IMG/VR virus record: IMGVR_UViG_3300044852_000047
Location: 10,058 to 74,057 of that record
Strand: one strand, 5' to 3'
DNA from: a virus
Lineage: Duplodnaviria > Caudoviricetes
Length of the DNA: 64,000 bases
Position 1 is the stretch's first letter; each line of letters opens with the position of its first letter. The position numbers and the translations under genes are program-made. The notes beneath the pieces were generated by a model. That model saw only the letters and a list, made by a program, of their open reading frames with translations. It had not been told where the DNA came from and did no database searches. Shown here one piece after another: positions 1-64,000 of this stretch.

Positions 1-332
1 TCCTTGTGGCACTGATCCAGCTTGGTGTGGATGTAGTAGGTCACATCCTTGCCGGCCAGAAACGGCATGCCGTAAGAGTGACCCACGGTCCAGGTCAGAT
101 TGTCGATGTCACCCATCACGGCAATCCCGAAGCGGGTCATCATGATGTCGAAGGCGTAGTTGGTGGTGCCGGGTTGTTTACAGCGCCACACCTCCACCTG
201 ATCGGAGTTGATCAGGCACGAGTACTCGTGCTTTTCCAGGGTTTGTTCGGCCCGGATGATGCGGTCTTCTTCTTCAAGACGGCGACTGCGCAGTTACTCT
301 TGGTGCTTGGCTTCACGTTGTGCGTCGTTCAT
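1..332 (-). pseudogene. Phage hypothetical protein with in-frame TAA at codon 13 (294-296); runs off the window edge
   Basis: RBS AAGGAG and ATG at 332 overlapping the upstream stop. MNDAQREAKHQE*LRSRRLEEEDRIIRAEQ...WRCKQPGTTNYAFDIMMTRFGIAVMGDID stays in frame to position 1. Confidence 0.6.
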
Positions 333-502
333 GGGGACTCCTTACGGCTTCGGTCCAATGTTGATTGCGCCCGTTGCTCCAGGCGATGGGTCTCGATCCA
401 GATACGGCGTTCCTCTGGGGTCATCTGGTCGATCTCCTTGTGCTGTTTATAGATACGGGCCAGCGCCAGGAAGATGTCGGCAGGTACCTGTACCGCTTTC
501 AT
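329..502 (-). CDS. Hypothetical protein (57 aa)
   Basis: Hand-translated MKAVQVPADIFLALARIYKQH...; its stop overlaps the next ATG (ATGA); fills the gap in the operon. Confidence 0.65.
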   Translation of the reverse strand: MKAVQVPADIFLALARIYKQHKEIDQMTPEERRIWIETHRLEQRAQSTLDRSRKESP

Positions 503-504
503 TT

Positions 505-867
505 TCACAGAGAACTCTCCGGTACCCAGACCCAGGCGGCAACGAAGGCTCCGTCTTCGCCGACAGAAACGGCACAGTTTTCGTCCATTTCTATGGTGTC
601 GTTGGAGCCGTCGGCGTACATGGCAATTGCCTTCTGGCGGTACTGGGCTTCCCGATCAGCATCATCCTGGTCCGGTTCCCAGCTCTGGATCTGGTTAAAC
701 ACCCAGTCCCAATACCCACTGATGGTGTCCAAATCCATCACCACAAGGCGCCACAGCTGGCGCGGGAAGTTCGGATGTTCACCGTCACCGACTGGACTGT
801 ATTTGGTTTCCAGGTCGTTGGCGTTGAGGGTGTTTTCTTCGCTGTACAACGCGTCGGTGTATTTCAT
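505..867 (-). CDS. Hypothetical acidic protein (120 aa)
   Basis: ORF 505..951 trimmed to MKYTDALY with GGAGG RBS; coupled to its neighbour. Confidence 0.7.
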   Translation of the reverse strand: MKYTDALYSEENTLNANDLETKYSPVGDGEHPNFPRQLWRLVVMDLDTISGYWDWVFNQIQSWEPDQDDADREAQYRQKAIAMYADGSNDTIEMDENCAVSVGEDGAFVAAWVWVPESSL

Positions 868-1040
868 GCCGCCTCCTTTGGATTGAGGGTCATCAGGGCA
901 TCGGCGACACCGTCCTGAATAGTTTGGGTTTCGTGGTGGAAGTAGACCCACGCCAAGGCTTCTGCCTGCTTACGGGTCAATGGCCAGCATTCACGGTGTT
1001 TCTCGTAGATGCTGGCCGCGCATTCATCCAGTTCGGTCAT
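864..1040 (-). CDS. Hypothetical protein (58 aa)
   Basis: Start MTELDECAAS with GGAGG RBS; ATGA overlaps on both sides. Confidence 0.65.
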   Translation of the reverse strand: MTELDECAASIYEKHRECWPLTRKQAEALAWVYFHHETQTIQDGVADALMTLNPKEAA

Positions 1041-1228
1041 GCTGCCTCCTTTTGCCGCAGCTTTTTCAGTGCAGCGGGTGTCATGCCCTTGGTTTCCCGG
1101 CGGAACGCGTCGTAGGCACCGCTGGTGACCCGAACCCATTCACTGTCCCGGGCTACCGGCAACATGCCGGCTTGCCAGGTACGGGTCATGCGATCAGACA
1201 GGCGAATGAAATACATGCGCCTGTTCAC
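1037..1228 (-). CDS. Hypothetical basic protein
   Basis: GTG start overlapping the upstream TGA; coupled to the downstream gene. Confidence 0.55.
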   Translation of the reverse strand: MNRRMYFIRLSDRMTRTWQAGMLPVARDSEWVRVTSGAYDAFRRETKGMTPAALKKLRQKEAA

Positions 1229-2295
1229 TTGATGGCCCACTTTTCAGCGGCCTTGAGCAGCTGCTTATAGGCAATCCGCACTGGCAGGCGCATCTGTGCC
1301 TGGTTGGTACGAAACCATTCGGTGAGTATTTCCAGCGGTGTCTGGACCTTGAGCACCTTGGCGTTCTCGGTCTTGTAGGCGGCATGGCCGGTGACGGCGG
1401 TGTAATAGCTGCCGCCGACGTGCACAGTCTTGGTCATGCCCTTCTCGACGTACTTCTCCATCTCGGCCTGGCTGCGCACCGCGACCTTGCCCGGGTTGTT
1501 CTGCTTGAAGCGCTTGTAGCAGGCTTCCTTGACCAGTTGCGGGCAGTCGTACTCGATGTACTTGACGTCCTCGATGTCCTGGTCCATCAGCTCGGCGACC
1601 CGCTCCCACTGTTCGGTGTTTAGCCACATGTCCTTGGTGACCCGGCGCAGGTCCCAGTCATCCACGGTCTGGCGGTCACGCTCAAGCTCCAGGTACTGCG
1701 GCAGCACGTTGTAGCCATAGCTCAACTGGGTTTCACAGACCAGAAGGCCGCCGACGTACAGGAACCCTGGCTTGGAGGGCAGGATGTCGCCGAACTTGGT
1801 GACGATCACATCGTCGGAGGTGGCCTGCATGAACAGACACATGTCGTGGATCTGCGTGGTGTCTTCGTGGTTCAAGCCATCGATGACAAAGGACAGACCG
1901 CGGGCTTCACCATGGGCGAGCAGGGATTCGTTGATCTGCAACACTTCGCATTCGAAGGTGTCACTACGGCCAAAGGCCGGGGTCCACAGCAGATCACCGT
2001 TGTACAACTTGACGTCGTAGTTCAGGCGAGCGAGGACCAGCAGCGCCAGCTTGAAGCCTTCGCCGAAGCTGCCGATCTTGCTGACGTCATCGGCCTTGCT
2101 GGTCTGGCCCAGCACCAGGGTACTGGACGGCAACACGGTGGTGCGGCTGGTCACGGTCAGGGTATGACCTTCGATGGACCACTCGATCGGGTCCTTGCTG
2201 TCGAGCGCGTTCTGCATGATTTCGCGGATGGCTTCCAGCAGTCCCCAGTGACGCACGTAATCACGGGACAGGGGCAATTCGTAGACACGGTCCAT
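1225..2295 (-). CDS. GHKL (Hsp90/MORC/MutL-like) ATPase-domain protein
   Basis: N-box REIMQNALDS and G2-box IGSFGEGFKLA of the Bergerat fold; 356 aa. Confidence 0.75.
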   Translation of the reverse strand: MDRVYELPLSRDYVRHWGLLEAIREIMQNALDSKDPIEWSIEGHTLTVTSRTTVLPSSTLVLGQTSKADDVSKIGSFGEGFKLALLVLARLNYDVKLYNGDLLWTPAFGRSDTFECEVLQINESLLAHGEARGLSFVIDGLNHEDTTQIHDMCLFMQATSDDVIVTKFGDILPSKPGFLYVGGLLVCETQLSYGYNVLPQYLELERDRQTVDDWDLRRVTKDMWLNTEQWERVAELMDQDIEDVKYIEYDCPQLVKEACYKRFKQNNPGKVAVRSQAEMEKYVEKGMTKTVHVGGSYYTAVTGHAAYKTENAKVLKVQTPLEILTEWFRTNQAQMRLPVRIAYKQLLKAAEKWAIK

Positions 2296-2349
2296 GGGGA
2301 CGTCTTCCTTTATTCATTGGTTTGAGGGGGAGGGTGTAACGAGGGTGTA

Positions 2350-2601
2350 TCAGGCAGGCAGCAGAGCGTCGTCTTCAGGGCGTCCGTCGATGTTCAGTGA
2401 CTCGCTACGGCCCCAGCAGTGCTTACCGTCGGTGAAACCGGCAGAGATAGTGTTGCGCATTACCCGGCGCCAGTTGCCATGGGTCTGGTCCTTGATACGC
2501 CCTGCAACTTCGGCAAAGGCATCATGATCAATGGAGCAGTCAAAGACGAACATCAGTTCCTTGCCTTCTGCGTCACGAGTGACGATGTACTTGGCTTTCA
2601 T
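2350..2601 (-). CDS. Hypothetical protein (83 aa)
   Basis: ORF track; ATGA coupling with the upstream gene. Confidence 0.7.
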   Translation of the reverse strand: MKAKYIVTRDAEGKELMFVFDCSIDHDAFAEVAGRIKDQTHGNWRRVMRNTISAGFTDGKHCWGRSESLNIDGRPEDDALLPA

Positions 2602-2867
2602 AGTGCGGCTTCTTCCAGGTGCTGTTGGTATTCAGCGATGAGTTGGATTTCCACGGTCGGGGTGACCATGTCCATGAGCATCTGCTGGCGATCACCATTC
2701 AGGGTCAGGATGTCAAAGTAGAACTCTGCATCCTCCGGTGGATCAGCATCACCGAAGCCATGGCCGGTGACGCGCATGTCCCGGCTGGGATGGTAGGACT
2801 CAACCCGGCACAAGACCGGGATGTCGTCGATCTGAGTTTGAAAGATCAAGGATTCGCTCCTGTTCAT
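2598..2867 (-). CDS. Hypothetical protein
   Basis: C-terminal part of ORF 2598..3074 (MNRSESLIFQTQIDDIPV...); start uncertain. Confidence 0.6.
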   Translation of the reverse strand: MNRSESLIFQTQIDDIPVLCRVESYHPSRDMRVTGHGFGDADPPEDAEFYFDILTLNGDRQQMLMDMVTPTVEIQLIAEYQQHLEEAAL

Positions 2868-3321
2868 GGCGCGGCATGATGCTGATACCGCAGCGGTGAA
2901 TGATGTCGACACCGGTGGTGTCATCGTGCAGGCGGTCGTAGAACACGGCAGCAATACCCGAAGGGATGATCTGCCTGGCACACGGATCACACGGCGACAC
3001 CGTGGAGTACAAATGTGCTCCTTCCAGTGAGATCCCGGCCCGGGTGGCTTTACCGATCGCGTTGTTCTCGGCATGCAGCACCGAGCGATCGGTCTTCATT
3101 CGCAACTTTTCTACGCCATGGACCATTTCCATGATCGGGGCGTTCTCGCAGCAGTTCGTGTGCCAGCCAGCGGGCTGGCCGTTGTAGCCGGGAATCACCA
3201 ACCCTTGCGGGGTGACGATCACACACCCCACCTGCTCACGTTCAGCTTCAGTCTGGGCTTGGGCGGCGTAGGCCATAGCCCAGTACATCGGGCTGTATTT
3301 GAGTTTCAGTGGGGTGTGCAT
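2800..3321 (-). CDS. dCMP deaminase
   Basis: HAENNA and PCDPC zinc-binding motifs; VGCVIV...GYNG. Confidence 0.92.
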   Translation of the reverse strand: MHTPLKLKYSPMYWAMAYAAQAQTEAEREQVGCVIVTPQGLVIPGYNGQPAGWHTNCCENAPIMEMVHGVEKLRMKTDRSVLHAENNAIGKATRAGISLEGAHLYSTVSPCDPCARQIIPSGIAAVFYDRLHDDTTGVDIIHRCGISIMPRHEQERILDLSNSDRRHPGLVPG

Positions 3322-3324
3322 CGG

Positions 3325-3507
3325 TTATCCCTTTCTTCGGTTCCACGCCAGCGCGGCTTTGGGCCGCGACGGGTAGCTGAGTTGACGTAGTTGGCAGCGG
3401 GTGCAGAACACCCGCCACTGCGGGCGTTGCAGATTGGTAAAGCAGACTCGGATGAAGACCGACTTACCTCCGCAGCAGGGACAGCCAAGCAGTGAGGGCA
3501 ATGGCAT
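3325..3507 (-). CDS. Lar-like restriction alleviation zinc-finger protein
   Basis: CPCCGG...FCTRC...AALAWNRR pattern typical of the Lar family; 60 aa. Confidence 0.7.
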   Translation of the reverse strand: MPLPSLLGCPCCGGKSVFIRVCFTNLQRPQWRVFCTRCQLRQLSYPSRPKAALAWNRRKG

Positions 3508-3514
3508 ATGCGGT

Positions 3515-3697
3515 TTACTCCTCAGGTGCCCAGGTGACGGTCACAGTGAACTTGCCTGCCCAGAAGCCAGGGGAGCCTTCCATTTCAGGAATCTCAGCAG
3601 CGACTGGGTTGAATCGTTGATCGAAGCATTCGCTGATGTCCCGGCTTAAATCGACGATGTTTTCGCCGTCATACGACTTTTCAAATAGCGTCTTCAT
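3515..3697 (-). CDS. Hypothetical protein (60 aa)
   Basis: MKTLFEKSYDG start overlapping the DNA polymerase stop. Confidence 0.65.
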   Translation of the reverse strand: MKTLFEKSYDGENIVDLSRDISECFDQRFNPVAAEIPEMEGSPGFWAGKFTVTVTWAPEE

Positions 3698-6348
3698 GCG
3701 GCTTTCTTCTGTGGTGGATTTAAGTGATCCCGGCACAACCCCCTGATCTGATCAGTGGTGGCTTTGTTGGGCAGGGTGAGGGGTTTGGCCCAACTCGGGT
3801 AGAACAGGTCCAGTGCAGCGCCGAGCTTGACGGTGGGGTGATACAGTTCAGGGAGTTCCTGCCATTGCATGGCTTCGATCAGCTTGCGATTGGCCCACTC
3901 GACCACGTCGATGTCGTCCCTCATCAGGATGTAGATCGCGTCGTGAATCAGGCAGATCGGCAGGATCTTGTGGCGGTACGGGGAAGCCCAGACTTCCTTG
4001 AAGAACGCCACCGCGGCGCGGTTGTTGAGCAAGCCATAGGACTGCCCCATGGCATTGCCGGCTGTACGTCCTTCGGCTTGTGCCTGGTAGGTGGTGGAAC
4101 GGTTGCCCAGTACGCTCTGTCCCAGCAGCGGGGTACGGACACGCAGACCAAAGGCCACTTCCACGTAGCCGTCCGTGCACGCCTGCTTAATGCGTCGGGC
4201 GATGTATTCGTCCGACACTTTGTACAGGCTGTGGTAGTTGGCTTCGATGCGCTGGGACTTCTCCTGCGTCCAGCCCAGGTTCTTCATCATGCCGTGGTAC
4301 GTGCCGCCATAAGTCAGCAGGAACGTCGGTGGTTTGGAGTCCTGGCGCAGCGGGTGGTCTTCTTTCTTCAGCCGGTTGACCGACTTCGGATCGCTGTGGT
4401 CGAGGAAGATACCTTCCGCTTCCAGTTGCTCCTTGAAGTAGAACGCGGCACGCAGCGAGTGCCCGTCGAAGCCATCGGTGTACACCTTGAGCTTGTTCGG
4501 GTCCTTGGTGGTCAGCGCACTGATCATGTCTTCCAGCGAGTTGAAGTCAGCACCGCCCATCAACCAGCCTTTCGGTGCCTTGAACATGGCCTTGACCAGC
4601 TTGCCGTAGGTCGAACTGGCTGGCATGTTCTGAAGGTTCGGATCACTGGAAGACAGGCGACCGGACAGTGTGCCGCCCAGGTTCAGTGAACCGTGCAGCC
4701 AGCGCATGCCGTCGGCCTTGAGCTTGCCGCTCTTGAACGCAGGCAGGAACGACGACAGGATCTTCGCCACCTTGCTGTAGTCGATCAACGCCAACAGCAC
4801 GTCCTTGAACGGCGTTGCCAAGATATGCCCACTGAGTGTCTCGATCACGTCCGCACCCGTGGCCGGTTGCTTGGTGTCGGTCAACTCGATGATTGGCAAA
4901 CCCATCAACTCGTACAGCAGGACCTGCAACTGCGGGTTGCTGTTGGGGTTGAACGACTTGTAATGCTTGCTCGCCGGGTCACTGAACACCGTCAGCGGGT
5001 GCTGCTTGGTCTTCAATTTGGCGTTGGCATCGGTCATCGCCTTGGTTTGCACGTACGCGTTCATCTTCGCCATGATCGGGTGGGCCATCATCGTGGCCAG
5101 GTACCCTTCCTTGGCTTGGATCAGCTGCGCTTCCCCGGCGAGGATCTGCTCATCATCCATCGGCATGCCGACTAGTTCGGTCTGAATCAACATCTTCTGG
5201 CTGTCACGGAACAGCCCCAGGTACAGCGCCTCCTGGTTGTCAGCGACCATGACCGGGTAGTACTTGTCACGGACAAACCAGGTGGATAGTGCATCCACAA
5301 GGTTATAGCGTAACAGTTGCTCCTCCGGGATAAGACGGATGTCCTTGATGTCCTCCACCGCATAGTTGCCGGCGAATTCATGGGCCAGTGCCTTCAAGCC
5401 AAGGACGTTGCCGGCCGTGGTGTTGGTGGCCAGGTAGGCGATCAGCTTGGTGTCGTGCATGCGCTCGGCCATCAGGTCTATGCCGCGCAACATGCCTTCG
5501 TAGTCCAGCGGATGGGTCATGAACAGTTGGTAGACCAGCACCTTCACGTCATAGCCCGCGTTGTGCCAGGTCATCTCGCCCTGGTACTCCTCGAAGAACT
5601 TGACCAGCAGGGCACGCACAGGGGCGTTGAACACCTGCTGACCGTAGTGCTTCTGCTCGTTCATCTCGGGCAGCGCTTCCCAGTCCACCTTGAACGAAAT
5701 ACCCTCGAACATGTTCCAGGCAAAGGAGATGGTGCCCACGCCGGCTTCGTCGAACTTCAGGCTGAAGCCTTCGATGTCGGCGGTGAGTGCGGGGTACTGG
5801 TGCAGCGATTGAAGGGTCTGCTCGATCTCCCCCAGGGTCTGCGGGTAGTACTCGTACTTAATTACGTCGGCACCCAGCTTTACATAGTTGCCATGGATGT
5901 GATCGGCCAGACACTTCAGACCCATGTCCAGTTTGGTTTGCTGGGTCGGGTCAAAGATCAGGCCCTGATAGTTGTAGCCCAGTACCACCTGCATGTGCTC
6001 GTAGCCGGCAATGGCGCAGGGCAGAACGTAGCCCATGTGCACGTCGGCTTTCTTCTCCTTGGTCAAGACCTTGAAGTAGGCACCGTCGTTGACGAACAGG
6101 TACTGGGTCTTGAGGCGCTCCAGTGCTGGCAGCAGCTCATCGATCAGGTAGCTTTTGATCAGGCCAACCGGGGCTTTACCCCCGGCGTCGTAACGCAGGC
6201 TGAAACCAATGCAGTCATTGTTGGGCACGCCCAGTACCGCCAGCGGATCGACGTAGTAACGGCGCATTTCCGCAAGGCGCAGTGTCTGGGGTTTGGTCAG
6301 GAACGCCACCTTGTAGGTGGGTGTATCGCCGAAGAGAAGGTGGTGCAT
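3694..6348 (-). CDS. Family A DNA polymerase (N4-like) with 3'-5' exonuclease
   Basis: Exo motifs TADIE and WHNAGYD; GRLSSSDPNLQN; motif A ADFNSLE; motif B RQDSKPPTFLLTYGG; motif C IHDAIY. Confidence 0.96.
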   Translation of the reverse strand: MHHLLFGDTPTYKVAFLTKPQTLRLAEMRRYYVDPLAVLGVPNNDCIGFSLRYDAGGKAPVGLIKSYLIDELLPALERLKTQYLFVNDGAYFKVLTKEKKADVHMGYVLPCAIAGYEHMQVVLGYNYQGLIFDPTQQTKLDMGLKCLADHIHGNYVKLGADVIKYEYYPQTLGEIEQTLQSLHQYPALTADIEGFSLKFDEAGVGTISFAWNMFEGISFKVDWEALPEMNEQKHYGQQVFNAPVRALLVKFFEEYQGEMTWHNAGYDVKVLVYQLFMTHPLDYEGMLRGIDLMAERMHDTKLIAYLATNTTAGNVLGLKALAHEFAGNYAVEDIKDIRLIPEEQLLRYNLVDALSTWFVRDKYYPVMVADNQEALYLGLFRDSQKMLIQTELVGMPMDDEQILAGEAQLIQAKEGYLATMMAHPIMAKMNAYVQTKAMTDANAKLKTKQHPLTVFSDPASKHYKSFNPNSNPQLQVLLYELMGLPIIELTDTKQPATGADVIETLSGHILATPFKDVLLALIDYSKVAKILSSFLPAFKSGKLKADGMRWLHGSLNLGGTLSGRLSSSDPNLQNMPASSTYGKLVKAMFKAPKGWLMGGADFNSLEDMISALTTKDPNKLKVYTDGFDGHSLRAAFYFKEQLEAEGIFLDHSDPKSVNRLKKEDHPLRQDSKPPTFLLTYGGTYHGMMKNLGWTQEKSQRIEANYHSLYKVSDEYIARRIKQACTDGYVEVAFGLRVRTPLLGQSVLGNRSTTYQAQAEGRTAGNAMGQSYGLLNNRAAVAFFKEVWASPYRHKILPICLIHDAIYILMRDDIDVVEWANRKLIEAMQWQELPELYHPTVKLGAALDLFYPSWAKPLTLPNKATTDQIRGLCRDHLNPPQKKAA

Positions 6349-6357
6349 ACGGGGTCC

Positions 6358-6888
6358 TTAACGCTTGTTGAGCAGGTTGAACACCATCCTTTGCTTGATG
6401 TAATCAAAGCTCTTGGCGTGGGTGTCGATCATCTTCTCCGCTTCGGCCAGGGTCAGGTTGACGCCTCGGCAGTTGCAGTGGTCGATGACCTGCTGGATGG
6501 GTGGGTGAATGGCGCTGGGGAACAGGGCCAAGTAATCCTGGAGCTGGTCGGAGGTGTTGAGCACGTTCTGGATGTAGCCCATAACCAGCGGCACCTCCAC
6601 ATCGTTCAACTCCTTGGTTTCCGCCAGGTAACGCTCCATGCGGTCATGCAGGGTCGGGTCCAGGCGCGGTATGTGCTTGGGCAGGTGACGGAATTCCTTC
6701 TTGGCGTAACGAATGCCTCGATAAACGAAGATCTCGTTGACGCCTTGACTGATCTGCTCGTTGAGGTCGATCAGCTCATGCAGTTCACGCTGGTAGTACT
6801 CGCGCACCGGGCCGTACAGGAATTCATGAATGGAGGTACGGATGGCCACTTTCAGTTGCGGGTGATGAACTCGTTTGGGTGTAGTCAC
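6358..6888 (-). CDS. Conserved N4-like hypothetical protein between helicase and polymerase
   Basis: 176-aa ORF at a syntenic position; coupled to the helicase. Confidence 0.75.
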   Translation of the reverse strand: MTTPKRVHHPQLKVAIRTSIHEFLYGPVREYYQRELHELIDLNEQISQGVNEIFVYRGIRYAKKEFRHLPKHIPRLDPTLHDRMERYLAETKELNDVEVPLVMGYIQNVLNTSDQLQDYLALFPSAIHPPIQQVIDHCNCRGVNLTLAEAEKMIDTHAKSFDYIKQRMVFNLLNKR

Positions 6889-8132
6889 GCAATATCTCCA
6901 GTAAAGGTCACTTGTCGTCGAAAGCGGCTGATGCCCACGTACAAGGCACGCGCCAGTTGGTTGCCGGTGCGGATCTTGCCCATGTCATTGAGGTCGATGA
7001 ACCCGATGTCATAGGTCGATCCTTGGGATTTGTTGACGGTGCAGGCAAAGGCCGGACGCAGGTCAATCCAGGTGTCAGTGATGATCTCCATGGCGTGCCA
7101 CTCCTCGCCGGCTTGCGCCTGCTTGAGGCGGATCTTGGCCAGGTCACGGCTGCGCGGCATGAAGTAGCTGCCGCCCTTGCCACTGAGACGCACCGTCCAG
7201 CCTTCGACTTCGTACTCGGTGTCCTCGGCAATGCTGGTGATCAGTACTTCTTCCTCGGTGTTGCACTTGCTGGCTTTGTTGTTGACCGCCTTGTTGACCA
7301 CCATGTAGTCACCTTCAGCCGGCTCACTGGTGCCCTTCACTTGCCTCGACAGCAGCTCGTTGTAGGCAATCACCGTTTTGTTGGTGTAGGCCAGGGCCTT
7401 GATCGAGGTGTTCTTCTCGTTGGCGAAGGCGAGGAACAGACGATCCTGGAAGGTTTTCTGATCCACCTTCTCGATCACGCCGGGGTACAACTCAAACTTC
7501 GGCCATGGTCCACCCAGCACCGTCTGGCGCAGGGCTTCGATCAATGGCTTGAGCGGTGAGCTGTCGTCTTGCCTGACCGGCTCGGTGAGTTCGATCTGGT
7601 TCTTGCTCATATTGAACGCCGGCATGTACGTCGCACCGACCGGGGTCAGTTGCGCTGGATCGCCGATGAACACCAGCTTGCAGTCCTCGGTGCGCTCGAA
7701 GATGAACTTGAGAAGGGTCTGGTCAACGAAGCTGGCCTCGTCGATAAAGATCAGGGTCCGGCTGACCGGGTCCTTGCCGGGTATCGGCTGGATAAAGGTC
7801 TTGCCCGTCTGGTAATTGGTTTGCACCCGCAGGCCCAGGTAACTGTGAATGGTGCGTACATCAGCGCAGCCACTGTTGATCATCAGCGCTTCCGCCGCCT
7901 TGTTGGTGGTGGCGGTGAGCTGGAAGTCCCAGGGTACAAAGCCCGGGTCAACCATTTTCATCAGGCTGTTGAGCTTGGGCAGCTGCTCGAGCATGTGCGA
8001 CACCAGGGTGGATTTCCCGGTGCCGCTGTAGCCTTTGAGCAACATCACGTTTTCCAAAGGGTCCAGGTAGAACTTGGCGAACAGGTCATAGCCGGCCAGT
8101 TGCCCAGCGGTCAGGGGGAAATCACGTTTCAT
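6885..8132 (-). CDS. SF1B (Dda/RecD-like) DNA helicase
   Basis: Walker A GYSGTGKS, IDEAS, IGDPAQL, CTVNKSQGST, LYVGISR. Confidence 0.93.
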   Translation of the reverse strand: MKRDFPLTAGQLAGYDLFAKFYLDPLENVMLLKGYSGTGKSTLVSHMLEQLPKLNSLMKMVDPGFVPWDFQLTATTNKAAEALMINSGCADVRTIHSYLGLRVQTNYQTGKTFIQPIPGKDPVSRTLIFIDEASFVDQTLLKFIFERTEDCKLVFIGDPAQLTPVGATYMPAFNMSKNQIELTEPVRQDDSSPLKPLIEALRQTVLGGPWPKFELYPGVIEKVDQKTFQDRLFLAFANEKNTSIKALAYTNKTVIAYNELLSRQVKGTSEPAEGDYMVVNKAVNNKASKCNTEEEVLITSIAEDTEYEVEGWTVRLSGKGGSYFMPRSRDLAKIRLKQAQAGEEWHAMEIITDTWIDLRPAFACTVNKSQGSTYDIGFIDLNDMGKIRTGNQLARALYVGISRFRRQVTFTGDIA

Positions 8133-8141
8133 GGTTAATCC

Positions 8142-8327
8142 TTAAAGGAGAGAGTCGAGCACCTTTTCGTCGCGGCGCCAGGTTTCAATTTTGGTGACAG
8201 TCATGATCCCGGTCTTGGGGTCACGTTCCATGGTGACGCGACAGGCCAGATCCCCCCGATGTCCCGGGTCGAAACCAGTCACGGTGTCGCCATCCACTTC
8301 GACCCAGGGTTTATCAACGTCACGCAT
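8142..8327 (-). CDS. Hypothetical protein
   Basis: Start MRDVDKPW just after the upstream stop. Confidence 0.6.
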   Translation of the reverse strand: MRDVDKPWVEVDGDTVTGFDPGHRGDLACRVTMERDPKTGIMTVTKIETWRRDEKVLDSLL

Positions 8328-8328
8328 G

Positions 8329-9444
8329 TCACACCTCAAATGTCACGATGCGTCCGAAGGGGCAGCGGAAATAGGCACGGGTACTGCCGTGGATCATCCA
8401 CAGGACGGGTACGCCGGGGTTGAATTCAGGCTGGTCAAACTCACCGTCGGTGAACACCACCAGCGCCGCGGGCTTGTGTTTCTGTGCCCAGGTCATCAAG
8501 GGTTCGATCCAGGTACCACCACGGCCAGTCAGCTTGACGTTCATCAGGTCGTAGACGTTCTTCACCACGTCCACCGAGATGATCTCGGTGTCGAACTGCA
8601 CCAGGGTCAGCTTGTCCGGCTTGAGCATGCGCAACACGCCGTACAGCTCCGACACGTAACGCTTGGTGTCGGTGTCCTGCACTGAACAGGACATGTCGAA
8701 GGCAAACGCTATGTGCATCAGGTCGGTGCCGACCAGACTCGGCAGGTAGAACTGCGGGTAGTAACGGCGGTTGGGCCGGCGGTAGCTGTAGTCGTTCTTC
8801 GCAATCTGGGTGAAGAACTGCTTCAGGTGGTTGGCCATGGGCAGCTTGGGGGTGAGCAAGCCATCCAGGTACACCTGCACGTCACCGGGAATGGAACCCG
8901 GGCTATCACCGGCCGACTTGGCAGCCATGACCGCCTTGACCAGGATCTGATCCAGGTACTCCTTGTATTCCTCCGGGGGTTTGTCCGAAGGACGGATGTC
9001 ACCGTGGTCAGCCTCGTTGGGTTTCTCCTCCGGGTCACTGATCAAGGCGTCGTACACCTGTTCGGTGGTCATGCCGCGGAACTTCTCATCGATCAGGCAC
9101 GGTGGCCAGATCTCGTACTTGGCGTCCTTTAGGTCGAGGTTGATTACGTAGTCACCTGCGTAGTTGTAGGTCAGGTGATCGCGTTCACCCTTGCGCTCGA
9201 TGTGCTGGTGCACCACATGCTTGGTTTCATGCGCCAGCACGAACACGCGCTGGCCGAGTGGCAAGCCAATGAAGAAATCCGGGTTGATGCCCATGTCGGT
9301 GCCGTTGACCCACGCAGTGGAGCAGCTGTGGTCGGCAAAGATGTTCAGGTGCAAGCAGACGGTGGTCATGAATACCGCATCATTGCGGTCCATGAAGGCG
9401 ACCTTGGCCTTGATCAAGGCGAGGTCAAACGGGGTGTAGTCCAT
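8329..9444 (-). CDS. Metallopeptidase plus vWA domain protein (N4 gp25-like)
   Basis: HETKH (HExxH), NYAGDYVIN, MIDAS-like DMSCS, GRGGT, VVFTDG. Confidence 0.88.
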   Translation of the reverse strand: MDYTPFDLALIKAKVAFMDRNDAVFMTTVCLHLNIFADHSCSTAWVNGTDMGINPDFFIGLPLGQRVFVLAHETKHVVHQHIERKGERDHLTYNYAGDYVINLDLKDAKYEIWPPCLIDEKFRGMTTEQVYDALISDPEEKPNEADHGDIRPSDKPPEEYKEYLDQILVKAVMAAKSAGDSPGSIPGDVQVYLDGLLTPKLPMANHLKQFFTQIAKNDYSYRRPNRRYYPQFYLPSLVGTDLMHIAFAFDMSCSVQDTDTKRYVSELYGVLRMLKPDKLTLVQFDTEIISVDVVKNVYDLMNVKLTGRGGTWIEPLMTWAQKHKPAALVVFTDGEFDQPEFNPGVPVLWMIHGSTRAYFRCPFGRIVTFEV

Positions 9445-9455
9445 CAGGCAGGTCC

Positions 9456-9671
9456 TCAGACCAGCCCTGTGTGCGGGCGGATCTCCAAGAAGTGGTCGTT
9501 GCAGAGGGAAGCCCACTGCGGTGGGGTGGTTAAACTGGCCAGGGTGTCCTTGGCTTCAAGGACCGACTTGACCAGCACCAGGTGAGCTGTGTTCATAGGC
9601 TCCTCTGGCAGTCGGTAGAACAGGGCGTACTTGCGCCCACTGAGTAGATCCAGCACGTCATACAGCTCCAA
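9456..9671 (-). CDS. Hypothetical protein (start uncertain, possibly 9596)
   Basis: ORF filling the gap between neighbours. Confidence 0.45.
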   Translation of the reverse strand: MELYDVLDLLSGRKYALFYRLPEEPMNTAHLVLVKSVLEAKDTLASLTTPPQWASLCNDHFLEIRPHTGLV

Positions 9672-10116
9672 TCAATCGTTTGACCCGATGCAATTTGCCC
9701 CAGGCCAGTTGGTTGTCCCACTCATCTCGAGCGGCGAAGACCTGCACCATCGCCATGCGCTGGATGCCGTCTTTCACCACCACCGGCAAGTGGCGGTCAT
9801 GCACTTGGATCAGGTCTTCGTTTTCCATTACTACGCGGCTCTGGCTCATTTCACCGGTGTGATCGAAGCGTACCTGCCAGTGCCAGATCAATTTGCCGTT
9901 GGTTAACACCACCGAGTTAAAGGCGATACCCTGGTTGATCCTTTCCGTGCGAACCACGGAAAGGGGCTTGCCGCCTATTTTAATGTCCAGGCGCAGCAAT
10001 ACCCGACCTTCAATGCTGCGGTACAACTCCCGCATCACTGATTCTTCGGGGTACTCCATCGCCTTGATAGCCGGTAATTGCTCAATCAAAACCAAAAAGA
10101 ATTCGGTAGTCGCCAT
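9658..10116 (-). CDS. Hypothetical protein (152 aa)
   Basis: ORF with GGGGA RBS. Confidence 0.7.
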   Translation of the reverse strand: MATTEFFLVLIEQLPAIKAMEYPEESVMRELYRSIEGRVLLRLDIKIGGKPLSVVRTERINQGIAFNSVVLTNGKLIWHWQVRFDHTGEMSQSRVVMENEDLIQVHDRHLPVVVKDGIQRMAMVQVFAARDEWDNQLAWGKLHRVKRLIGAV

Positions 10117-10127
10117 GGTTCAGTCCC

Positions 10128-11180
10128 CTAGAAGAACAAATCGGCGTGGTCGATGGCCCATTGGTTGATCGCACCGTTGGACTTGAGGTCCGGCTTGCGA
10201 CGGATCAAGGACTTCATGGTGATGATCTGGTGCTCGGCCGGCATGCGGTCGATGTACTTGAGCAAGTTAAGGATGTTGTCCAGGTTGGCGTACTCGGCCA
10301 ATGCCCCGGTCATTGCGTACAAGGTGCCTGGGTCTGCCGGTACCCGGACGTCATCTGGCTTCTGGCTGATCTCGTACAGCGAGGGGAGGTTGTCGCGCAA
10401 GGCACAGAAGGCCCGGAACTCCACAGCCACCCCTTCACTGACGGTACCGGCCAACAGCGGCATTTTCTCCTTGCTGACGTTTTCCCATAGCTTGAGGAAA
10501 CGGTTGGCGAACTCCCACGGACGCGGTGCGGCGTACACCCGCTCCGGGTTGGCCGGGTCGAAGGTGTAGAAGCAGGCCGGACGAAATTGCAGAAATGAGG
10601 TGAGTCGGGTATCGAAGCCTTGCTTCTCAGCCCAGTCTACCCACACCGCCAAGTCCTCACGGACATGCAGGTGCACCAGGCGACTGATCATCGCCGTGGA
10701 CATCGGGTTGGTGATCGCACCGTCGGTGTCGAGGTTACCGGCACAGATGATGGCGACCTGTTTGTGCAGCTTGAACATGCCGACCTGGCGGTCCAGCACC
10801 ACCTTGTAGGCGGCGGCTTGTACCGACAGCGGGGCACTGTTCATCTCATCGAGGAACAACACCCAGCCGGCGTACTTCTTGCCGGTCTTTGAGTTGATCG
10901 GTAGTTCGGTGGACTCCAGCGGGAACAGATCCATCGGCACGTAATGCGCGAGGTTCTTGCTGGAATCAACCATCGGGAAACCATTGAGGTCTACCGGATC
11001 GCACTGGCTCAGGCGCACGTCGATGATGCAGAGGTTGTAACGCTCGGCCAGCAGGTGCACCAGTGCAGACTTGCCGATCGCCGGAGAGCCGTGCAGGAAC
11101 GGTACTACCTTGGCTTGAATGGCATCGACCACCAATGGCATGGCCTGGACAAAATTGACTTGCAGGTGTGGGGCAAACAT
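10128..11180 (-). CDS. MoxR-like AAA+ ATPase (N4 gp24-like)
   Basis: Walker A GSPAIGKS, IDVRLSQCDPVDLNG, Walker B LFLDEMN, AGN sensor, arginine finger ISR. Confidence 0.9.
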   Translation of the reverse strand: MFAPHLQVNFVQAMPLVVDAIQAKVVPFLHGSPAIGKSALVHLLAERYNLCIIDVRLSQCDPVDLNGFPMVDSSKNLAHYVPMDLFPLESTELPINSKTGKKYAGWVLFLDEMNSAPLSVQAAAYKVVLDRQVGMFKLHKQVAIICAGNLDTDGAITNPMSTAMISRLVHLHVREDLAVWVDWAEKQGFDTRLTSFLQFRPACFYTFDPANPERVYAAPRPWEFANRFLKLWENVSKEKMPLLAGTVSEGVAVEFRAFCALRDNLPSLYEISQKPDDVRVPADPGTLYAMTGALAEYANLDNILNLLKYIDRMPAEHQIITMKSLIRRKPDLKSNGAINQWAIDHADLFF

Positions 11181-11191
11181 AGGGATTCGTC

Positions 11192-11665
11192 CTATTGCTC
11201 GATTAATTGGCGGGTGCGGTAAACCTTGCCGTAGGCGACTTGGTCGTCCCAAGGCAGCGGGGTAATCGCGGCGACGTGTTGTTGAACGATGCGCAGCAGG
11301 TCCTGCACCGTGCCGTTAGGGGCGTGGAAGACAGGGTCCAGTTTGCTGATAGGGATGACATCCAGCTCGGTGTCATAGACATCAAACTTGATGGCTTCGC
11401 CTGTAGGAGTGAACCGCAGGTATTGGGTACCTTCGCTGAACTCATCCCCTGCACCCCAGCTACTGTTGTAGGCGATACCGCGCCGTTGCAGTTCTGGGAG
11501 GAGCACCAGATTCCCGTTGTTCACTTCCTCGAAACCCATGTTGTAGGTTTCGTCATCATTGGGGCCTTGGTCGTTCGGTAGGTCCTGGTGTTCTCTTAGC
11601 AGGGCCATGACTTCTTCCGCATGAGCCAGGGGTATATTCAGGTTGACGTAAGCACGGTCGCCCAT
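11192..11665 (-). CDS. Hypothetical protein (157 aa)
   Basis: ORF track; operon context. Confidence 0.7.
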   Translation of the reverse strand: MGDRAYVNLNIPLAHAEEVMALLREHQDLPNDQGPNDDETYNMGFEEVNNGNLVLLPELQRRGIAYNSSWGAGDEFSEGTQYLRFTPTGEAIKFDVYDTELDVIPISKLDPVFHAPNGTVQDLLRIVQQHVAAITPLPWDDQVAYGKVYRTRQLIEQ

Positions 11666-11668
11666 GAG

Positions 11669-11845
11669 TTACCCCTCACCATTCATGATGGCTTGGATGT
11701 CGCCCTGGATGTCGTCAGACCATTCATGGTTGAGCAACTGCGCCAGTGCTTCACGCTTATCGGTATCAGGCAGGGCCATGAAGCGATCGACCATTGCCTG
11801 CCCGGACTCGTTGAGCAGTTCGTAATACGGCTGAATCTGCGACAT
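11669..11845 (-). CDS. Hypothetical acidic protein (58 aa)
   Basis: Hand-translated MSQIQPYYELLNESGQAMVDRF...; AAGGA RBS. Confidence 0.65.
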   Translation of the reverse strand: MSQIQPYYELLNESGQAMVDRFMALPDTDKREALAQLLNHEWSDDIQGDIQAIMNGEG

Positions 11846-11855
11846 GGCAGGTTCC

Positions 11856-12665
11856 TTACGCGAGGGAGAGAGTTTTCTGGAACGTGGTCTGCTTGGCCTT
11901 GGCCTTGGTCAGACTGCCGTTGATGAAATACTGGTGGAGCAGGGTGCTGATCAGGCGCACGCCGAGGGTGTTTTTCTCGTAGTTCTCACGAACCACGGTC
12001 ATGACTTCCTCGACCACAGTGGCCTTTTTGACTTCAGGGAACAGGGTCAGGTAGTCGTTCAGCAGCGGGCTGCTTTCGAGGATGGTTTGCATCTGCTCCA
12101 GGGTGACCTTCTCCATGGCGAAGGTCAGGCCGACACGCCCGAGGAACTCGGTCTTGATGCCCATCTCGCGCAGACGATCCATGTCGATGTCTTCCTCACC
12201 ATTGAACGCACCGGCGAAGATGAACAGGGCACGACCGACGGGCACGTTGACGTACTTGCCGAAGTCCGCCGCTACAGAGGCCAGCTTCGATTCAAGCACC
12301 TTGAGAAATTCGTTTTGCACACCGTTGGTGGTCTCGTGCGCCAGGTCACCGTTGGTGTTGCCGCTGATGAACAGCTTGTCGAATTCGTCGACAAACACGA
12401 TGCACGGACGGTCACCGACCTGCATCAGAGGGGATAGGGCCTTGGACAACGAGTTGCCGGCGGTGCCTTCTTTGGTCAGCTGCGCGGCGTTGATCTCCAC
12501 CACGGTGATGTCCTTCAGCTCGCTGAGCAAACCAATGGTGTGGGACTTACCCGAACCGGACGGGCCGGTCAGGATGAAGTGCGGGCGGATGTTGCCTTCA
12601 CTGGCTTGGTGGATGTCCAGCACACGGGTGATCTGTTCCAGCGGGGACTTCTCGGTCATGGTCAT
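11856..12665 (-). CDS. ClpX/HslU-like AAA+ ATPase (minimal, single domain)
   Basis: GPSGSGKS, FVDEFDKL, GVQNEFLKVLE, LFIFAGAF, TEFLGRV. Confidence 0.88.
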   Translation of the reverse strand: MTMTEKSPLEQITRVLDIHQASEGNIRPHFILTGPSGSGKSHTIGLLSELKDITVVEINAAQLTKEGTAGNSLSKALSPLMQVGDRPCIVFVDEFDKLFISGNTNGDLAHETTNGVQNEFLKVLESKLASVAADFGKYVNVPVGRALFIFAGAFNGEEDIDMDRLREMGIKTEFLGRVGLTFAMEKVTLEQMQTILESSPLLNDYLTLFPEVKKATVVEEVMTVVRENYEKNTLGVRLISTLLHQYFINGSLTKAKAKQTTFQKTLSLA

Positions 12666-12668
12666 TCC

Positions 12669-12866
12669 TTAACAGTCATTGAGTGGTGCAGAACCAAGCT
12701 GGCACAGCAGCGTGTTCTGGTAAGTGAACAGAATGTTCAACAGTTGATTGCGGTCAGTGATGGGTAAGCAGCTTTCTGCATACGCAATCACGTCAGTCAG
12801 TGATTCCATGGTCGGGTAGACCGACTGAATCACCAGAGGAATAGGCAGGGGTTTAACAACAGACAT
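12669..12866 (-). CDS. Hypothetical protein (65 aa)
   Basis: ORF with AGGA RBS. Confidence 0.65.
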   Translation of the reverse strand: MSVVKPLPIPLVIQSVYPTMESLTDVIAYAESCLPITDRNQLLNILFTYQNTLLCQLGSAPLNDC

Positions 12867-12925
12867 AACAAGGGGTCCTGAGTCGTACAGAACACCGCTT
12901 GAGCGCTGTCCTATGACGGATTGAA

Positions 12926-12940
12926 CTGCCCGGAGGGCAG
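12926..12940 (-). promoter_or_regulatory. C-GGA-G triloop hairpin on the plus (template) strand; candidate vRNAP-type promoter
   Basis: Perfect hairpin CTGCCC-GGA-GGGCAG in an intergenic gap. Confidence 0.5.
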
Positions 12941-12989
12941 AGGGAAGGGGTGAAGCAGGTGCTGAACGTGCACTAGCAGACTCCAGGGA

Positions 12990-13172
12990 TTACAAGGCAG
13001 CAGTAGACTGCACGTACGGTGTGCCATTCACGGCGACCAGTAACACGGTGATCATGTGCTGCTTGCTCTTGGGCGGCTTGAAGTACTCAATAGCGGCCAG
13101 TTGCGCCCGGTAACTCGACAGGGCCTCCAGCTCCACCTTCTTCTGGTTGTAGAACGCATGGTAGGTATTCAC
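12990..13172 (-). CDS. Small conserved phage hypothetical protein
   Basis: MNTYHAFYNQKKVELEALSSYRAQ...; GGAG RBS. Confidence 0.75.
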   Translation of the reverse strand: MNTYHAFYNQKKVELEALSSYRAQLAAIEYFKPPKSKQHMITVLLVAVNGTPYVQSTAAL

Positions 13173-13474
13173 GTAGGTACACTCCTTGGGTAATCAGGTG
13201 GGTCGAAGTACACAGGTTGGGTGTAGTTGAGGTATTGCTTGCCTTTGATACGGATGGTCGTGATCGATCCCCGCTTCAATCCAAACAGTTCACCGGGCCT
13301 GGCAAAGCCGGCCACTTTCACCGGCTGGGCCGGGCGCTTGCTGTATTCACGCAGCTTGTCGAGCAGGCGTTGCAGTTCGGTGGTGCGGATCTGTGTGCTG
13401 CCCACACCCAATTGCTGGCACTGCGCAAGTTCTGCACGCAGGTAGTCCAGGTCTCGTTCAAAGTCACTGCTCAT
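13169..13474 (-). CDS. Hypothetical protein (101 aa)
   Basis: ORF coupled on both sides. Confidence 0.7.
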   Translation of the reverse strand: MSSDFERDLDYLRAELAQCQQLGVGSTQIRTTELQRLLDKLREYSKRPAQPVKVAGFARPGELFGLKRGSITTIRIKGKQYLNYTQPVYFDPPDYPRSVPT

Positions 13475-13701
13475 CGTTTAATCACCTGACCCATGCGGTA
13501 GCCTTTCCAGGCACGCGCTTGGTATTTCTTCAGCTTGGCAATTCGCGTTTGGATCACTGAGCGACGTTTGGCGTTCGGGATCACCTTGTTGAATGAGGTA
13601 AACAGCCCAGTGGTTTGCTTGCGCATCGCCTTGGTATGCCGGGTCTTTTTGAGCACCGAGTAGTACTCAATGAGGATCAGGTCTTTGTACTCAGTCTTCA
13701 T
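13471..13701 (-). CDS. Highly basic hypothetical protein (76 aa)
   Basis: MKTEYKDLIL start with GGAG RBS; K/R-rich. Confidence 0.65.
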   Translation of the reverse strand: MKTEYKDLILIEYYSVLKKTRHTKAMRKQTTGLFTSFNKVIPNAKRRSVIQTRIAKLKKYQARAWKGYRMGQVIKR

Positions 13702-13933
13702 CAGGAACTCCTTTGTTGGCTGGCAGTTCGTCATCACCGCGCAGCTTGATGTAACGAGCGTTGTTGGTGATCTCCAGCCAGCCACCGCAGCGGCACTGGA
13801 ACTGTTCGCCGCGGACGTCGTCACCGTCCTCACCTTCCACGCCAATCACGGCCTGGCAGTGCGGGCAGCGGCAGATCAGGCCGCCGTCGGTATCCCGGGC
13901 AAAGTGCACCACGTCATAAATGAAGTCGCTCAT
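13691..13933 (-). CDS. Zinc-ribbon protein
   Basis: CPHC and CRCG pairs. Confidence 0.7.
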   Translation of the reverse strand: MSDFIYDVVHFARDTDGGLICRCPHCQAVIGVEGEDGDDVRGEQFQCRCGGWLEITNNARYIKLRGDDELPANKGVPDED

Positions 13934-14313
13934 GGCCTGCCGCCTCCCAGGTCATCCTCATGGATGCCATACAGGGTGGCGATGGGGGTTTTCATCAGCT
14001 TCCGTAACTCGGCCAGTGTGCTTTCCAGATCCGCGATGCGCGCATCTTTGCCACTCAGTTCTGGGTCTTTGTGGATCGCCACGGCCGCGTTGTACGTGGC
14101 ATCGCTGACGTAACTCAGTTCACCGAAGCCATCGAGGCTGTAGCCGATCAGCTGGGCAAACTGCTCACGGTCTTCCTGGGAAAACTCCAACACGGCCAGC
14201 TTGTTCATGTCGATGCCGCCGTTGTCCAGTAGGTACCGGACAATGGCGTTTTCCTTAAAGCGCAGCCGTTGATGCTGGTCGAGTTCAAGCGGCTGGATTG
14301 GGTGTTTGTTCAT
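13930..14313 (-). CDS. Conserved phage hypothetical protein
   Basis: FKENAIVRYLLD...QFAQLIGYSLDGFGELSY; coupled ORF. Confidence 0.75.
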   Translation of the reverse strand: MNKHPIQPLELDQHQRLRFKENAIVRYLLDNGGIDMNKLAVLEFSQEDREQFAQLIGYSLDGFGELSYVSDATYNAAVAIHKDPELSGKDARIADLESTLAELRKLMKTPIATLYGIHEDDLGGGRP

Positions 14314-14606
14314 GGTTTCACCTGTTCGCGGTACAGCGCGGCGTCACGTTTTAGGGCTTCCAGTTCGGGCCAGTCGATCTTCTGGAAACCAATGTCCTTT
14401 AGCATTTCAACCGGGTCACAGTGGGTGGCGGTGCGTGGCACGGTGCCGATCAGCAAGGTGACGAACTGCTCACCGGTACGGGGTTTGAAGTTGGTGGCAA
14501 GCTTGACGCTGCCATCCCAGGAGAACTCGACTTTGTTGAAGCGACCTTGGAAGGTCACGTCGCCAATCAATAGGGGTCCGGCCATGTTTTGCATTCCTGT
14601 AGGCAT
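14310..14606 (-). CDS. Hypothetical protein (98 aa)
   Basis: ORF with GGAG RBS. Confidence 0.65.
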   Translation of the reverse strand: MPTGMQNMAGPLLIGDVTFQGRFNKVEFSWDGSVKLATNFKPRTGEQFVTLLIGTVPRTATHCDPVEMLKDIGFQKIDWPELEALKRDAALYREQVKP

Positions 14607-14758
14607 AGCTCCGCCGTGCTGTAGAAGCAGCAGTCGATGGGTATAGGGGAGCGGAGGGGTTTACAGTGGTGGGTGAATAAGTTGCAGCTCTATCTTGGCC
14701 AGTGCTTCACGCGAGGCGCTGTACACCAGCCATCACACACTGTGCACGGAAGGGTAGA

Positions 14759-15019
14759 TCAGGGCTGGCTGCCACCGTAGATACGCTTGATGTCGTTGCA
14801 CAGTGGGCAAGGTTGCCCTTCAGCAGGTGGCACAACGTCTTTGACAAAGCATGTATCCGGGTGGCTGCATCCATTACACCCGCAGCTTTTGTAGCCGGCA
14901 GGCGGCACAGGCTTGAATGCGTCGATGATTGCTCGAGCTTCAGGCGTCTTTGGCGGCAATATACTTTGGGGGTTGGGTTGACTGATGCGGTTGCGGCCAG
15001 TCGGTGTTTTGTCACTCAT
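14759..15019 (-). CDS. Cys-rich hypothetical protein
   Basis: CGCNGCSHPDTC...CPLC; GGAG RBS. Confidence 0.65.
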   Translation of the reverse strand: MSDKTPTGRNRISQPNPQSILPPKTPEARAIIDAFKPVPPAGYKSCGCNGCSHPDTCFVKDVVPPAEGQPCPLCNDIKRIYGGSQP

Positions 15020-15034
15020 GATTTGCTCCAGGGC

Positions 15035-15259
15035 TTACAGCACACGGCTCTGGAGTTCGTCCAGGCGCGTGCTGCTGATGGTTTGGGTTTCACACGCAAA
15101 GCGTGTGGTCCGGCGATTCTTAGCAGTCAGATTACCCGTCAGCCGGGTGGCCACCTGTTCACACAACACCACCTGGTCCGGCGCCGTCCAGATTCGTTGG
15201 GCGTACACCTGACAGTTCAAGGGTGTGGTGCAGATGTACAGCAGCAGGGCAGTGATCAT
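15035..15259 (-). CDS. Small exported or membrane-anchored hypothetical protein
   Basis: Hydrophobic N-terminus MITALLLYIC; four Cys. Confidence 0.65.
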   Translation of the reverse strand: MITALLLYICTTPLNCQVYAQRIWTAPDQVVLCEQVATRLTGNLTAKNRRTTRFACETQTISSTRLDELQSRVL

Positions 15260-15564
15260 GAGTGGAACTCCGACTCGCCACCGACCTTGCGCTGGATCGC
15301 ACCGACCAGCAGCTTGCTGCCACTGTAGTAACTGACCACGATCAGGTGCTCGAGCCAGCCCCCTGCGTCGTACACGACACCCTCTGCCGTAGTCTTGGGC
15401 AAGGTGCGGGCATTAAGCGCGATGGACACGTTTACGGCGTTGTCGCTGTTCCCTAAAAACAGGGCACGGTTGACGGTGTTGATGAAGTGAGTCTGCTCAT
15501 CTTCAGTGACCCGATAAGGGCTTCCATCAAGGGTAGCGGGTGGAATGATAGTGAGGTCTGTCAT
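15256..15564 (-). CDS. Hypothetical protein (102 aa)
   Basis: ORF with AAGGA RBS. Confidence 0.7.
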   Translation of the reverse strand: MTDLTIIPPATLDGSPYRVTEDEQTHFINTVNRALFLGNSDNAVNVSIALNARTLPKTTAEGVVYDAGGWLEHLIVVSYYSGSKLLVGAIQRKVGGESEFHS

Positions 15565-15830
15565 GACTGTCTCGAGTCCTTTACGGGGTGGTTTGACTGC
15601 CTTTTTTTGACCCCTCGCCGACCCATGTAAAACAGGCGTTAGTCTATAGGCAGGGTATGGTCAAAAACCTTGGTTTTGAAAAGTCAGGGTATCGCCAAGC
15701 CAGAAATAGAAGTCCTAGGAGAACTTCTCCCGACTTCTCCTAGACTGTCTTTCTCGACGCATCGCCGGCTCATCTGTACTCAGAAAAAACAAGGTCCACG
15801 CCCGTTAGGCGCAGACCTCAACTCACTCCG

Positions 15831-15845
15831 GTGCCCGGAGGGCAC
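15831..15845 (-). promoter_or_regulatory. C-GGA-G triloop hairpin (candidate vRNAP-type promoter)
   Basis: GTGCCC-GGA-GGGCAC just past the RNAP II subunit B stop. Confidence 0.5.
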
Positions 15846-15861
15846 CCTCATCTCACACCAC

Positions 15862-17103
15862 TCAACTCAGTGCGTATTCCGACTGGCGGATCAGATCCCC
15901 CAAGCCTTCCAGCTTGTTTTCGTAGTAACACTCGTGCCCGGTCAGTTGCAGGAAGATGTCTTCCAGTACCCGCGACTCAGCCAGTTCGGCGAACAGGTCG
16001 ATGTAGGTTTGACGCATGTAGTTGCAGTTCTTCGGGTGACATTTGAACTCGTCGTGTACCGTGACCAGTTCAAACGGTTGATACTCGCTCATGCGCAAGT
16101 ACAAGTTCCACAGTGCGGTCATATGCCGGTTGGACAGGTCCTTGATAGTGTCCTTGTTCAAGTAATCAAAGATCACCGAGTCCACCATTTGAGTGGCTTC
16201 ATAGCGTTCCATGTACACATGGTGAGGTAGGGTGACAGCCTCTACTTCATTGGCTTGTCCGCCCAAGTTACGCCGCTGTCTTTCAGTTATCGTAAGACGG
16301 CCGAAGTTGTTGAGGGCTTCCGCGTCATAGTTACAACGACGGTGCATGCTGCGCAGGATATAAGCGTCGATCGAGTGAATAACGTTGGCGGCATTCTTCA
16401 CATCTTTCTTCACGCCACAGTTGATGTAGTACTCATAACTAAAGGTGGCATGATCCAACTCGTCAACTTCAATACGGCACTCAACTTTCTCCATAACTTT
16501 GACACGGGCGTGGCCGTTATCCGGCAACTTCCAGCCATGGGTCAGTGCGTAAGGCTGCCAACTTCCGAGCAAGTCTTGCAGAACTTCGTTGGCGCCTGGG
16601 CACACTACCCAGTTGGCTTCGTAGAACGCCGCCAGTTCATCTGAGTCCGGCCCGAAGAGTTCCTTTGGAATCTTCTTGGAGCCGTACAAGTGAGTCATTT
16701 GCGCCTCTTTAATATCAGCGCGAGTTACATGAATGGCTTCGCCAAGTTCAATAGCGGCGGCCTTCGTTACTTCGGTGTACGCGTCCCGACGTTCTCCGGT
16801 GTTAATCAAGTTGGTGGCTTTACAGCCTTCGACGCAACCACTCAATACCGACATGATCTGCATACCACTACAGCACGCATCGAGCCCGACTAAGTGTCCA
16901 GTAGGTTCGCTATACTGAGTCTTGCGAAGTGTCTGTACTGCTTTCAAATACAAAGGGCGTTCTTTCTTTGGAGTGTCCAGATACTCCAGCCTATTGATGT
17001 TATCCAGCACCCAAGTAATGCGGTCTGGAAATAGTGCCTTGTCCAAGCCGTATTGGTTGGCAATATCAATGCACAGGTACTCGAATGCTGAATAAGTTTG
17101 CAT
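15862..17103 (-). CDS. N4-type RNA polymerase II subunit B (gp16-like)
   Basis: Motif A GLDACCSG, motif B RADIKEAQMTHLYGS, IHSIDA, motif C VHDEF. Confidence 0.95.
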   Translation of the reverse strand: MQTYSAFEYLCIDIANQYGLDKALFPDRITWVLDNINRLEYLDTPKKERPLYLKAVQTLRKTQYSEPTGHLVGLDACCSGMQIMSVLSGCVEGCKATNLINTGERRDAYTEVTKAAAIELGEAIHVTRADIKEAQMTHLYGSKKIPKELFGPDSDELAAFYEANWVVCPGANEVLQDLLGSWQPYALTHGWKLPDNGHARVKVMEKVECRIEVDELDHATFSYEYYINCGVKKDVKNAANVIHSIDAYILRSMHRRCNYDAEALNNFGRLTITERQRRNLGGQANEVEAVTLPHHVYMERYEATQMVDSVIFDYLNKDTIKDLSNRHMTALWNLYLRMSEYQPFELVTVHDEFKCHPKNCNYMRQTYIDLFAELAESRVLEDIFLQLTGHECYYENKLEGLGDLIRQSEYALS

Positions 17104-17106
17104 GGT

Positions 17107-18060
17107 TTAAAGCCTCAAGTGATCGGGCAAGCCCGTAACCAGTTCTTGTTTATACAACTCTACGGCCGCTTTCTTAAATGGGCTGCCCTGGGTGCTGATG
17201 TGATAACCTTGACAGTACAAGCGCAAGCGTTTGTCATACTTGTGGGATAAGTAGAACTTGTTACCTTGTGCCGTCATGAGTCGGTAGTGTTCATAACTTT
17301 GACGCTTCATGTTGTCCCAGTCGCGGAGTTGTTCAACCGAAGTAAACTCTTTACTCGGTTCTTCTTCCACGGTGCACAGGAACTGCGTATCCAAGCGCAG
17401 TTCCACACTGTTGCAGATGTTCAATACGTCGAGGCATACGTCCTCTTCGTGGTGATTGGCTTTACCCAGGATCACACTGTCCGCGGTGATCGTTAGATAA
17501 GGCGTCTGCCGGTTCTTGGTTAGCTTCATGGGCTTGTAGACCAACGGCGGCAAGTAACTACAGTTAATGACGTAGTTGTGCAGTTGGTCGCTCAGTTCAA
17601 TATTGGACTGGATTTGCAAACTGGCCATCTTGTGTGGCTTCACAATATCGAATACATCGGTATGCGTGAGCACAGCTACCATCTCGGCCAGCGTGGTAAT
17701 GCTGTCCTGTTTGTCATCGAACTTAAGGATGCCCGCCAACTTGGCGGTGAAACTGGTGAATAGTTCCGGGCTTTGGCAATATGCCGAGGCCACGAAGATT
17801 TCAAACACCAGTGCATTCAAGTCCATGTGCCGAACTTGGTCGATGCGCTTGTTCTTGGAGTCGTAATACGTTTGATCGAAGTACTCGTGCAACATCTCCA
17901 CGCCTTGTAACAGGCGTGGTTGAATGTCTTCATCATCACGTAAGAAGTTGCGGACATACCCGTCAATGTGATCCCGCGCAAAGCGATACTCGTTCGCCAG
18001 TTGCATGTCGCGGGGCAGCATGTGCGGTTGATTCTCGGGGGTAATCTGACGCAAACTCAT
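17107..18060 (-). CDS. N4-type RNA polymerase II subunit A (gp15-like)
   Basis: YLPPLV..P; HKYDKRLRLYCQGYHISTQG (DxxGR-like); adjacent to subunit B; start MSLRQIT with GGAG RBS. Confidence 0.92.
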   Translation of the reverse strand: MSLRQITPENQPHMLPRDMQLANEYRFARDHIDGYVRNFLRDDEDIQPRLLQGVEMLHEYFDQTYYDSKNKRIDQVRHMDLNALVFEIFVASAYCQSPELFTSFTAKLAGILKFDDKQDSITTLAEMVAVLTHTDVFDIVKPHKMASLQIQSNIELSDQLHNYVINCSYLPPLVYKPMKLTKNRQTPYLTITADSVILGKANHHEEDVCLDVLNICNSVELRLDTQFLCTVEEEPSKEFTSVEQLRDWDNMKRQSYEHYRLMTAQGNKFYLSHKYDKRLRLYCQGYHISTQGSPFKKAAVELYKQELVTGLPDHLRL

Positions 18061-18082
18061 ATCGTTCTCCTGTTGTAATAAC

Positions 18083-18289
18083 TTAGGCTGGAACAACTTG
18101 TTCTGTTGCGTGCGGTAAGGCGTACAGCGTAATCACTTGATCCGCCTTGACCGTGTAAACCTTTACATCCGACACCAGCGTGTTATTTAAACAACTGCAC
18201 AGTTGCAGGGCTTTACTAAGCCCGGACACTTGCGTGTGCACAAATTCGCCACTGGTGTTGTCCATGTACTGAAGAAACAAACTGCTCAT
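18083..18289 (-). CDS. Hypothetical protein (68 aa)
   Basis: MSSLFLQYMDN start overlapping the upstream TAA. Confidence 0.6.
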   Translation of the reverse strand: MSSLFLQYMDNTSGEFVHTQVSGLSKALQLCSCLNNTLVSDVKVYTVKADQVITLYALPHATEQVVPA

Positions 18290-18381
18290 TACTTCTTGCT
18301 CCGGTATTCGATATAAGTAATCAGGGCCATGGCACTGAAAACGATGCACAGCGCTTGCAATAACAAAGTTTCCAGTGTCAT
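18289..18381 (-). CDS. Small single-pass membrane peptide (30 aa)
   Basis: Hand-translated MTLETLLLQALCIVFSAMALITYIEYRSKK; GAAGGGG RBS. Confidence 0.55.
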   Translation of the reverse strand: MTLETLLLQALCIVFSAMALITYIEYRSKK

Positions 18382-18411
18382 GGGATTACCCCTTCAAGTT
18401 GTTAAAGAACA

Positions 18412-18437
18412 ACAGGCCAGCCCGAAGGCCAGCCTGT
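18412..18437 (-). terminator. Intrinsic terminator (UUCG hairpin)
   Basis: Minus strand ACAGGCTGGCC-TTCG-GGCTGGCCTGT with G-U pairs, then TGTTCTTT. Confidence 0.75.
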
Positions 18438-18452
18438 GAGTTTCGGAGTAAC

Positions 18453-18749
18453 TTAGCCGAGGGCCAGTTGATTCTCCGCTTCAGAACGCACGGCGTTAAA
18501 CGACAACGACAACTTGCTGGTCAGGCCATTCAACCGACCTTCACGGGTGGGTTCTTCCGACAACCACGCCAACAGTTGTTTGTGAATCGGGTCCGACTCT
18601 TTCAGGGGCACACTCACCAGCCGAACTTTGTCGCCGGCCGCGGTGGGAATGGAGATGTTGATAAAGCCCTTGGCCTTCTCCCATTCACCCTGAGTGTCGC
18701 TGTTACGGGTACCGCGGGTAGTTGCTTTGTCGCCGTTTTTAATTGCCAT
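18453..18749 (-). CDS. Drc / N4 gp2-like ssDNA-binding RNAP II cofactor
   Basis: GFINISIPTAAGDKVRLVSVPL...RSEAENQLAL resembles LUZ7 Drc as recalled; early gene just upstream of RNAP II. Confidence 0.75.
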   Translation of the reverse strand: MAIKNGDKATTRGTRNSDTQGEWEKAKGFINISIPTAAGDKVRLVSVPLKESDPIHKQLLAWLSEEPTREGRLNGLTSKLSLSFNAVRSEAENQLALG

Positions 18750-18824
18750 GAGATGTCTCTCCAATGTGAACTTGGTGTACTGGGTTAGTTGGATTGCAAG
18801 CGTGCACAGGCCCTTGCCCTTGCG

Positions 18825-18837
18825 CGCCCGCAGGGCG
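18825..18837 (-). promoter_or_regulatory. Candidate vRNAP early promoter hairpin
   Basis: CGCCC-GCA-GGGCG on the plus (template) strand upstream of the Drc-like gene. Confidence 0.6.
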
Positions 18838-18864
18838 TTACGGTGTTACAGGTGGAACGAGGTG

Positions 18865-19059
18865 TTACAACCAACCACCGGACGGGGTTAGTTCATTGCT
18901 GAAGGAATCCAGCAACTTAACGTCGCGCATCACTTGTTTGCCGTGCGCGCATTGAATACGCACATGGTCAATCGCATGACTGGTGTTGCGTGCCGCGAAT
19001 TCTTGCTCATGCACTACACCGGACTCGTCGGTGAAGAACAGCGTGTAGAAGTAGCTCAT
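18865..19059 (-). CDS. Early hypothetical protein (64 aa)
   Basis: ORF with GGAG RBS. Confidence 0.65.
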   Translation of the reverse strand: MSYFYTLFFTDESGVVHEQEFAARNTSHAIDHVRIQCAHGKQVMRDVKLLDSFSNELTPSGGWL

Positions 19060-19062
19060 GAC

Positions 19063-19305
19063 TCACTCCTTGAATGGTTTGGTGATTGGCAGACCACTGC
19101 CAATCAGTTGTTGGGCAATGGCCTGGGTATCAATGGGTAAACCCAATCCCCGCAGTTCGTGGAGGATCTCCTTGACCGTCAACCGACTCTGTACCCCATT
19201 GGCCACGATCTTGTAGATACGCGCCGCTTGCTCGCACTCTGCACACACACCTTCGGGTGTTTCGCCATGCTTGGAACAGGTGAAGTAATCATCAACAGAA
19301 GCCAT
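19063..19305 (-). CDS. Early hypothetical protein with Cys/His cluster
   Basis: MASVDDYFTCSKHGETPEGVCAEC; GGAG RBS. Confidence 0.6.
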   Translation of the reverse strand: MASVDDYFTCSKHGETPEGVCAECEQAARIYKIVANGVQSRLTVKEILHELRGLGLPIDTQAIAQQLIGSGLPITKPFKE

Positions 19306-19347
19306 TGAGAAGTTCTCCAGACAAGTGGGGTGAGTCAGTCCCACCGT

Positions 19348-19358
19348 GTCCGCAGGAC
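19348..19358 (-). promoter_or_regulatory. Candidate vRNAP early promoter hairpin
   Basis: GTCC-GCA-GGAC; C lies 11 nt 5' of the loop centre, as in N4 promoters. Confidence 0.55.
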
Positions 19359-19849
19359 GCTGGCTAGAGGGCGCGCATAGTATCGGGTGAATATCGGTTC
19401 AGCTAATAGACAGGAAAGGAAAGAGACGGACGGTCAAAGTTTTAGGGGGAAGTTTCTATAACTTCAATAACCCAGTGTTTCACTCCAAAACCCCTCTCAT
19501 TCTCTCCCTAGCAGCGCCTGTGCTGTTTTGTCCTCCTTTAAGGAGTACGCCAAGGCGTGGGAATTAATAACTCTTACATGGACTTACAGAGGCTCGGTTA
19601 TCTTTTACATGAACAGAGTTCTGGTACACATTGGGTACCGGGTACGCGTGCGCGTATCGCAGGTGTGCACTCAGCGCTATCCACTGCGTGCAGTTCTTTA
19701 GTCTATTTGGGTCACAGGTGACAGACGGATTAAGGGTGTGGGTTATCCGCCAAGGCGGAGGTACTGTCGTTCCCACTCCCTTGGTAATCCTACTGTCCCT
19801 GCTGTGTGCTCTTGCTGTGTGCTGTTTGTGTGCTGTTAAAAGGGCAAGC

Positions 19850-19869
19850 CCTAACCCCGAAGGATTAGG
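19850..19869 (-). terminator. UUCG hairpin, probable terminator
   Basis: Minus strand CCTAATCC-TTCG-GGGTTAGG, then GCTTGCCCTTTT. Confidence 0.6.
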
Positions 19870-20008
19870 ACTGGCGATCTTGCATGATGAGTGCTTTGGT
19901 CAGGCAGACCAGGCGACGACGATTGGTGCGGGCACAAGGATAGGGTTGCTCCTCGTAGCAAGTAAGGAAACTGAACAAGTCTTTGAAGCAGCCATGATTG
20001 ATGCGCAT
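19865..20008 (-). CDS. Small early protein (47 aa)
   Basis: Hand-translated MRINHGCFKDLFSFLTCYEEQPYPCARTNRRRL...; GGAGA RBS. Confidence 0.55.
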   Translation of the reverse strand: MRINHGCFKDLFSFLTCYEEQPYPCARTNRRRLVCLTKALIMQDRQS

Positions 20009-20022
20009 GTGATTCTCCAGCA

Positions 20023-20046
20023 GTACCCACCCTGAAGGGCAGGCAC
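20023..20046 (-). terminator. RNA hairpin after the first early gene
   Basis: Minus strand GTGCCTGCCC-TTCA-GGGTGGGTAC with G-U pairs; no clear U tail. Confidence 0.45.
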
Positions 20047-20060
20047 TTAGTTAGGGTTGA

Positions 20061-20336
20061 TTAAGCAGCAGACGCAGGAGCAACAAGTTTGCCCGAGGCC
20101 GCGATGTCCGCAGACGCCTCACGCTCGATACCACGAATGGTCGAAGCCAAGTTGGCAGTGGACTTGACGCTGAGTTCTTGCAGCATGGCATTACGCTCGA
20201 TACGCGCTTTGTCATTGAAGGAACGAGCTTCTTCCTCGGTCCATGTAGCGATTTCATTGAACGCATTGGCGATCTTCTCAGTAGCACCGAAGAACACAGT
20301 GATAGCTGCGAACAGTTGCTTGAACATCTTGAACAT
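20061..20336 (-). CDS. First early protein (N4 gp1-like)
   Basis: MFKMFKQLFAAITVFF...ATWTEEEARSF; first gene after the inferred terminus; GGAG RBS. Confidence 0.7.
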   Translation of the reverse strand: MFKMFKQLFAAITVFFGATEKIANAFNEIATWTEEEARSFNDKARIERNAMLQELSVKSTANLASTIRGIEREASADIAASGKLVAPASAA

Positions 20337-20375
20337 GGGTAGTACTCCAGAGTGTATGAGGTAGATGTAAGCCAT

Positions 20376-20667
20376 GGTGTACCGCCATAGCCATCCGCCG
20401 CCGCAGGCGTAGTACTAGGGTGGGGTGGGTAGGTCAGGAATTCTTAGGTACTCAAGCACCCGGGGGGGTATCCGGTTAGTTGATGCCCGAACCCAGAAGC
20501 CCTGCATTCACCTTGCCATGTGCAAAATTTTAAAAAGTTTTCCCCTTTCCTGAAAGTTTCGGCGGTCCACTCTTTACCCTAACTCCCACTCCGCACTTTT
20601 TAATTACCCACAAAAAATTTTATAAGTTCTGTTACTCTGCGGCGATACACACCCGCGGTACTAACCA
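20376..20667. other. Inferred genome terminus / direct terminal repeat region
   Basis: Non-coding divergence point between the first early gene and the terminase genes, as in N4 gene order; A/T tracts and G runs. Confidence 0.55.
20399..20409 (-). promoter_or_regulatory. Candidate first vRNAP promoter hairpin
   Basis: CGCC-GCA-GGCG on the plus strand upstream of the gp1-like gene. Confidence 0.55.
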
Positions 20668-21468
20668 ATGACTAACAGCGTGCCCAGTACTTCTCCATTG
20701 GCTTCTCCACAGGCGGCTATTGCTGCACTGGCGCTAACTGTTCCTGTTGTTCCAGTAGTGCCTGTAGTTGCCTCTCCGCCGACTGTCGCTGAACTTACGA
20801 TCAATCAGTTCAAGCAACTGTTGCCAGACAAGGTGAAGCGTTCGATCAATCAGCAGTTGATTGACCAGGTGACCGCGCTGTTGTCTGACCCGGACATGTT
20901 CGAGAATTACCGGGACAACTTGCTGGGCTACACCCGGGTTATGGCCGACGGCCGTTTCAAGATCGAAGACTATGTCTCGGCAGTGAAGTACGTCAGCCAC
21001 AAGTTGAAGGGTGACAGTAACTTAGAGGCGTATATCCGCACCTTCCCGGATCGCTATAACGGGTTCGTGGCGCGGGGGGTGCAGAGCAAGGACATTGCCA
21101 GTTACGTCACCAGTTACAACAAGAACAAGTTGGTCAACCTGATCTATGAACAGACCCTGGTGCCCGACTATGTATTGAACGCCGACATCCGGCAGAAGGC
21201 GATTAACCAGCTGGCCACGTTGATGATGACGGCCACGAGCGAGAAGGTGCAGAGCGACAGTGCCAATGCCCTATTGACCCACCTCAAGGTGCCGGAGGCG
21301 ACCAAGATCCAGCTGGACATTGGTATCAGTGAAGGCAGTGCGATCGCCGCGTTGCGCGAAACCACCCTGGCCCTGGCAGCGCAGCAGCGCCTGATGTTGC
21401 AGGCTGGGCAAATGAACGCCAAGGAAGTCGCCGAGAGTGGCTTGCTGATCGAACAGGACGCCGACTGA
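20668..21468 (+). CDS. N4 gp69-like protein, putative small terminase
   Basis: Immediately upstream of and coupled to terL; SEKVQSDSANALLTHLKVPE. Confidence 0.75.
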   Translation: MTNSVPSTSPLASPQAAIAALALTVPVVPVVPVVASPPTVAELTINQFKQLLPDKVKRSINQQLIDQVTALLSDPDMFENYRDNLLGYTRVMADGRFKIEDYVSAVKYVSHKLKGDSNLEAYIRTFPDRYNGFVARGVQSKDIASYVTSYNKNKLVNLIYEQTLVPDYVLNADIRQKAINQLATLMMTATSEKVQSDSANALLTHLKVPEATKIQLDIGISEGSAIAALRETTLALAAQQRLMLQAGQMNAKEVAESGLLIEQDAD

Positions 21469-23090
21469 TGACTGACCTGGCCATGCACGCAAACCTGGAG
21501 TTGACGCCGCTGGCCAAGGGTGTGGATGACTGGCTGAACGAGGTGACCTACAGCCTCGACCTGGGCTACGTGCCGAGCCTGTTTGCGCTGGAGTTCGTCA
21601 ACTTCATCAAGATGGTCAACGGTGGCAAGGGGGAAGAGAACAAGACCCCTGTGCTGCACTACCGCATGCTCGACCAGGTGGGCTCCGGCGAAACCCGGAT
21701 CACCAACATGGTGTTCCGGGGCGCGGCCAAGACCACGATCATGGGTGAGTACCTGTTCCTGTACATCGGGTGTTTCGGTGCACTGCCTGGGTTCGGCACG
21801 ATCGAGCTGGCGCTGTACGTCTCGGACAGTATCGAGAACGGCGTGAAGAACATGCGCAAGAACCTGGAGTACCGCTGGGAGAACAGTGCGTTCCTCAAGG
21901 AGTACATCCCGGACACGCGCTTCACCGACGTGCGCTGGGAGTTCAGGAACAAGGACGGCAACGTGTTCGTGGTCAAGGGCTACGGCGCCAAGACCGGGGT
22001 CCGGGGTTCCAAGGAGATGGGCGTGCGCCCGCGCTTGGCAGTGCTCGACGACTTGCTCAGCGATGATGACGCCCGTTCGCCGGTGGTGATCGCGGCCATC
22101 GAGGACACCGTGTACAAGGCGATCGATTACGCCCTGCACCCGACGCGCAACATGATCATCTGGTCCGGCACACCGTTCAACGCCAAGGACCCGCTGTACA
22201 AGGCAGTGGAATCCGGGGCGTGGAAGGTTAACGTGTACCCAGTATGCGAGCAGTTTCCGTGTGCCGAGGAGGATTTCAAGCCGGCGTGGGGTGACCGCTT
22301 CACTTACGCCTACGTGAAGAAGAAATACGACGACTCGGTGAAGTCCGGCAAGCTCGAGACCTTCAACCAGGAGCTGATGCTGCGCATCATGTCGGACGAG
22401 GACCGGCTGATTCAGAACCATGAGATCGGCTGGTACAAGATAAACAACGTGTTGAGCAACAAGAACCGCTTCAACTTCTACATCACCACCGACTTTGCCA
22501 CGTCGGTGAGTCAGGCGAGCGACTTCTCGGTGATCTCGGTGTGGGCCTACAACAACAACCGTGACTGGTTGTGGGTGGACGGTATCTGCAAGCGACAAGA
22601 CATGGCGGCGAACATCAATGACCTGTTCCGCCTGGCCCAGATGTATAAGCCATTGAGTGTAGGAGTAGAGGTATCGGGCCAGCAGGGCGGGTTTATTCCC
22701 TGGATTCAGGAGCAGATGCAGCTACGCAACGTGTATTTCTCATTGGCTTCCGACCAGAACAGCAACAAGCCGGGGATTCGCCCCAGCACCAACAAGTTGC
22801 AGCGCTTCAACACCGTGGTGCCACTGTTCAAGTTGCACAAGATCTTCTTTCCGGTGGAAAAACGCTCGAATCCAACAATGGCCGAGATGCTCAATGAAGT
22901 GACCTTGGCTTCGGCCAGTGGTTTCCGCTCGAAGAAGGACGACTTTATCGACACCATCTCCATGTTGGGCCTGATGCCGGCCTGGGCACCGAGTGAAGAT
23001 GCCCCGATCGATTACAACAGTGAGACGGGTATGTGGGAAATGGAAGACAATGTCCAAGTCCAGAGCCGAATCAGTAGTTACGTCGTGTGA
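21468..23090 (+). CDS. terL: Terminase large subunit (N4 gp68-like)
   Basis: FRGAAKTT Walker A, VLDDL Walker B, ITTDFA and KKDDFIDT nuclease motifs. Confidence 0.95.
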   Translation: MTDLAMHANLELTPLAKGVDDWLNEVTYSLDLGYVPSLFALEFVNFIKMVNGGKGEENKTPVLHYRMLDQVGSGETRITNMVFRGAAKTTIMGEYLFLYIGCFGALPGFGTIELALYVSDSIENGVKNMRKNLEYRWENSAFLKEYIPDTRFTDVRWEFRNKDGNVFVVKGYGAKTGVRGSKEMGVRPRLAVLDDLLSDDDARSPVVIAAIEDTVYKAIDYALHPTRNMIIWSGTPFNAKDPLYKAVESGAWKVNVYPVCEQFPCAEEDFKPAWGDRFTYAYVKKKYDDSVKSGKLETFNQELMLRIMSDEDRLIQNHEIGWYKINNVLSNKNRFNFYITTDFATSVSQASDFSVISVWAYNNNRDWLWVDGICKRQDMAANINDLFRLAQMYKPLSVGVEVSGQQGGFIPWIQEQMQLRNVYFSLASDQNSNKPGIRPSTNKLQRFNTVVPLFKLHKIFFPVEKRSNPTMAEMLNEVTLASASGFRSKKDDFIDTISMLGLMPAWAPSEDAPIDYNSETGMWEMEDNVQVQSRISSYVV

Positions 23091-23098
23091 GGTAAGCC

Positions 23099-23818
23099 AT
23101 GAAGTTGACGGAAGTCTTTGCCCAACTCTCTTATGGGGAGTTGAGTTCGTTAAAACTGGGGAGTAGTGCCCCGGGAACTGTAGATCCGAGTAACTACGCG
23201 AAGATTCTGTCGCATGTGAACCTGGGACTGACCGAATTACACAAGCGTTTCCTGTTAAAGGTCGGGACCTTGACCCTTAACATGGTGGACGGGCAGTCAC
23301 TGTACCCGTTGAAGTCGCTGTATCAGATCGGTAACCGCGAAGGCGCCCGCTTTACCCAGTATATTCAAGCCAGTCCGGTGTTTGCCGACGACTTGATCAA
23401 GGTTGAGCAGGTCTTCACTGAACTTAACCTGGAACTGGGACTGAATGACGCGAGTAACTGGCGCAGTGTAAGCACACCAAGTTACAACGTGCTGCAAGTA
23501 TCGCCGGATGTGGTCAAGGAGTTGAAGTTACAGACCCTGCGTGTGGTGTATCGGGCCAATCACCCGCTCATTGTTAAGGAGGACGGGTACTTTGACTTGG
23601 ATTCGGTAGAGGTGGACTTGCCGTACACGCACTTGAGTGCGCTGCTGTTGTTTATTGCCAGCCGACTGCACAACCCCGTGGGGTTTAATACTGTAATGCA
23701 CGAGGGTAACAATTACGCTAGCAAGTTCGAGCACGAGTGTGCTTTACTGAATGAACAGAACTTGCGAGTGGACGTCGTGGCACACAATACCAAGGCGTCA
23801 CAAAAGGGTTTTGGTTGA
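23099..23818 (+). CDS. Virion structural protein (N4 gp67-like)
   Basis: MKLTEVFAQLSYGELS...HVNLGLTELHKRF; syntenic after terL. Confidence 0.75.
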   Translation: MKLTEVFAQLSYGELSSLKLGSSAPGTVDPSNYAKILSHVNLGLTELHKRFLLKVGTLTLNMVDGQSLYPLKSLYQIGNREGARFTQYIQASPVFADDLIKVEQVFTELNLELGLNDASNWRSVSTPSYNVLQVSPDVVKELKLQTLRVVYRANHPLIVKEDGYFDLDSVEVDLPYTHLSALLLFIASRLHNPVGFNTVMHEGNNYASKFEHECALLNEQNLRVDVVAHNTKASQKGFG

Positions 23819-23838
23819 TCGGGCAGGTCAGTAGAACG

Positions 23839-23862
23839 AGGGTCCCTAAAGGGACCCTTTTT
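23839..23862 (+). terminator. Intrinsic terminator
   Basis: AGGGTCCC-TAAA-GGGACCCT plus T tract, between convergent genes. Confidence 0.8.
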
Positions 23863-23874
23863 CTTGCGTGCTAG

Positions 23875-24342
23875 TTACAGGCGGATCAGCCAGTCGGTGG
23901 CCAACATATCCGTTTGACTCGGTACCCAAGCCACGCGAGCCCCTTCCGGGTATGGCCGACTGTTGACCGGGTAACTCAGACGCAAGTACGGCAGATCCAC
24001 ACCGTGTGCCGGGATGTAATCCACCCACATGCCCGCGCCATTCCAGCCGCTGCGCTGCATACGCTTGCCGGCCTTCAGGTACTCCAGGGCATGGCCAAAG
24101 CCAACGCCCGAATTGATGCCCTCATAGGCATTATCGAACTGTGCCTTCGGTGACCAGGAGAGGTAGCCCTCATGGTTTGGGTGGTTGGGTTTACCCCCGT
24201 CCAGGTACTCGACTAGGTAACCCAAATCTTCCCCGTCCTCATCACCGGGCAGTTCCCAGCCACGGTATTGGTTGTATTGCAGGCGATTCATAGCAGTCGC
24301 TAGTACACGTTTGGTGCCAATAAACTCAGACAATTGTTCCAT
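23875..24342 (-). CDS. Two-domain anti-defence sponge: N-terminal small domain plus DUF2829/Tad2-like domain
   Basis: C-terminal FGHALEYLKAGKRMQRSGWNG...WVPSQTDMLATDW; N-terminal IGTK..YRGW..GYLVEY..YLSWSPKAQFDNAY. Confidence 0.85.
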   Translation of the reverse strand: MEQLSEFIGTKRVLATAMNRLQYNQYRGWELPGDEDGEDLGYLVEYLDGGKPNHPNHEGYLSWSPKAQFDNAYEGINSGVGFGHALEYLKAGKRMQRSGWNGAGMWVDYIPAHGVDLPYLRLSYPVNSRPYPEGARVAWVPSQTDMLATDWLIRL

Positions 24343-24370
24343 CGATTACTCCTTGGTTTAGTTGTGTAAA

Positions 24371-24793
24371 TTACTTTCCGGTACTTCCGAAACCACCCGC
24401 GCCGCGTGTAGTTTTCGTCAACGATTCAACGGTAATAAGTTCCGGGGTACTGATCTGCACTAGGACAAACTGCAAGACCCGTTCGCCTTTGGCCCAGCAG
24501 AACGGATTACCGTTCTTGGTGCGTAATGTGGCCATCCACTCCCCGGTGTAGTCGTGATCAATCACACCACAGGTGTTATTCAACTCCAGGCTGAACTTGG
24601 CCCCGGCGCCCGAGCGCGGTAATAACAAGGCGACATGGCCGGCCGGTACTTGCGCTGCAAACCCCAAGTTGAACTTGATGGTTTCGCGTTCGCCTAGTTT
24701 TCCAGCCGTTGGCATGTAGATGTCATAACCGCCGGCAAACTCGGTACTGCGACTTGGGCAAATGAAATCTGCATGTAAGGGTTGAATATTCAT
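24371..24793 (-). CDS. dut: Trimeric dUTPase
   Basis: GYDIY, PRSG, GVIDHDYTGE, RGAGGFGSTG. Confidence 0.95.
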   Translation of the reverse strand: MNIQPLHADFICPSRSTEFAGGYDIYMPTAGKLGERETIKFNLGFAAQVPAGHVALLLPRSGAGAKFSLELNNTCGVIDHDYTGEWMATLRTKNGNPFCWAKGERVLQFVLVQISTPELITVESLTKTTRGAGGFGSTGK

Positions 24794-24841
24794 TATGATG
24801 CGTCCATTGGTGGGTTAAACAACACAGGTGGTTATACAACT

Positions 24842-26998
24842 ATGGCTGATACTCTTGGTACGTCGCCGGATAATCGTCCGCGACTAACAGATTGGGCTAA
24901 AGAACCCACTCTGATGGAACTCAAGCTGGATTTGGAAGAAGCCCGATCGAGCCATGTAGCGCGGGTCTCGGAGATTGAACTGTGGCTCGACAATATGCAC
25001 GTCCGCGGTAAAGCCAAAGTTGACACTGGGGTCGGTAACTCCAAGGTCGTGCCTAAGTTGATTCGAAAACAAGCAGAGTGGCGGTACTCTTCACTGAGTG
25101 ACCCGTTTCTCAGTACGCCTAATTTGTTCAAAGTAAAACCCGTGACTTGGGAAGACCGCGGCGCGGCTGATCAGAACATGATGGTGCTCAACCACCAGTT
25201 CAATAACCGGATCAAGAAACAGAAGTTCATCGACGACTACGTGCGCACCGCCGTGGATGAAGGCACGGTGATTATCAAGGTCGGCTGGGAACACCGGGAA
25301 GAGAAGTACAAGGAAACTGTGCCAGTCATCGAACTGACCCAGAGCCAGGACCCGGCGTACCTACAACAACTGCAACAGTGGATGCAGCTGCAACAGGAAA
25401 ACCCGGCCGGTTTCAGCGAGCTGCCGCCAGAAGTCCAGCAAGCGGTAATCGAGTCGGCCAAGGACAGCATCCCATACGTGGGGAAGGTCGTGGGTACCAA
25501 GGTCCAGGACGCCGTGCGCGTGCTGAAGAACCAGCCGACGCTGGAGATCTGCGATTTCCGCAACGTGATCATCGATCCCACCTGCCAGGGTGACATCGAC
25601 AAGGCTGGTTTCGTGATCCACCGCTTCGAGTCCTCGCTGTCGGAGCTGAAGGCCGACGGTCGTTACAAGAACCTTGAATTCATTGAAGCAAGTAGCAACT
25701 CGCCCTTGGGAGAACCTGATTATGCGTCGGCATCCACTGGCTCAAAAAACTTCAATTACGCTGACAAAGCCCGTAAAAAGTTTGTTGTTTATGAATATTG
25801 GGGATTTCGCGATATTGATAACAGTGGTGTTGTTAGCCCTGTGCTGGTCACTTGGGTAGGCAACAACTGCATCCGCATGGAAACCAACCCGTTTCCTGAC
25901 AAGAAAGTCCCGTTTGTGCTGGTGCCGTACATGCCGGTGCGCCGTGACAGCTATGGCGAGACGGATGGTGCACTGCTCGAGGACAACCAACAGATCATCG
26001 GCGCCACCGTGCGCGGCATGATCGACATCATGGCCAAGTCGGCCAACGGCCAGACCGGTATCCTAAAGGGTGCACTAGATACCACCAATAAACGCCGCTT
26101 CGACCGGGGCGAGGACTACGAGATCAATGCACAGGCGGACCCGCGCAGTGCGATCTTCATGCACACCTTCCCCAACATCCCGCAATCGGCGCAATTCATG
26201 CTGCAAATGCAGAACATGGAGGCCGAATCGCTGACCGGGGTGAAAGCCTTCAACAATGGCATCTCCGGGGAATCCCTCGGGCCGACTGCCGCTGGCGTGC
26301 GCGGAGCGCTCGATGCCTCCAGCAAGCGTGAACTGGGGATTCTGCGTCGACTGTCCAACGGCATGGTCGAAGTAGGGCACAAGCTGATCAGCATGAACGC
26401 AGTGTTCCTCTCCGACGTAGAAGTGGTGCGGGTGACCAACGATCAGTTCGTGCCGGTACGGCGTGACGACCTGGCTGGGGCTTTCGACCTGGAACTGACC
26501 ATCACCACCGCCGAGGAAGACAACGCCAAGGCGCAGGAACTGGCGTTCATGTTGCAAACCATGGGCAATAGCGTGGACTTCGGTATTACCCAGATGGTGC
26601 TGGAAGATATTGCTTCGTTGCGCAAGATGCCGGACCTGGCACACCGGATCAAAATGTACCAACCGCAACCTGATCCGATGCAACAACAGAAGGCGCAGTT
26701 AGAACTTGCCTTGTTACAAGCGCAGATTGCCACCGAACAAGCCAAGGCTGCTCATTATGGTTCCGGCGCACAATTGCAGGGTGCGAAAATTGGAACTGAA
26801 CAAGCAAAAGCGCGGCATGTTACCAGTCAGGCGGATCTCACTGACTTGAACTTTGTGGAGCAAGAGAGTGGTGTTAAACAGCACCGTGATCTTCAGAAAC
26901 AAGGGGCGCAAGCACAGGCGCAAGGCCAACTTCAAATCTTGGAACATCAACTTGCCATGAAAGAGCAAGCCAAGGCGGAAGTACTTGGTAATAAGTAA
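24842..26998 (+). CDS. Portal protein (N4 gp59-like)
   Basis: LTDWAKEPTL..LK.D, PKLIRKQAEWRY; about 718 aa; synteny. Confidence 0.9.
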   Translation: MADTLGTSPDNRPRLTDWAKEPTLMELKLDLEEARSSHVARVSEIELWLDNMHVRGKAKVDTGVGNSKVVPKLIRKQAEWRYSSLSDPFLSTPNLFKVKPVTWEDRGAADQNMMVLNHQFNNRIKKQKFIDDYVRTAVDEGTVIIKVGWEHREEKYKETVPVIELTQSQDPAYLQQLQQWMQLQQENPAGFSELPPEVQQAVIESAKDSIPYVGKVVGTKVQDAVRVLKNQPTLEICDFRNVIIDPTCQGDIDKAGFVIHRFESSLSELKADGRYKNLEFIEASSNSPLGEPDYASASTGSKNFNYADKARKKFVVYEYWGFRDIDNSGVVSPVLVTWVGNNCIRMETNPFPDKKVPFVLVPYMPVRRDSYGETDGALLEDNQQIIGATVRGMIDIMAKSANGQTGILKGALDTTNKRRFDRGEDYEINAQADPRSAIFMHTFPNIPQSAQFMLQMQNMEAESLTGVKAFNNGISGESLGPTAAGVRGALDASSKRELGILRRLSNGMVEVGHKLISMNAVFLSDVEVVRVTNDQFVPVRRDDLAGAFDLELTITTAEEDNAKAQELAFMLQTMGNSVDFGITQMVLEDIASLRKMPDLAHRIKMYQPQPDPMQQQKAQLELALLQAQIATEQAKAAHYGSGAQLQGAKIGTEQAKARHVTSQADLTDLNFVEQESGVKQHRDLQKQGAQAQAQGQLQILEHQLAMKEQAKAEVLGNK

Positions 26999-27010
26999 TC
27001 TTGAACTAAC

Positions 27011-27037
27011 ACGGGGCCGCTGATATGGTGGCCCCGT
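27011..27037 (+). terminator. Hairpin after the portal gene
   Basis: ACGGGGCC...GGCCCCGT followed by an AT-rich run. Confidence 0.45.
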
Positions 27038-27069
27038 TATTCAATTACTTCTCCAAGTGAGTCCATGCC

Positions 27070-27417
27070 ATGTCTGACAGTCAAGTTCGTGACATTGAAC
27101 GGGCGATCGCATCTGACAAAGTCAAAGCGGAAGCCGGTAAAGCACTAGAACGTCTGCGTCGTAATCCAGATTTCAAAAGTTTGATTGTTCAAGGCTACCT
27201 CAAAGATGAAGCGGTGCGCCTGGTACATGCCAAGGCTGACCCACAGTTTGATTCGCCGACACGCCAGGCTGCGATTGACCGCGACATTAACGCGATTGGT
27301 GCTTTTGCGGTGTTCCTGCGCACTACCGAACAACTGGGTGGCTCCGCCATGGCGTCTCTGGAAACCAATGAGCGTGAACTTGAATTGATTCACCAGGAGG
27401 AGTTGAGCAATGTCTGA
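27070..27417 (+). CDS. N4 gp58-like protein
   Basis: ALERLRRNPDFKSLIVQGYLKDEAVRLV; synteny. Confidence 0.75.
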   Translation: MSDSQVRDIERAIASDKVKAEAGKALERLRRNPDFKSLIVQGYLKDEAVRLVHAKADPQFDSPTRQAAIDRDINAIGAFAVFLRTTEQLGGSAMASLETNERELELIHQEELSNV

Positions 27418-28591
27418 TACCACTCGCTCGTTCTTGGAATTGTCCGACGAAGACCTGATGAAGTTGCCGCCACCGGTATTTAACCCGGCGGAACCGATCA
27501 GTACAGCCACCACTGAGAAGTTAGTGGGGGCCGAGGAAGAAGTTGTACTCGACCCAGCCTCCGAAGTGGTAGATCCCGTGCCTGCCACGACTGATCCTGT
27601 TATTGAACAGGAAGAGGGCGAGGAGGGTAAACCTGCAATCGTTGCCGAGGTGGAAGATGGCCAAAACTCTGCTGCCACCGAGCCCGCGCCAGCAGGCAAG
27701 GATGGAAAGGAGCCCGTACCGGCCAAGGCCGATGCAGAAAAAGGTACTGAACCGGCTGCCGAAATCGACCACAAAGCTGAACTCGCCAAGATCATGGCCC
27801 CCTTCAAGGCCAACGGTCGTGACATGCAAGTTCGCAGCGCCGATGAAGCCGTTGCACTTATGCAAATGGGTGCAAACTACAACAAGAAGATGGCCGGACT
27901 TAAACCCCATCTTGCGCTTGTTAAACAATTGGAAAAAGCGGATCTACTCAGTAATGAGAAGATTGGCTTCCTGATTGACTTGCACAATAAGAACCCTGAA
28001 GCTATTGGTAAGTTGATCAAGGACAGTGGCATTGACCCACTTGATCTGAATGAAGAGAAAGTACAGGCCTACGTGCCAAATACTTACGCCATCAGTGACA
28101 AAGAGCAGGCGTTTGATGAAGTACTGGAATCCATCAAGGACACTCCGACTTATCAACGCACGCTGGACACTGTGGCCAATGAGTGGGACCAAGGCAGCAA
28201 GGCGCAATTAGGCGAACACCCTCAAGTGTTGAAGATCATCAATGACCACATGGCCAGTGGTATTTATGACCTGATCGCCGCTGAGGTGAATCACCAAAAA
28301 GCCTTGGGTAAGTTAGTGGGTGTTCCTGCACTCGCGGCGTACAACCAAATCGGCGACCAATTGAATGCGGCCGGCGCGTTTAACCACTTGAACAAAGTGG
28401 CAACAGAGCCTGCACCGATCAAGAAGGTTGTTGTAGCGGAAGCCGCCAAACCGAATCAGGCCGTGCAAGACCAACGTCGTGCCGCAAGCCCGACCCGAAC
28501 TTCCCCTGCCAAGAAAGTGGCCACTGACTTTAATCCGCTGAATATGTCGGATGACGAGTTCGCCAAACTTGGTAACCCCGCTCATATGTAA
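27410..28591 (+). CDS. N4 gp57-like protein (scaffold; often annotated tape measure)
   Basis: Acidic N-terminus, PFKANG, MQMGANYNKKM, C-terminal MSDDEF; directly before the capsid gene. Confidence 0.8.
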   Translation: MSDTTRSFLELSDEDLMKLPPPVFNPAEPISTATTEKLVGAEEEVVLDPASEVVDPVPATTDPVIEQEEGEEGKPAIVAEVEDGQNSAATEPAPAGKDGKEPVPAKADAEKGTEPAAEIDHKAELAKIMAPFKANGRDMQVRSADEAVALMQMGANYNKKMAGLKPHLALVKQLEKADLLSNEKIGFLIDLHNKNPEAIGKLIKDSGIDPLDLNEEKVQAYVPNTYAISDKEQAFDEVLESIKDTPTYQRTLDTVANEWDQGSKAQLGEHPQVLKIINDHMASGIYDLIAAEVNHQKALGKLVGVPALAAYNQIGDQLNAAGAFNHLNKVATEPAPIKKVVVAEAAKPNQAVQDQRRAASPTRTSPAKKVATDFNPLNMSDDEFAKLGNPAHM

Positions 28592-28603
28592 TTCGAGGTT
28601 TAT

Positions 28604-30004
28604 ATGGCTCAGCAGTATAACGATCCAAAAGGCGGCACTCAGGCGGCCATCGGTAACCAGGCGGTTGTCGAGTACTACCAGAAGCAGGCGCTGATCGAAG
28701 CCCGCAAGTTGCAGTTCTTCAGTCAACTGGCTGACGTGACTTCCATGCCGAAGAACATGGGCAAGGCAATCAAGCGGTTCCACTACATCCCGATGCTGGA
28801 TGACGCGAACATCAACGACCAGGGTATCGACGCTGCCGGCGCGGTGATCCTCAGCACCGGTTACTCGGTGACCCTGCCACGTCCAGTCCTGAGCTACGCC
28901 GTTGAAGCGGATGCGACCGCAGCCGCTGCGGCTATCAACGCCGTAGGTGCAGGTGTTGCGGTGAAGACCGGTGCAGTTACTCCGTGGACCGTGACCTGCT
29001 CCAAGGTTGCACTGGCAGCCGGTACCCAGGCTCAAGCGAACGCCATCGTGGCGGCGGTGCCGGGTTCTATCGCGCTGCAAGGTTCGGGCAACCTGTACGG
29101 CTCCTCGAAAGACATCGGCACCATCAGCGGCAAGATGCCGGTGCTGTCGGAAACCGGTGGTCGCGTCAACCGTGTGGGCTTCAAGCGTAAGGAAGTGACC
29201 GGTTCGCTGGAAAAGTTCGGCTTCTTCGACGAATACACCCAGGAATCTCTGGACTTCGACTCGGATGCTGACCTGGAACAGCACATCAACCGCGAGATGG
29301 TCAACGGCTCGATCGAGATCACCGAAGACCTGTTGCAAATCGACCTGCTGAACAGCGCGGGTGTGATTCGCTACGCCGGTTCGGCGGTGTCCAACGCCTC
29401 CATCGGTGCTACGTCGATCGTGTCTTACCAGGACCTGATGCACCTGAGCATCGATCTGGATAATAACCGTTCGCCGAAGTACACCAAGCAGATCACCGGT
29501 ACCCGCATGATCGACACCCGCACGATTCAAGGTGCGCGACTCATGTACATCGGCTCCGAGCTGCTGCCGACCCTGAAGGCGATGAAGGACCTGCACAACA
29601 ACCCGGCGTTCATCAGCGTCGAGAAGTACTCCGCCGGCGGTGAAACCTTCACCGGTGAAGTAGGTTCGATCGACCAGTTCCGCTTCATCGTGGTCCCGGA
29701 AATGATGAAGTGGGCGGGTGCCGGTGCAGATGCTACGGCTGACGCGGCGCACTACGAGACCAACAACCGTTTCGACGTGTTCCCGATGCTCACCATCGGC
29801 AGCGAGTCGTTCACCACCATTGGTTTCCAGACCGACGGCAAGACGGTCAAGTTCGTTATCACCCACGTCAAGCCAGGCCCGGAAGCCGCGTGCAAGACCG
29901 ACCCGTACGGCGAGACCGGCTTCATGTCGATCAAGTGGTACTACGGCTTCATGGCTCTGCGCCCTGAGCGTATCGGTCTGATCAAGACTGCTGCGTCCCT
30001 GTAA
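28604..30004 (+). CDS. Major capsid protein, N4-gp56 family, with internal insertion
   Basis: YYQKQALIEARK, GNLYGSSKDIG, GGRVNRVGF, DPYGETGFMSIKWYYGF. Confidence 0.95.
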   Translation: MAQQYNDPKGGTQAAIGNQAVVEYYQKQALIEARKLQFFSQLADVTSMPKNMGKAIKRFHYIPMLDDANINDQGIDAAGAVILSTGYSVTLPRPVLSYAVEADATAAAAAINAVGAGVAVKTGAVTPWTVTCSKVALAAGTQAQANAIVAAVPGSIALQGSGNLYGSSKDIGTISGKMPVLSETGGRVNRVGFKRKEVTGSLEKFGFFDEYTQESLDFDSDADLEQHINREMVNGSIEITEDLLQIDLLNSAGVIRYAGSAVSNASIGATSIVSYQDLMHLSIDLDNNRSPKYTKQITGTRMIDTRTIQGARLMYIGSELLPTLKAMKDLHNNPAFISVEKYSAGGETFTGEVGSIDQFRFIVVPEMMKWAGAGADATADAAHYETNNRFDVFPMLTIGSESFTTIGFQTDGKTVKFVITHVKPGPEAACKTDPYGETGFMSIKWYYGFMALRPERIGLIKTAASL

Positions 30005-30012
30005 CACCTCTT

Positions 30013-30040
30013 CAGCAGGGCGGGTCATACCGCCCTGTTG
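30013..30040 (+). terminator. Hairpin after the capsid gene
   Basis: CAGCAGGGCGG-GTCATA-CCGCCCTGTTG. Confidence 0.55.
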
Positions 30041-30069
30041 TCACTTTGCCCCCTTCAAGGAACACTCCC

Positions 30070-30663
30070 ATGATTGATGACAACCAAGAGCTGGAACAGG
30101 AAACCGCAGCAGCGCCGAGTGAACTGGATTCTCTCAAGGCCCGTGCTGACCTGATTGGTTTGAAGTACCACCCAAGCATTGGCGTGGACGCCCTGCGTGA
30201 AAAGCTGGCCATTGCCTTGTCCGATACTCCTGCTCCCACCGAATCGCTTAATCCGGTCGTCGATCCGTCGGCCCCGGACAGTAATGCCCCGGTTATCTCC
30301 GAACGCAAGCGTCTGCGTAACGAAGCGGCCAAGCTGGTGCGCGTACGCGTGACCTGCATGAACCCACTGAAGAAAGACTGGGAAGGCGAGATCTTCTGTG
30401 TCGGCAACGGCCAGATCGGCTCGTTCAAGAAGTTCGTGCCGTTCAACCTGGACGAGGGTTACCACATCCCGCACATCATCTACACCGAGATGAAAGCGCG
30501 CATGTACCAGGCCTTCGTCACCGAGAAGCACTCCAGTGGTCGTAAGGTCAAGGTCGGCAAGCTGATCCGCGAGTTCGGTATCGAAGTGCTGGAACCGCTG
30601 ACCGAAGTCGAGCTGAAAGAACTGGCGCAGCGCCAAGCCATGGCCAACGGTACCGCGAACTAA
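30070..30663 (+). CDS. N4 gp55-like protein
   Basis: LKARADLIGLKYHPSIG, KLVRVRVTCMNP; synteny. Confidence 0.8.
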   Translation: MIDDNQELEQETAAAPSELDSLKARADLIGLKYHPSIGVDALREKLAIALSDTPAPTESLNPVVDPSAPDSNAPVISERKRLRNEAAKLVRVRVTCMNPLKKDWEGEIFCVGNGQIGSFKKFVPFNLDEGYHIPHIIYTEMKARMYQAFVTEKHSSGRKVKVGKLIREFGIEVLEPLTEVELKELAQRQAMANGTAN

Positions 30664-30675
30664 GGGAGCACGGTC

Positions 30676-31563
30676 ATGACACTGAACATCAACCCGCTGA
30701 TGACAGCGGATTTGACTGAGGCCATACCTGCCGGTAACGGGGTGTTCGACACGCTGATGCGTGCGGCCAAAGGTCACCTGGAACAGGAATATGACCAGAA
30801 TCGCATTCGTGCGGCGGACTATTCCCAGGTCTACCTCGGTGCCATGACCGCTATCCTACAAAACTCGGTGATGTTCCTGCTGCAAAAAGACAAGGCCTCG
30901 CAAGATGCCTTGTTGATTCAGGAACAGATCAAGCTGGCCGTCCTGCAACAGGAGCTGTTGCAGAAGCAGATCGATCAGGCAGACAAGGATGCGGCCCTGA
31001 AAGCGGCGCAGACCCTAAAGGTCATCCAGGAAACGCATAACCTGGTCAATGCTGACCTTCAGACGATCGCCCAGACCGACACGATCAAGCAGCAGAAGCT
31101 TAACCTGATCACCGAAAACGCGACCATGGTCAAGCAACAGCTGAAGCTGGATGCCGACACCAACCTGGTCAAGCAGAACACGGCTAATGCGGTCATCGAA
31201 GGTGACAACCTGTCGAAACAGGGTTGCTTGCTGGCGGCGCAGTACGACCTGACCATGACCAACAACCTGCAAGCGGTGGCACAGACCACCTTGATCCAGC
31301 AGAAGACCGCGACTGAGAAAGCCCAGACCGTCGCCACCGGTGTGGACGACAACTCGGTAGTAGGCAAGCAGAAGTTGCTGTACGCAGCACAGACCAATGG
31401 TTTCACCCGCGACGCCGAGCAGAAAGCGGCCAAATTGCTGGTGGATACCTGGAACGTGCGGCGCACCACCGACGATGCGACGGTGGCGGACAACAACAAC
31501 ATGCTCAACGACGTGACCATTGGCCGCGCCGTGAACAAGGTCCTGCAAGGTGTGGGTGCGTAA
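30676..31563 (+). CDS. Virion structural protein (N4 gp54-like)
   Basis: GNGVFDTLMRA, YSQVYLG, coiled coil, FTRDAEQK. Confidence 0.8.
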   Translation: MTLNINPLMTADLTEAIPAGNGVFDTLMRAAKGHLEQEYDQNRIRAADYSQVYLGAMTAILQNSVMFLLQKDKASQDALLIQEQIKLAVLQQELLQKQIDQADKDAALKAAQTLKVIQETHNLVNADLQTIAQTDTIKQQKLNLITENATMVKQQLKLDADTNLVKQNTANAVIEGDNLSKQGCLLAAQYDLTMTNNLQAVAQTTLIQQKTATEKAQTVATGVDDNSVVGKQKLLYAAQTNGFTRDAEQKAAKLLVDTWNVRRTTDDATVADNNNMLNDVTIGRAVNKVLQGVGA

Positions 31564-31581
31564 GTACGCACGTAGGTAACC

Positions 31582-31607
31582 AAGGGCGCCACTGTGCGCC
31601 CTTTTTT
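31582..31607 (+). terminator. Intrinsic terminator
   Basis: AAGGGCGC-CACTGT-GCGCCCTT plus T tract. Confidence 0.8.
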
Positions 31608-31621
31608 AATGAGGGTGGGTC

Positions 31622-33901
31622 ATGGGCCTGTTCAGCAGCAAGAAGAAGACCTACGTCAACACCACGGTGCAGCCAGTGTTCACCGAGAACCAGATCCCCA
31701 ATTCGCTGAAGACCGGGGTGATCAAGGCGATCCTGCGCGACGGTAACGTGCCGGACTACCTGCTCGAAGAAACGGTCAACAGCATCAACATCCGCGCCGA
31801 TGCCGGCTGGAACTGGGCACGCTGGAACTACCTGTATGGCACGCCGAGCGCCAGTATCTCCGCCAGTGCCAGTGCCAAGAGCGTGGTCATGCACACCCTG
31901 GCCAGCTTGAACCGGGTACCGGTGACGCCGGATTACTACGTGTTCGGGCCAATGAACAGCCTTCACTTCGGTTGGCAGACGCTGGTCACTGACTACGCGT
32001 ACCAGCCGCAAACCAATGAACTGAAAGCGCTGTCGGCCAGTGTTGGTTACCCGTGCTACCTGAAAGACATGGTCGCCACCTACCGCCGCAGTATGTTCGA
32101 TGACGCGGTGCGCCACAGCGATACCGGCATCCTCAATCAATGGGGGCCGTCGCCTAGTTCGGGCTACCGTCCTTCGGCGCCGTTCAACCTGCTGACCGGC
32201 ATTGGCCAGTTCGCCGAGCACGCGGTGTATGAAGTGTCGGACACGGTGACCGATGACTACATCACCCTGACCTACGAGTTCAAGGACAACCAGGGGCAGA
32301 TCATCAGTCGTGGCCTGACCGTGTCGATGGGCACGCTCGACCTCGATGCAGACTACCACCAGGTGCGGTATGTCCGTGGCGATGGCTTCATTGGCTTCTT
32401 CACCTACCTCGACGGTAGCGGCGAATATCCAGAGATCGACGGTGTGCAGCACACCCCGTTCCAGGAACTGGGCACCTACTACCCTTGGACCTACCTGCGT
32501 CTAAACGACGAGAACATGGGCGCTGATTACAAGCACCAGGACCAGTCGTATAAGGACTCGGTGAAGTGGTGCAAGTACCTCGGGGTGGATTACCAGACCC
32601 TGAGTGATGCGGTGCAGGCTGACCCTGGGGTAGACGATGTCGAGCAGGCCATCATGATGTTTGGCGTGGACGCCAACGGCCAGAGTCAGGCCGAACTGGA
32701 CTACCTGTTCGAGTACTTCAGTCTGCTGCACCAGAACAGCGTGCAGGCACTGGAGACCTCCGACCAGTTCAATGCCTACAGCAGCAGCCCGGGCCAAGCC
32801 CAGGTGATTCGTGATTCGTCGTTCCAGATGACCCTGACCCATGCCGGGATTCAGTTCAAACGCACCGCCGGCTATATAGGCAAGGTTGGCTTCTGTAGCG
32901 GAGAACTGCTGGCGGAAACCAGTGAAGTGACTTATCAGCGGGTCAACAGTAAAGACGAGGCTCCGGGGCCGGCTACACAGACTGTGGTCACGCCGTACTA
33001 CCAGTACCGCAAGCAGGTAAAGGGTGGCTTCTACGAAGAAGTTAGGGTGTACAACCCGTCACTGTCCTACCAGATCACCGACAACTATGGTCACTCCGCC
33101 GGTGCAGGGGACAAGGAACTGCTGATCCCGGTGGATCGCGCTGTGGTGGCAAGCATGAGCTTCCGTCTGCGTGAGCAGGTGCTGGCTCGCTCACTACACA
33201 TCGTGGTCAACACCAAGGTGGTAGTGAAGACCCCGTGGTACGCCAGCACCTGGTTCAAGGTGGTGCTGATCATCATTGCCATTGCCATCGCGATCGTCTC
33301 GGTAGGCGGTGCCTCGGGGATCTCGGCAGCCATTGCCACGGCCACGGTGACGTCGGTGACAATTGCCGTGGTGGAAATGATCGTGATCAACCTGGCGGTT
33401 AGCTATGGCTTGAAGCTGTTCGTCAAGGCGTTCGGCCCGGAGGCCGGGTTGATTGCCGCCATTGCCTTGATAGCCGTCGGTGGTTACTACGCCACCACGA
33501 CTGATACCACCGCCAGTTTGAGTGAAGTGTGGGGCGAACGCTTGTTGTCGGCCGGCAGTAACTTGGCGCAAGTGTCGACCACCGAGTACGGCTCTATGGT
33601 CAGCGATATTCAACAAGAGATGCTGGACTTCCAGGACTACGCCAAGGGCGAGTTTGATAGTCTGAAAGAGCACCGTGAACAATTAGGGTTGGACAAGTCT
33701 ACTACTGCCCTGGACTTCGTCAGTTATGCGCCAATGATTGTCTTTGGAGAGTCGCCCAATGATCTTTATACCCGCACAGTACACTCGGGTAACATAGGCG
33801 TGGTGAGTTACGACATGGTCAGTAACTTCGTCGGCACGTCCTTGACGCTGCCGACGCTTAATCAAACTGAAGAGGGCTTTAAAGATGGCTGGACTGTTTG
33901 A
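31622..33901 (+). CDS. Virion protein with hydrophobic segments (N4 gp53-like)
   Basis: MGLFSSKKKTYV start; TM-like stretch after PWYASTWFK; synteny. Confidence 0.8.
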   Translation: MGLFSSKKKTYVNTTVQPVFTENQIPNSLKTGVIKAILRDGNVPDYLLEETVNSINIRADAGWNWARWNYLYGTPSASISASASAKSVVMHTLASLNRVPVTPDYYVFGPMNSLHFGWQTLVTDYAYQPQTNELKALSASVGYPCYLKDMVATYRRSMFDDAVRHSDTGILNQWGPSPSSGYRPSAPFNLLTGIGQFAEHAVYEVSDTVTDDYITLTYEFKDNQGQIISRGLTVSMGTLDLDADYHQVRYVRGDGFIGFFTYLDGSGEYPEIDGVQHTPFQELGTYYPWTYLRLNDENMGADYKHQDQSYKDSVKWCKYLGVDYQTLSDAVQADPGVDDVEQAIMMFGVDANGQSQAELDYLFEYFSLLHQNSVQALETSDQFNAYSSSPGQAQVIRDSSFQMTLTHAGIQFKRTAGYIGKVGFCSGELLAETSEVTYQRVNSKDEAPGPATQTVVTPYYQYRKQVKGGFYEEVRVYNPSLSYQITDNYGHSAGAGDKELLIPVDRAVVASMSFRLREQVLARSLHIVVNTKVVVKTPWYASTWFKVVLIIIAIAIAIVSVGGASGISAAIATATVTSVTIAVVEMIVINLAVSYGLKLFVKAFGPEAGLIAAIALIAVGGYYATTTDTTASLSEVWGERLLSAGSNLAQVSTTEYGSMVSDIQQEMLDFQDYAKGEFDSLKEHREQLGLDKSTTALDFVSYAPMIVFGESPNDLYTRTVHSGNIGVVSYDMVSNFVGTSLTLPTLNQTEEGFKDGWTV

Positions 33902-34340
33902 TAACAACTACGGGATGGACTTATCCAGCCTCGGTAGTTATGGCAACAGTAATAACATGGCTGCGCCCAGTGTTTCGTCTTCCCCCGTCGCAAGTAACAA
34001 CCCTGTCGGGGGTGATTGGACCAGCGTACTGAAGAACTTGCTAAGTGGTGCACTAAACCAAAGTTCTACCACTAACGGGATTACCACCCAGTCTCAGGGC
34101 TGGGCAGCGCCCGCAGTTGCTGGTGCCGGTGCTTTGCTCAATGGCTTCCTCGGTATGCAGCAGTACGGCCTGGCCCAGGATGCACAGAAGGAGCAGACCC
34201 GGCAGTTCAACGCGAACTTCCAGAACCAACGCAGCCTGACCAACACTCAGCTGGAAGACCGTCAGCGGGCACGCGTCGCGGCCGGCGGTAATGGTGCCTA
34301 CCAGTCGGTATCCGACTACATGACCAAAAACGGGGTATAA
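33885..34340 (+). CDS. Small internal/ejection protein (N4 gp52-like)
   Basis: Gly/Ser/Asn-rich; TNTQLEDRQRARVAA...YQSVSDYM. Confidence 0.75.
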   Translation: MAGLFDNNYGMDLSSLGSYGNSNNMAAPSVSSSPVASNNPVGGDWTSVLKNLLSGALNQSSTTNGITTQSQGWAAPAVAGAGALLNGFLGMQQYGLAQDAQKEQTRQFNANFQNQRSLTNTQLEDRQRARVAAGGNGAYQSVSDYMTKNGV

Positions 34341-34343
34341 ACC

Positions 34344-35963
34344 ATGGCGACGCCGATCACCTGGCGCAACATCAATTCGGACCCGACTCTCGGTGCGAGC
34401 CGTGCCCTGTCCGGTGCACAGCAGTCCGTACAGGACGTCAGTAAAAGCCTGATGGGGATCATTGATTCCGGTAACCAGCTCCAGGCGGATAACCGCGCCG
34501 CCATGATCAAAGGCAACACGCAGAACTTCCTAGATCAGGTGGCGGGTAAGTCCGCCACCGATCTGGCTGATCCGGCGGTACAGGCGCAACTGGCGGCACA
34601 GCGTCAATCCATGGCTTCAGCCGGTTTGATCGATCAGGCCGCGACCCGTAATGCCACGGTGGATCAGGGTGCGCTGTTGCAAAAAGCAGCCATGCAAACC
34701 ATGGAGTTCAACGACAAGTCGCAGACCGTGTCAGACCGTCCGGCCGAGCAGCAGGTAGCCCAACTGGTGGCTAACAAGGATTTCACCGGGGCGAAGCAGC
34801 TGATTGACCAGAACCACTTCTTGAACGCTCCCAGCCTGTACGACTCGCTGACCCAAGCCCAACGTGCGGCCACCGGTGATGCGTACAAAGCACAGGATCA
34901 AGTATGGCAGGGGCAGAATCACGCACTCAGCATGGCTCAAGGTAATCAGAGCATGGACTTTGCTCGTCGCAACCAAGCGTACGCCGATACTGTTCATGCG
35001 CAGGGAATCAAGGAGATCAACGACAGCAATGCCGCAGATGCCGTGGTACGTCAACTGGATGAAGCCTATAGCACTGGACAGAAGCAACAGGCGACAGCGG
35101 TCAATGCCATTGCCGATAAGTTACAGCTGCCGCGGGACCCCACCACCGGGGAGATTGCCTATGACAAGTTGTCGAACGACCAGGCGCAAACCATCAAGGA
35201 CACCTTGAAGGCGCAGGGACTGGACCAGAATTATTCTGCCACTAGTCGTAATGCCACGGCACACGAACTGACCAAGGATCTGCCGGTGGCGATCCAGAAG
35301 CAGGTGCAGGACAAAGCCTCTATTCTAGACGCCTTCGATGCAGTGGCCCCAGCCGACCAGCCGCGTATGCAATCCTACGTGCAGCAGGCCACCAAGCAGG
35401 CCACCTCGGACCTGACCATGTTGCAGATCCAGGAGGAGAAGGACAAACGCAATAACGTCTGGTTGAACACGTCGGCAGACCCTGAAAAGGATGCCATGGG
35501 TATTGTTGATGGCTTCATCAGCAAGCAGAAGGATCGCCCGACTGACGCCAACCAGCGCAAGTTAATTGAGGGGGCTACCAATGCACTGCGTAGTGGCATC
35601 AAGGTAAATATCGACGGCGAAGACAAGTTGGTACAAGTGCCCCCCTCGATGTTGGCCAATGCCTTGGATGCTGTGGGTTATGACCAAGCGGCTAGTATGC
35701 TGTCTTACGGTAGTTTTAAACCGGATGAAATTGGTAATTACATCAAGGACCAGTTAGTCAATAACCCGGATATGCTGGCGCAAATGAAAGCGGCACCGCA
35801 ACTAGCCGGGGCGTATGCCAAAGGAAAGATTCAACTCAGTCGCAAGATTGAAGCGGATACAACGGACGCCGTTAATACATTCAAACAACAAAATGGCATC
35901 ACGCCTAATTCGTCGAGTATCATCGACCGTATTAACCGCGCCGCCAAGGAATCGAAACAGTGA
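34344..35963 (+). CDS. Internal/ejection protein (N4 gp51-like)
   Basis: MATPITWRNI start; Ala/Gln-rich; directly before vRNAP. Confidence 0.75.
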   Translation: MATPITWRNINSDPTLGASRALSGAQQSVQDVSKSLMGIIDSGNQLQADNRAAMIKGNTQNFLDQVAGKSATDLADPAVQAQLAAQRQSMASAGLIDQAATRNATVDQGALLQKAAMQTMEFNDKSQTVSDRPAEQQVAQLVANKDFTGAKQLIDQNHFLNAPSLYDSLTQAQRAATGDAYKAQDQVWQGQNHALSMAQGNQSMDFARRNQAYADTVHAQGIKEINDSNAADAVVRQLDEAYSTGQKQQATAVNAIADKLQLPRDPTTGEIAYDKLSNDQAQTIKDTLKAQGLDQNYSATSRNATAHELTKDLPVAIQKQVQDKASILDAFDAVAPADQPRMQSYVQQATKQATSDLTMLQIQEEKDKRNNVWLNTSADPEKDAMGIVDGFISKQKDRPTDANQRKLIEGATNALRSGIKVNIDGEDKLVQVPPSMLANALDAVGYDQAASMLSYGSFKPDEIGNYIKDQLVNNPDMLAQMKAAPQLAGAYAKGKIQLSRKIEADTTDAVNTFKQQNGITPNSSSIIDRINRAAKESKQ

Positions 35964-38900
35964 GTGAATTTGACCTCAATGCTTACTTGTCCCGTCCCAC
36001 TGCGCCTCCTAGTGAGGGTAATGGAACTTCAGAGTTTGATCTGAACAGTTATTTAAAGCGGGATAAGTTGGCGGGGGTCACTCCGTTTAAAACCATCAAC
36101 CTGGATCAGGCAGTAGCCCGAGCCCAGCGCAATGTGGAACAGTCCCTGGTGGGTCACCTGGGGCTGGACCCTAATTCCATTACTGGTCAGGCAGTCAACG
36201 GCGCGGTGTCGTTTGCTTCTGGTACCAGCCGCGTGGCCGGTAACCTGCTGACCCTGCCGCTGGACGTATTGTCTGGGCTGGCACAAGGTTCGGTCCCTAA
36301 TGACGTCATTGATGCCTACTCGCGTTACACCGAGCGGCAGAACAACCCTAATCCCGATCCAACAGCCATCTCGACCGACAGCCCGGAACAGGCAGCGGCC
36401 GATTTGGCCCTGCTCAACGGTACTGCGCAAGGCGACAGCGGTGAAGCCGGTGCCCCGCAAACCTACTTGGCTCGCCTGCAAAGCGCGGACAAGGTTCGCC
36501 AGATGGCCAAGGCGGTGGATGATCAGTTCAACATCGACCGTACAGTAGATACCACTCGCCGCGACGTCTTCTCGGATGACCTGAAAGCCGCCACCGCCAA
36601 TGGTGTGGCGGATCTGCGTCAAGCCGCACATGACTGGAACTACGGGGATACCCCGGGCGAGACCGCCTCGGCCTTGAAGAACGGGATCTTCGGCACGGCC
36701 AGGACCGTGGGTAATGCGCTGGCGACGATCGCTACACATCCGGCCGCCATTGCCGAGTACACCGCAGAGAACATTCCGCAGCTGGCCATGGCCGCCAAAA
36801 GCGCCACGGCAATGGCCTTGAGCAATGCTGGTTATGGTTTCGACAACTACCGCCAAGGCATCACCGATTACCAGAAAGAAAACGATGGGATGCAGCCGAC
36901 CTCAGCGGATCGCCTGAAGATGGGCCTGTTCTCGGCCAGCGCCGCGTTGGCGGAAAACGTCGGTGAATCCAACCTGGTCAAAGGCCTGATGGGCCATTCC
37001 AGCAGCAATATCGTGAAGGCGGTGGGTAAGGGCGCTGCCACCGAAGGGGCGACCGAGACTTACCAGTCCTACGCGGAAGGGCAAGGCTCGCTGCAACCGG
37101 CCAGTCTGGAGTCCATTGTGGAAGGTGGCACCATCGGCGCAGCCGTCGGCGGCACCATTCATGCCGTAGGGCATGGTAACCACGGCGAGGCCACGGCGCA
37201 GGTTGAGCAGAACAAGGCGGTGGAAGACGCCTTCTCCAAAGCGGTGGAGACGGGTGACGTCACGCCTTTGACAGACACTACCAGTCCAACCTACGCCCCT
37301 GAGCGTGCGGTACAGGCACTTCATGCTGCCGTGCTGGCGCCGGATGCGACCGAAGAGGTCAAGCAAGCCAGCCTGAAACAGGCCGATGTGATTCAGGCGG
37401 ATCTGCACCAGCAGATCAAGGACATCAAGGACACCCAGACCCTCTATTCGCCGGATATGCAGGCGAACATGCAGGAAAAGATCGCTGAGAAGCAGGACCT
37501 GTTGAAAACAGCGCCGGCTGATGAGCAGGTCACCTTGCAACAGCAGATCCGTTCCTACGAGAACACGCTCGATACGGCACGCAACTACGACCCTGCGGCA
37601 GACAACGCCAAGCTAGAGCAGTTGACCCAGCAGCAAGAAGCCACCAGTGCTGCGGTGCAGCAGTTGCACATCGATGCCAGCCCCGAGACCGGGCAAGTGG
37701 AATCCCTGGTTTCACAGGTCAACGCTCCCGCCGCCGAGGACAACAAGGCCGCCGCTGAACAGCTGATGACCTTGACCATGTCCAACCCGGAGAGCCTGAG
37801 CCCGGAGCACATCAACAGTCTGCTGGACAACCCCGACAACCAGTTGACCCCGGAGCAACGGGACTCGCTGCGCGCCTTCAATGAAGCGCAAGTGGCGACC
37901 AATACGCTGAAAAGTAAAGACGCGGTCAGCACTGACATCTTCACCGGCGGGGAAGGGTTCAAGGGCCTGGACGAATATCGTTCACGGTTCCGTACCGCCA
38001 TGAGCACCGGCAACCCGGCACTGGCGCAGTCTGAAGTGACGCAGCTGCAAGCGTTTGCCGCCAGTCGTGAGCAAAAAGCTCAGGTACTGGCCGATGCCTA
38101 CAACCAGGTCAAGGGCACGGCGGACAGTCTGCAAGTGGTCAAGACTGATAATGGCTGGGAGATCCAGCCGCCTACCATGAGTAAACGCCAACTTCGTGCG
38201 AACGGTGGTCTGTTCGTCGATCGGACCACCTTTGCCATCCGTGACGCGGTCCAGCTGGAAGCCAAGGCACTGAGCAAGACTGCTGATTCCATGGCTTCGC
38301 TGTTGCCATCGATCAAAGCCGCCGCACCGGTTACTCAAGCCAGTGCCCCGGCAACCACGTCCGCAGATACGCAATTACGTTCGTACATAAGCACGCCAGT
38401 AACCACCGACACCGCTACGCAGGCTACGTCGGAACAAGCACCGGTATCTGACAATGCAGCGCCGGTCTCGGATAACCTGAGTACGCCTGTTACCCCCGAA
38501 GCGGCGGCGGAGCCTGCCAAAGAAGACGGTACGCTGGACGTGATCAAGAACACGCCCAAGGTCGAGGACACTGGTGTCGCCCCGGGCGAGTACACCAAGG
38601 GCAGCATGATTGGCAAGTTCTTCACCCAGCAAGCCAAAGGCGCCAAGGATGCAACGGCGCGTCCGCTGGTCGCGATGAAGGACTTCATCAGCAAGCTGAA
38701 GAACGATCGGGCGGTGGCCCAGTTGTTCATGGAAGACCGTGCGCCCCTGTCTCCGGCACAGGAACAGGCTGTGCAAGGCTTCCTTCAGTTTGCCGCCAAG
38801 GCCTTCCCGCACATCGAGAAGAACGTCAGCCGCAAGCTCAAGGGCGAGCAGTATCAATGGCAGGACTACGCCCAGCAGTTGTTGCAGGCGGACGGTACCC

Positions 38901-41900
38901 TGCCGCAGAACGTCAAGACGGCGATTGCCTACTCGATGTTTGCCCAGGTCAACGACATGGCCGGCGACCTGTTCAACGATGCACGGGCGATCAATACGAT
39001 CCTTGGCTTGCCGTCGGACACCATCCCGAGCCGCGCCGCGTATGCACTGCTGAGCACCATCGGCACCACCGAAGCCATCGCTGCCGCAAGCCTTGGGCAG
39101 ACCATCGTCCAAGCCAGTGGCTTCAAGGCGGTCAAGGGTGCACCAGTCAATGAGAAGGCTCGCCTAGAGACCGCACTGGGATTCCTGGCCATGAACAGCC
39201 TGGTCACCATGGGCGTTGGCGAGAAGGTTCGTGTCAGTGACGCCAAGATGCAGGCCGCCAAAGGTCGGGTCAGTGACCCTAATGAGCCGGTACAACTGAA
39301 CAGAGACACTACCTTCTTCCGCCTCAAGGCCAGCCGTAATGCCGACAACAAGTTGGTGGTCAGTGATCAGGCGCAGGCCGTCCGTGAAGCCAGCAAGGGT
39401 ACACAGGGTGCACTGGACAAGTTGTTCAGTGTGCAGTCGCGCTCGACAGAGCCAAGCCTGAAGCCTATCCCGTTCACTCAGGACAAGGCCAAGCGTACCC
39501 AACAGGGCATTAGCAGCACGCAAAGCCAGCTACTGGACAAGGTGGCCAAGCGCAAGCACGTCCTCAAGCAGAACATGTGGCAAGTCTGGGGTCAGCTAAG
39601 CAATCAGGCCCGCTATGCCATGGCCGGTGTGGTCAATGAAGACCCGGTACATGTGGTCAACCAACAGTCGACCCAGGCCAAGAATGACGCATTGATGCAG
39701 GAAGTCGACAACGCTCAGGACTGGTTCAGCAACACCCTGGGCAAGACCAAGAACGCCCTGGACACTGCGTTCTACTTCATGCCGAGCGTGTGGAGCAACT
39801 ACCGGGTGGGTCTGGCGCAGAACGTCATCAACCCACAAACCAGCAAAGTGCATCGCTACCTGATCAAGCAACAAGGATGGGACACGCCGATCAAGTTGGA
39901 TGATCCGGCTAGCTTCCTGCACTTCCAGTTGCGGGTACTGGAAGGCTTCGGCGTCAAGACTGAAGGCAACAAGACCTCGGCGGTGATCTCCGATGCCAAA
40001 GACGGCTGGCAGGCGCAGTTGGCCAAGCCGGAAATCAAGGCAGCGGTGGATGAACTGGTCAAGTCGCTCAATGGTGAGCAGCTGAATGAATCCGTGGTTG
40101 TGGCTGGGGTCAAGGCCGGTGGTGAAGGCTTCCACTCGCTGGCGGCGCTGACCGCGCTGGCTGAAATGCAGATGGCCACCGAGTCGGGGCAGCGCACGTT
40201 TACCACGGACTTGCCTGGTGAAGTGGACGGGGTCAACAACGGCCCACAACTGTCGATGCTGTACACCGGCACCTCCAGCGAAGCAATCATGGCGCAAGGC
40301 GGGTTCTTCACCAACGACCAGCATGCCCAGTTCTCCGACTATAAAGCGGTACCGGGCAACCACGACATGTACCAGGGCCTGATGGCCAAGATCCTTACAC
40401 AGATGGACCCCAAGTACCGTGACGCCCGCGTGGCGCTGGAAGGAGTGATCGGTGAGCTGGCGGATGCCGCCGGCAACATCAAGAAGGCCGGTCGTAACAT
40501 CGTCAAGACGCCACTGACCGCCGTGATGTTTGGTTCGGGTATTGGTCGCGCCGTGGCGTCGATGCAGGAAACCTTCATCGAGAACCTGTACAGCAAGATC
40601 GAGCAGGTGGCAGGCCTGCCCTTTGCCCAGCAGCAAGCGGCCATGGGTGACCTAGTAGGGCACCTCAATACACTGATCAAGACCGGTGATCCAAAGGCGG
40701 CCCTGCTGCACCCGAAATCGTCCGTCGACCAGATGATGACCACCGAGCTGAGCAAGCAGCAGACGCAAGCCATCAGCCAAGCCTTCCTGCACGTCATCGG
40801 GCAGGCCGCGACTAACACCATGAAGAATGAGTTCGGGGTGTTCATCGAGCGGCGCGACACCATCAACAAAACGGCGACCCGCGCCTATCGCCTGTACGCA
40901 CTGGCGGAAAGTATTCTGCGCCAGCAGATACTGGAAGCGGCTGGCAATACCACCACCCGTGTGCGTGAAGGCAAGACTGACTTTCTGCATGACCTGACTG
41001 CGACACAGCAAGCTGAGTTGGACGCCCAGCTGAACAATGTGGCGCCTATCATGCACACCGCGCTGTCGTTGATGAGCGGCGAGCGCAATACCGGGATGAT
41101 GTTGGCCAAGACCAAGAACACCTCGAGCAACGACACGGCCTACAGCAGTGAGCTGGACTTTGGGCAGAAGATCCCGCAGGTGGACGATAAGGGTGTAGCC
41201 CTCAAGGATACCCAGTCGACCAAGTCCGGCGGTACTCGCCGGGTACTGGCTGAGCCAGGGGTCGGTACCATGAGCCGCGGTATTCACTCCACGGACAGTG
41301 CCAACGCGGTGCTGACCTACGGCGAACACCCAGCGATCAACATCCACGATGCGGTACTGACCGGGATTGGTCATTTGGCTTCGGCGGCACAGGCGTTCAA
41401 CAAGAACACCTTCAACGTGATGCTCAACTACTCGCCGGCACATGAAGTACAGAAGACCTTCGAGCAGACGCTGATTGGTTTCGCTGAGTTGATGCAGGAC
41501 AAAGAATTCGCCAAGCTGGCGGCCCCGCACCTGGAAGAAGTCTTCACGGACTACAACCGCAAGGGCGAAGGGTTCACCACCTTGCCTAGTTCGCAGCTGC
41601 AACAGATCCGCGGGACGGCGCTGGCGGCTGACCACAACAAGTTCAGCTCCATGGCTTCAATGACCTCGGTCGGGCAGTACGCCACCGAAGGCGGTAGCTA
41701 CGCCGTTACCGAGGCCGACCGTGCCGCCGCTCTGAAGGCTCAAGAGAAACTGGTCAACCGCAGCAACCCACAGGCCGACAGTGCGATGGAAGTGCTGGAA
41801 GATCATGTGGAGCCGCAGGCGCTGGACGTACAGAAGACCGCTCTGGCGCAAGGCAGCATCGAGACCGCTACGGCAGCCACGGGTTTGAATGCCCTGGTGT

Positions 41901-44900
41901 CGATCAAGGACTCGGTCAGCGAAACCATGCAACAGGACATCGCCCAGGTGTCCCAGACCATGCTGGAGCAGAACATTCCGTTGGGGCAAGCCATCCAGGT
42001 ATTGGACCCGGTGTCCCAGACCAACCTACGCGAAGCCGTGCAGGAGAATGCCCGTGCCCAGCAATCGGTGTGGGGTGAAGTCGGTAAGCCGCGCTTCGAA
42101 AGCGACCCGGTGCTGGAAGCGCTGGTGAGTCGTGTCGGCATGACTAGCCACCAGCTGATCGATAACCTGATCCTGCACCTGGACAGCGTATTGCCTAAGG
42201 CACAGGCCCAGTTCCATAAGGAATTGCTGCAAAACGTGCGCAGCGTAACCCGGGATATTCCGGTGACCTACGTCACCCCACACACTGGCCCGGAAGGCGC
42301 CATGGGTGAGGGTGTCGACAAGTCTCGGGGCTGGTTTGCCCAGCGCGGTACCGTTCAGGGTCTGTACATCAAGTCCTCGGACTTCGTGGAATCCGGGATC
42401 ACTGCGGAACTGTTGACCCATGAACTGGTGCATGCCGCGCTGTCGGGTACGGTGCAGACGGAACTGAACCGCGCCCAGCGCAACCCGAACTACAGCAGTG
42501 ACGCCTTGTCGCTGGTGCGTGACCTGCAAGCGCTGCAAGCGAAAGCCCAACAACTGGTGCAGGCCAACGGTGCGCTGTCGGCCAAGTACGCCAATGCCAC
42601 CAGCAACGTGCATGAGCTGATCAGCTGGGGCCTGACCAACCAGTCGTTCCAGACGGAGGTCCTGAAACAGATCAGCGTACCGGCGTCCGTGGGCAACCGT
42701 TTGTTGAACGGTGTACAAGCGTTTGTGCAGAAGATCACGGGTCTGTTGTTCAAGGGTTCGCCTAAGAGCGTCAACCAGCGTCAGGCCACTGGCATGGGAC
42801 TGCTGCTGGCCAACACTGCTGGCTTGTTCAAGGCCGCCGCTGAGCGCCGTGATACCGCCAACCGGGAGCAGACCTTCAAGTACGAAGATGCTATGGACTC
42901 GGTCCAGGGCATGACTACCGATCAGGTGTACAGCGCACTGGCGGATTCGCCATCCGGCAACAAGGTCACCGATCCCCACCACGACAACGTGCTGCGTACT
43001 GTGTTGAGCAACATTGTCAGCAAGATCTATGGCCCGCACGGTGCATTCCATGAGCAGGCGCAAGCCAATGTGGCGATGACCGCCAGTGATGTGTTCCTCA
43101 AGTCGCTGGACACCGGCAAGCTGCCGTTTGCGTCGGCGGCACTGGCCTCGTCGTTCATTATCAGCGAGCAGGAAGCCTATGTACTGGAACAAGTCGAGGC
43201 GACTACCCAGTACGCCATGACCAGCAAAGAAACGCTGTTCGTCCGTTCGGCGTTGGAAGGGTTGTTCCAGCAAGCCAAGGCCAAGGTACAGGCGCGTGAC
43301 TTCTATGCCGGTGACTGGTCTCAGGCCAGTGATCAGGCCAAGGCCACGGCACAGGCCAAGCACGACTTCCTGTTCAAGGCGACCTCCAATGCCGACGGCA
43401 CGTCCAGTTACCTGGCCCGTTTCGCCGCACTGGGTCTGGCCAGCCAGGAAGTCAGCAAGGTCTTGCAGTTCGGTACCAGTAGTACACAGACAGCGCTGAG
43501 CAGCCTGTCAATCGGTGGCAAGATCATCGAACTGTTCAACCGTCTGCTGGCCAAGATCGCCCAGATCAACACCCGGACCTATACCGGTCAACAGGCCAAT
43601 TCCCAGCTGGGACAGCTGGTCAGTCAACTGGTGGACATCGAGGCCAAGCGCAAGACACGCATGCAGGAAGCCAAGCTCAACACCTTGGACAAGCTCGAAG
43701 GCTTTATTGACGGTGGCTTGAAGTACAAGCGTCGCACCGGCCGTTCGGCTATTGCTGATTCCACCCTGTTCAAGGTGGCCTCGTCGCCACTGATTCAGGC
43801 AGTCGGGCACGCCACTACTATTCTCGCCCGGTCCCGGGTAGGTGAAGTGATGGACCGGATCAGCCTGATTCGAGACAACGCCATGAAGGGTCGCCAGGGT
43901 ATCGCTATGGGCGTGATTAATGAGATCCAGGGCGTCACCGACAGTAAGCGGGCGGCCAAAGAGTTGCTGGACGGCGCCAAGTTCATTGAGCAAGGTCGTC
44001 AACACACCAACGACTATTCGGTGGATGCGGTCAACGGTTCGTTCCGCAACGGTAGCCAGGACTTGTCAGGGGTTGAACGGACTGCACTGACCCGCACCTT
44101 CCTGCGCACCAATGCGCATGCGTTGCTGGACCGCTTCGACATGACTAGGGTTACCGCGCTGCTGAATGACCCGGTGCAGATGAGGCAGGAACGCGAAGCG
44201 CTGGAGCAGCAAGTGAAAGCGCTGGGCAGCAATGCCAACTACTACCTGGTACAGACCAAGCATCTGGCCTACCACCGAGTGATCGGTGGATCGACCAGCG
44301 CCATGCAGATGCAGAGCGCCGAGAACATTGCCCAGTTGGTAGGTACCCACTTGCACGGCAGCGTGTCGGACACACAAGCCAAGGCTGCCGCTGATCTGCT
44401 GCGTCCGCTGATGGCGATGTACGCCCTGAATTACACCGATGCGGCCCAGAAGGCTCCGGCGCTGAAAGTGCTTCGTCAGGAAACCGGCCGTGAGGGTGGT
44501 GCCAATGGGGTTGAATACCTGTTGCTGCAACACAAGGCCCTGCTCAAGGACGCCAAGTCCAGCGTGTTCAATGGCAATGAAGCCCTGTTCGCTGATGGCT
44601 TCGTGCCGGAGATCCACGATCCTAAGATCGAGGTGGTGGCGGCGCACACACCGGAAACCATTGCCTACTTGCAAAAGTCGGGATTCGCTACGCCACCTAC
44701 CGGCGGCAAGGTGCAACAGGACCCACATGTCCAGGGTCACCCGGACACAGTGCTGTTAACCCGTCGCGGCAGTGGCCAGGCGGACATCCTCACCGGCGCC
44801 GTGAGTTACACAAACCTGCATGCCAAAGGCACGCCGGTGGAACGTCATGACGGGGCGATTAACCTGCTGGGCGGTTCGATGGGCGCCAACCAGGCCACGG

Positions 44901-46450
44901 TCAACCACATCCTGGTAGCACGGGATGCGGAGATCCGTGCCATGTTCACCACCGATGGCTTGACGTTTGACCCACGCAAGCAACAAACCGGTCGTGCCGT
45001 GCCGTTGCTGCGCCCGGACGGTTCGGTGGCGGACTTTCGCTACACCATGACCGAGGACAACCGTGATGCTTTACTGGATCGCAACAACGACATGGCCAAG
45101 CTGATCGGCGCACTGGCGGCCAGTACCGTGGACAAGGTCAACAGCACACAACAGAACCGCGACGTGGTGCGGACCCTGCGCGAGCAGTACCGTGAGGATT
45201 ACGCCAACCGGCCGAGCAGTTACATCAAGGTCGGGCGTGACAGCACCGATGCACGGCTGCGCGAGCAGTACCACTTGCTGTCGGATGACATCCGCGCCGA
45301 GATCAAGCGTATCTGGAAGTCGGACAACATGATGATCCCGGCCGACCAGCTGGACATGATCATGGGCTACCGCAAATACAGCCTGACCGAAGCGTTCAAG
45401 AACGTGAAGGGCAGCAAGGCTGAGGTCTACGCGGATTGGCATGCCGGGGAGTTCAATGACCGCAATCTCAGCGAGAAGCTGATGATTGGCGTGACCACCG
45501 CACTCTGGGGCGAGAAGGCCGGCTGGCGCGTGGGCAAGGCCGAGGACGCAATTCAGGAAATCATGAAGGCTACCAAGGACATCCTGGTGATCAAGTCGAT
45601 CACCACGATGATTGGCAACATCAAGAGCAACCTGTCGTTGTTACTGGCTTATGGGGTACCGCTGAATAAGCTGATCGCCAACCATGCGGTAGCAATCAAG
45701 GGGGCGCTGGACTACCGCAAGGACAACAAGCGATTGATGCAGCTGGAGATGGCCGTGAACGGCGGATACGTGCCCCAGGGTCAGGCAAACGTCGAGGAGG
45801 AGATGGTGATGTTGCGGGACCGTATTGCCCGCAACCCGGTAAAAGACCTGATCGATGCCGGCCTGATGCCAACGATCGTGGAAGACGTGGATGCCATGGA
45901 CAACCAATACAGCTACAAGTCGCGCCTGACCAAAGCCATTGACGACCGTACCCAGTGGGTCCCGGGACTGGCCAAGACCGTGGTCAAGGAAGGTCTGCTG
46001 TTCACCCATGACTCTATGGCCTACAAATTCCTCAGCCAGTCCACTCAGCTTTCCGACTTCGTGGCGCGTTATACCTTGTACGAGCACCTGATCAGCCGTC
46101 CTACGGATACCCTGAGTTCGGTGGACGCCATGCGTCGTGCCGAGGATGCGTTCATCAACTACGACATTCCGTCGCACCGGTCGATCCAGTACATGAACGA
46201 CATGGGCTTGTTGATGTTCACCAAGTACTACCTGCGTATCCAGAAGGTGATCGCCCAGCTGTTCAAGGAGAAACCAACACGGGTACTGGCCACCGTCATG
46301 TACGGTCACTATGTACAGGGTGCGTCGGTGGTCACCGACTCCAGCTGGCTGCACCGCATCGGGCATAATCCGCTGGGTAACAGCATCCTCGGTGCACCGG
46401 CGGTGATCGATGAACTGCCTGGGGTCAAGGGTCTGTTGAATGTGTTGTAA
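35960..46450 (+). CDS. Virion-encapsidated RNA polymerase (N4 gp50-like vRNAP), 3496 aa
   Basis: Size; no Cys seen on read-through; motif A EVDGVNNGP, motif B RNIVKTPLTAVMFGSG, motif C NIHDA. Confidence 0.97.
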   Translation: MSEFDLNAYLSRPTAPPSEGNGTSEFDLNSYLKRDKLAGVTPFKTINLDQAVARAQRNVEQSLVGHLGLDPNSITGQAVNGAVSFASGTSRVAGNLLTLPLDVLSGLAQGSVPNDVIDAYSRYTERQNNPNPDPTAISTDSPEQAAADLALLNGTAQGDSGEAGAPQTYLARLQSADKVRQMAKAVDDQFNIDRTVDTTRRDVFSDDLKAATANGVADLRQAAHDWNYGDTPGETASALKNGIFGTARTVGNALATIATHPAAIAEYTAENIPQLAMAAKSATAMALSNAGYGFDNYRQGITDYQKENDGMQPTSADRLKMGLFSASAALAENVGESNLVKGLMGHSSSNIVKAVGKGAATEGATETYQSYAEGQGSLQPASLESIVEGGTIGAAVGGTIHAVGHGNHGEATAQVEQNKAVEDAFSKAVETGDVTPLTDTTSPTYAPERAVQALHAAVLAPDATEEVKQASLKQADVIQADLHQQIKDIKDTQTLYSPDMQANMQEKIAEKQDLLKTAPADEQVTLQQQIRSYENTLDTARNYDPAADNAKLEQLTQQQEATSAAVQQLHIDASPETGQVESLVSQVNAPAAEDNKAAAEQLMTLTMSNPESLSPEHINSLLDNPDNQLTPEQRDSLRAFNEAQVATNTLKSKDAVSTDIFTGGEGFKGLDEYRSRFRTAMSTGNPALAQSEVTQLQAFAASREQKAQVLADAYNQVKGTADSLQVVKTDNGWEIQPPTMSKRQLRANGGLFVDRTTFAIRDAVQLEAKALSKTADSMASLLPSIKAAAPVTQASAPATTSADTQLRSYISTPVTTDTATQATSEQAPVSDNAAPVSDNLSTPVTPEAAAEPAKEDGTLDVIKNTPKVEDTGVAPGEYTKGSMIGKFFTQQAKGAKDATARPLVAMKDFISKLKNDRAVAQLFMEDRAPLSPAQEQAVQGFLQFAAKAFPHIEKNVSRKLKGEQYQWQDYAQQLLQADGTLPQNVKTAIAYSMFAQVNDMAGDLFNDARAINTILGLPSDTIPSRAAYALLSTIGTTEAIAAASLGQTIVQASGFKAVKGAPVNEKARLETALGFLAMNSLVTMGVGEKVRVSDAKMQAAKGRVSDPNEPVQLNRDTTFFRLKASRNADNKLVVSDQAQAVREASKGTQGALDKLFSVQSRSTEPSLKPIPFTQDKAKRTQQGISSTQSQLLDKVAKRKHVLKQNMWQVWGQLSNQARYAMAGVVNEDPVHVVNQQSTQAKNDALMQEVDNAQDWFSNTLGKTKNALDTAFYFMPSVWSNYRVGLAQNVINPQTSKVHRYLIKQQGWDTPIKLDDPASFLHFQLRVLEGFGVKTEGNKTSAVISDAKDGWQAQLAKPEIKAAVDELVKSLNGEQLNESVVVAGVKAGGEGFHSLAALTALAEMQMATESGQRTFTTDLPGEVDGVNNGPQLSMLYTGTSSEAIMAQGGFFTNDQHAQFSDYKAVPGNHDMYQGLMAKILTQMDPKYRDARVALEGVIGELADAAGNIKKAGRNIVKTPLTAVMFGSGIGRAVASMQETFIENLYSKIEQVAGLPFAQQQAAMGDLVGHLNTLIKTGDPKAALLHPKSSVDQMMTTELSKQQTQAISQAFLHVIGQAATNTMKNEFGVFIERRDTINKTATRAYRLYALAESILRQQILEAAGNTTTRVREGKTDFLHDLTATQQAELDAQLNNVAPIMHTALSLMSGERNTGMMLAKTKNTSSNDTAYSSELDFGQKIPQVDDKGVALKDTQSTKSGGTRRVLAEPGVGTMSRGIHSTDSANAVLTYGEHPAINIHDAVLTGIGHLASAAQAFNKNTFNVMLNYSPAHEVQKTFEQTLIGFAELMQDKEFAKLAAPHLEEVFTDYNRKGEGFTTLPSSQLQQIRGTALAADHNKFSSMASMTSVGQYATEGGSYAVTEADRAAALKAQEKLVNRSNPQADSAMEVLEDHVEPQALDVQKTALAQGSIETATAATGLNALVSIKDSVSETMQQDIAQVSQTMLEQNIPLGQAIQVLDPVSQTNLREAVQENARAQQSVWGEVGKPRFESDPVLEALVSRVGMTSHQLIDNLILHLDSVLPKAQAQFHKELLQNVRSVTRDIPVTYVTPHTGPEGAMGEGVDKSRGWFAQRGTVQGLYIKSSDFVESGITAELLTHELVHAALSGTVQTELNRAQRNPNYSSDALSLVRDLQALQAKAQQLVQANGALSAKYANATSNVHELISWGLTNQSFQTEVLKQISVPASVGNRLLNGVQAFVQKITGLLFKGSPKSVNQRQATGMGLLLANTAGLFKAAAERRDTANREQTFKYEDAMDSVQGMTTDQVYSALADSPSGNKVTDPHHDNVLRTVLSNIVSKIYGPHGAFHEQAQANVAMTASDVFLKSLDTGKLPFASAALASSFIISEQEAYVLEQVEATTQYAMTSKETLFVRSALEGLFQQAKAKVQARDFYAGDWSQASDQAKATAQAKHDFLFKATSNADGTSSYLARFAALGLASQEVSKVLQFGTSSTQTALSSLSIGGKIIELFNRLLAKIAQINTRTYTGQQANSQLGQLVSQLVDIEAKRKTRMQEAKLNTLDKLEGFIDGGLKYKRRTGRSAIADSTLFKVASSPLIQAVGHATTILARSRVGEVMDRISLIRDNAMKGRQGIAMGVINEIQGVTDSKRAAKELLDGAKFIEQGRQHTNDYSVDAVNGSFRNGSQDLSGVERTALTRTFLRTNAHALLDRFDMTRVTALLNDPVQMRQEREALEQQVKALGSNANYYLVQTKHLAYHRVIGGSTSAMQMQSAENIAQLVGTHLHGSVSDTQAKAAADLLRPLMAMYALNYTDAAQKAPALKVLRQETGREGGANGVEYLLLQHKALLKDAKSSVFNGNEALFADGFVPEIHDPKIEVVAAHTPETIAYLQKSGFATPPTGGKVQQDPHVQGHPDTVLLTRRGSGQADILTGAVSYTNLHAKGTPVERHDGAINLLGGSMGANQATVNHILVARDAEIRAMFTTDGLTFDPRKQQTGRAVPLLRPDGSVADFRYTMTEDNRDALLDRNNDMAKLIGALAASTVDKVNSTQQNRDVVRTLREQYREDYANRPSSYIKVGRDSTDARLREQYHLLSDDIRAEIKRIWKSDNMMIPADQLDMIMGYRKYSLTEAFKNVKGSKAEVYADWHAGEFNDRNLSEKLMIGVTTALWGEKAGWRVGKAEDAIQEIMKATKDILVIKSITTMIGNIKSNLSLLLAYGVPLNKLIANHAVAIKGALDYRKDNKRLMQLEMAVNGGYVPQGQANVEEEMVMLRDRIARNPVKDLIDAGLMPTIVEDVDAMDNQYSYKSRLTKAIDDRTQWVPGLAKTVVKEGLLFTHDSMAYKFLSQSTQLSDFVARYTLYEHLISRPTDTLSSVDAMRRAEDAFINYDIPSHRSIQYMNDMGLLMFTKYYLRIQKVIAQLFKEKPTRVLATVMYGHYVQGASVVTDSSWLHRIGHNPLGNSILGAPAVIDELPGVKGLLNVL

Positions 46451-46470
46451 GGCAAACGCTTAAAAGAACG

Positions 46471-46501
46471 GCCCTCCTGGAAACAGCGAGGGCTTTTCTT
46501 T
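46471..46501. terminator. Terminator between convergent transcription units
   Basis: GCCCTC-CTG-GAAA-CAG-C-GAGGGC plus TTTTCTTT; A-run on the other side. Confidence 0.7.
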
Positions 46502-46509
46502 TACGGGTT

Positions 46510-46710
46510 TCACTCTTTTGATTCAGGTGTGTTCCACCAGTCGTACATCATATAAGCCAAGGCCAGGATGATGATGACGACCAACGCCAAGATCCCAATC
46601 ACCCGGAATAGCAGGGCGAAGAAGAAGAAGGCGGCAATACCGGCCAGCACGACACCACTGGCCATGATCAAGGCAATCAGCCCTTTTAACAGTTGCCAAA
46701 GTTTCAGCAC
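46510..46710 (-). CDS. Small membrane protein (66 aa)
   Basis: Long hydrophobic stretch(es); GTG start. Confidence 0.65.
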   Translation of the reverse strand: MLKLWQLLKGLIALIMASGVVLAGIAAFFFFALLFRVIGILALVVIIILALAYMMYDWWNTPESKE

Positions 46711-46731
46711 GTTGGACTTCCTTGGATGGGT

Positions 46732-47220
46732 TTAATGGTCCTGGCAGTAGGCTTGCACTGACTGACAGGATTCCACTGTGAAAAACCCACAGTGAAACAG
46801 TTCCCGCGGTACCTCAAAGGTAGCCGCCAGGATTTGATAGCCTTCGCTGCGGCTGTACGCGTGCCGGTCCATCCAAGCCAACATCGCTGGCTTGCAGGCA
46901 CTACGCGCTTTACGCGTACGGTCATCGGCCAGGGTACCCATGGCCAGGTCGGTGAACGGGTGTAGGCCCACGTACTTGTGGCAACCTTCGCAGTAGAACG
47001 CGTAGGGCCACTTGCCAAAGCTGGTGCGGTAGATCGCTGCGTTGTTGACGATGCTGACCGTACCGCCACAGTCACATACTGGAGCGGCCAGTCGATTGCG
47101 CACCTGGGCCAGGGACTTGGGGTTGAGCGCAGGGAAGGGTGGGTACGTCGGTACTTTCTCCAACTGGCTGCGTGGATCGATGCCGAACACTTCCGGCCAA
47201 GGTTGGTCGAGTTTAGGCAT
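46732..47220 (-). CDS. DUF3268-type zinc-finger protein
   Basis: CDCGG..IY..FGKWPYAFYCEGCHKYVGLHPFTDLAMGTLAD..RKAR. Confidence 0.75.
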   Translation of the reverse strand: MPKLDQPWPEVFGIDPRSQLEKVPTYPPFPALNPKSLAQVRNRLAAPVCDCGGTVSIVNNAAIYRTSFGKWPYAFYCEGCHKYVGLHPFTDLAMGTLADDRTRKARSACKPAMLAWMDRHAYSRSEGYQILAATFEVPRELFHCGFFTVESCQSVQAYCQDH

Positions 47221-47470
47221 TGAGCGGTTTCCTGACGCGCTGGAACTGCATACCCTTGCAGAACATCTGGTACGGGACATGGTGAGGATCATCTTCCAGC
47301 GGACGGGCGAAGTACGCATGCACGCCGCCGGGGATCAGCTGACGCATCTGCGCAGCCGCTTCCTTGTTACCGCCCATGAGTTTGATGTATGCCTCTTCGA
47401 TACATTTCTGCATGGCTTCGATGAAGGCTTCCCGGGTGGCGGGATCAGGTTCAATTGTGAGTCGAGTCAT
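47213..47470 (-). CDS. Hypothetical protein (85 aa)
   Basis: MTRLTIEPDP start with AAGGAG RBS. Confidence 0.65.
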   Translation of the reverse strand: MTRLTIEPDPATREAFIEAMQKCIEEAYIKLMGGNKEAAAQMRQLIPGGVHAYFARPLEDDPHHVPYQMFCKGMQFQRVRKPLNA

Positions 47471-47480
47471 GACGCGCTCC

Positions 47481-47741
47481 TTACAGTAGGCGTTCAATGG
47501 GGATGAAGTGTTCCATCGACAGCTTGGCGGCAGCCAGCAATGCACTGCTGCGGGCCATTGCACGGTGACGTGTGCAGCTAAAGTCAACGACGTGTTCAGC
47601 CAAACCATCGAAGTTGCGCAGGTAGACGGAGAAGTGGGTCGGGTCAGCGGTTTCGCTGACGACCTCGATACCTGCGTCAGTGTGGTTGGTCGCAGCTACC
47701 TGGATGCTGATGTACTTAGGATCAGGCTTGATCGAGTCCAT
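47481..47741 (-). CDS. Hypothetical protein (86 aa)
   Basis: ORF track; operon context. Confidence 0.65.
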   Translation of the reverse strand: MDSIKPDPKYISIQVAATNHTDAGIEVVSETADPTHFSVYLRNFDGLAEHVVDFSCTRHRAMARSSALLAAAKLSMEHFIPIERLL

Positions 47742-47832
47742 GCGTTGTACTCACTGAGTGGATGGGTGTGCAGCGCAGGCATTTGCACCGGCACTGGGTC
47801 AGGCCGCTGCTGCGGCAATAGATAGGGGTCAT
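47722..47832 (-). CDS. Small Cys-rich peptide (36 aa)
   Basis: Hand-translated MTPIYCRSSGLTQCRCKCLRCTPIH...; weak RBS. Confidence 0.4.
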   Translation of the reverse strand: MTPIYCRSSGLTQCRCKCLRCTPIHSVSTTHGLDQA

Positions 47833-47909
47833 GGGGTGTCCAGGAATGTGTACTATGCCGATCCGTTACCTACACTGACGTCAGGTAACCAATCAAAGGA
47901 AGTGGGTGT

Positions 47910-48365
47910 ATGGGACGAATTCTGGTGGTGTTGGCTGTCGTGTTGGGTCTGGCGGGGTGCGCTTCCGCACCGCAACCAAAAGCGCAGCTCAATGAGCAGG
48001 GGTACACAGCGTTTGCAACGCACCTGATGGTGCTGGGTTCGTGTGCTCAGCAGGGCCTTATCACCCCGGAACTTGCGGCATCGGGTAATCGTTACCTAAA
48101 GTCTCAGTTGGCGGGTTACACCTATAGCGAGGAAAAACTAAAATCTAGCTTGGTCGACTTTGCTGGTCATAACCCATTACCGGGTAAAGCTGACTGCAAT
48201 ACGTTGGCGGTACAGATCAGTGAATTGAATCAGCAAAATGCGTCAAACCTTGCCCAGTCCCAAGCCGATGCTCAAGAGATGGCGGACCTGACCAAGCAAC
48301 TGCAAAACAGCGTGCCGGCCCCTGTGTATTGCAACCGGTTGGGTACCCAAACCTTTTGTAACTGA
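47910..48365 (+). CDS. Lipoprotein, lone plus-strand gene
   Basis: Signal peptide with lipobox LAG-C; AAGGA RBS. Confidence 0.85.
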   Translation: MGRILVVLAVVLGLAGCASAPQPKAQLNEQGYTAFATHLMVLGSCAQQGLITPELAASGNRYLKSQLAGYTYSEEKLKSSLVDFAGHNPLPGKADCNTLAVQISELNQQNASNLAQSQADAQEMADLTKQLQNSVPAPVYCNRLGTQTFCN

Positions 48366-48371
48366 TGCAGA

Positions 48372-56684: not shown

Positions 56685-57677
56685 TCAGATCACCAAATCG
56701 CCGGAGGCGATCAGACGATCCTTCTGTGTGCACACGGTGAAGGCGGGGCAGTAGGCACAAGCCTTGACCAGCCCCGGTACCGGCACCACAACCCCGACGT
56801 TGCCGTCGGCGTACAACTTGGTATTGGCATCGGCCAGATTGTCGAAGTTCTTGGTGCTGCGGGTGCGCTTGGCGGGGTCCTTGTAATACTTGAACACGGG
56901 ATCGCTGCGCCACAGTTCATCCGGCGCACATTCCGGCAACTGGTCTTCCGGTACGTCCATGCAGGACAACAGCAGCTTGACCCTTGCATCGACCCAGGCT
57001 TGGGTCTCCTCCACGGACATCAGGTGATAGGTCTTGCTCATCACCTTCTTCTGCGGATAGTTGGGGTCCTGCATGGCGCGCAGCTTGGACCAGTCGGTGA
57101 AGATGAACTCGATGGTCATCGTGTCGTCAGTGACGATCTTCGGGTTCAGCCAGCGGTACAGCGAGCCTTGTAGGATGTAGTCCGCGTCCTTGTTGCCGCT
57201 GGTCACGGAGTAGGTGGACGTGGTCTTGAAGTCCGACAGACGCCCTTCGGCGACAAAGTCAAACTTGCCGCTGACCTTGATCCCACCGACTTCCTTGTGC
57301 GAACGCACTTCCAGGTACACCGGAATGGCATCAGGTTTGAGCGCCAGCTGTTCTTCGGTGGGGTTGATCAACACACGCTCTATGACGGCTGCCGGGTAGC
57401 CCAGGGCTCCCAACGCACGCGCGTGGTGACCGACCCAGGCTTTCTCGATACCGTCATGTATGGCAGTACCCAGTCGGCTGGCGATCAGGGCATCCACATC
57501 GGTCATGGCTTCGGCAGCGGGTACCCGCTTGCCCAGCACGACCTGGCGGATCGGTTTCATCAGGGTGGTGACGCTGAGGCCGGCCGCCTCCCGGTCGTAA
57601 TGGTCAACCGCTAGGAAGACCGCCACCGACAGGCTGATGCCGGTGTTGTTGGTGTACAGCTGTTGCATGATGGACAT
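56685..57677 (-). CDS. PD-(D/E)xK nuclease (N4 gp42-like)
   Basis: SGKFDFV...SDFKTTS, QGSLY, C-terminal CAYCPAFTVC. Confidence 0.82.
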   Translation of the reverse strand: MSIMQQLYTNNTGISLSVAVFLAVDHYDREAAGLSVTTLMKPIRQVVLGKRVPAAEAMTDVDALIASRLGTAIHDGIEKAWVGHHARALGALGYPAAVIERVLINPTEEQLALKPDAIPVYLEVRSHKEVGGIKVSGKFDFVAEGRLSDFKTTSTYSVTSGNKDADYILQGSLYRWLNPKIVTDDTMTIEFIFTDWSKLRAMQDPNYPQKKVMSKTYHLMSVEETQAWVDARVKLLLSCMDVPEDQLPECAPDELWRSDPVFKYYKDPAKRTRSTKNFDNLADANTKLYADGNVGVVVPVPGLVKACAYCPAFTVCTQKDRLIASGDLVI

Positions 57678-57693
57678 CCTTGTAGAGCAAGCC

Positions 57694-57990
57694 CTACTCA
57701 GTGGGTGGGATGGAAGGTACTTCGTTGATCTGAAGCCATCGGTTCAAGGTGTCCCGCGCTTCGCGGATGTCATCGAACTTGGATTTACCACCGGTGCGGA
57801 CACCGGACAGCAGGAGCTTCTTGCTGGCGTGGTGGATACACCCCGCAGGGTCTTGCACGTTGAACAGGTGATGGACCTGGTACACGTCCACCTCATCGAG
57901 GTGTTCAGTGTCCTTGAAGTACTTGGGGTACAAGGCCGACAGGGACTGTTGCGCAATGGCGCCATCATCAATACGTTCAAACTGGGTCAT
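57694..57990 (-). CDS. DUF3310-like small protein
   Basis: YPKYFKD...DVYQV..HHASKKLLLSGVRTGGKSKFDDIREA; start MTQFERID at 57990. Confidence 0.6.
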   Translation of the reverse strand: MTQFERIDDGAIAQQSLSALYPKYFKDTEHLDEVDVYQVHHLFNVQDPAGCIHHASKKLLLSGVRTGGKSKFDDIREARDTLNRWLQINEVPSIPPTE

Positions 57991-58499
57991 TGCAGGGTTT
58001 CTCCATTCATTGCTGGGGTAGCGAGGTGATGTGACATGAAGGTGATGCACAGCTTGCAGGCACGTAAGTAGCGGCGAGCCTGTCCTTGTTCCACGTTGAG
58101 CGTGGTGATCAAGTCTTCGGTACAGACCCGGTCGAACAGTTGCAGCAGCGTGTGCAGACGCGTGGTGCTCAGTTGCTTGGTACTGCCAAACTCTAAGGCG
58201 GCTACACCACTGATGATGTCGTCCACTGGACCCCCGCTGTGCGGTTCTATCGAAGCCACCCACTCACGGTGGGGGTTATCGACGTACCGCGTGCGGTTGC
58301 TGGTGGCTGGGCGTAACTCGGGACGGACGTAATGCTGGTGATGCCGTATACGATCGATGCTTGCCGACCCCAGCGAGCGCTGGAGATTAGGCATGTCATC
58401 GATCGACCACGCCGGTGTGTCAATGGCGTTTTCTGTCAGTGAGTTAATAAGAATAGTTCCTATCGCGAAACGGTCCCAATATATAAGGGGTCCCCCCAC
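57987..58499 (-). CDS. Hypothetical protein with possible C-terminal HTH (start uncertain, possibly 58394)
   Basis: ORF coupled to the downstream gene; LITTLNVEQGQARRYLRACK looks HTH-like. Confidence 0.55.
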   Translation of the reverse strand: MGGPLIYWDRFAIGTILINSLTENAIDTPAWSIDDMPNLQRSLGSASIDRIRHHQHYVRPELRPATSNRTRYVDNPHREWVASIEPHSGGPVDDIISGVAALEFGSTKQLSTTRLHTLLQLFDRVCTEDLITTLNVEQGQARRYLRACKLCITFMSHHLATPAMNGETLQ

Positions 58500-58504
58500 T
58501 CACC

Positions 58505-58790
58505 TCTAGGGCGAGCGTCCCGCGCCAAACTTGGCATCGGGTTCGGGGACCGAACCACCCGCTCACTCCTCCCTCTCTTCTCTGTGGTTCCAGGCAAGTC
58601 CTAGCCGTCGGCGCCCGAGCGGCGAGCGCAGCGAGGCCCGAAGGGATGCCGAAAGGCGACGGACGAAGCCGGCCAACCCAAGAAAAGGAAAATGAATAAA
58701 ACGGTTTTAACAGCCGCGCTTTCCCCTCCGGCCTACCACCCCTGGCGGCTGCGTCGCTGCGCTCCTCGCCTTGGGGTACGGCCATCGGGT
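58505..58790. other. Structured intergenic element (origin/ssi-like or ncRNA)
   Basis: 11-bp inverted repeat 58624-58634 / 58754-58764 plus several perfect hairpins. Confidence 0.5.
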
Positions 58791-58853
58791 CAATCGCTGG
58801 GAACAGGAAGAGGGCGCCGAGGCACCCACTCCCTACCTTCATGGCTTGAGCCT

Positions 58854-61082
58854 TCAGAACGCGATCTCGCAGGCACCACCGCTGCATGCGGCACCGCCCA
58901 ACGTGTTCACCTCGGTGTAGCTCTGTTTGGAAAGCGCCTCGGTGAAGTTGATAGGCTGCACCTGACGCGCCAGCGACTCCCATTTATGGAAGTTGTAGAC
59001 GTCCTTCAGACAGTAGGTCATCTGCTTCAGGTCACTTCCAAAGAAGTTCTTGGCGAAACCTTCGGCACGTCGTACCCAATCCCGCTTGAGCAGGTCGGTG
59101 CGGTGCGTCGGGTGCAGTTCCTGGCCAATCCCCAGCACCGTGGCGCATGCGCTCCACAGGTCATCGTGGAAGGCGTACAGCCCGTCGACGATCAGCCCAG
59201 AGGCGAGCAGGCTGGCATTGCCATACTGCGCGGTGATTTCCTCTAGGCTACGCACCTCGGTGAACGGCGCCTGCGCGTAGTCCTTGTCGCCGCTGGAGGA
59301 CAGCAGGCTGACACCGGCAAACCACTGACGGTTGTCGAACAGGTACTGCTCCACTGCATCCCAGTCATCCACCGAAATGGTGTTGGAGATGTTGTGGCGC
59401 AGCTGCGGATCGACGGCCAGGGACACGTCGGTACCAGCCTCGACCCAATACTGCTGGGCGAGCTTGACGTATTCCAGTTGCTTGACCCCGTACAGGTCGG
59501 ACTTGAACACCGACTTCGGATCGGACACCACAGGGAAGCTGACCACCTTGTCGGTGCCGTTCTGTGACCAGACCGAGTCCTCTACCATCTCCGGGTTGAC
59601 CTGCTGGATCAGGTGCAGCACGCCATCGGTGTCGTTCATCTGCACGTTGCGGAAGTAGCGCGCCGAGTGCTCGCCGTGAATCCCGCTGGCCGTGCCGAGC
59701 TTGACTGAAGCGTTGCCCGATGGCTTGGCGCAGGTGGTGCGCGGCGCCGGGTTGATGCCGATCAGGGCAGCGATCTGCTTGTTGGTGGCTTTCACCAGTT
59801 CAGCCCCGGCAACCATGTTGTCCTTGTGGAACAGCACGTCCGGGTTGTTCATCCAGCCGGTGATGGAAACGCCCAGCAGAGCCTCCCGGTCGACGATCTC
59901 CTTGGTGGTTTGGGTCAGGTAGGTGAAGTTGGTGTAGCCGGCCTGGAGCGTGCCCAGGATCGCCCCGGCACGGCAGGCCTTAAGTAGGTCGCTGACGGTG
60001 AAGCACTGACCGCCATTGATCTCGGTCAGGTTGCACATCTGGAAACCGGTCTTGCCGGTGAGCCAGTGAATCGGTCGCATGCCGATTTCGACGCACGGGT
60101 TGTAGGCGGCGTCCAGCGAGTGGGTGAAGATGAAGCCCGGTTCGCCAAAGGTACGCACCGACTGCATGATGCCTTTCCACTCGTCACGGTTCAGCTCGTC
60201 CCGCACGAGCATGGCTGAGTTGTTCGAGCGCCCGCGCTGCGGGTTGTCGACAAACCAGTTGCCGGTCTTCGCGTTGAGCATGGCCTGGTCGTCTTTGGAG
60301 AACAGGCAGATCGTTGCCGAGCGACGAACGCCCCCGGACAGTACGGCGTCCGACATGTGCATGACGAAGTCGTAGACGCACAGGGACGACATCCGGGTGT
60401 CGGTAGCGACCATGGCTTCCATCAGCTTTTCGCACTTCTGCAAGGCCAGTTGCAAACCGTCCGCGCCGGGGGCCTTGAAGCCACCGGAGATGAACGCACC
60501 CTTTGGGCGGATCAGGCTGAAGTCAAAGTTGACGTGGCAGTGACGGTACTCAGGGAACGAACCGCCGTCGCTGAAGTAGCTGGAGAGCAGTACGCCAAAA
60601 GCGTCGGCCCAGCCTTCGATGCTGTCGGGAATCACAAACAGCTTGGATTCCTGACCGCGTGGCGAGATCACCGGCAGCTTGGCCACATGCTGGGTCTGTA
60701 CGCTGAAGCCGACACCACAGCCACACAGCAGCAGGTACATGGCTTCCTGGAAAAACTCAGGACGGTCGGCATACGAGCTTGAGCAGTTGTACAAGCGCGC
60801 TTCGTGCTTGAAGATCTGCTCGCCGCCGAACTGAAGCGCACGTTGTGCACCCAGAACCTTCTTGTTGCGGTACATCTCTTCGGCGAAGTCGATCTCGGCC
60901 GCCAGTTCATCGTTCATGCAGTGGGCATACTTGGCCCGGTGCATATCCATCACGCGCTTGACCGATTCGTCCCACGACTCATAGCGTCCCAGCGCTTCGT
61001 CCCAGCGCGAGTAGCCCATGTAAAACTTGGCTTGCGCCATCATTTGCTTACCGAGACCGGAGTCTATGGTTTGACCGTTCAT
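58854..61082 (-). CDS. Ribonucleotide reductase large (catalytic) subunit
   Basis: YNCS, YNPCVE, FQMCNLTEIN, KPSGNAS, C-terminal CSGGAC. Confidence 0.93.
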   Translation of the reverse strand: MNGQTIDSGLGKQMMAQAKFYMGYSRWDEALGRYESWDESVKRVMDMHRAKYAHCMNDELAAEIDFAEEMYRNKKVLGAQRALQFGGEQIFKHEARLYNCSSSYADRPEFFQEAMYLLLCGCGVGFSVQTQHVAKLPVISPRGQESKLFVIPDSIEGWADAFGVLLSSYFSDGGSFPEYRHCHVNFDFSLIRPKGAFISGGFKAPGADGLQLALQKCEKLMEAMVATDTRMSSLCVYDFVMHMSDAVLSGGVRRSATICLFSKDDQAMLNAKTGNWFVDNPQRGRSNNSAMLVRDELNRDEWKGIMQSVRTFGEPGFIFTHSLDAAYNPCVEIGMRPIHWLTGKTGFQMCNLTEINGGQCFTVSDLLKACRAGAILGTLQAGYTNFTYLTQTTKEIVDREALLGVSITGWMNNPDVLFHKDNMVAGAELVKATNKQIAALIGINPAPRTTCAKPSGNASVKLGTASGIHGEHSARYFRNVQMNDTDGVLHLIQQVNPEMVEDSVWSQNGTDKVVSFPVVSDPKSVFKSDLYGVKQLEYVKLAQQYWVEAGTDVSLAVDPQLRHNISNTISVDDWDAVEQYLFDNRQWFAGVSLLSSSGDKDYAQAPFTEVRSLEEITAQYGNASLLASGLIVDGLYAFHDDLWSACATVLGIGQELHPTHRTDLLKRDWVRRAEGFAKNFFGSDLKQMTYCLKDVYNFHKWESLARQVQPINFTEALSKQSYTEVNTLGGAACSGGACEIAF

Positions 61083-61108
61083 ACCGTTTCCTTGTGTGCA
61101 GGTAGAGA

Positions 61109-61126
61109 GGCCCTCGACGGAGGGCC
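61109..61126. terminator. Hairpin between thyA and RNR
   Basis: GGCCCTC-GACG-GAGGGCC. Confidence 0.4.
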
Positions 61127-61145
61127 AATTAGTTAAGGCAAGGGG

Positions 61146-62057
61146 TTACACCGCCACCGGCGCCTTGATGGGCGGGTGGGACAGGTAGTTGCTCAGGACA
61201 AAGTCGCTGTACTCGAAGCCATCGATGCTCTGGCCCCGGTTAAGCAGGTACATCTGTGGCAGCGGCAGCGTTTCGCGCTCCAGTTGTTCGCGGACTTGCT
61301 GGACGTGGTTGCTATAGATGTGGCAATCGCCACCGGTCCAGATGAACTCTCCTACGGCCATGTTGCAGACCTGGGCCACCATCTGGGTCAGCAGGGCATA
61401 GCTGGCGATGTTGAAGGGCACGCCGAGGAACAGGTCCGCCGAGCGCTGGTACAGCTGGCAGCTCAGGCGCCGGGTCGGGATCTCCAGCTTGTCCAGGACT
61501 TCCGCGAGGAAGCGCTTGTTGTCAACGGCACCGAGCAGGGTGTGACCGCGTTGCTTGTGGAGTTCCACCCGTTCCGCCAGCGTCAGCTCCACGGTGTAGA
61601 ACTGGAACAGGCAGTGGCACGGCGGCAACGCCATGTCATCAACGTCAGTCGGGTTCCAGGCGCTGACCAGCATCCGGCGCGAATCCGGGTTGGTCTTGAG
61701 CGTCTGGATCAACTCGGCGATCTGATCGATGTAACCACCTTCGGCATTTGGCCAGCTGCGCCACTGCGCTCCGTACACCGGACCCAAGTCACCGTTCTCG
61801 TCCGCCCAGGCATCCCAGATCTTCACGCCGTTGTTCTGCAAGTAGCGCACATTGGTGTCGCCCTTGAGGAACCACAGCAGTTCATGGATCACGCTTTTCA
61901 GGTGAACCTGCTTGGTGGTGACCAGGGGAAACAGTCCACCGGACAAGTCAAAGCGCAGCTGCGCACCAAACACGCTGTAAGTACCGGTGTTGGTGCGGTC
62001 ATCTTTATAAGTGCCGTGGTCAATGACCCGTTCAAGAAGTTGCAAGTATTGCTTCAT
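61146..62057 (-). CDS. thyA: Thymidylate synthase
   Basis: [52 protein letters not shown]. Confidence 0.97.
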
Positions 62058-62061
62058 TGGT

Positions 62062-62310
62062 TTAAGTCCGGTCAGGAATGGGCAGGTCTTGTACGCCGTC
62101 ATAAATAGCGGTGGCGAGGTCCAGACAAGTTTTGGTTAAAGCGCCGGCACGTAAAGCAGTCAGTACTTTATCCGGTGTTACATTGGGGTTGCGCAATGCT
62201 TCTCGTGACAACATGTCTTCGGCAATTATGCGAATACGCCGCTGACGCTCTTTACGGTTATAGTCGGAGAGGTGTTGACTCAGTGCTGTTTTTTCATCGA
62301 AGTCACTCAT
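62062..62310 (-). CDS. Hypothetical protein (82 aa)
   Basis: ORF track; operon context. Confidence 0.6.
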
Positions 62311-62499
62311 TTAGTTGAACTCAGGCAGGCGGAACAGACACACACGTCACCGTGTTCCAGTTCCTTGGCTTGTTGAGCAAAACACCAGCAAGTGGTTTTG
62401 CCCAGTTGAATATCGCAACGCACCGGTCCTGAACATTGGGGGGCAGGAGTGTGTCACGACAGGGGTAATAGCGTGTCGGGTTTTTGTGTGGTCAGTCAT
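62307..62499 (-). pseudogene. Cysteine-rich CWC family protein, frameshifted in a G6 run (62438-62443)
   Basis: Removing one base gives ...HSCPQCSGPVRCDIQLGKTTCWCFAQQ...CVCSACL*, with the stop overlapping the next ATG. Confidence 0.55.
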
Positions 62500-62541
62500 G
62501 GCTTATGTACACTAGCAGGTAATTAATCGAGGCGACTTTAT

Positions 62542-64000
62542 ATGAGTCTAATGGTGTGCGGCACCGGTGGTTGGAATGGCCCGAAGCCGGGTGACCCCAA
62601 TACTGATAATTTGCTCTTGACGGCCACACCCGCGTTTGGCGGGATTGACTTGAACTGGACCTACCCGGCGATACTCCCGGAGGCGGTGGCGTACACGATT
62701 ATTTACCGGAGTTTGAATCCTAATCCGGCGAGTATGGTGCGGTTAGTTTATGCGTCGGGCAACTTCTTCTACGACCGTATCGAAGTGTCCAACAACATAA
62801 CCTATTACTACTGGATTCAGGTGGTGTCGGTAAACGGTACCCAGGGCAAGGTCATTGGACCGGCCAGTGCGATCGCCAAACCATTGATTGGTGACATGAT
62901 CACGCTGCTCACCGGGCAGATTGACGCCGGGGTTCTGGCGCAGTCGCTGAAGCAATCCATCGACCGGGTCGAACTCAACAGCCTGAAGATCGACCAGGAG
63001 CTGATCGACCGGGCAGCGCAGGACGATGCCCTGGGCGTGTTGTTCAACGAAGTCGAGGCGCATTCCGAAGAAACGCGGGCCTTACTCCAGACCGAAGTGC
63101 TGGCGCGGACCTCGGCGCAGGAAGCCTTTGTCACCGCGGTCAACACGGTCTACGCCACGCTAAACGGCAACATCAGTGCGGTGCAACAGACCCAGCTGGC
63201 GCAGGTCAATGACTTGGGCAACCTGGCCAAATCGCTGACCAATGTGGAGTCCTCGCTGGGCAGCTCGATTGCCCAGGTCTCGCAGAACCTTCAGACCAAC
63301 ATCGACTCGGTGAACGGGGTGGTGGGTAAGATCGGCGCGTTGTACACGGCGCAGGTCAACGTCAATGGTTTGATTGGTGGCTTCGGTGTCTACAACGACG
63401 GTACCTCGGTGCAGGCTGGGTTCGATGTCGACCAGTTCTGGGTCGGGCGGACCAAGAAAAACGGTCGTAAACCCTTCATCGTCAACAGCGATGGTTTCGT
63501 CTACATCGACGAAGCGGCGATTTACAGCCTGACCTTCTCCAAGCTGCGCGACGAGTCCGGCTCGTTCATCGTCAAGGATGGCAAGGTCCAAGCCAAGTTC
63601 ATCCAGGCCGACCAGTTGCAAGTGGCCTGGGCCAAGATCCAGAACGTCGACATACAGACTGCCCATATCCGCGACGCCAACGTGACCACCCTGAAGATTC
63701 AGGGCAATGCGGTAACCATTCCGGTGGGGATGGTGGGTGGTGGCGCTATACCGGTGGTGCGTTTGGTGATGGATCAGCCAGGGATGGTCATGGTGATGGT
63801 CATGGCTAACTTCATTGCCGGTCCCGGTAACCTCGGTGCCTCCAGCTGCCTGCTGCAAACCAGCGTCAATGGCATGCTCGGGCCGCAGGTCGGGGTCACC
63901 GCACCGGAGAATTATTCCGCCTCGGCGGTGGCCTTTGGGCAGTACTGGCTGGAGGCCGGCACGTACGACTGCACGGGTCTCATCAGCTTCCAATACAACA
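62542..64000 (+). CDS. Tail / host-specificity protein (FN3-like N-terminus, DUF1983-like region), truncated by the window end
   Basis: Open frame from ATG 62542 (GAGG RBS): MSLMVCGTGGW...YTAQVNVNGLIGGFG..FDVDQFWV..KPFIV..VYIDEAAI..TLKIQGNAVTIP. Confidence 0.8.
   Translation, partial: MSLMVCGTGGWNGPKPGDPNTDNLLLTATPAFGGIDLNWTYPAILPEAVAYTIIYRSLNPNPASMVRLVYASGNFFYDRIEVSNNITYYYWIQVVSVNGTQGKVIGPASAIAKPLIGDMITLLTGQIDAGVLAQSLKQSIDRVELNSLKIDQELIDRAAQDDALGVLFNEVEAHSEETRALLQTEVLARTSAQEAFVTAVNTVYATLNGNISAVQQTQLAQVNDLGNLAKSLTNVESSLGSSIAQVSQNLQTNIDSVNGVVGKIGALYTAQVNVNGLIGGFGVYNDGTSVQAGFDVDQFWVGRTKKNGRKPFIVNSDGFVYIDEAAIYSLTFSKLRDESGSFIVKDGKVQAKFIQADQLQVAWAKIQNVDIQTAHIRDANVTTLKIQGNAVTIPVGMVGGGAIPVVRLVMDQPGMVMVMVMANFIAGPGNLGASSCLLQTSVNGMLGPQVGVTAPENYSASAVAFGQYWLEAGTYDCTGLISFQYN

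Follow-up and report, generated by a model that had tools for sequence, protein, structure and literature searches.

Reviews as of late 2026 list seven families of anti-signalling sponge, with RyR Tad forming the eighth. Among Tad2 homologues the ligands vary, covering gcADPR, His-ADPR, N7-cADPR and cUMP/cCMP. In HgmTad2, gcADPR is bound by W21, N22 and G23 together with W87, S90, T92 and D93 (Li et al.), and the cavity for cyclic dinucleotides is formed by a long β2-β5 insertion. Acb4 has a dsRBD-like fold with the published element order α1-3, β1-3, α4-5 (PDB 9e4w); the pockets of known sponges are positively charged. [quoted passage not shown] The same study describes as an 'anti-signalling hotspot' the region of phage N4 in which gp49 lies between gp48 (Acb4) and the virion RNA polymerase (vRNAP) gene.

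Here, we consider a 155-aa ORF from an N4-like phage, located in a window of 64,000 nucleotides (positions 10,058 to 74,057 of IMG/VR record IMGVR_UViG_3300044852_000047). The original prediction had described its product as a Tad2 (DUF2829) sponge fused to a second, putatively Acb4-like sponge, and hence as a bifunctional anti-Thoeris/anti-CBASS protein. We arrive at a different composition, in which we place about even confidence: an N4 gp49-type two-module anti-signalling protein, consisting of a Tad2 sponge and an autonomous N-terminal domain (hereafter the N-domain).

A dut-linked cassette inside a late gene block

The ORF is almost certainly a real gene (Table 1). Together with dut it makes up a minus-strand cassette, in which the dUTPase gene is upstream and the gap between the two is 28 nt. 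This cassette sits inside a plus-strand structural block, flanked on one side by the terminase and gp67-like genes and on the other by the portal gene, with the terminase large subunit (phrog_38, E 1.8e-92), an N4 gp67-type virion protein (phrog_2125, E 6.9e-65) and the portal (phrog_1216, E 3e-249) all encoded on the plus strand; the antisense placement next to dut that had been proposed is thus confirmed. Taking these neighbours together with a vRNAP ORF of 3496 aa at 35960-46450 and a record of 74,057 bp that is rated complete, we consider the phage to be N4-like.

Replication genes are found on the minus strand, and the cassette therefore has the orientation of early or middle genes whilst being placed in the late block; expression ahead of the virion genes would fit this orientation. 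No sigma-70 promoter was found upstream of dut, which is expected since N4-like phages use their own polymerases for early and middle genes. The GC-rich hairpin that may serve as a terminator lies between the convergent gp67-like gene (plus strand) and the 155-aa ORF (minus strand), and is weak evidence on count alone, as terminator-like sites are no more numerous here than in shuffled sequences. In megablast, the neighbourhood (3.9 kb) matches none of 50,697 phage records, and among these there is no close sequenced relative at the DNA level.

The position of the cassette has a counterpart in Pectobacterium phage CB1, where MazG, a small ORF and an Acb4 gene occupy the same portal/gp67-like antisense slot. 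This slot appears to be a second site for accessory genes in N4-like phages. The phage under study also carries a true Acb4-Sequestin fusion, at 51529-52074 on the minus strand, in the canonical hotspot and resembling Ab09 gp59; PF13876 matches it at 49.9 bits.

Table 1. The 155-aa ORF, its domains and the adjoining features, in window positions.
Feature	Position	Strand	Basis
Whole ORF, 155 aa + stop, ATG start	23875..24342	-	ORF call; phrog_872 and N4 gp49 matches
N-terminal companion domain, residues 1-77	24112..24342	-	AF2 pLDDT 96.1; judged by sequence homologous to RyR Tad N-terminal domain
Tad2 (DUF2829) sponge domain (very probable), residues 78-155	23878..24111	-	PF11195; GWNG and W-x-x-S-Q-T-D ligand motifs
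Ribosome-binding site AAGGAG, 6 nt before ATG	24349..24354	-	read from sequence
dUTPase gene (dut), first of two-gene cassette	24371..24793	-	PF00692 E 2.3e-21; phrog_135 E 1.5e-42
GC-rich hairpin, 9-bp stem, likely shared terminator	23838..23859	.	terminator scan (plus-strand site) and sequence

The Tad2 module and the N4 gp49 architecture

The DUF2829 signature that had been noticed in the C-terminal half is borne out, and the Tad2 assignment was right. Pfam PF11195 (Tad2-like) matches residues 82-153 at 67.3 bits (E 1.7e-18; profile positions 3-72 of 73), where the cut-off is 25 bits, and a genome-wide scan recovers the same family at 68.1 bits. Solved Tad2 chains are also matched by sequence (ModTad2, SPO1 Tad2 and HgmTad2, E 7e-11 to 7e-9). 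When the whole protein is modelled by AlphaFold2 (pLDDT 92.5), its Tad2 module shows the Tad2 fold, an antiparallel sheet with an N-terminal helix, and superposes in VIA onto ModTad2 (9eib_A) with Z 11.5 and onto HgmTad2 (8kbi_A) with Z 11.1 (rmsd 1.3-1.4 Å over 70 residues), and Foldseek relates it to 8v3e, 8wje and 8smg (E 4e-5, probability 1.00). W100, N101 and G102 of the protein align with W21, N22 and G23 of HgmTad2, and W139, S142, T144 and D145 with W87, S90, T92 and D93, such that every polar gcADPR contact listed by Li et al. is conserved, most of these residues being invariant in the family alignment.

From these sequence and model comparisons, residues 78-155 very probably constitute a functional Tad2-type sponge. 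By homology, this module would form a tetramer, sequester ADP-ribose-derived signals made by TIR proteins and so block the Thoeris effector, the likely signals being 1''-3'/1''-2' gcADPR and perhaps also His-ADPR; the sequence does not reveal the exact signal, since Tad2 homologues differ in their ligands. The module is short, at ~76 aa compared with 104 in HgmTad2, and the alignments to 9kzr and 8kbi leave large query gaps across the β2-β5 insertion. As this insertion is short here, we would not expect a cyclic-dinucleotide site of the HgmTad2 type.

The combination of this module with an N-terminal companion is not specific to our phage. The match to phrog_872 spans the full length of the protein (E 1.7e-49, residues 3-153), and over the same residues BLASTP finds N4 gp49 (YP_950527, 'DUF2829 domain-containing protein') at 43% identity and E 5e-43. 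A word-indexed search returned at least 796 homologous clusters at 90% identity, all of ~150 aa and with PF11195, amongst them prophage copies from Pseudomonas, Enterobacter and Citrobacter. Judged by these matches, the fusion gene is not unusual and belongs to a widespread N4 gp49 / phrog_872 architecture. Our literature search found no functional study of N4 gp49, and none that treats N4 gp49 together with Tad2. Likewise, a motif search of the supplementary tables of Hadary et al., in the part of them that was available, found no N-domain among the tested Tad2 homologues.

The N-terminal domain and its fusion partners

That the N-terminal ~77 residues form a separate small domain had been predicted correctly, as had the idea of two modules: AlphaFold2 run on the N-terminal part alone, with 150 relatives, gives a pLDDT of 96.1, and predicts a small β/α domain with the order (β)-β-α-β-β-α. 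Assigning this domain to a family is a different matter. It has no family in Pfam, NCBIfam or PADLOC scans, the latter two being empty for the whole protein, and PDB sequence and profile searches with the N-domain return chance hits, or Tad2 matches contributed by fused partners. Fold searches of the PDB with the N-domain alone give a best Foldseek E of 3.8 and a best VIA Z of 3.8 and list no known sponge, a result that is not in itself proof of a new fold. The weak resemblances that do appear are to small chromo/Tudor/SH3-like barrels and to DUF1653, with Z of at most 4.4, which is within chance. A homodimer prediction for residues 1-78 scores 0.40 against a mark of 0.42, and so speaks neither for nor against dimerisation.

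Acb2/Tad1, Sequestin, Lockin and TadIV-1 were considered for the N-domain and set aside on profiles and published folds: the Pfam scan gives no PF21825 or PF24729 match, Sequestin is all-helical and reaches 0.2% in hhalign, Lockin is in fusions a separate domain C-terminal to the N-domain, and TadIV-1 is a two-helix dimer. The resemblance to Acb4 suggested in the original prediction fares no better. PF13876 (Acb4, Phage_gp49_66) has no match at E<=1 anywhere in the protein, the same profile scoring 119.5 bits on N4 gp48 and 49.9 bits on the Acb4-Sequestin ORF of the same phage. In hhalign, the N-domain profile reaches 0.8% against Acb4 and 1.5% against Tad2, with 100% for a split-family control. 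The solved Acb4 structure 9e4w is unmatched by the N-domain in a sequence search that does find it with N4 gp48, and fold searches with the N-domain did not list it either, though such an absence is not proof. Lastly, the predicted order of secondary-structure elements differs from that published for Acb4, and the N-domain and Acb4 occur in fusions as distinct domains, side by side. We can say with near certainty that the N-domain is not Acb4. Of the bifunctional protein first proposed, the Tad2 half is therefore identified, whilst the Acb4-type anti-CBASS half failed every test run; of the searches suggested for each half, profile and Foldseek point to Tad2 for the C-terminal one (67.3 bits; E 4e-5), and the profile comparisons point away from Acb4 for the N-terminal one.

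What, then, does this domain travel with? Searched alone against 1.84 billion representatives, the N-domain finds 1284 clusters at E<=1e-3. Pfam partners in the best 149 of these 1284 are Tad2 (53), PF21825, which is Sequestin (38), PF13876, which is Acb4 (13), the Acb2/Tad1 hairpin (5) and WDGH (1). A local HMM census of domain order in these closest 149 representatives finds the N-domain followed by Tad2 in 47, by Sequestin in 27 and by Acb4 in 6; the reverse orders, Acb4 then N-domain and Tad2 then N-domain, occur twice each. A further 32 of the 149 join the N-domain to partners of no recognisable family, and in nine it stands alone. There are also several triple fusions, e.g. N-domain with Sequestin and Tad2, or Acb4 with N-domain and Sequestin, and isolated phages encode such proteins too, with Arace01_00002 reading Acb4, N-domain, Sequestin and Axy13_069 reading N-domain, Acb4, Sequestin. 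Lockin is present in five representatives; P0122 shares 61% identity (E 2e-28) with one of the Lockin homologues that Tal et al. list in their Table S4, a table which itself includes N-domain-Lockin fusions. Table S1 of the same study, on Sequestin, holds at least 85 N-domain fusions, and Table S2, which lists the candidates tested after a structure-guided screen for sponge-like pockets, holds no N-domain. The ESM Atlas contributes stand-alone N-domain clusters of 67-93 aa, and the same fold within Tad2, Sequestin, Acb4+Sequestin and Acb2/Tad1 clusters; the stand-alone genes lie on short or unannotated contigs, where the presence of a neighbouring sponge gene cannot be judged. With tblastn, the N-domain turns up in 123 sequenced phages, whose many hosts range from Proteobacteria to Clostridium.

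The link to RyR Tad emerges from several comparisons. An N-domain HMM built from the 149 representatives matches residues 6-65 of CB1 gp68 over HMM positions 1-67 (24.1 bits, E 1.3e-9), BLASTP with the N-domain finds the same protein at E 7e-5, and Foldseek retrieves an RyR-domain protein of Yersinia phage TG1 (probability 1.00, TM 0.63). On this evidence, which is chiefly one of sequence, the N-domain is homologous to that of RyR Tad, and its fusions extend to six of the eight known sponge families: Tad2, Sequestin, Acb4, Acb2/Tad1, Lockin and RyR-Tad. We found no paper that names or tests the N-domain, its single passing mention being that in Fedorova et al.

Possible roles of the N-domain and comparison with known systems

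Within the N4 gp49-type family, all-pairs identity is 0.70 for the N-domain and 0.53 for the Tad2 module. K11, R20, Y23, R27, W29, E35, E45, D48, N53, Y60 and W63 are kept at ~0.9-1.0 both in stand-alone forms and across all fusion classes, values which are inflated because the 149 sequences were chosen by their similarity to the N-domain. Considering that the domain exists as stand-alone genes, that its six sponge partners are unrelated, and that the conservation of its polar and aromatic residues does not depend on the partner, we infer an independent function for it. Most likely, it would bind an immune signal or target at a second site that needs no particular partner. We hold this view of an autonomous binding module tentatively, at somewhat less than even confidence, and consider it more likely than one in which the domain merely holds the sponge together. 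A little more speculatively, the N-domain could be the founding example of a further anti-signalling family, either a sponge or a binder of a conserved defence component; were this so, it would equal or exceed Acb4 or Lockin in spread, and would be the most promiscuously fused of phage sponge modules. Set against an autonomous sponge are its acidic surface, the inactivity of gp68_N against type I Thoeris and its absence from the candidates of Table S2. The second putative sponge domain of the original prediction thus keeps part of its standing, as a recurrent domain with stand-alone forms and with six unrelated sponge families as fusion partners, and loses part of it to the gp68_N result and to its acidity.

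Could the N-domain instead be purely architectural, a strand-swapped dimerising, cross-linking or stabilising helper with no ligand or target of its own? We regard this as rather unlikely, though it is the best of the alternatives. The homologous domain of RyR Tad does swap β1 to make a dimer, with gp68_C and not gp68_N inhibiting Thoeris, and one generic helper role would explain fusions to six sponge families; moreover, the N-domain is net acidic in 96% of representatives, unlike nucleotide pockets. A helper of this kind might join dimers or tetramers into higher-order assemblies, or increase local concentration. However, stand-alone N-domain genes are common and would make no sense for a helper; Tad2, Acb4, Sequestin and Lockin all oligomerise unaided, and the charged and aromatic residues of the N-domain are conserved above the level of the sponge partner, and equally so in stand-alone forms. 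The gp68_N result itself bears only weakly on the canonical N-domain: gp68 retains the core (GYLV.Y and Y.SWSP..F) and lacks most of the conserved polar residues, namely R20, R27, W29, E45, D48-G50 and N53.

Binding of a macromolecule, for instance a sensor or effector of host defence or else a host assembly like RNA polymerase, by which the N-domain would act as inhibitor or tether, seems to us improbable. As a tether, it would place the sponge at the site of signal production. The weak fold resemblances are to chromo/Tudor/SH3-like barrels that include the RNAP-binding domains of Mfd, CarD and UvrD (Z 3-4.4), an acidic surface would suit a basic protein surface, and inhibitors that are not sponges, such as Tad3, occur in the same hotspots. 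Yet a Z below 4.5 is in the chance range for the set of structures searched, and with hosts ranging from Proteobacteria to Clostridium, a protein target would need to be very highly conserved.

More improbable still is that the whole protein is no anti-defence sponge, but an anti-CRISPR of the AcrIIA7 type or a neck-like virion component. Some database records do label homologues 'anti-CRISPR protein', the neck protein of phage 812 shares a Tad2-like fold (Z 6.4), and the gene lies in a structural block. Nevertheless, the anti-Cas9 activity of AcrIIA7 was irreproducible and AcrIIA7 has been shown to be a sponge, the gene here is on the strand opposite the structural genes and paired with a dUTPase, its ligand-contact residues are intact, and N4 gp49 lies in a documented anti-signalling hotspot beside Acb4. 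Finally, an Acb4-type CBASS sponge as N-domain, making a bifunctional Tad2-Acb4 protein like that of Pm86, deserves next to no credence: such fusions exist and work against both systems, and N-domain proteins are often fused to Acb4, but the profile, hhalign, 9e4w and element-order results all disagree, the two also co-occur as separate domains, and the reading is contradicted at the level of the family.

Returning to the N-domain as a binding module in its own right, the gene studied here is in one sense just one more Tad2-family sponge, a homologue of N4 gp49, and its value lies in its N-domain. This domain is an under-appreciated and testable lead, having neither a name nor a Pfam model whilst being more conserved than its Tad2 partner. 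The logic of following domains fused to known sponges, by which Sequestin was discovered, here points to a candidate in N4 (gp49), a model phage of E. coli. Should the N-domain bind a signal, the known sponges would gain another family, and there would be a fresh way to learn which signals bacteria use; should it only dimerise, it would show how phages build multi-sponge assemblies. The unrecognised partners in 32 of the 149 representatives (the best of 1284) are in turn candidate new anti-defence domains, and if the N-domain does found a new family, they would provide a list of additional new sponges.

How does the protein compare with what has been described? The best structural resemblances of its N-domain, to DUF1653 (PDB 3be3, rmsd 1.9 Å over 50 residues) and chromo/Tudor-like barrels, reach Z 3.8-4.4; they come with no sequence relationship and offer no transferable function. 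With Tad2 (SPO1 gp34.65, ModTad2, HgmTad2/AcrIIA7), its C-terminal domain shares fold, profile and gcADPR-contact residues; however, the characterised Tad2 proteins are single-domain and of 89-104 aa, whereas ours adds an N-terminal domain of 77 aa and has a shorter β2-β5 insertion than HgmTad2. The Acb4-Tad2 fusion of Pasteurella phage Pm86 and the Acb4-Sequestin fusion of Pseudomonas phage Ab09 (gp59) likewise join small anti-signalling modules, and fusions of this type are found in N4-like hotspots; in these, both modules are proven sponges, while the N-domain belongs to none of those families. RyR Tad offers a parallel in that both proteins, each from an N4-like phage, carry a gcADPR-type sponge C-terminal to an N-domain; its sponge, though, is a helical domain like Repeat12 of the ryanodine receptor and not Tad2, and RyR Tad is a dimer. 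The closest match is N4 gp49 itself, with the same full-length two-domain architecture and the same PHROG in a phage that is likewise N4-like, the difference being one of address: N4 gp49 lies beside Acb4 in the vRNAP-adjacent hotspot, and the gene described here in a dut cassette at the portal/gp67-like slot.

The antisense slot beside the portal gene

The gene for the studied Tad2 protein and the dUTPase gene dut upstream of it occupy a short antisense slot (table), and this portal/gp67-like position looks like a second insertion site for accessory and anti-defence genes in N4-like phages, apparently distinct from the published hotspot on the vRNAP side. The portal ORF as annotated, with TTG (24782) as its first codon, runs across the start codon of dut (24793); an ATG at 24842 is more likely to be the portal start, since the PHROG portal match begins nearby. 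With a start at this ATG, only about 48 bp would separate dut from the divergently oriented portal gene, and no sigma-70-like promoter for dut was found in this gap.

Slots and fusion gene considered here
Feature	Coordinates	Strand	Contents or matches
Antisense slot between portal and gp67-like/terminase genes	23838-24842		dut, Tad2 protein
Corresponding slot, Pectobacterium phage CB1 (NC_048653)	44155-46040		MazG, small ORF, Acb4 homologue
Acb4-Sequestin fusion gene	51529-52074	(-)	PF13876 + PF21825 profile matches
Acb4 part	about 51811-52047	(-)	PF13876, 49.9 bits
Sequestin part	about 51586-51765	(-)	PF21825, 57.3 bits

Partners and short form of the N-domain

In 32 of the 149 representatives, the N-domain is joined to a partner without a Pfam family (P0125, P0153, P0185, P0231, P0265; P0144, P0158, P0186, P0246; P0131, P0149, P0171, P0226; and others). 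These partners include two small recurrent clusters, one of about 70-130 aa and a helical one of about 72 aa, and by the logic of fusion they are candidates for further anti-signalling domains. Some Sequestin fusions (Table S1, Tal et al.) have the N-domain in a shortened form, roughly IGTK...GYAVKYADGY.SWSPK..FE.AY; since neither the helix nor the acidic loops are present in it, the beta core seems to be separable from the conserved polar loops.

The Tad2-like fold and known systems

Some INPHARED records (e.g. Escherichia phages Louie, Huey and Mimir124) name homologues of the studied protein 'anti-CRISPR protein', a label carried over from AcrIIA7 (HgmTad2, a solved Tad2), whose anti-Cas9 activity was not reproducible (Li et al.). 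The Tad2-like fold of residues 78-155 is shared with a neck protein of Staphylococcus phage 812 (PDB 8qkh_S; Z 6.4 over 73 residues of the model, 18% identity), which hints that the DUF2829 fold is also present in virion proteins.

Elsewhere in the window, the profile matches identify a genuine Acb4 and Sequestin fusion, not Tad1 joined to a crAss001_48-like domain; the gene lies in the vRNAP/primase-side hotspot and resembles gp59 of Pseudomonas phage Ab09.
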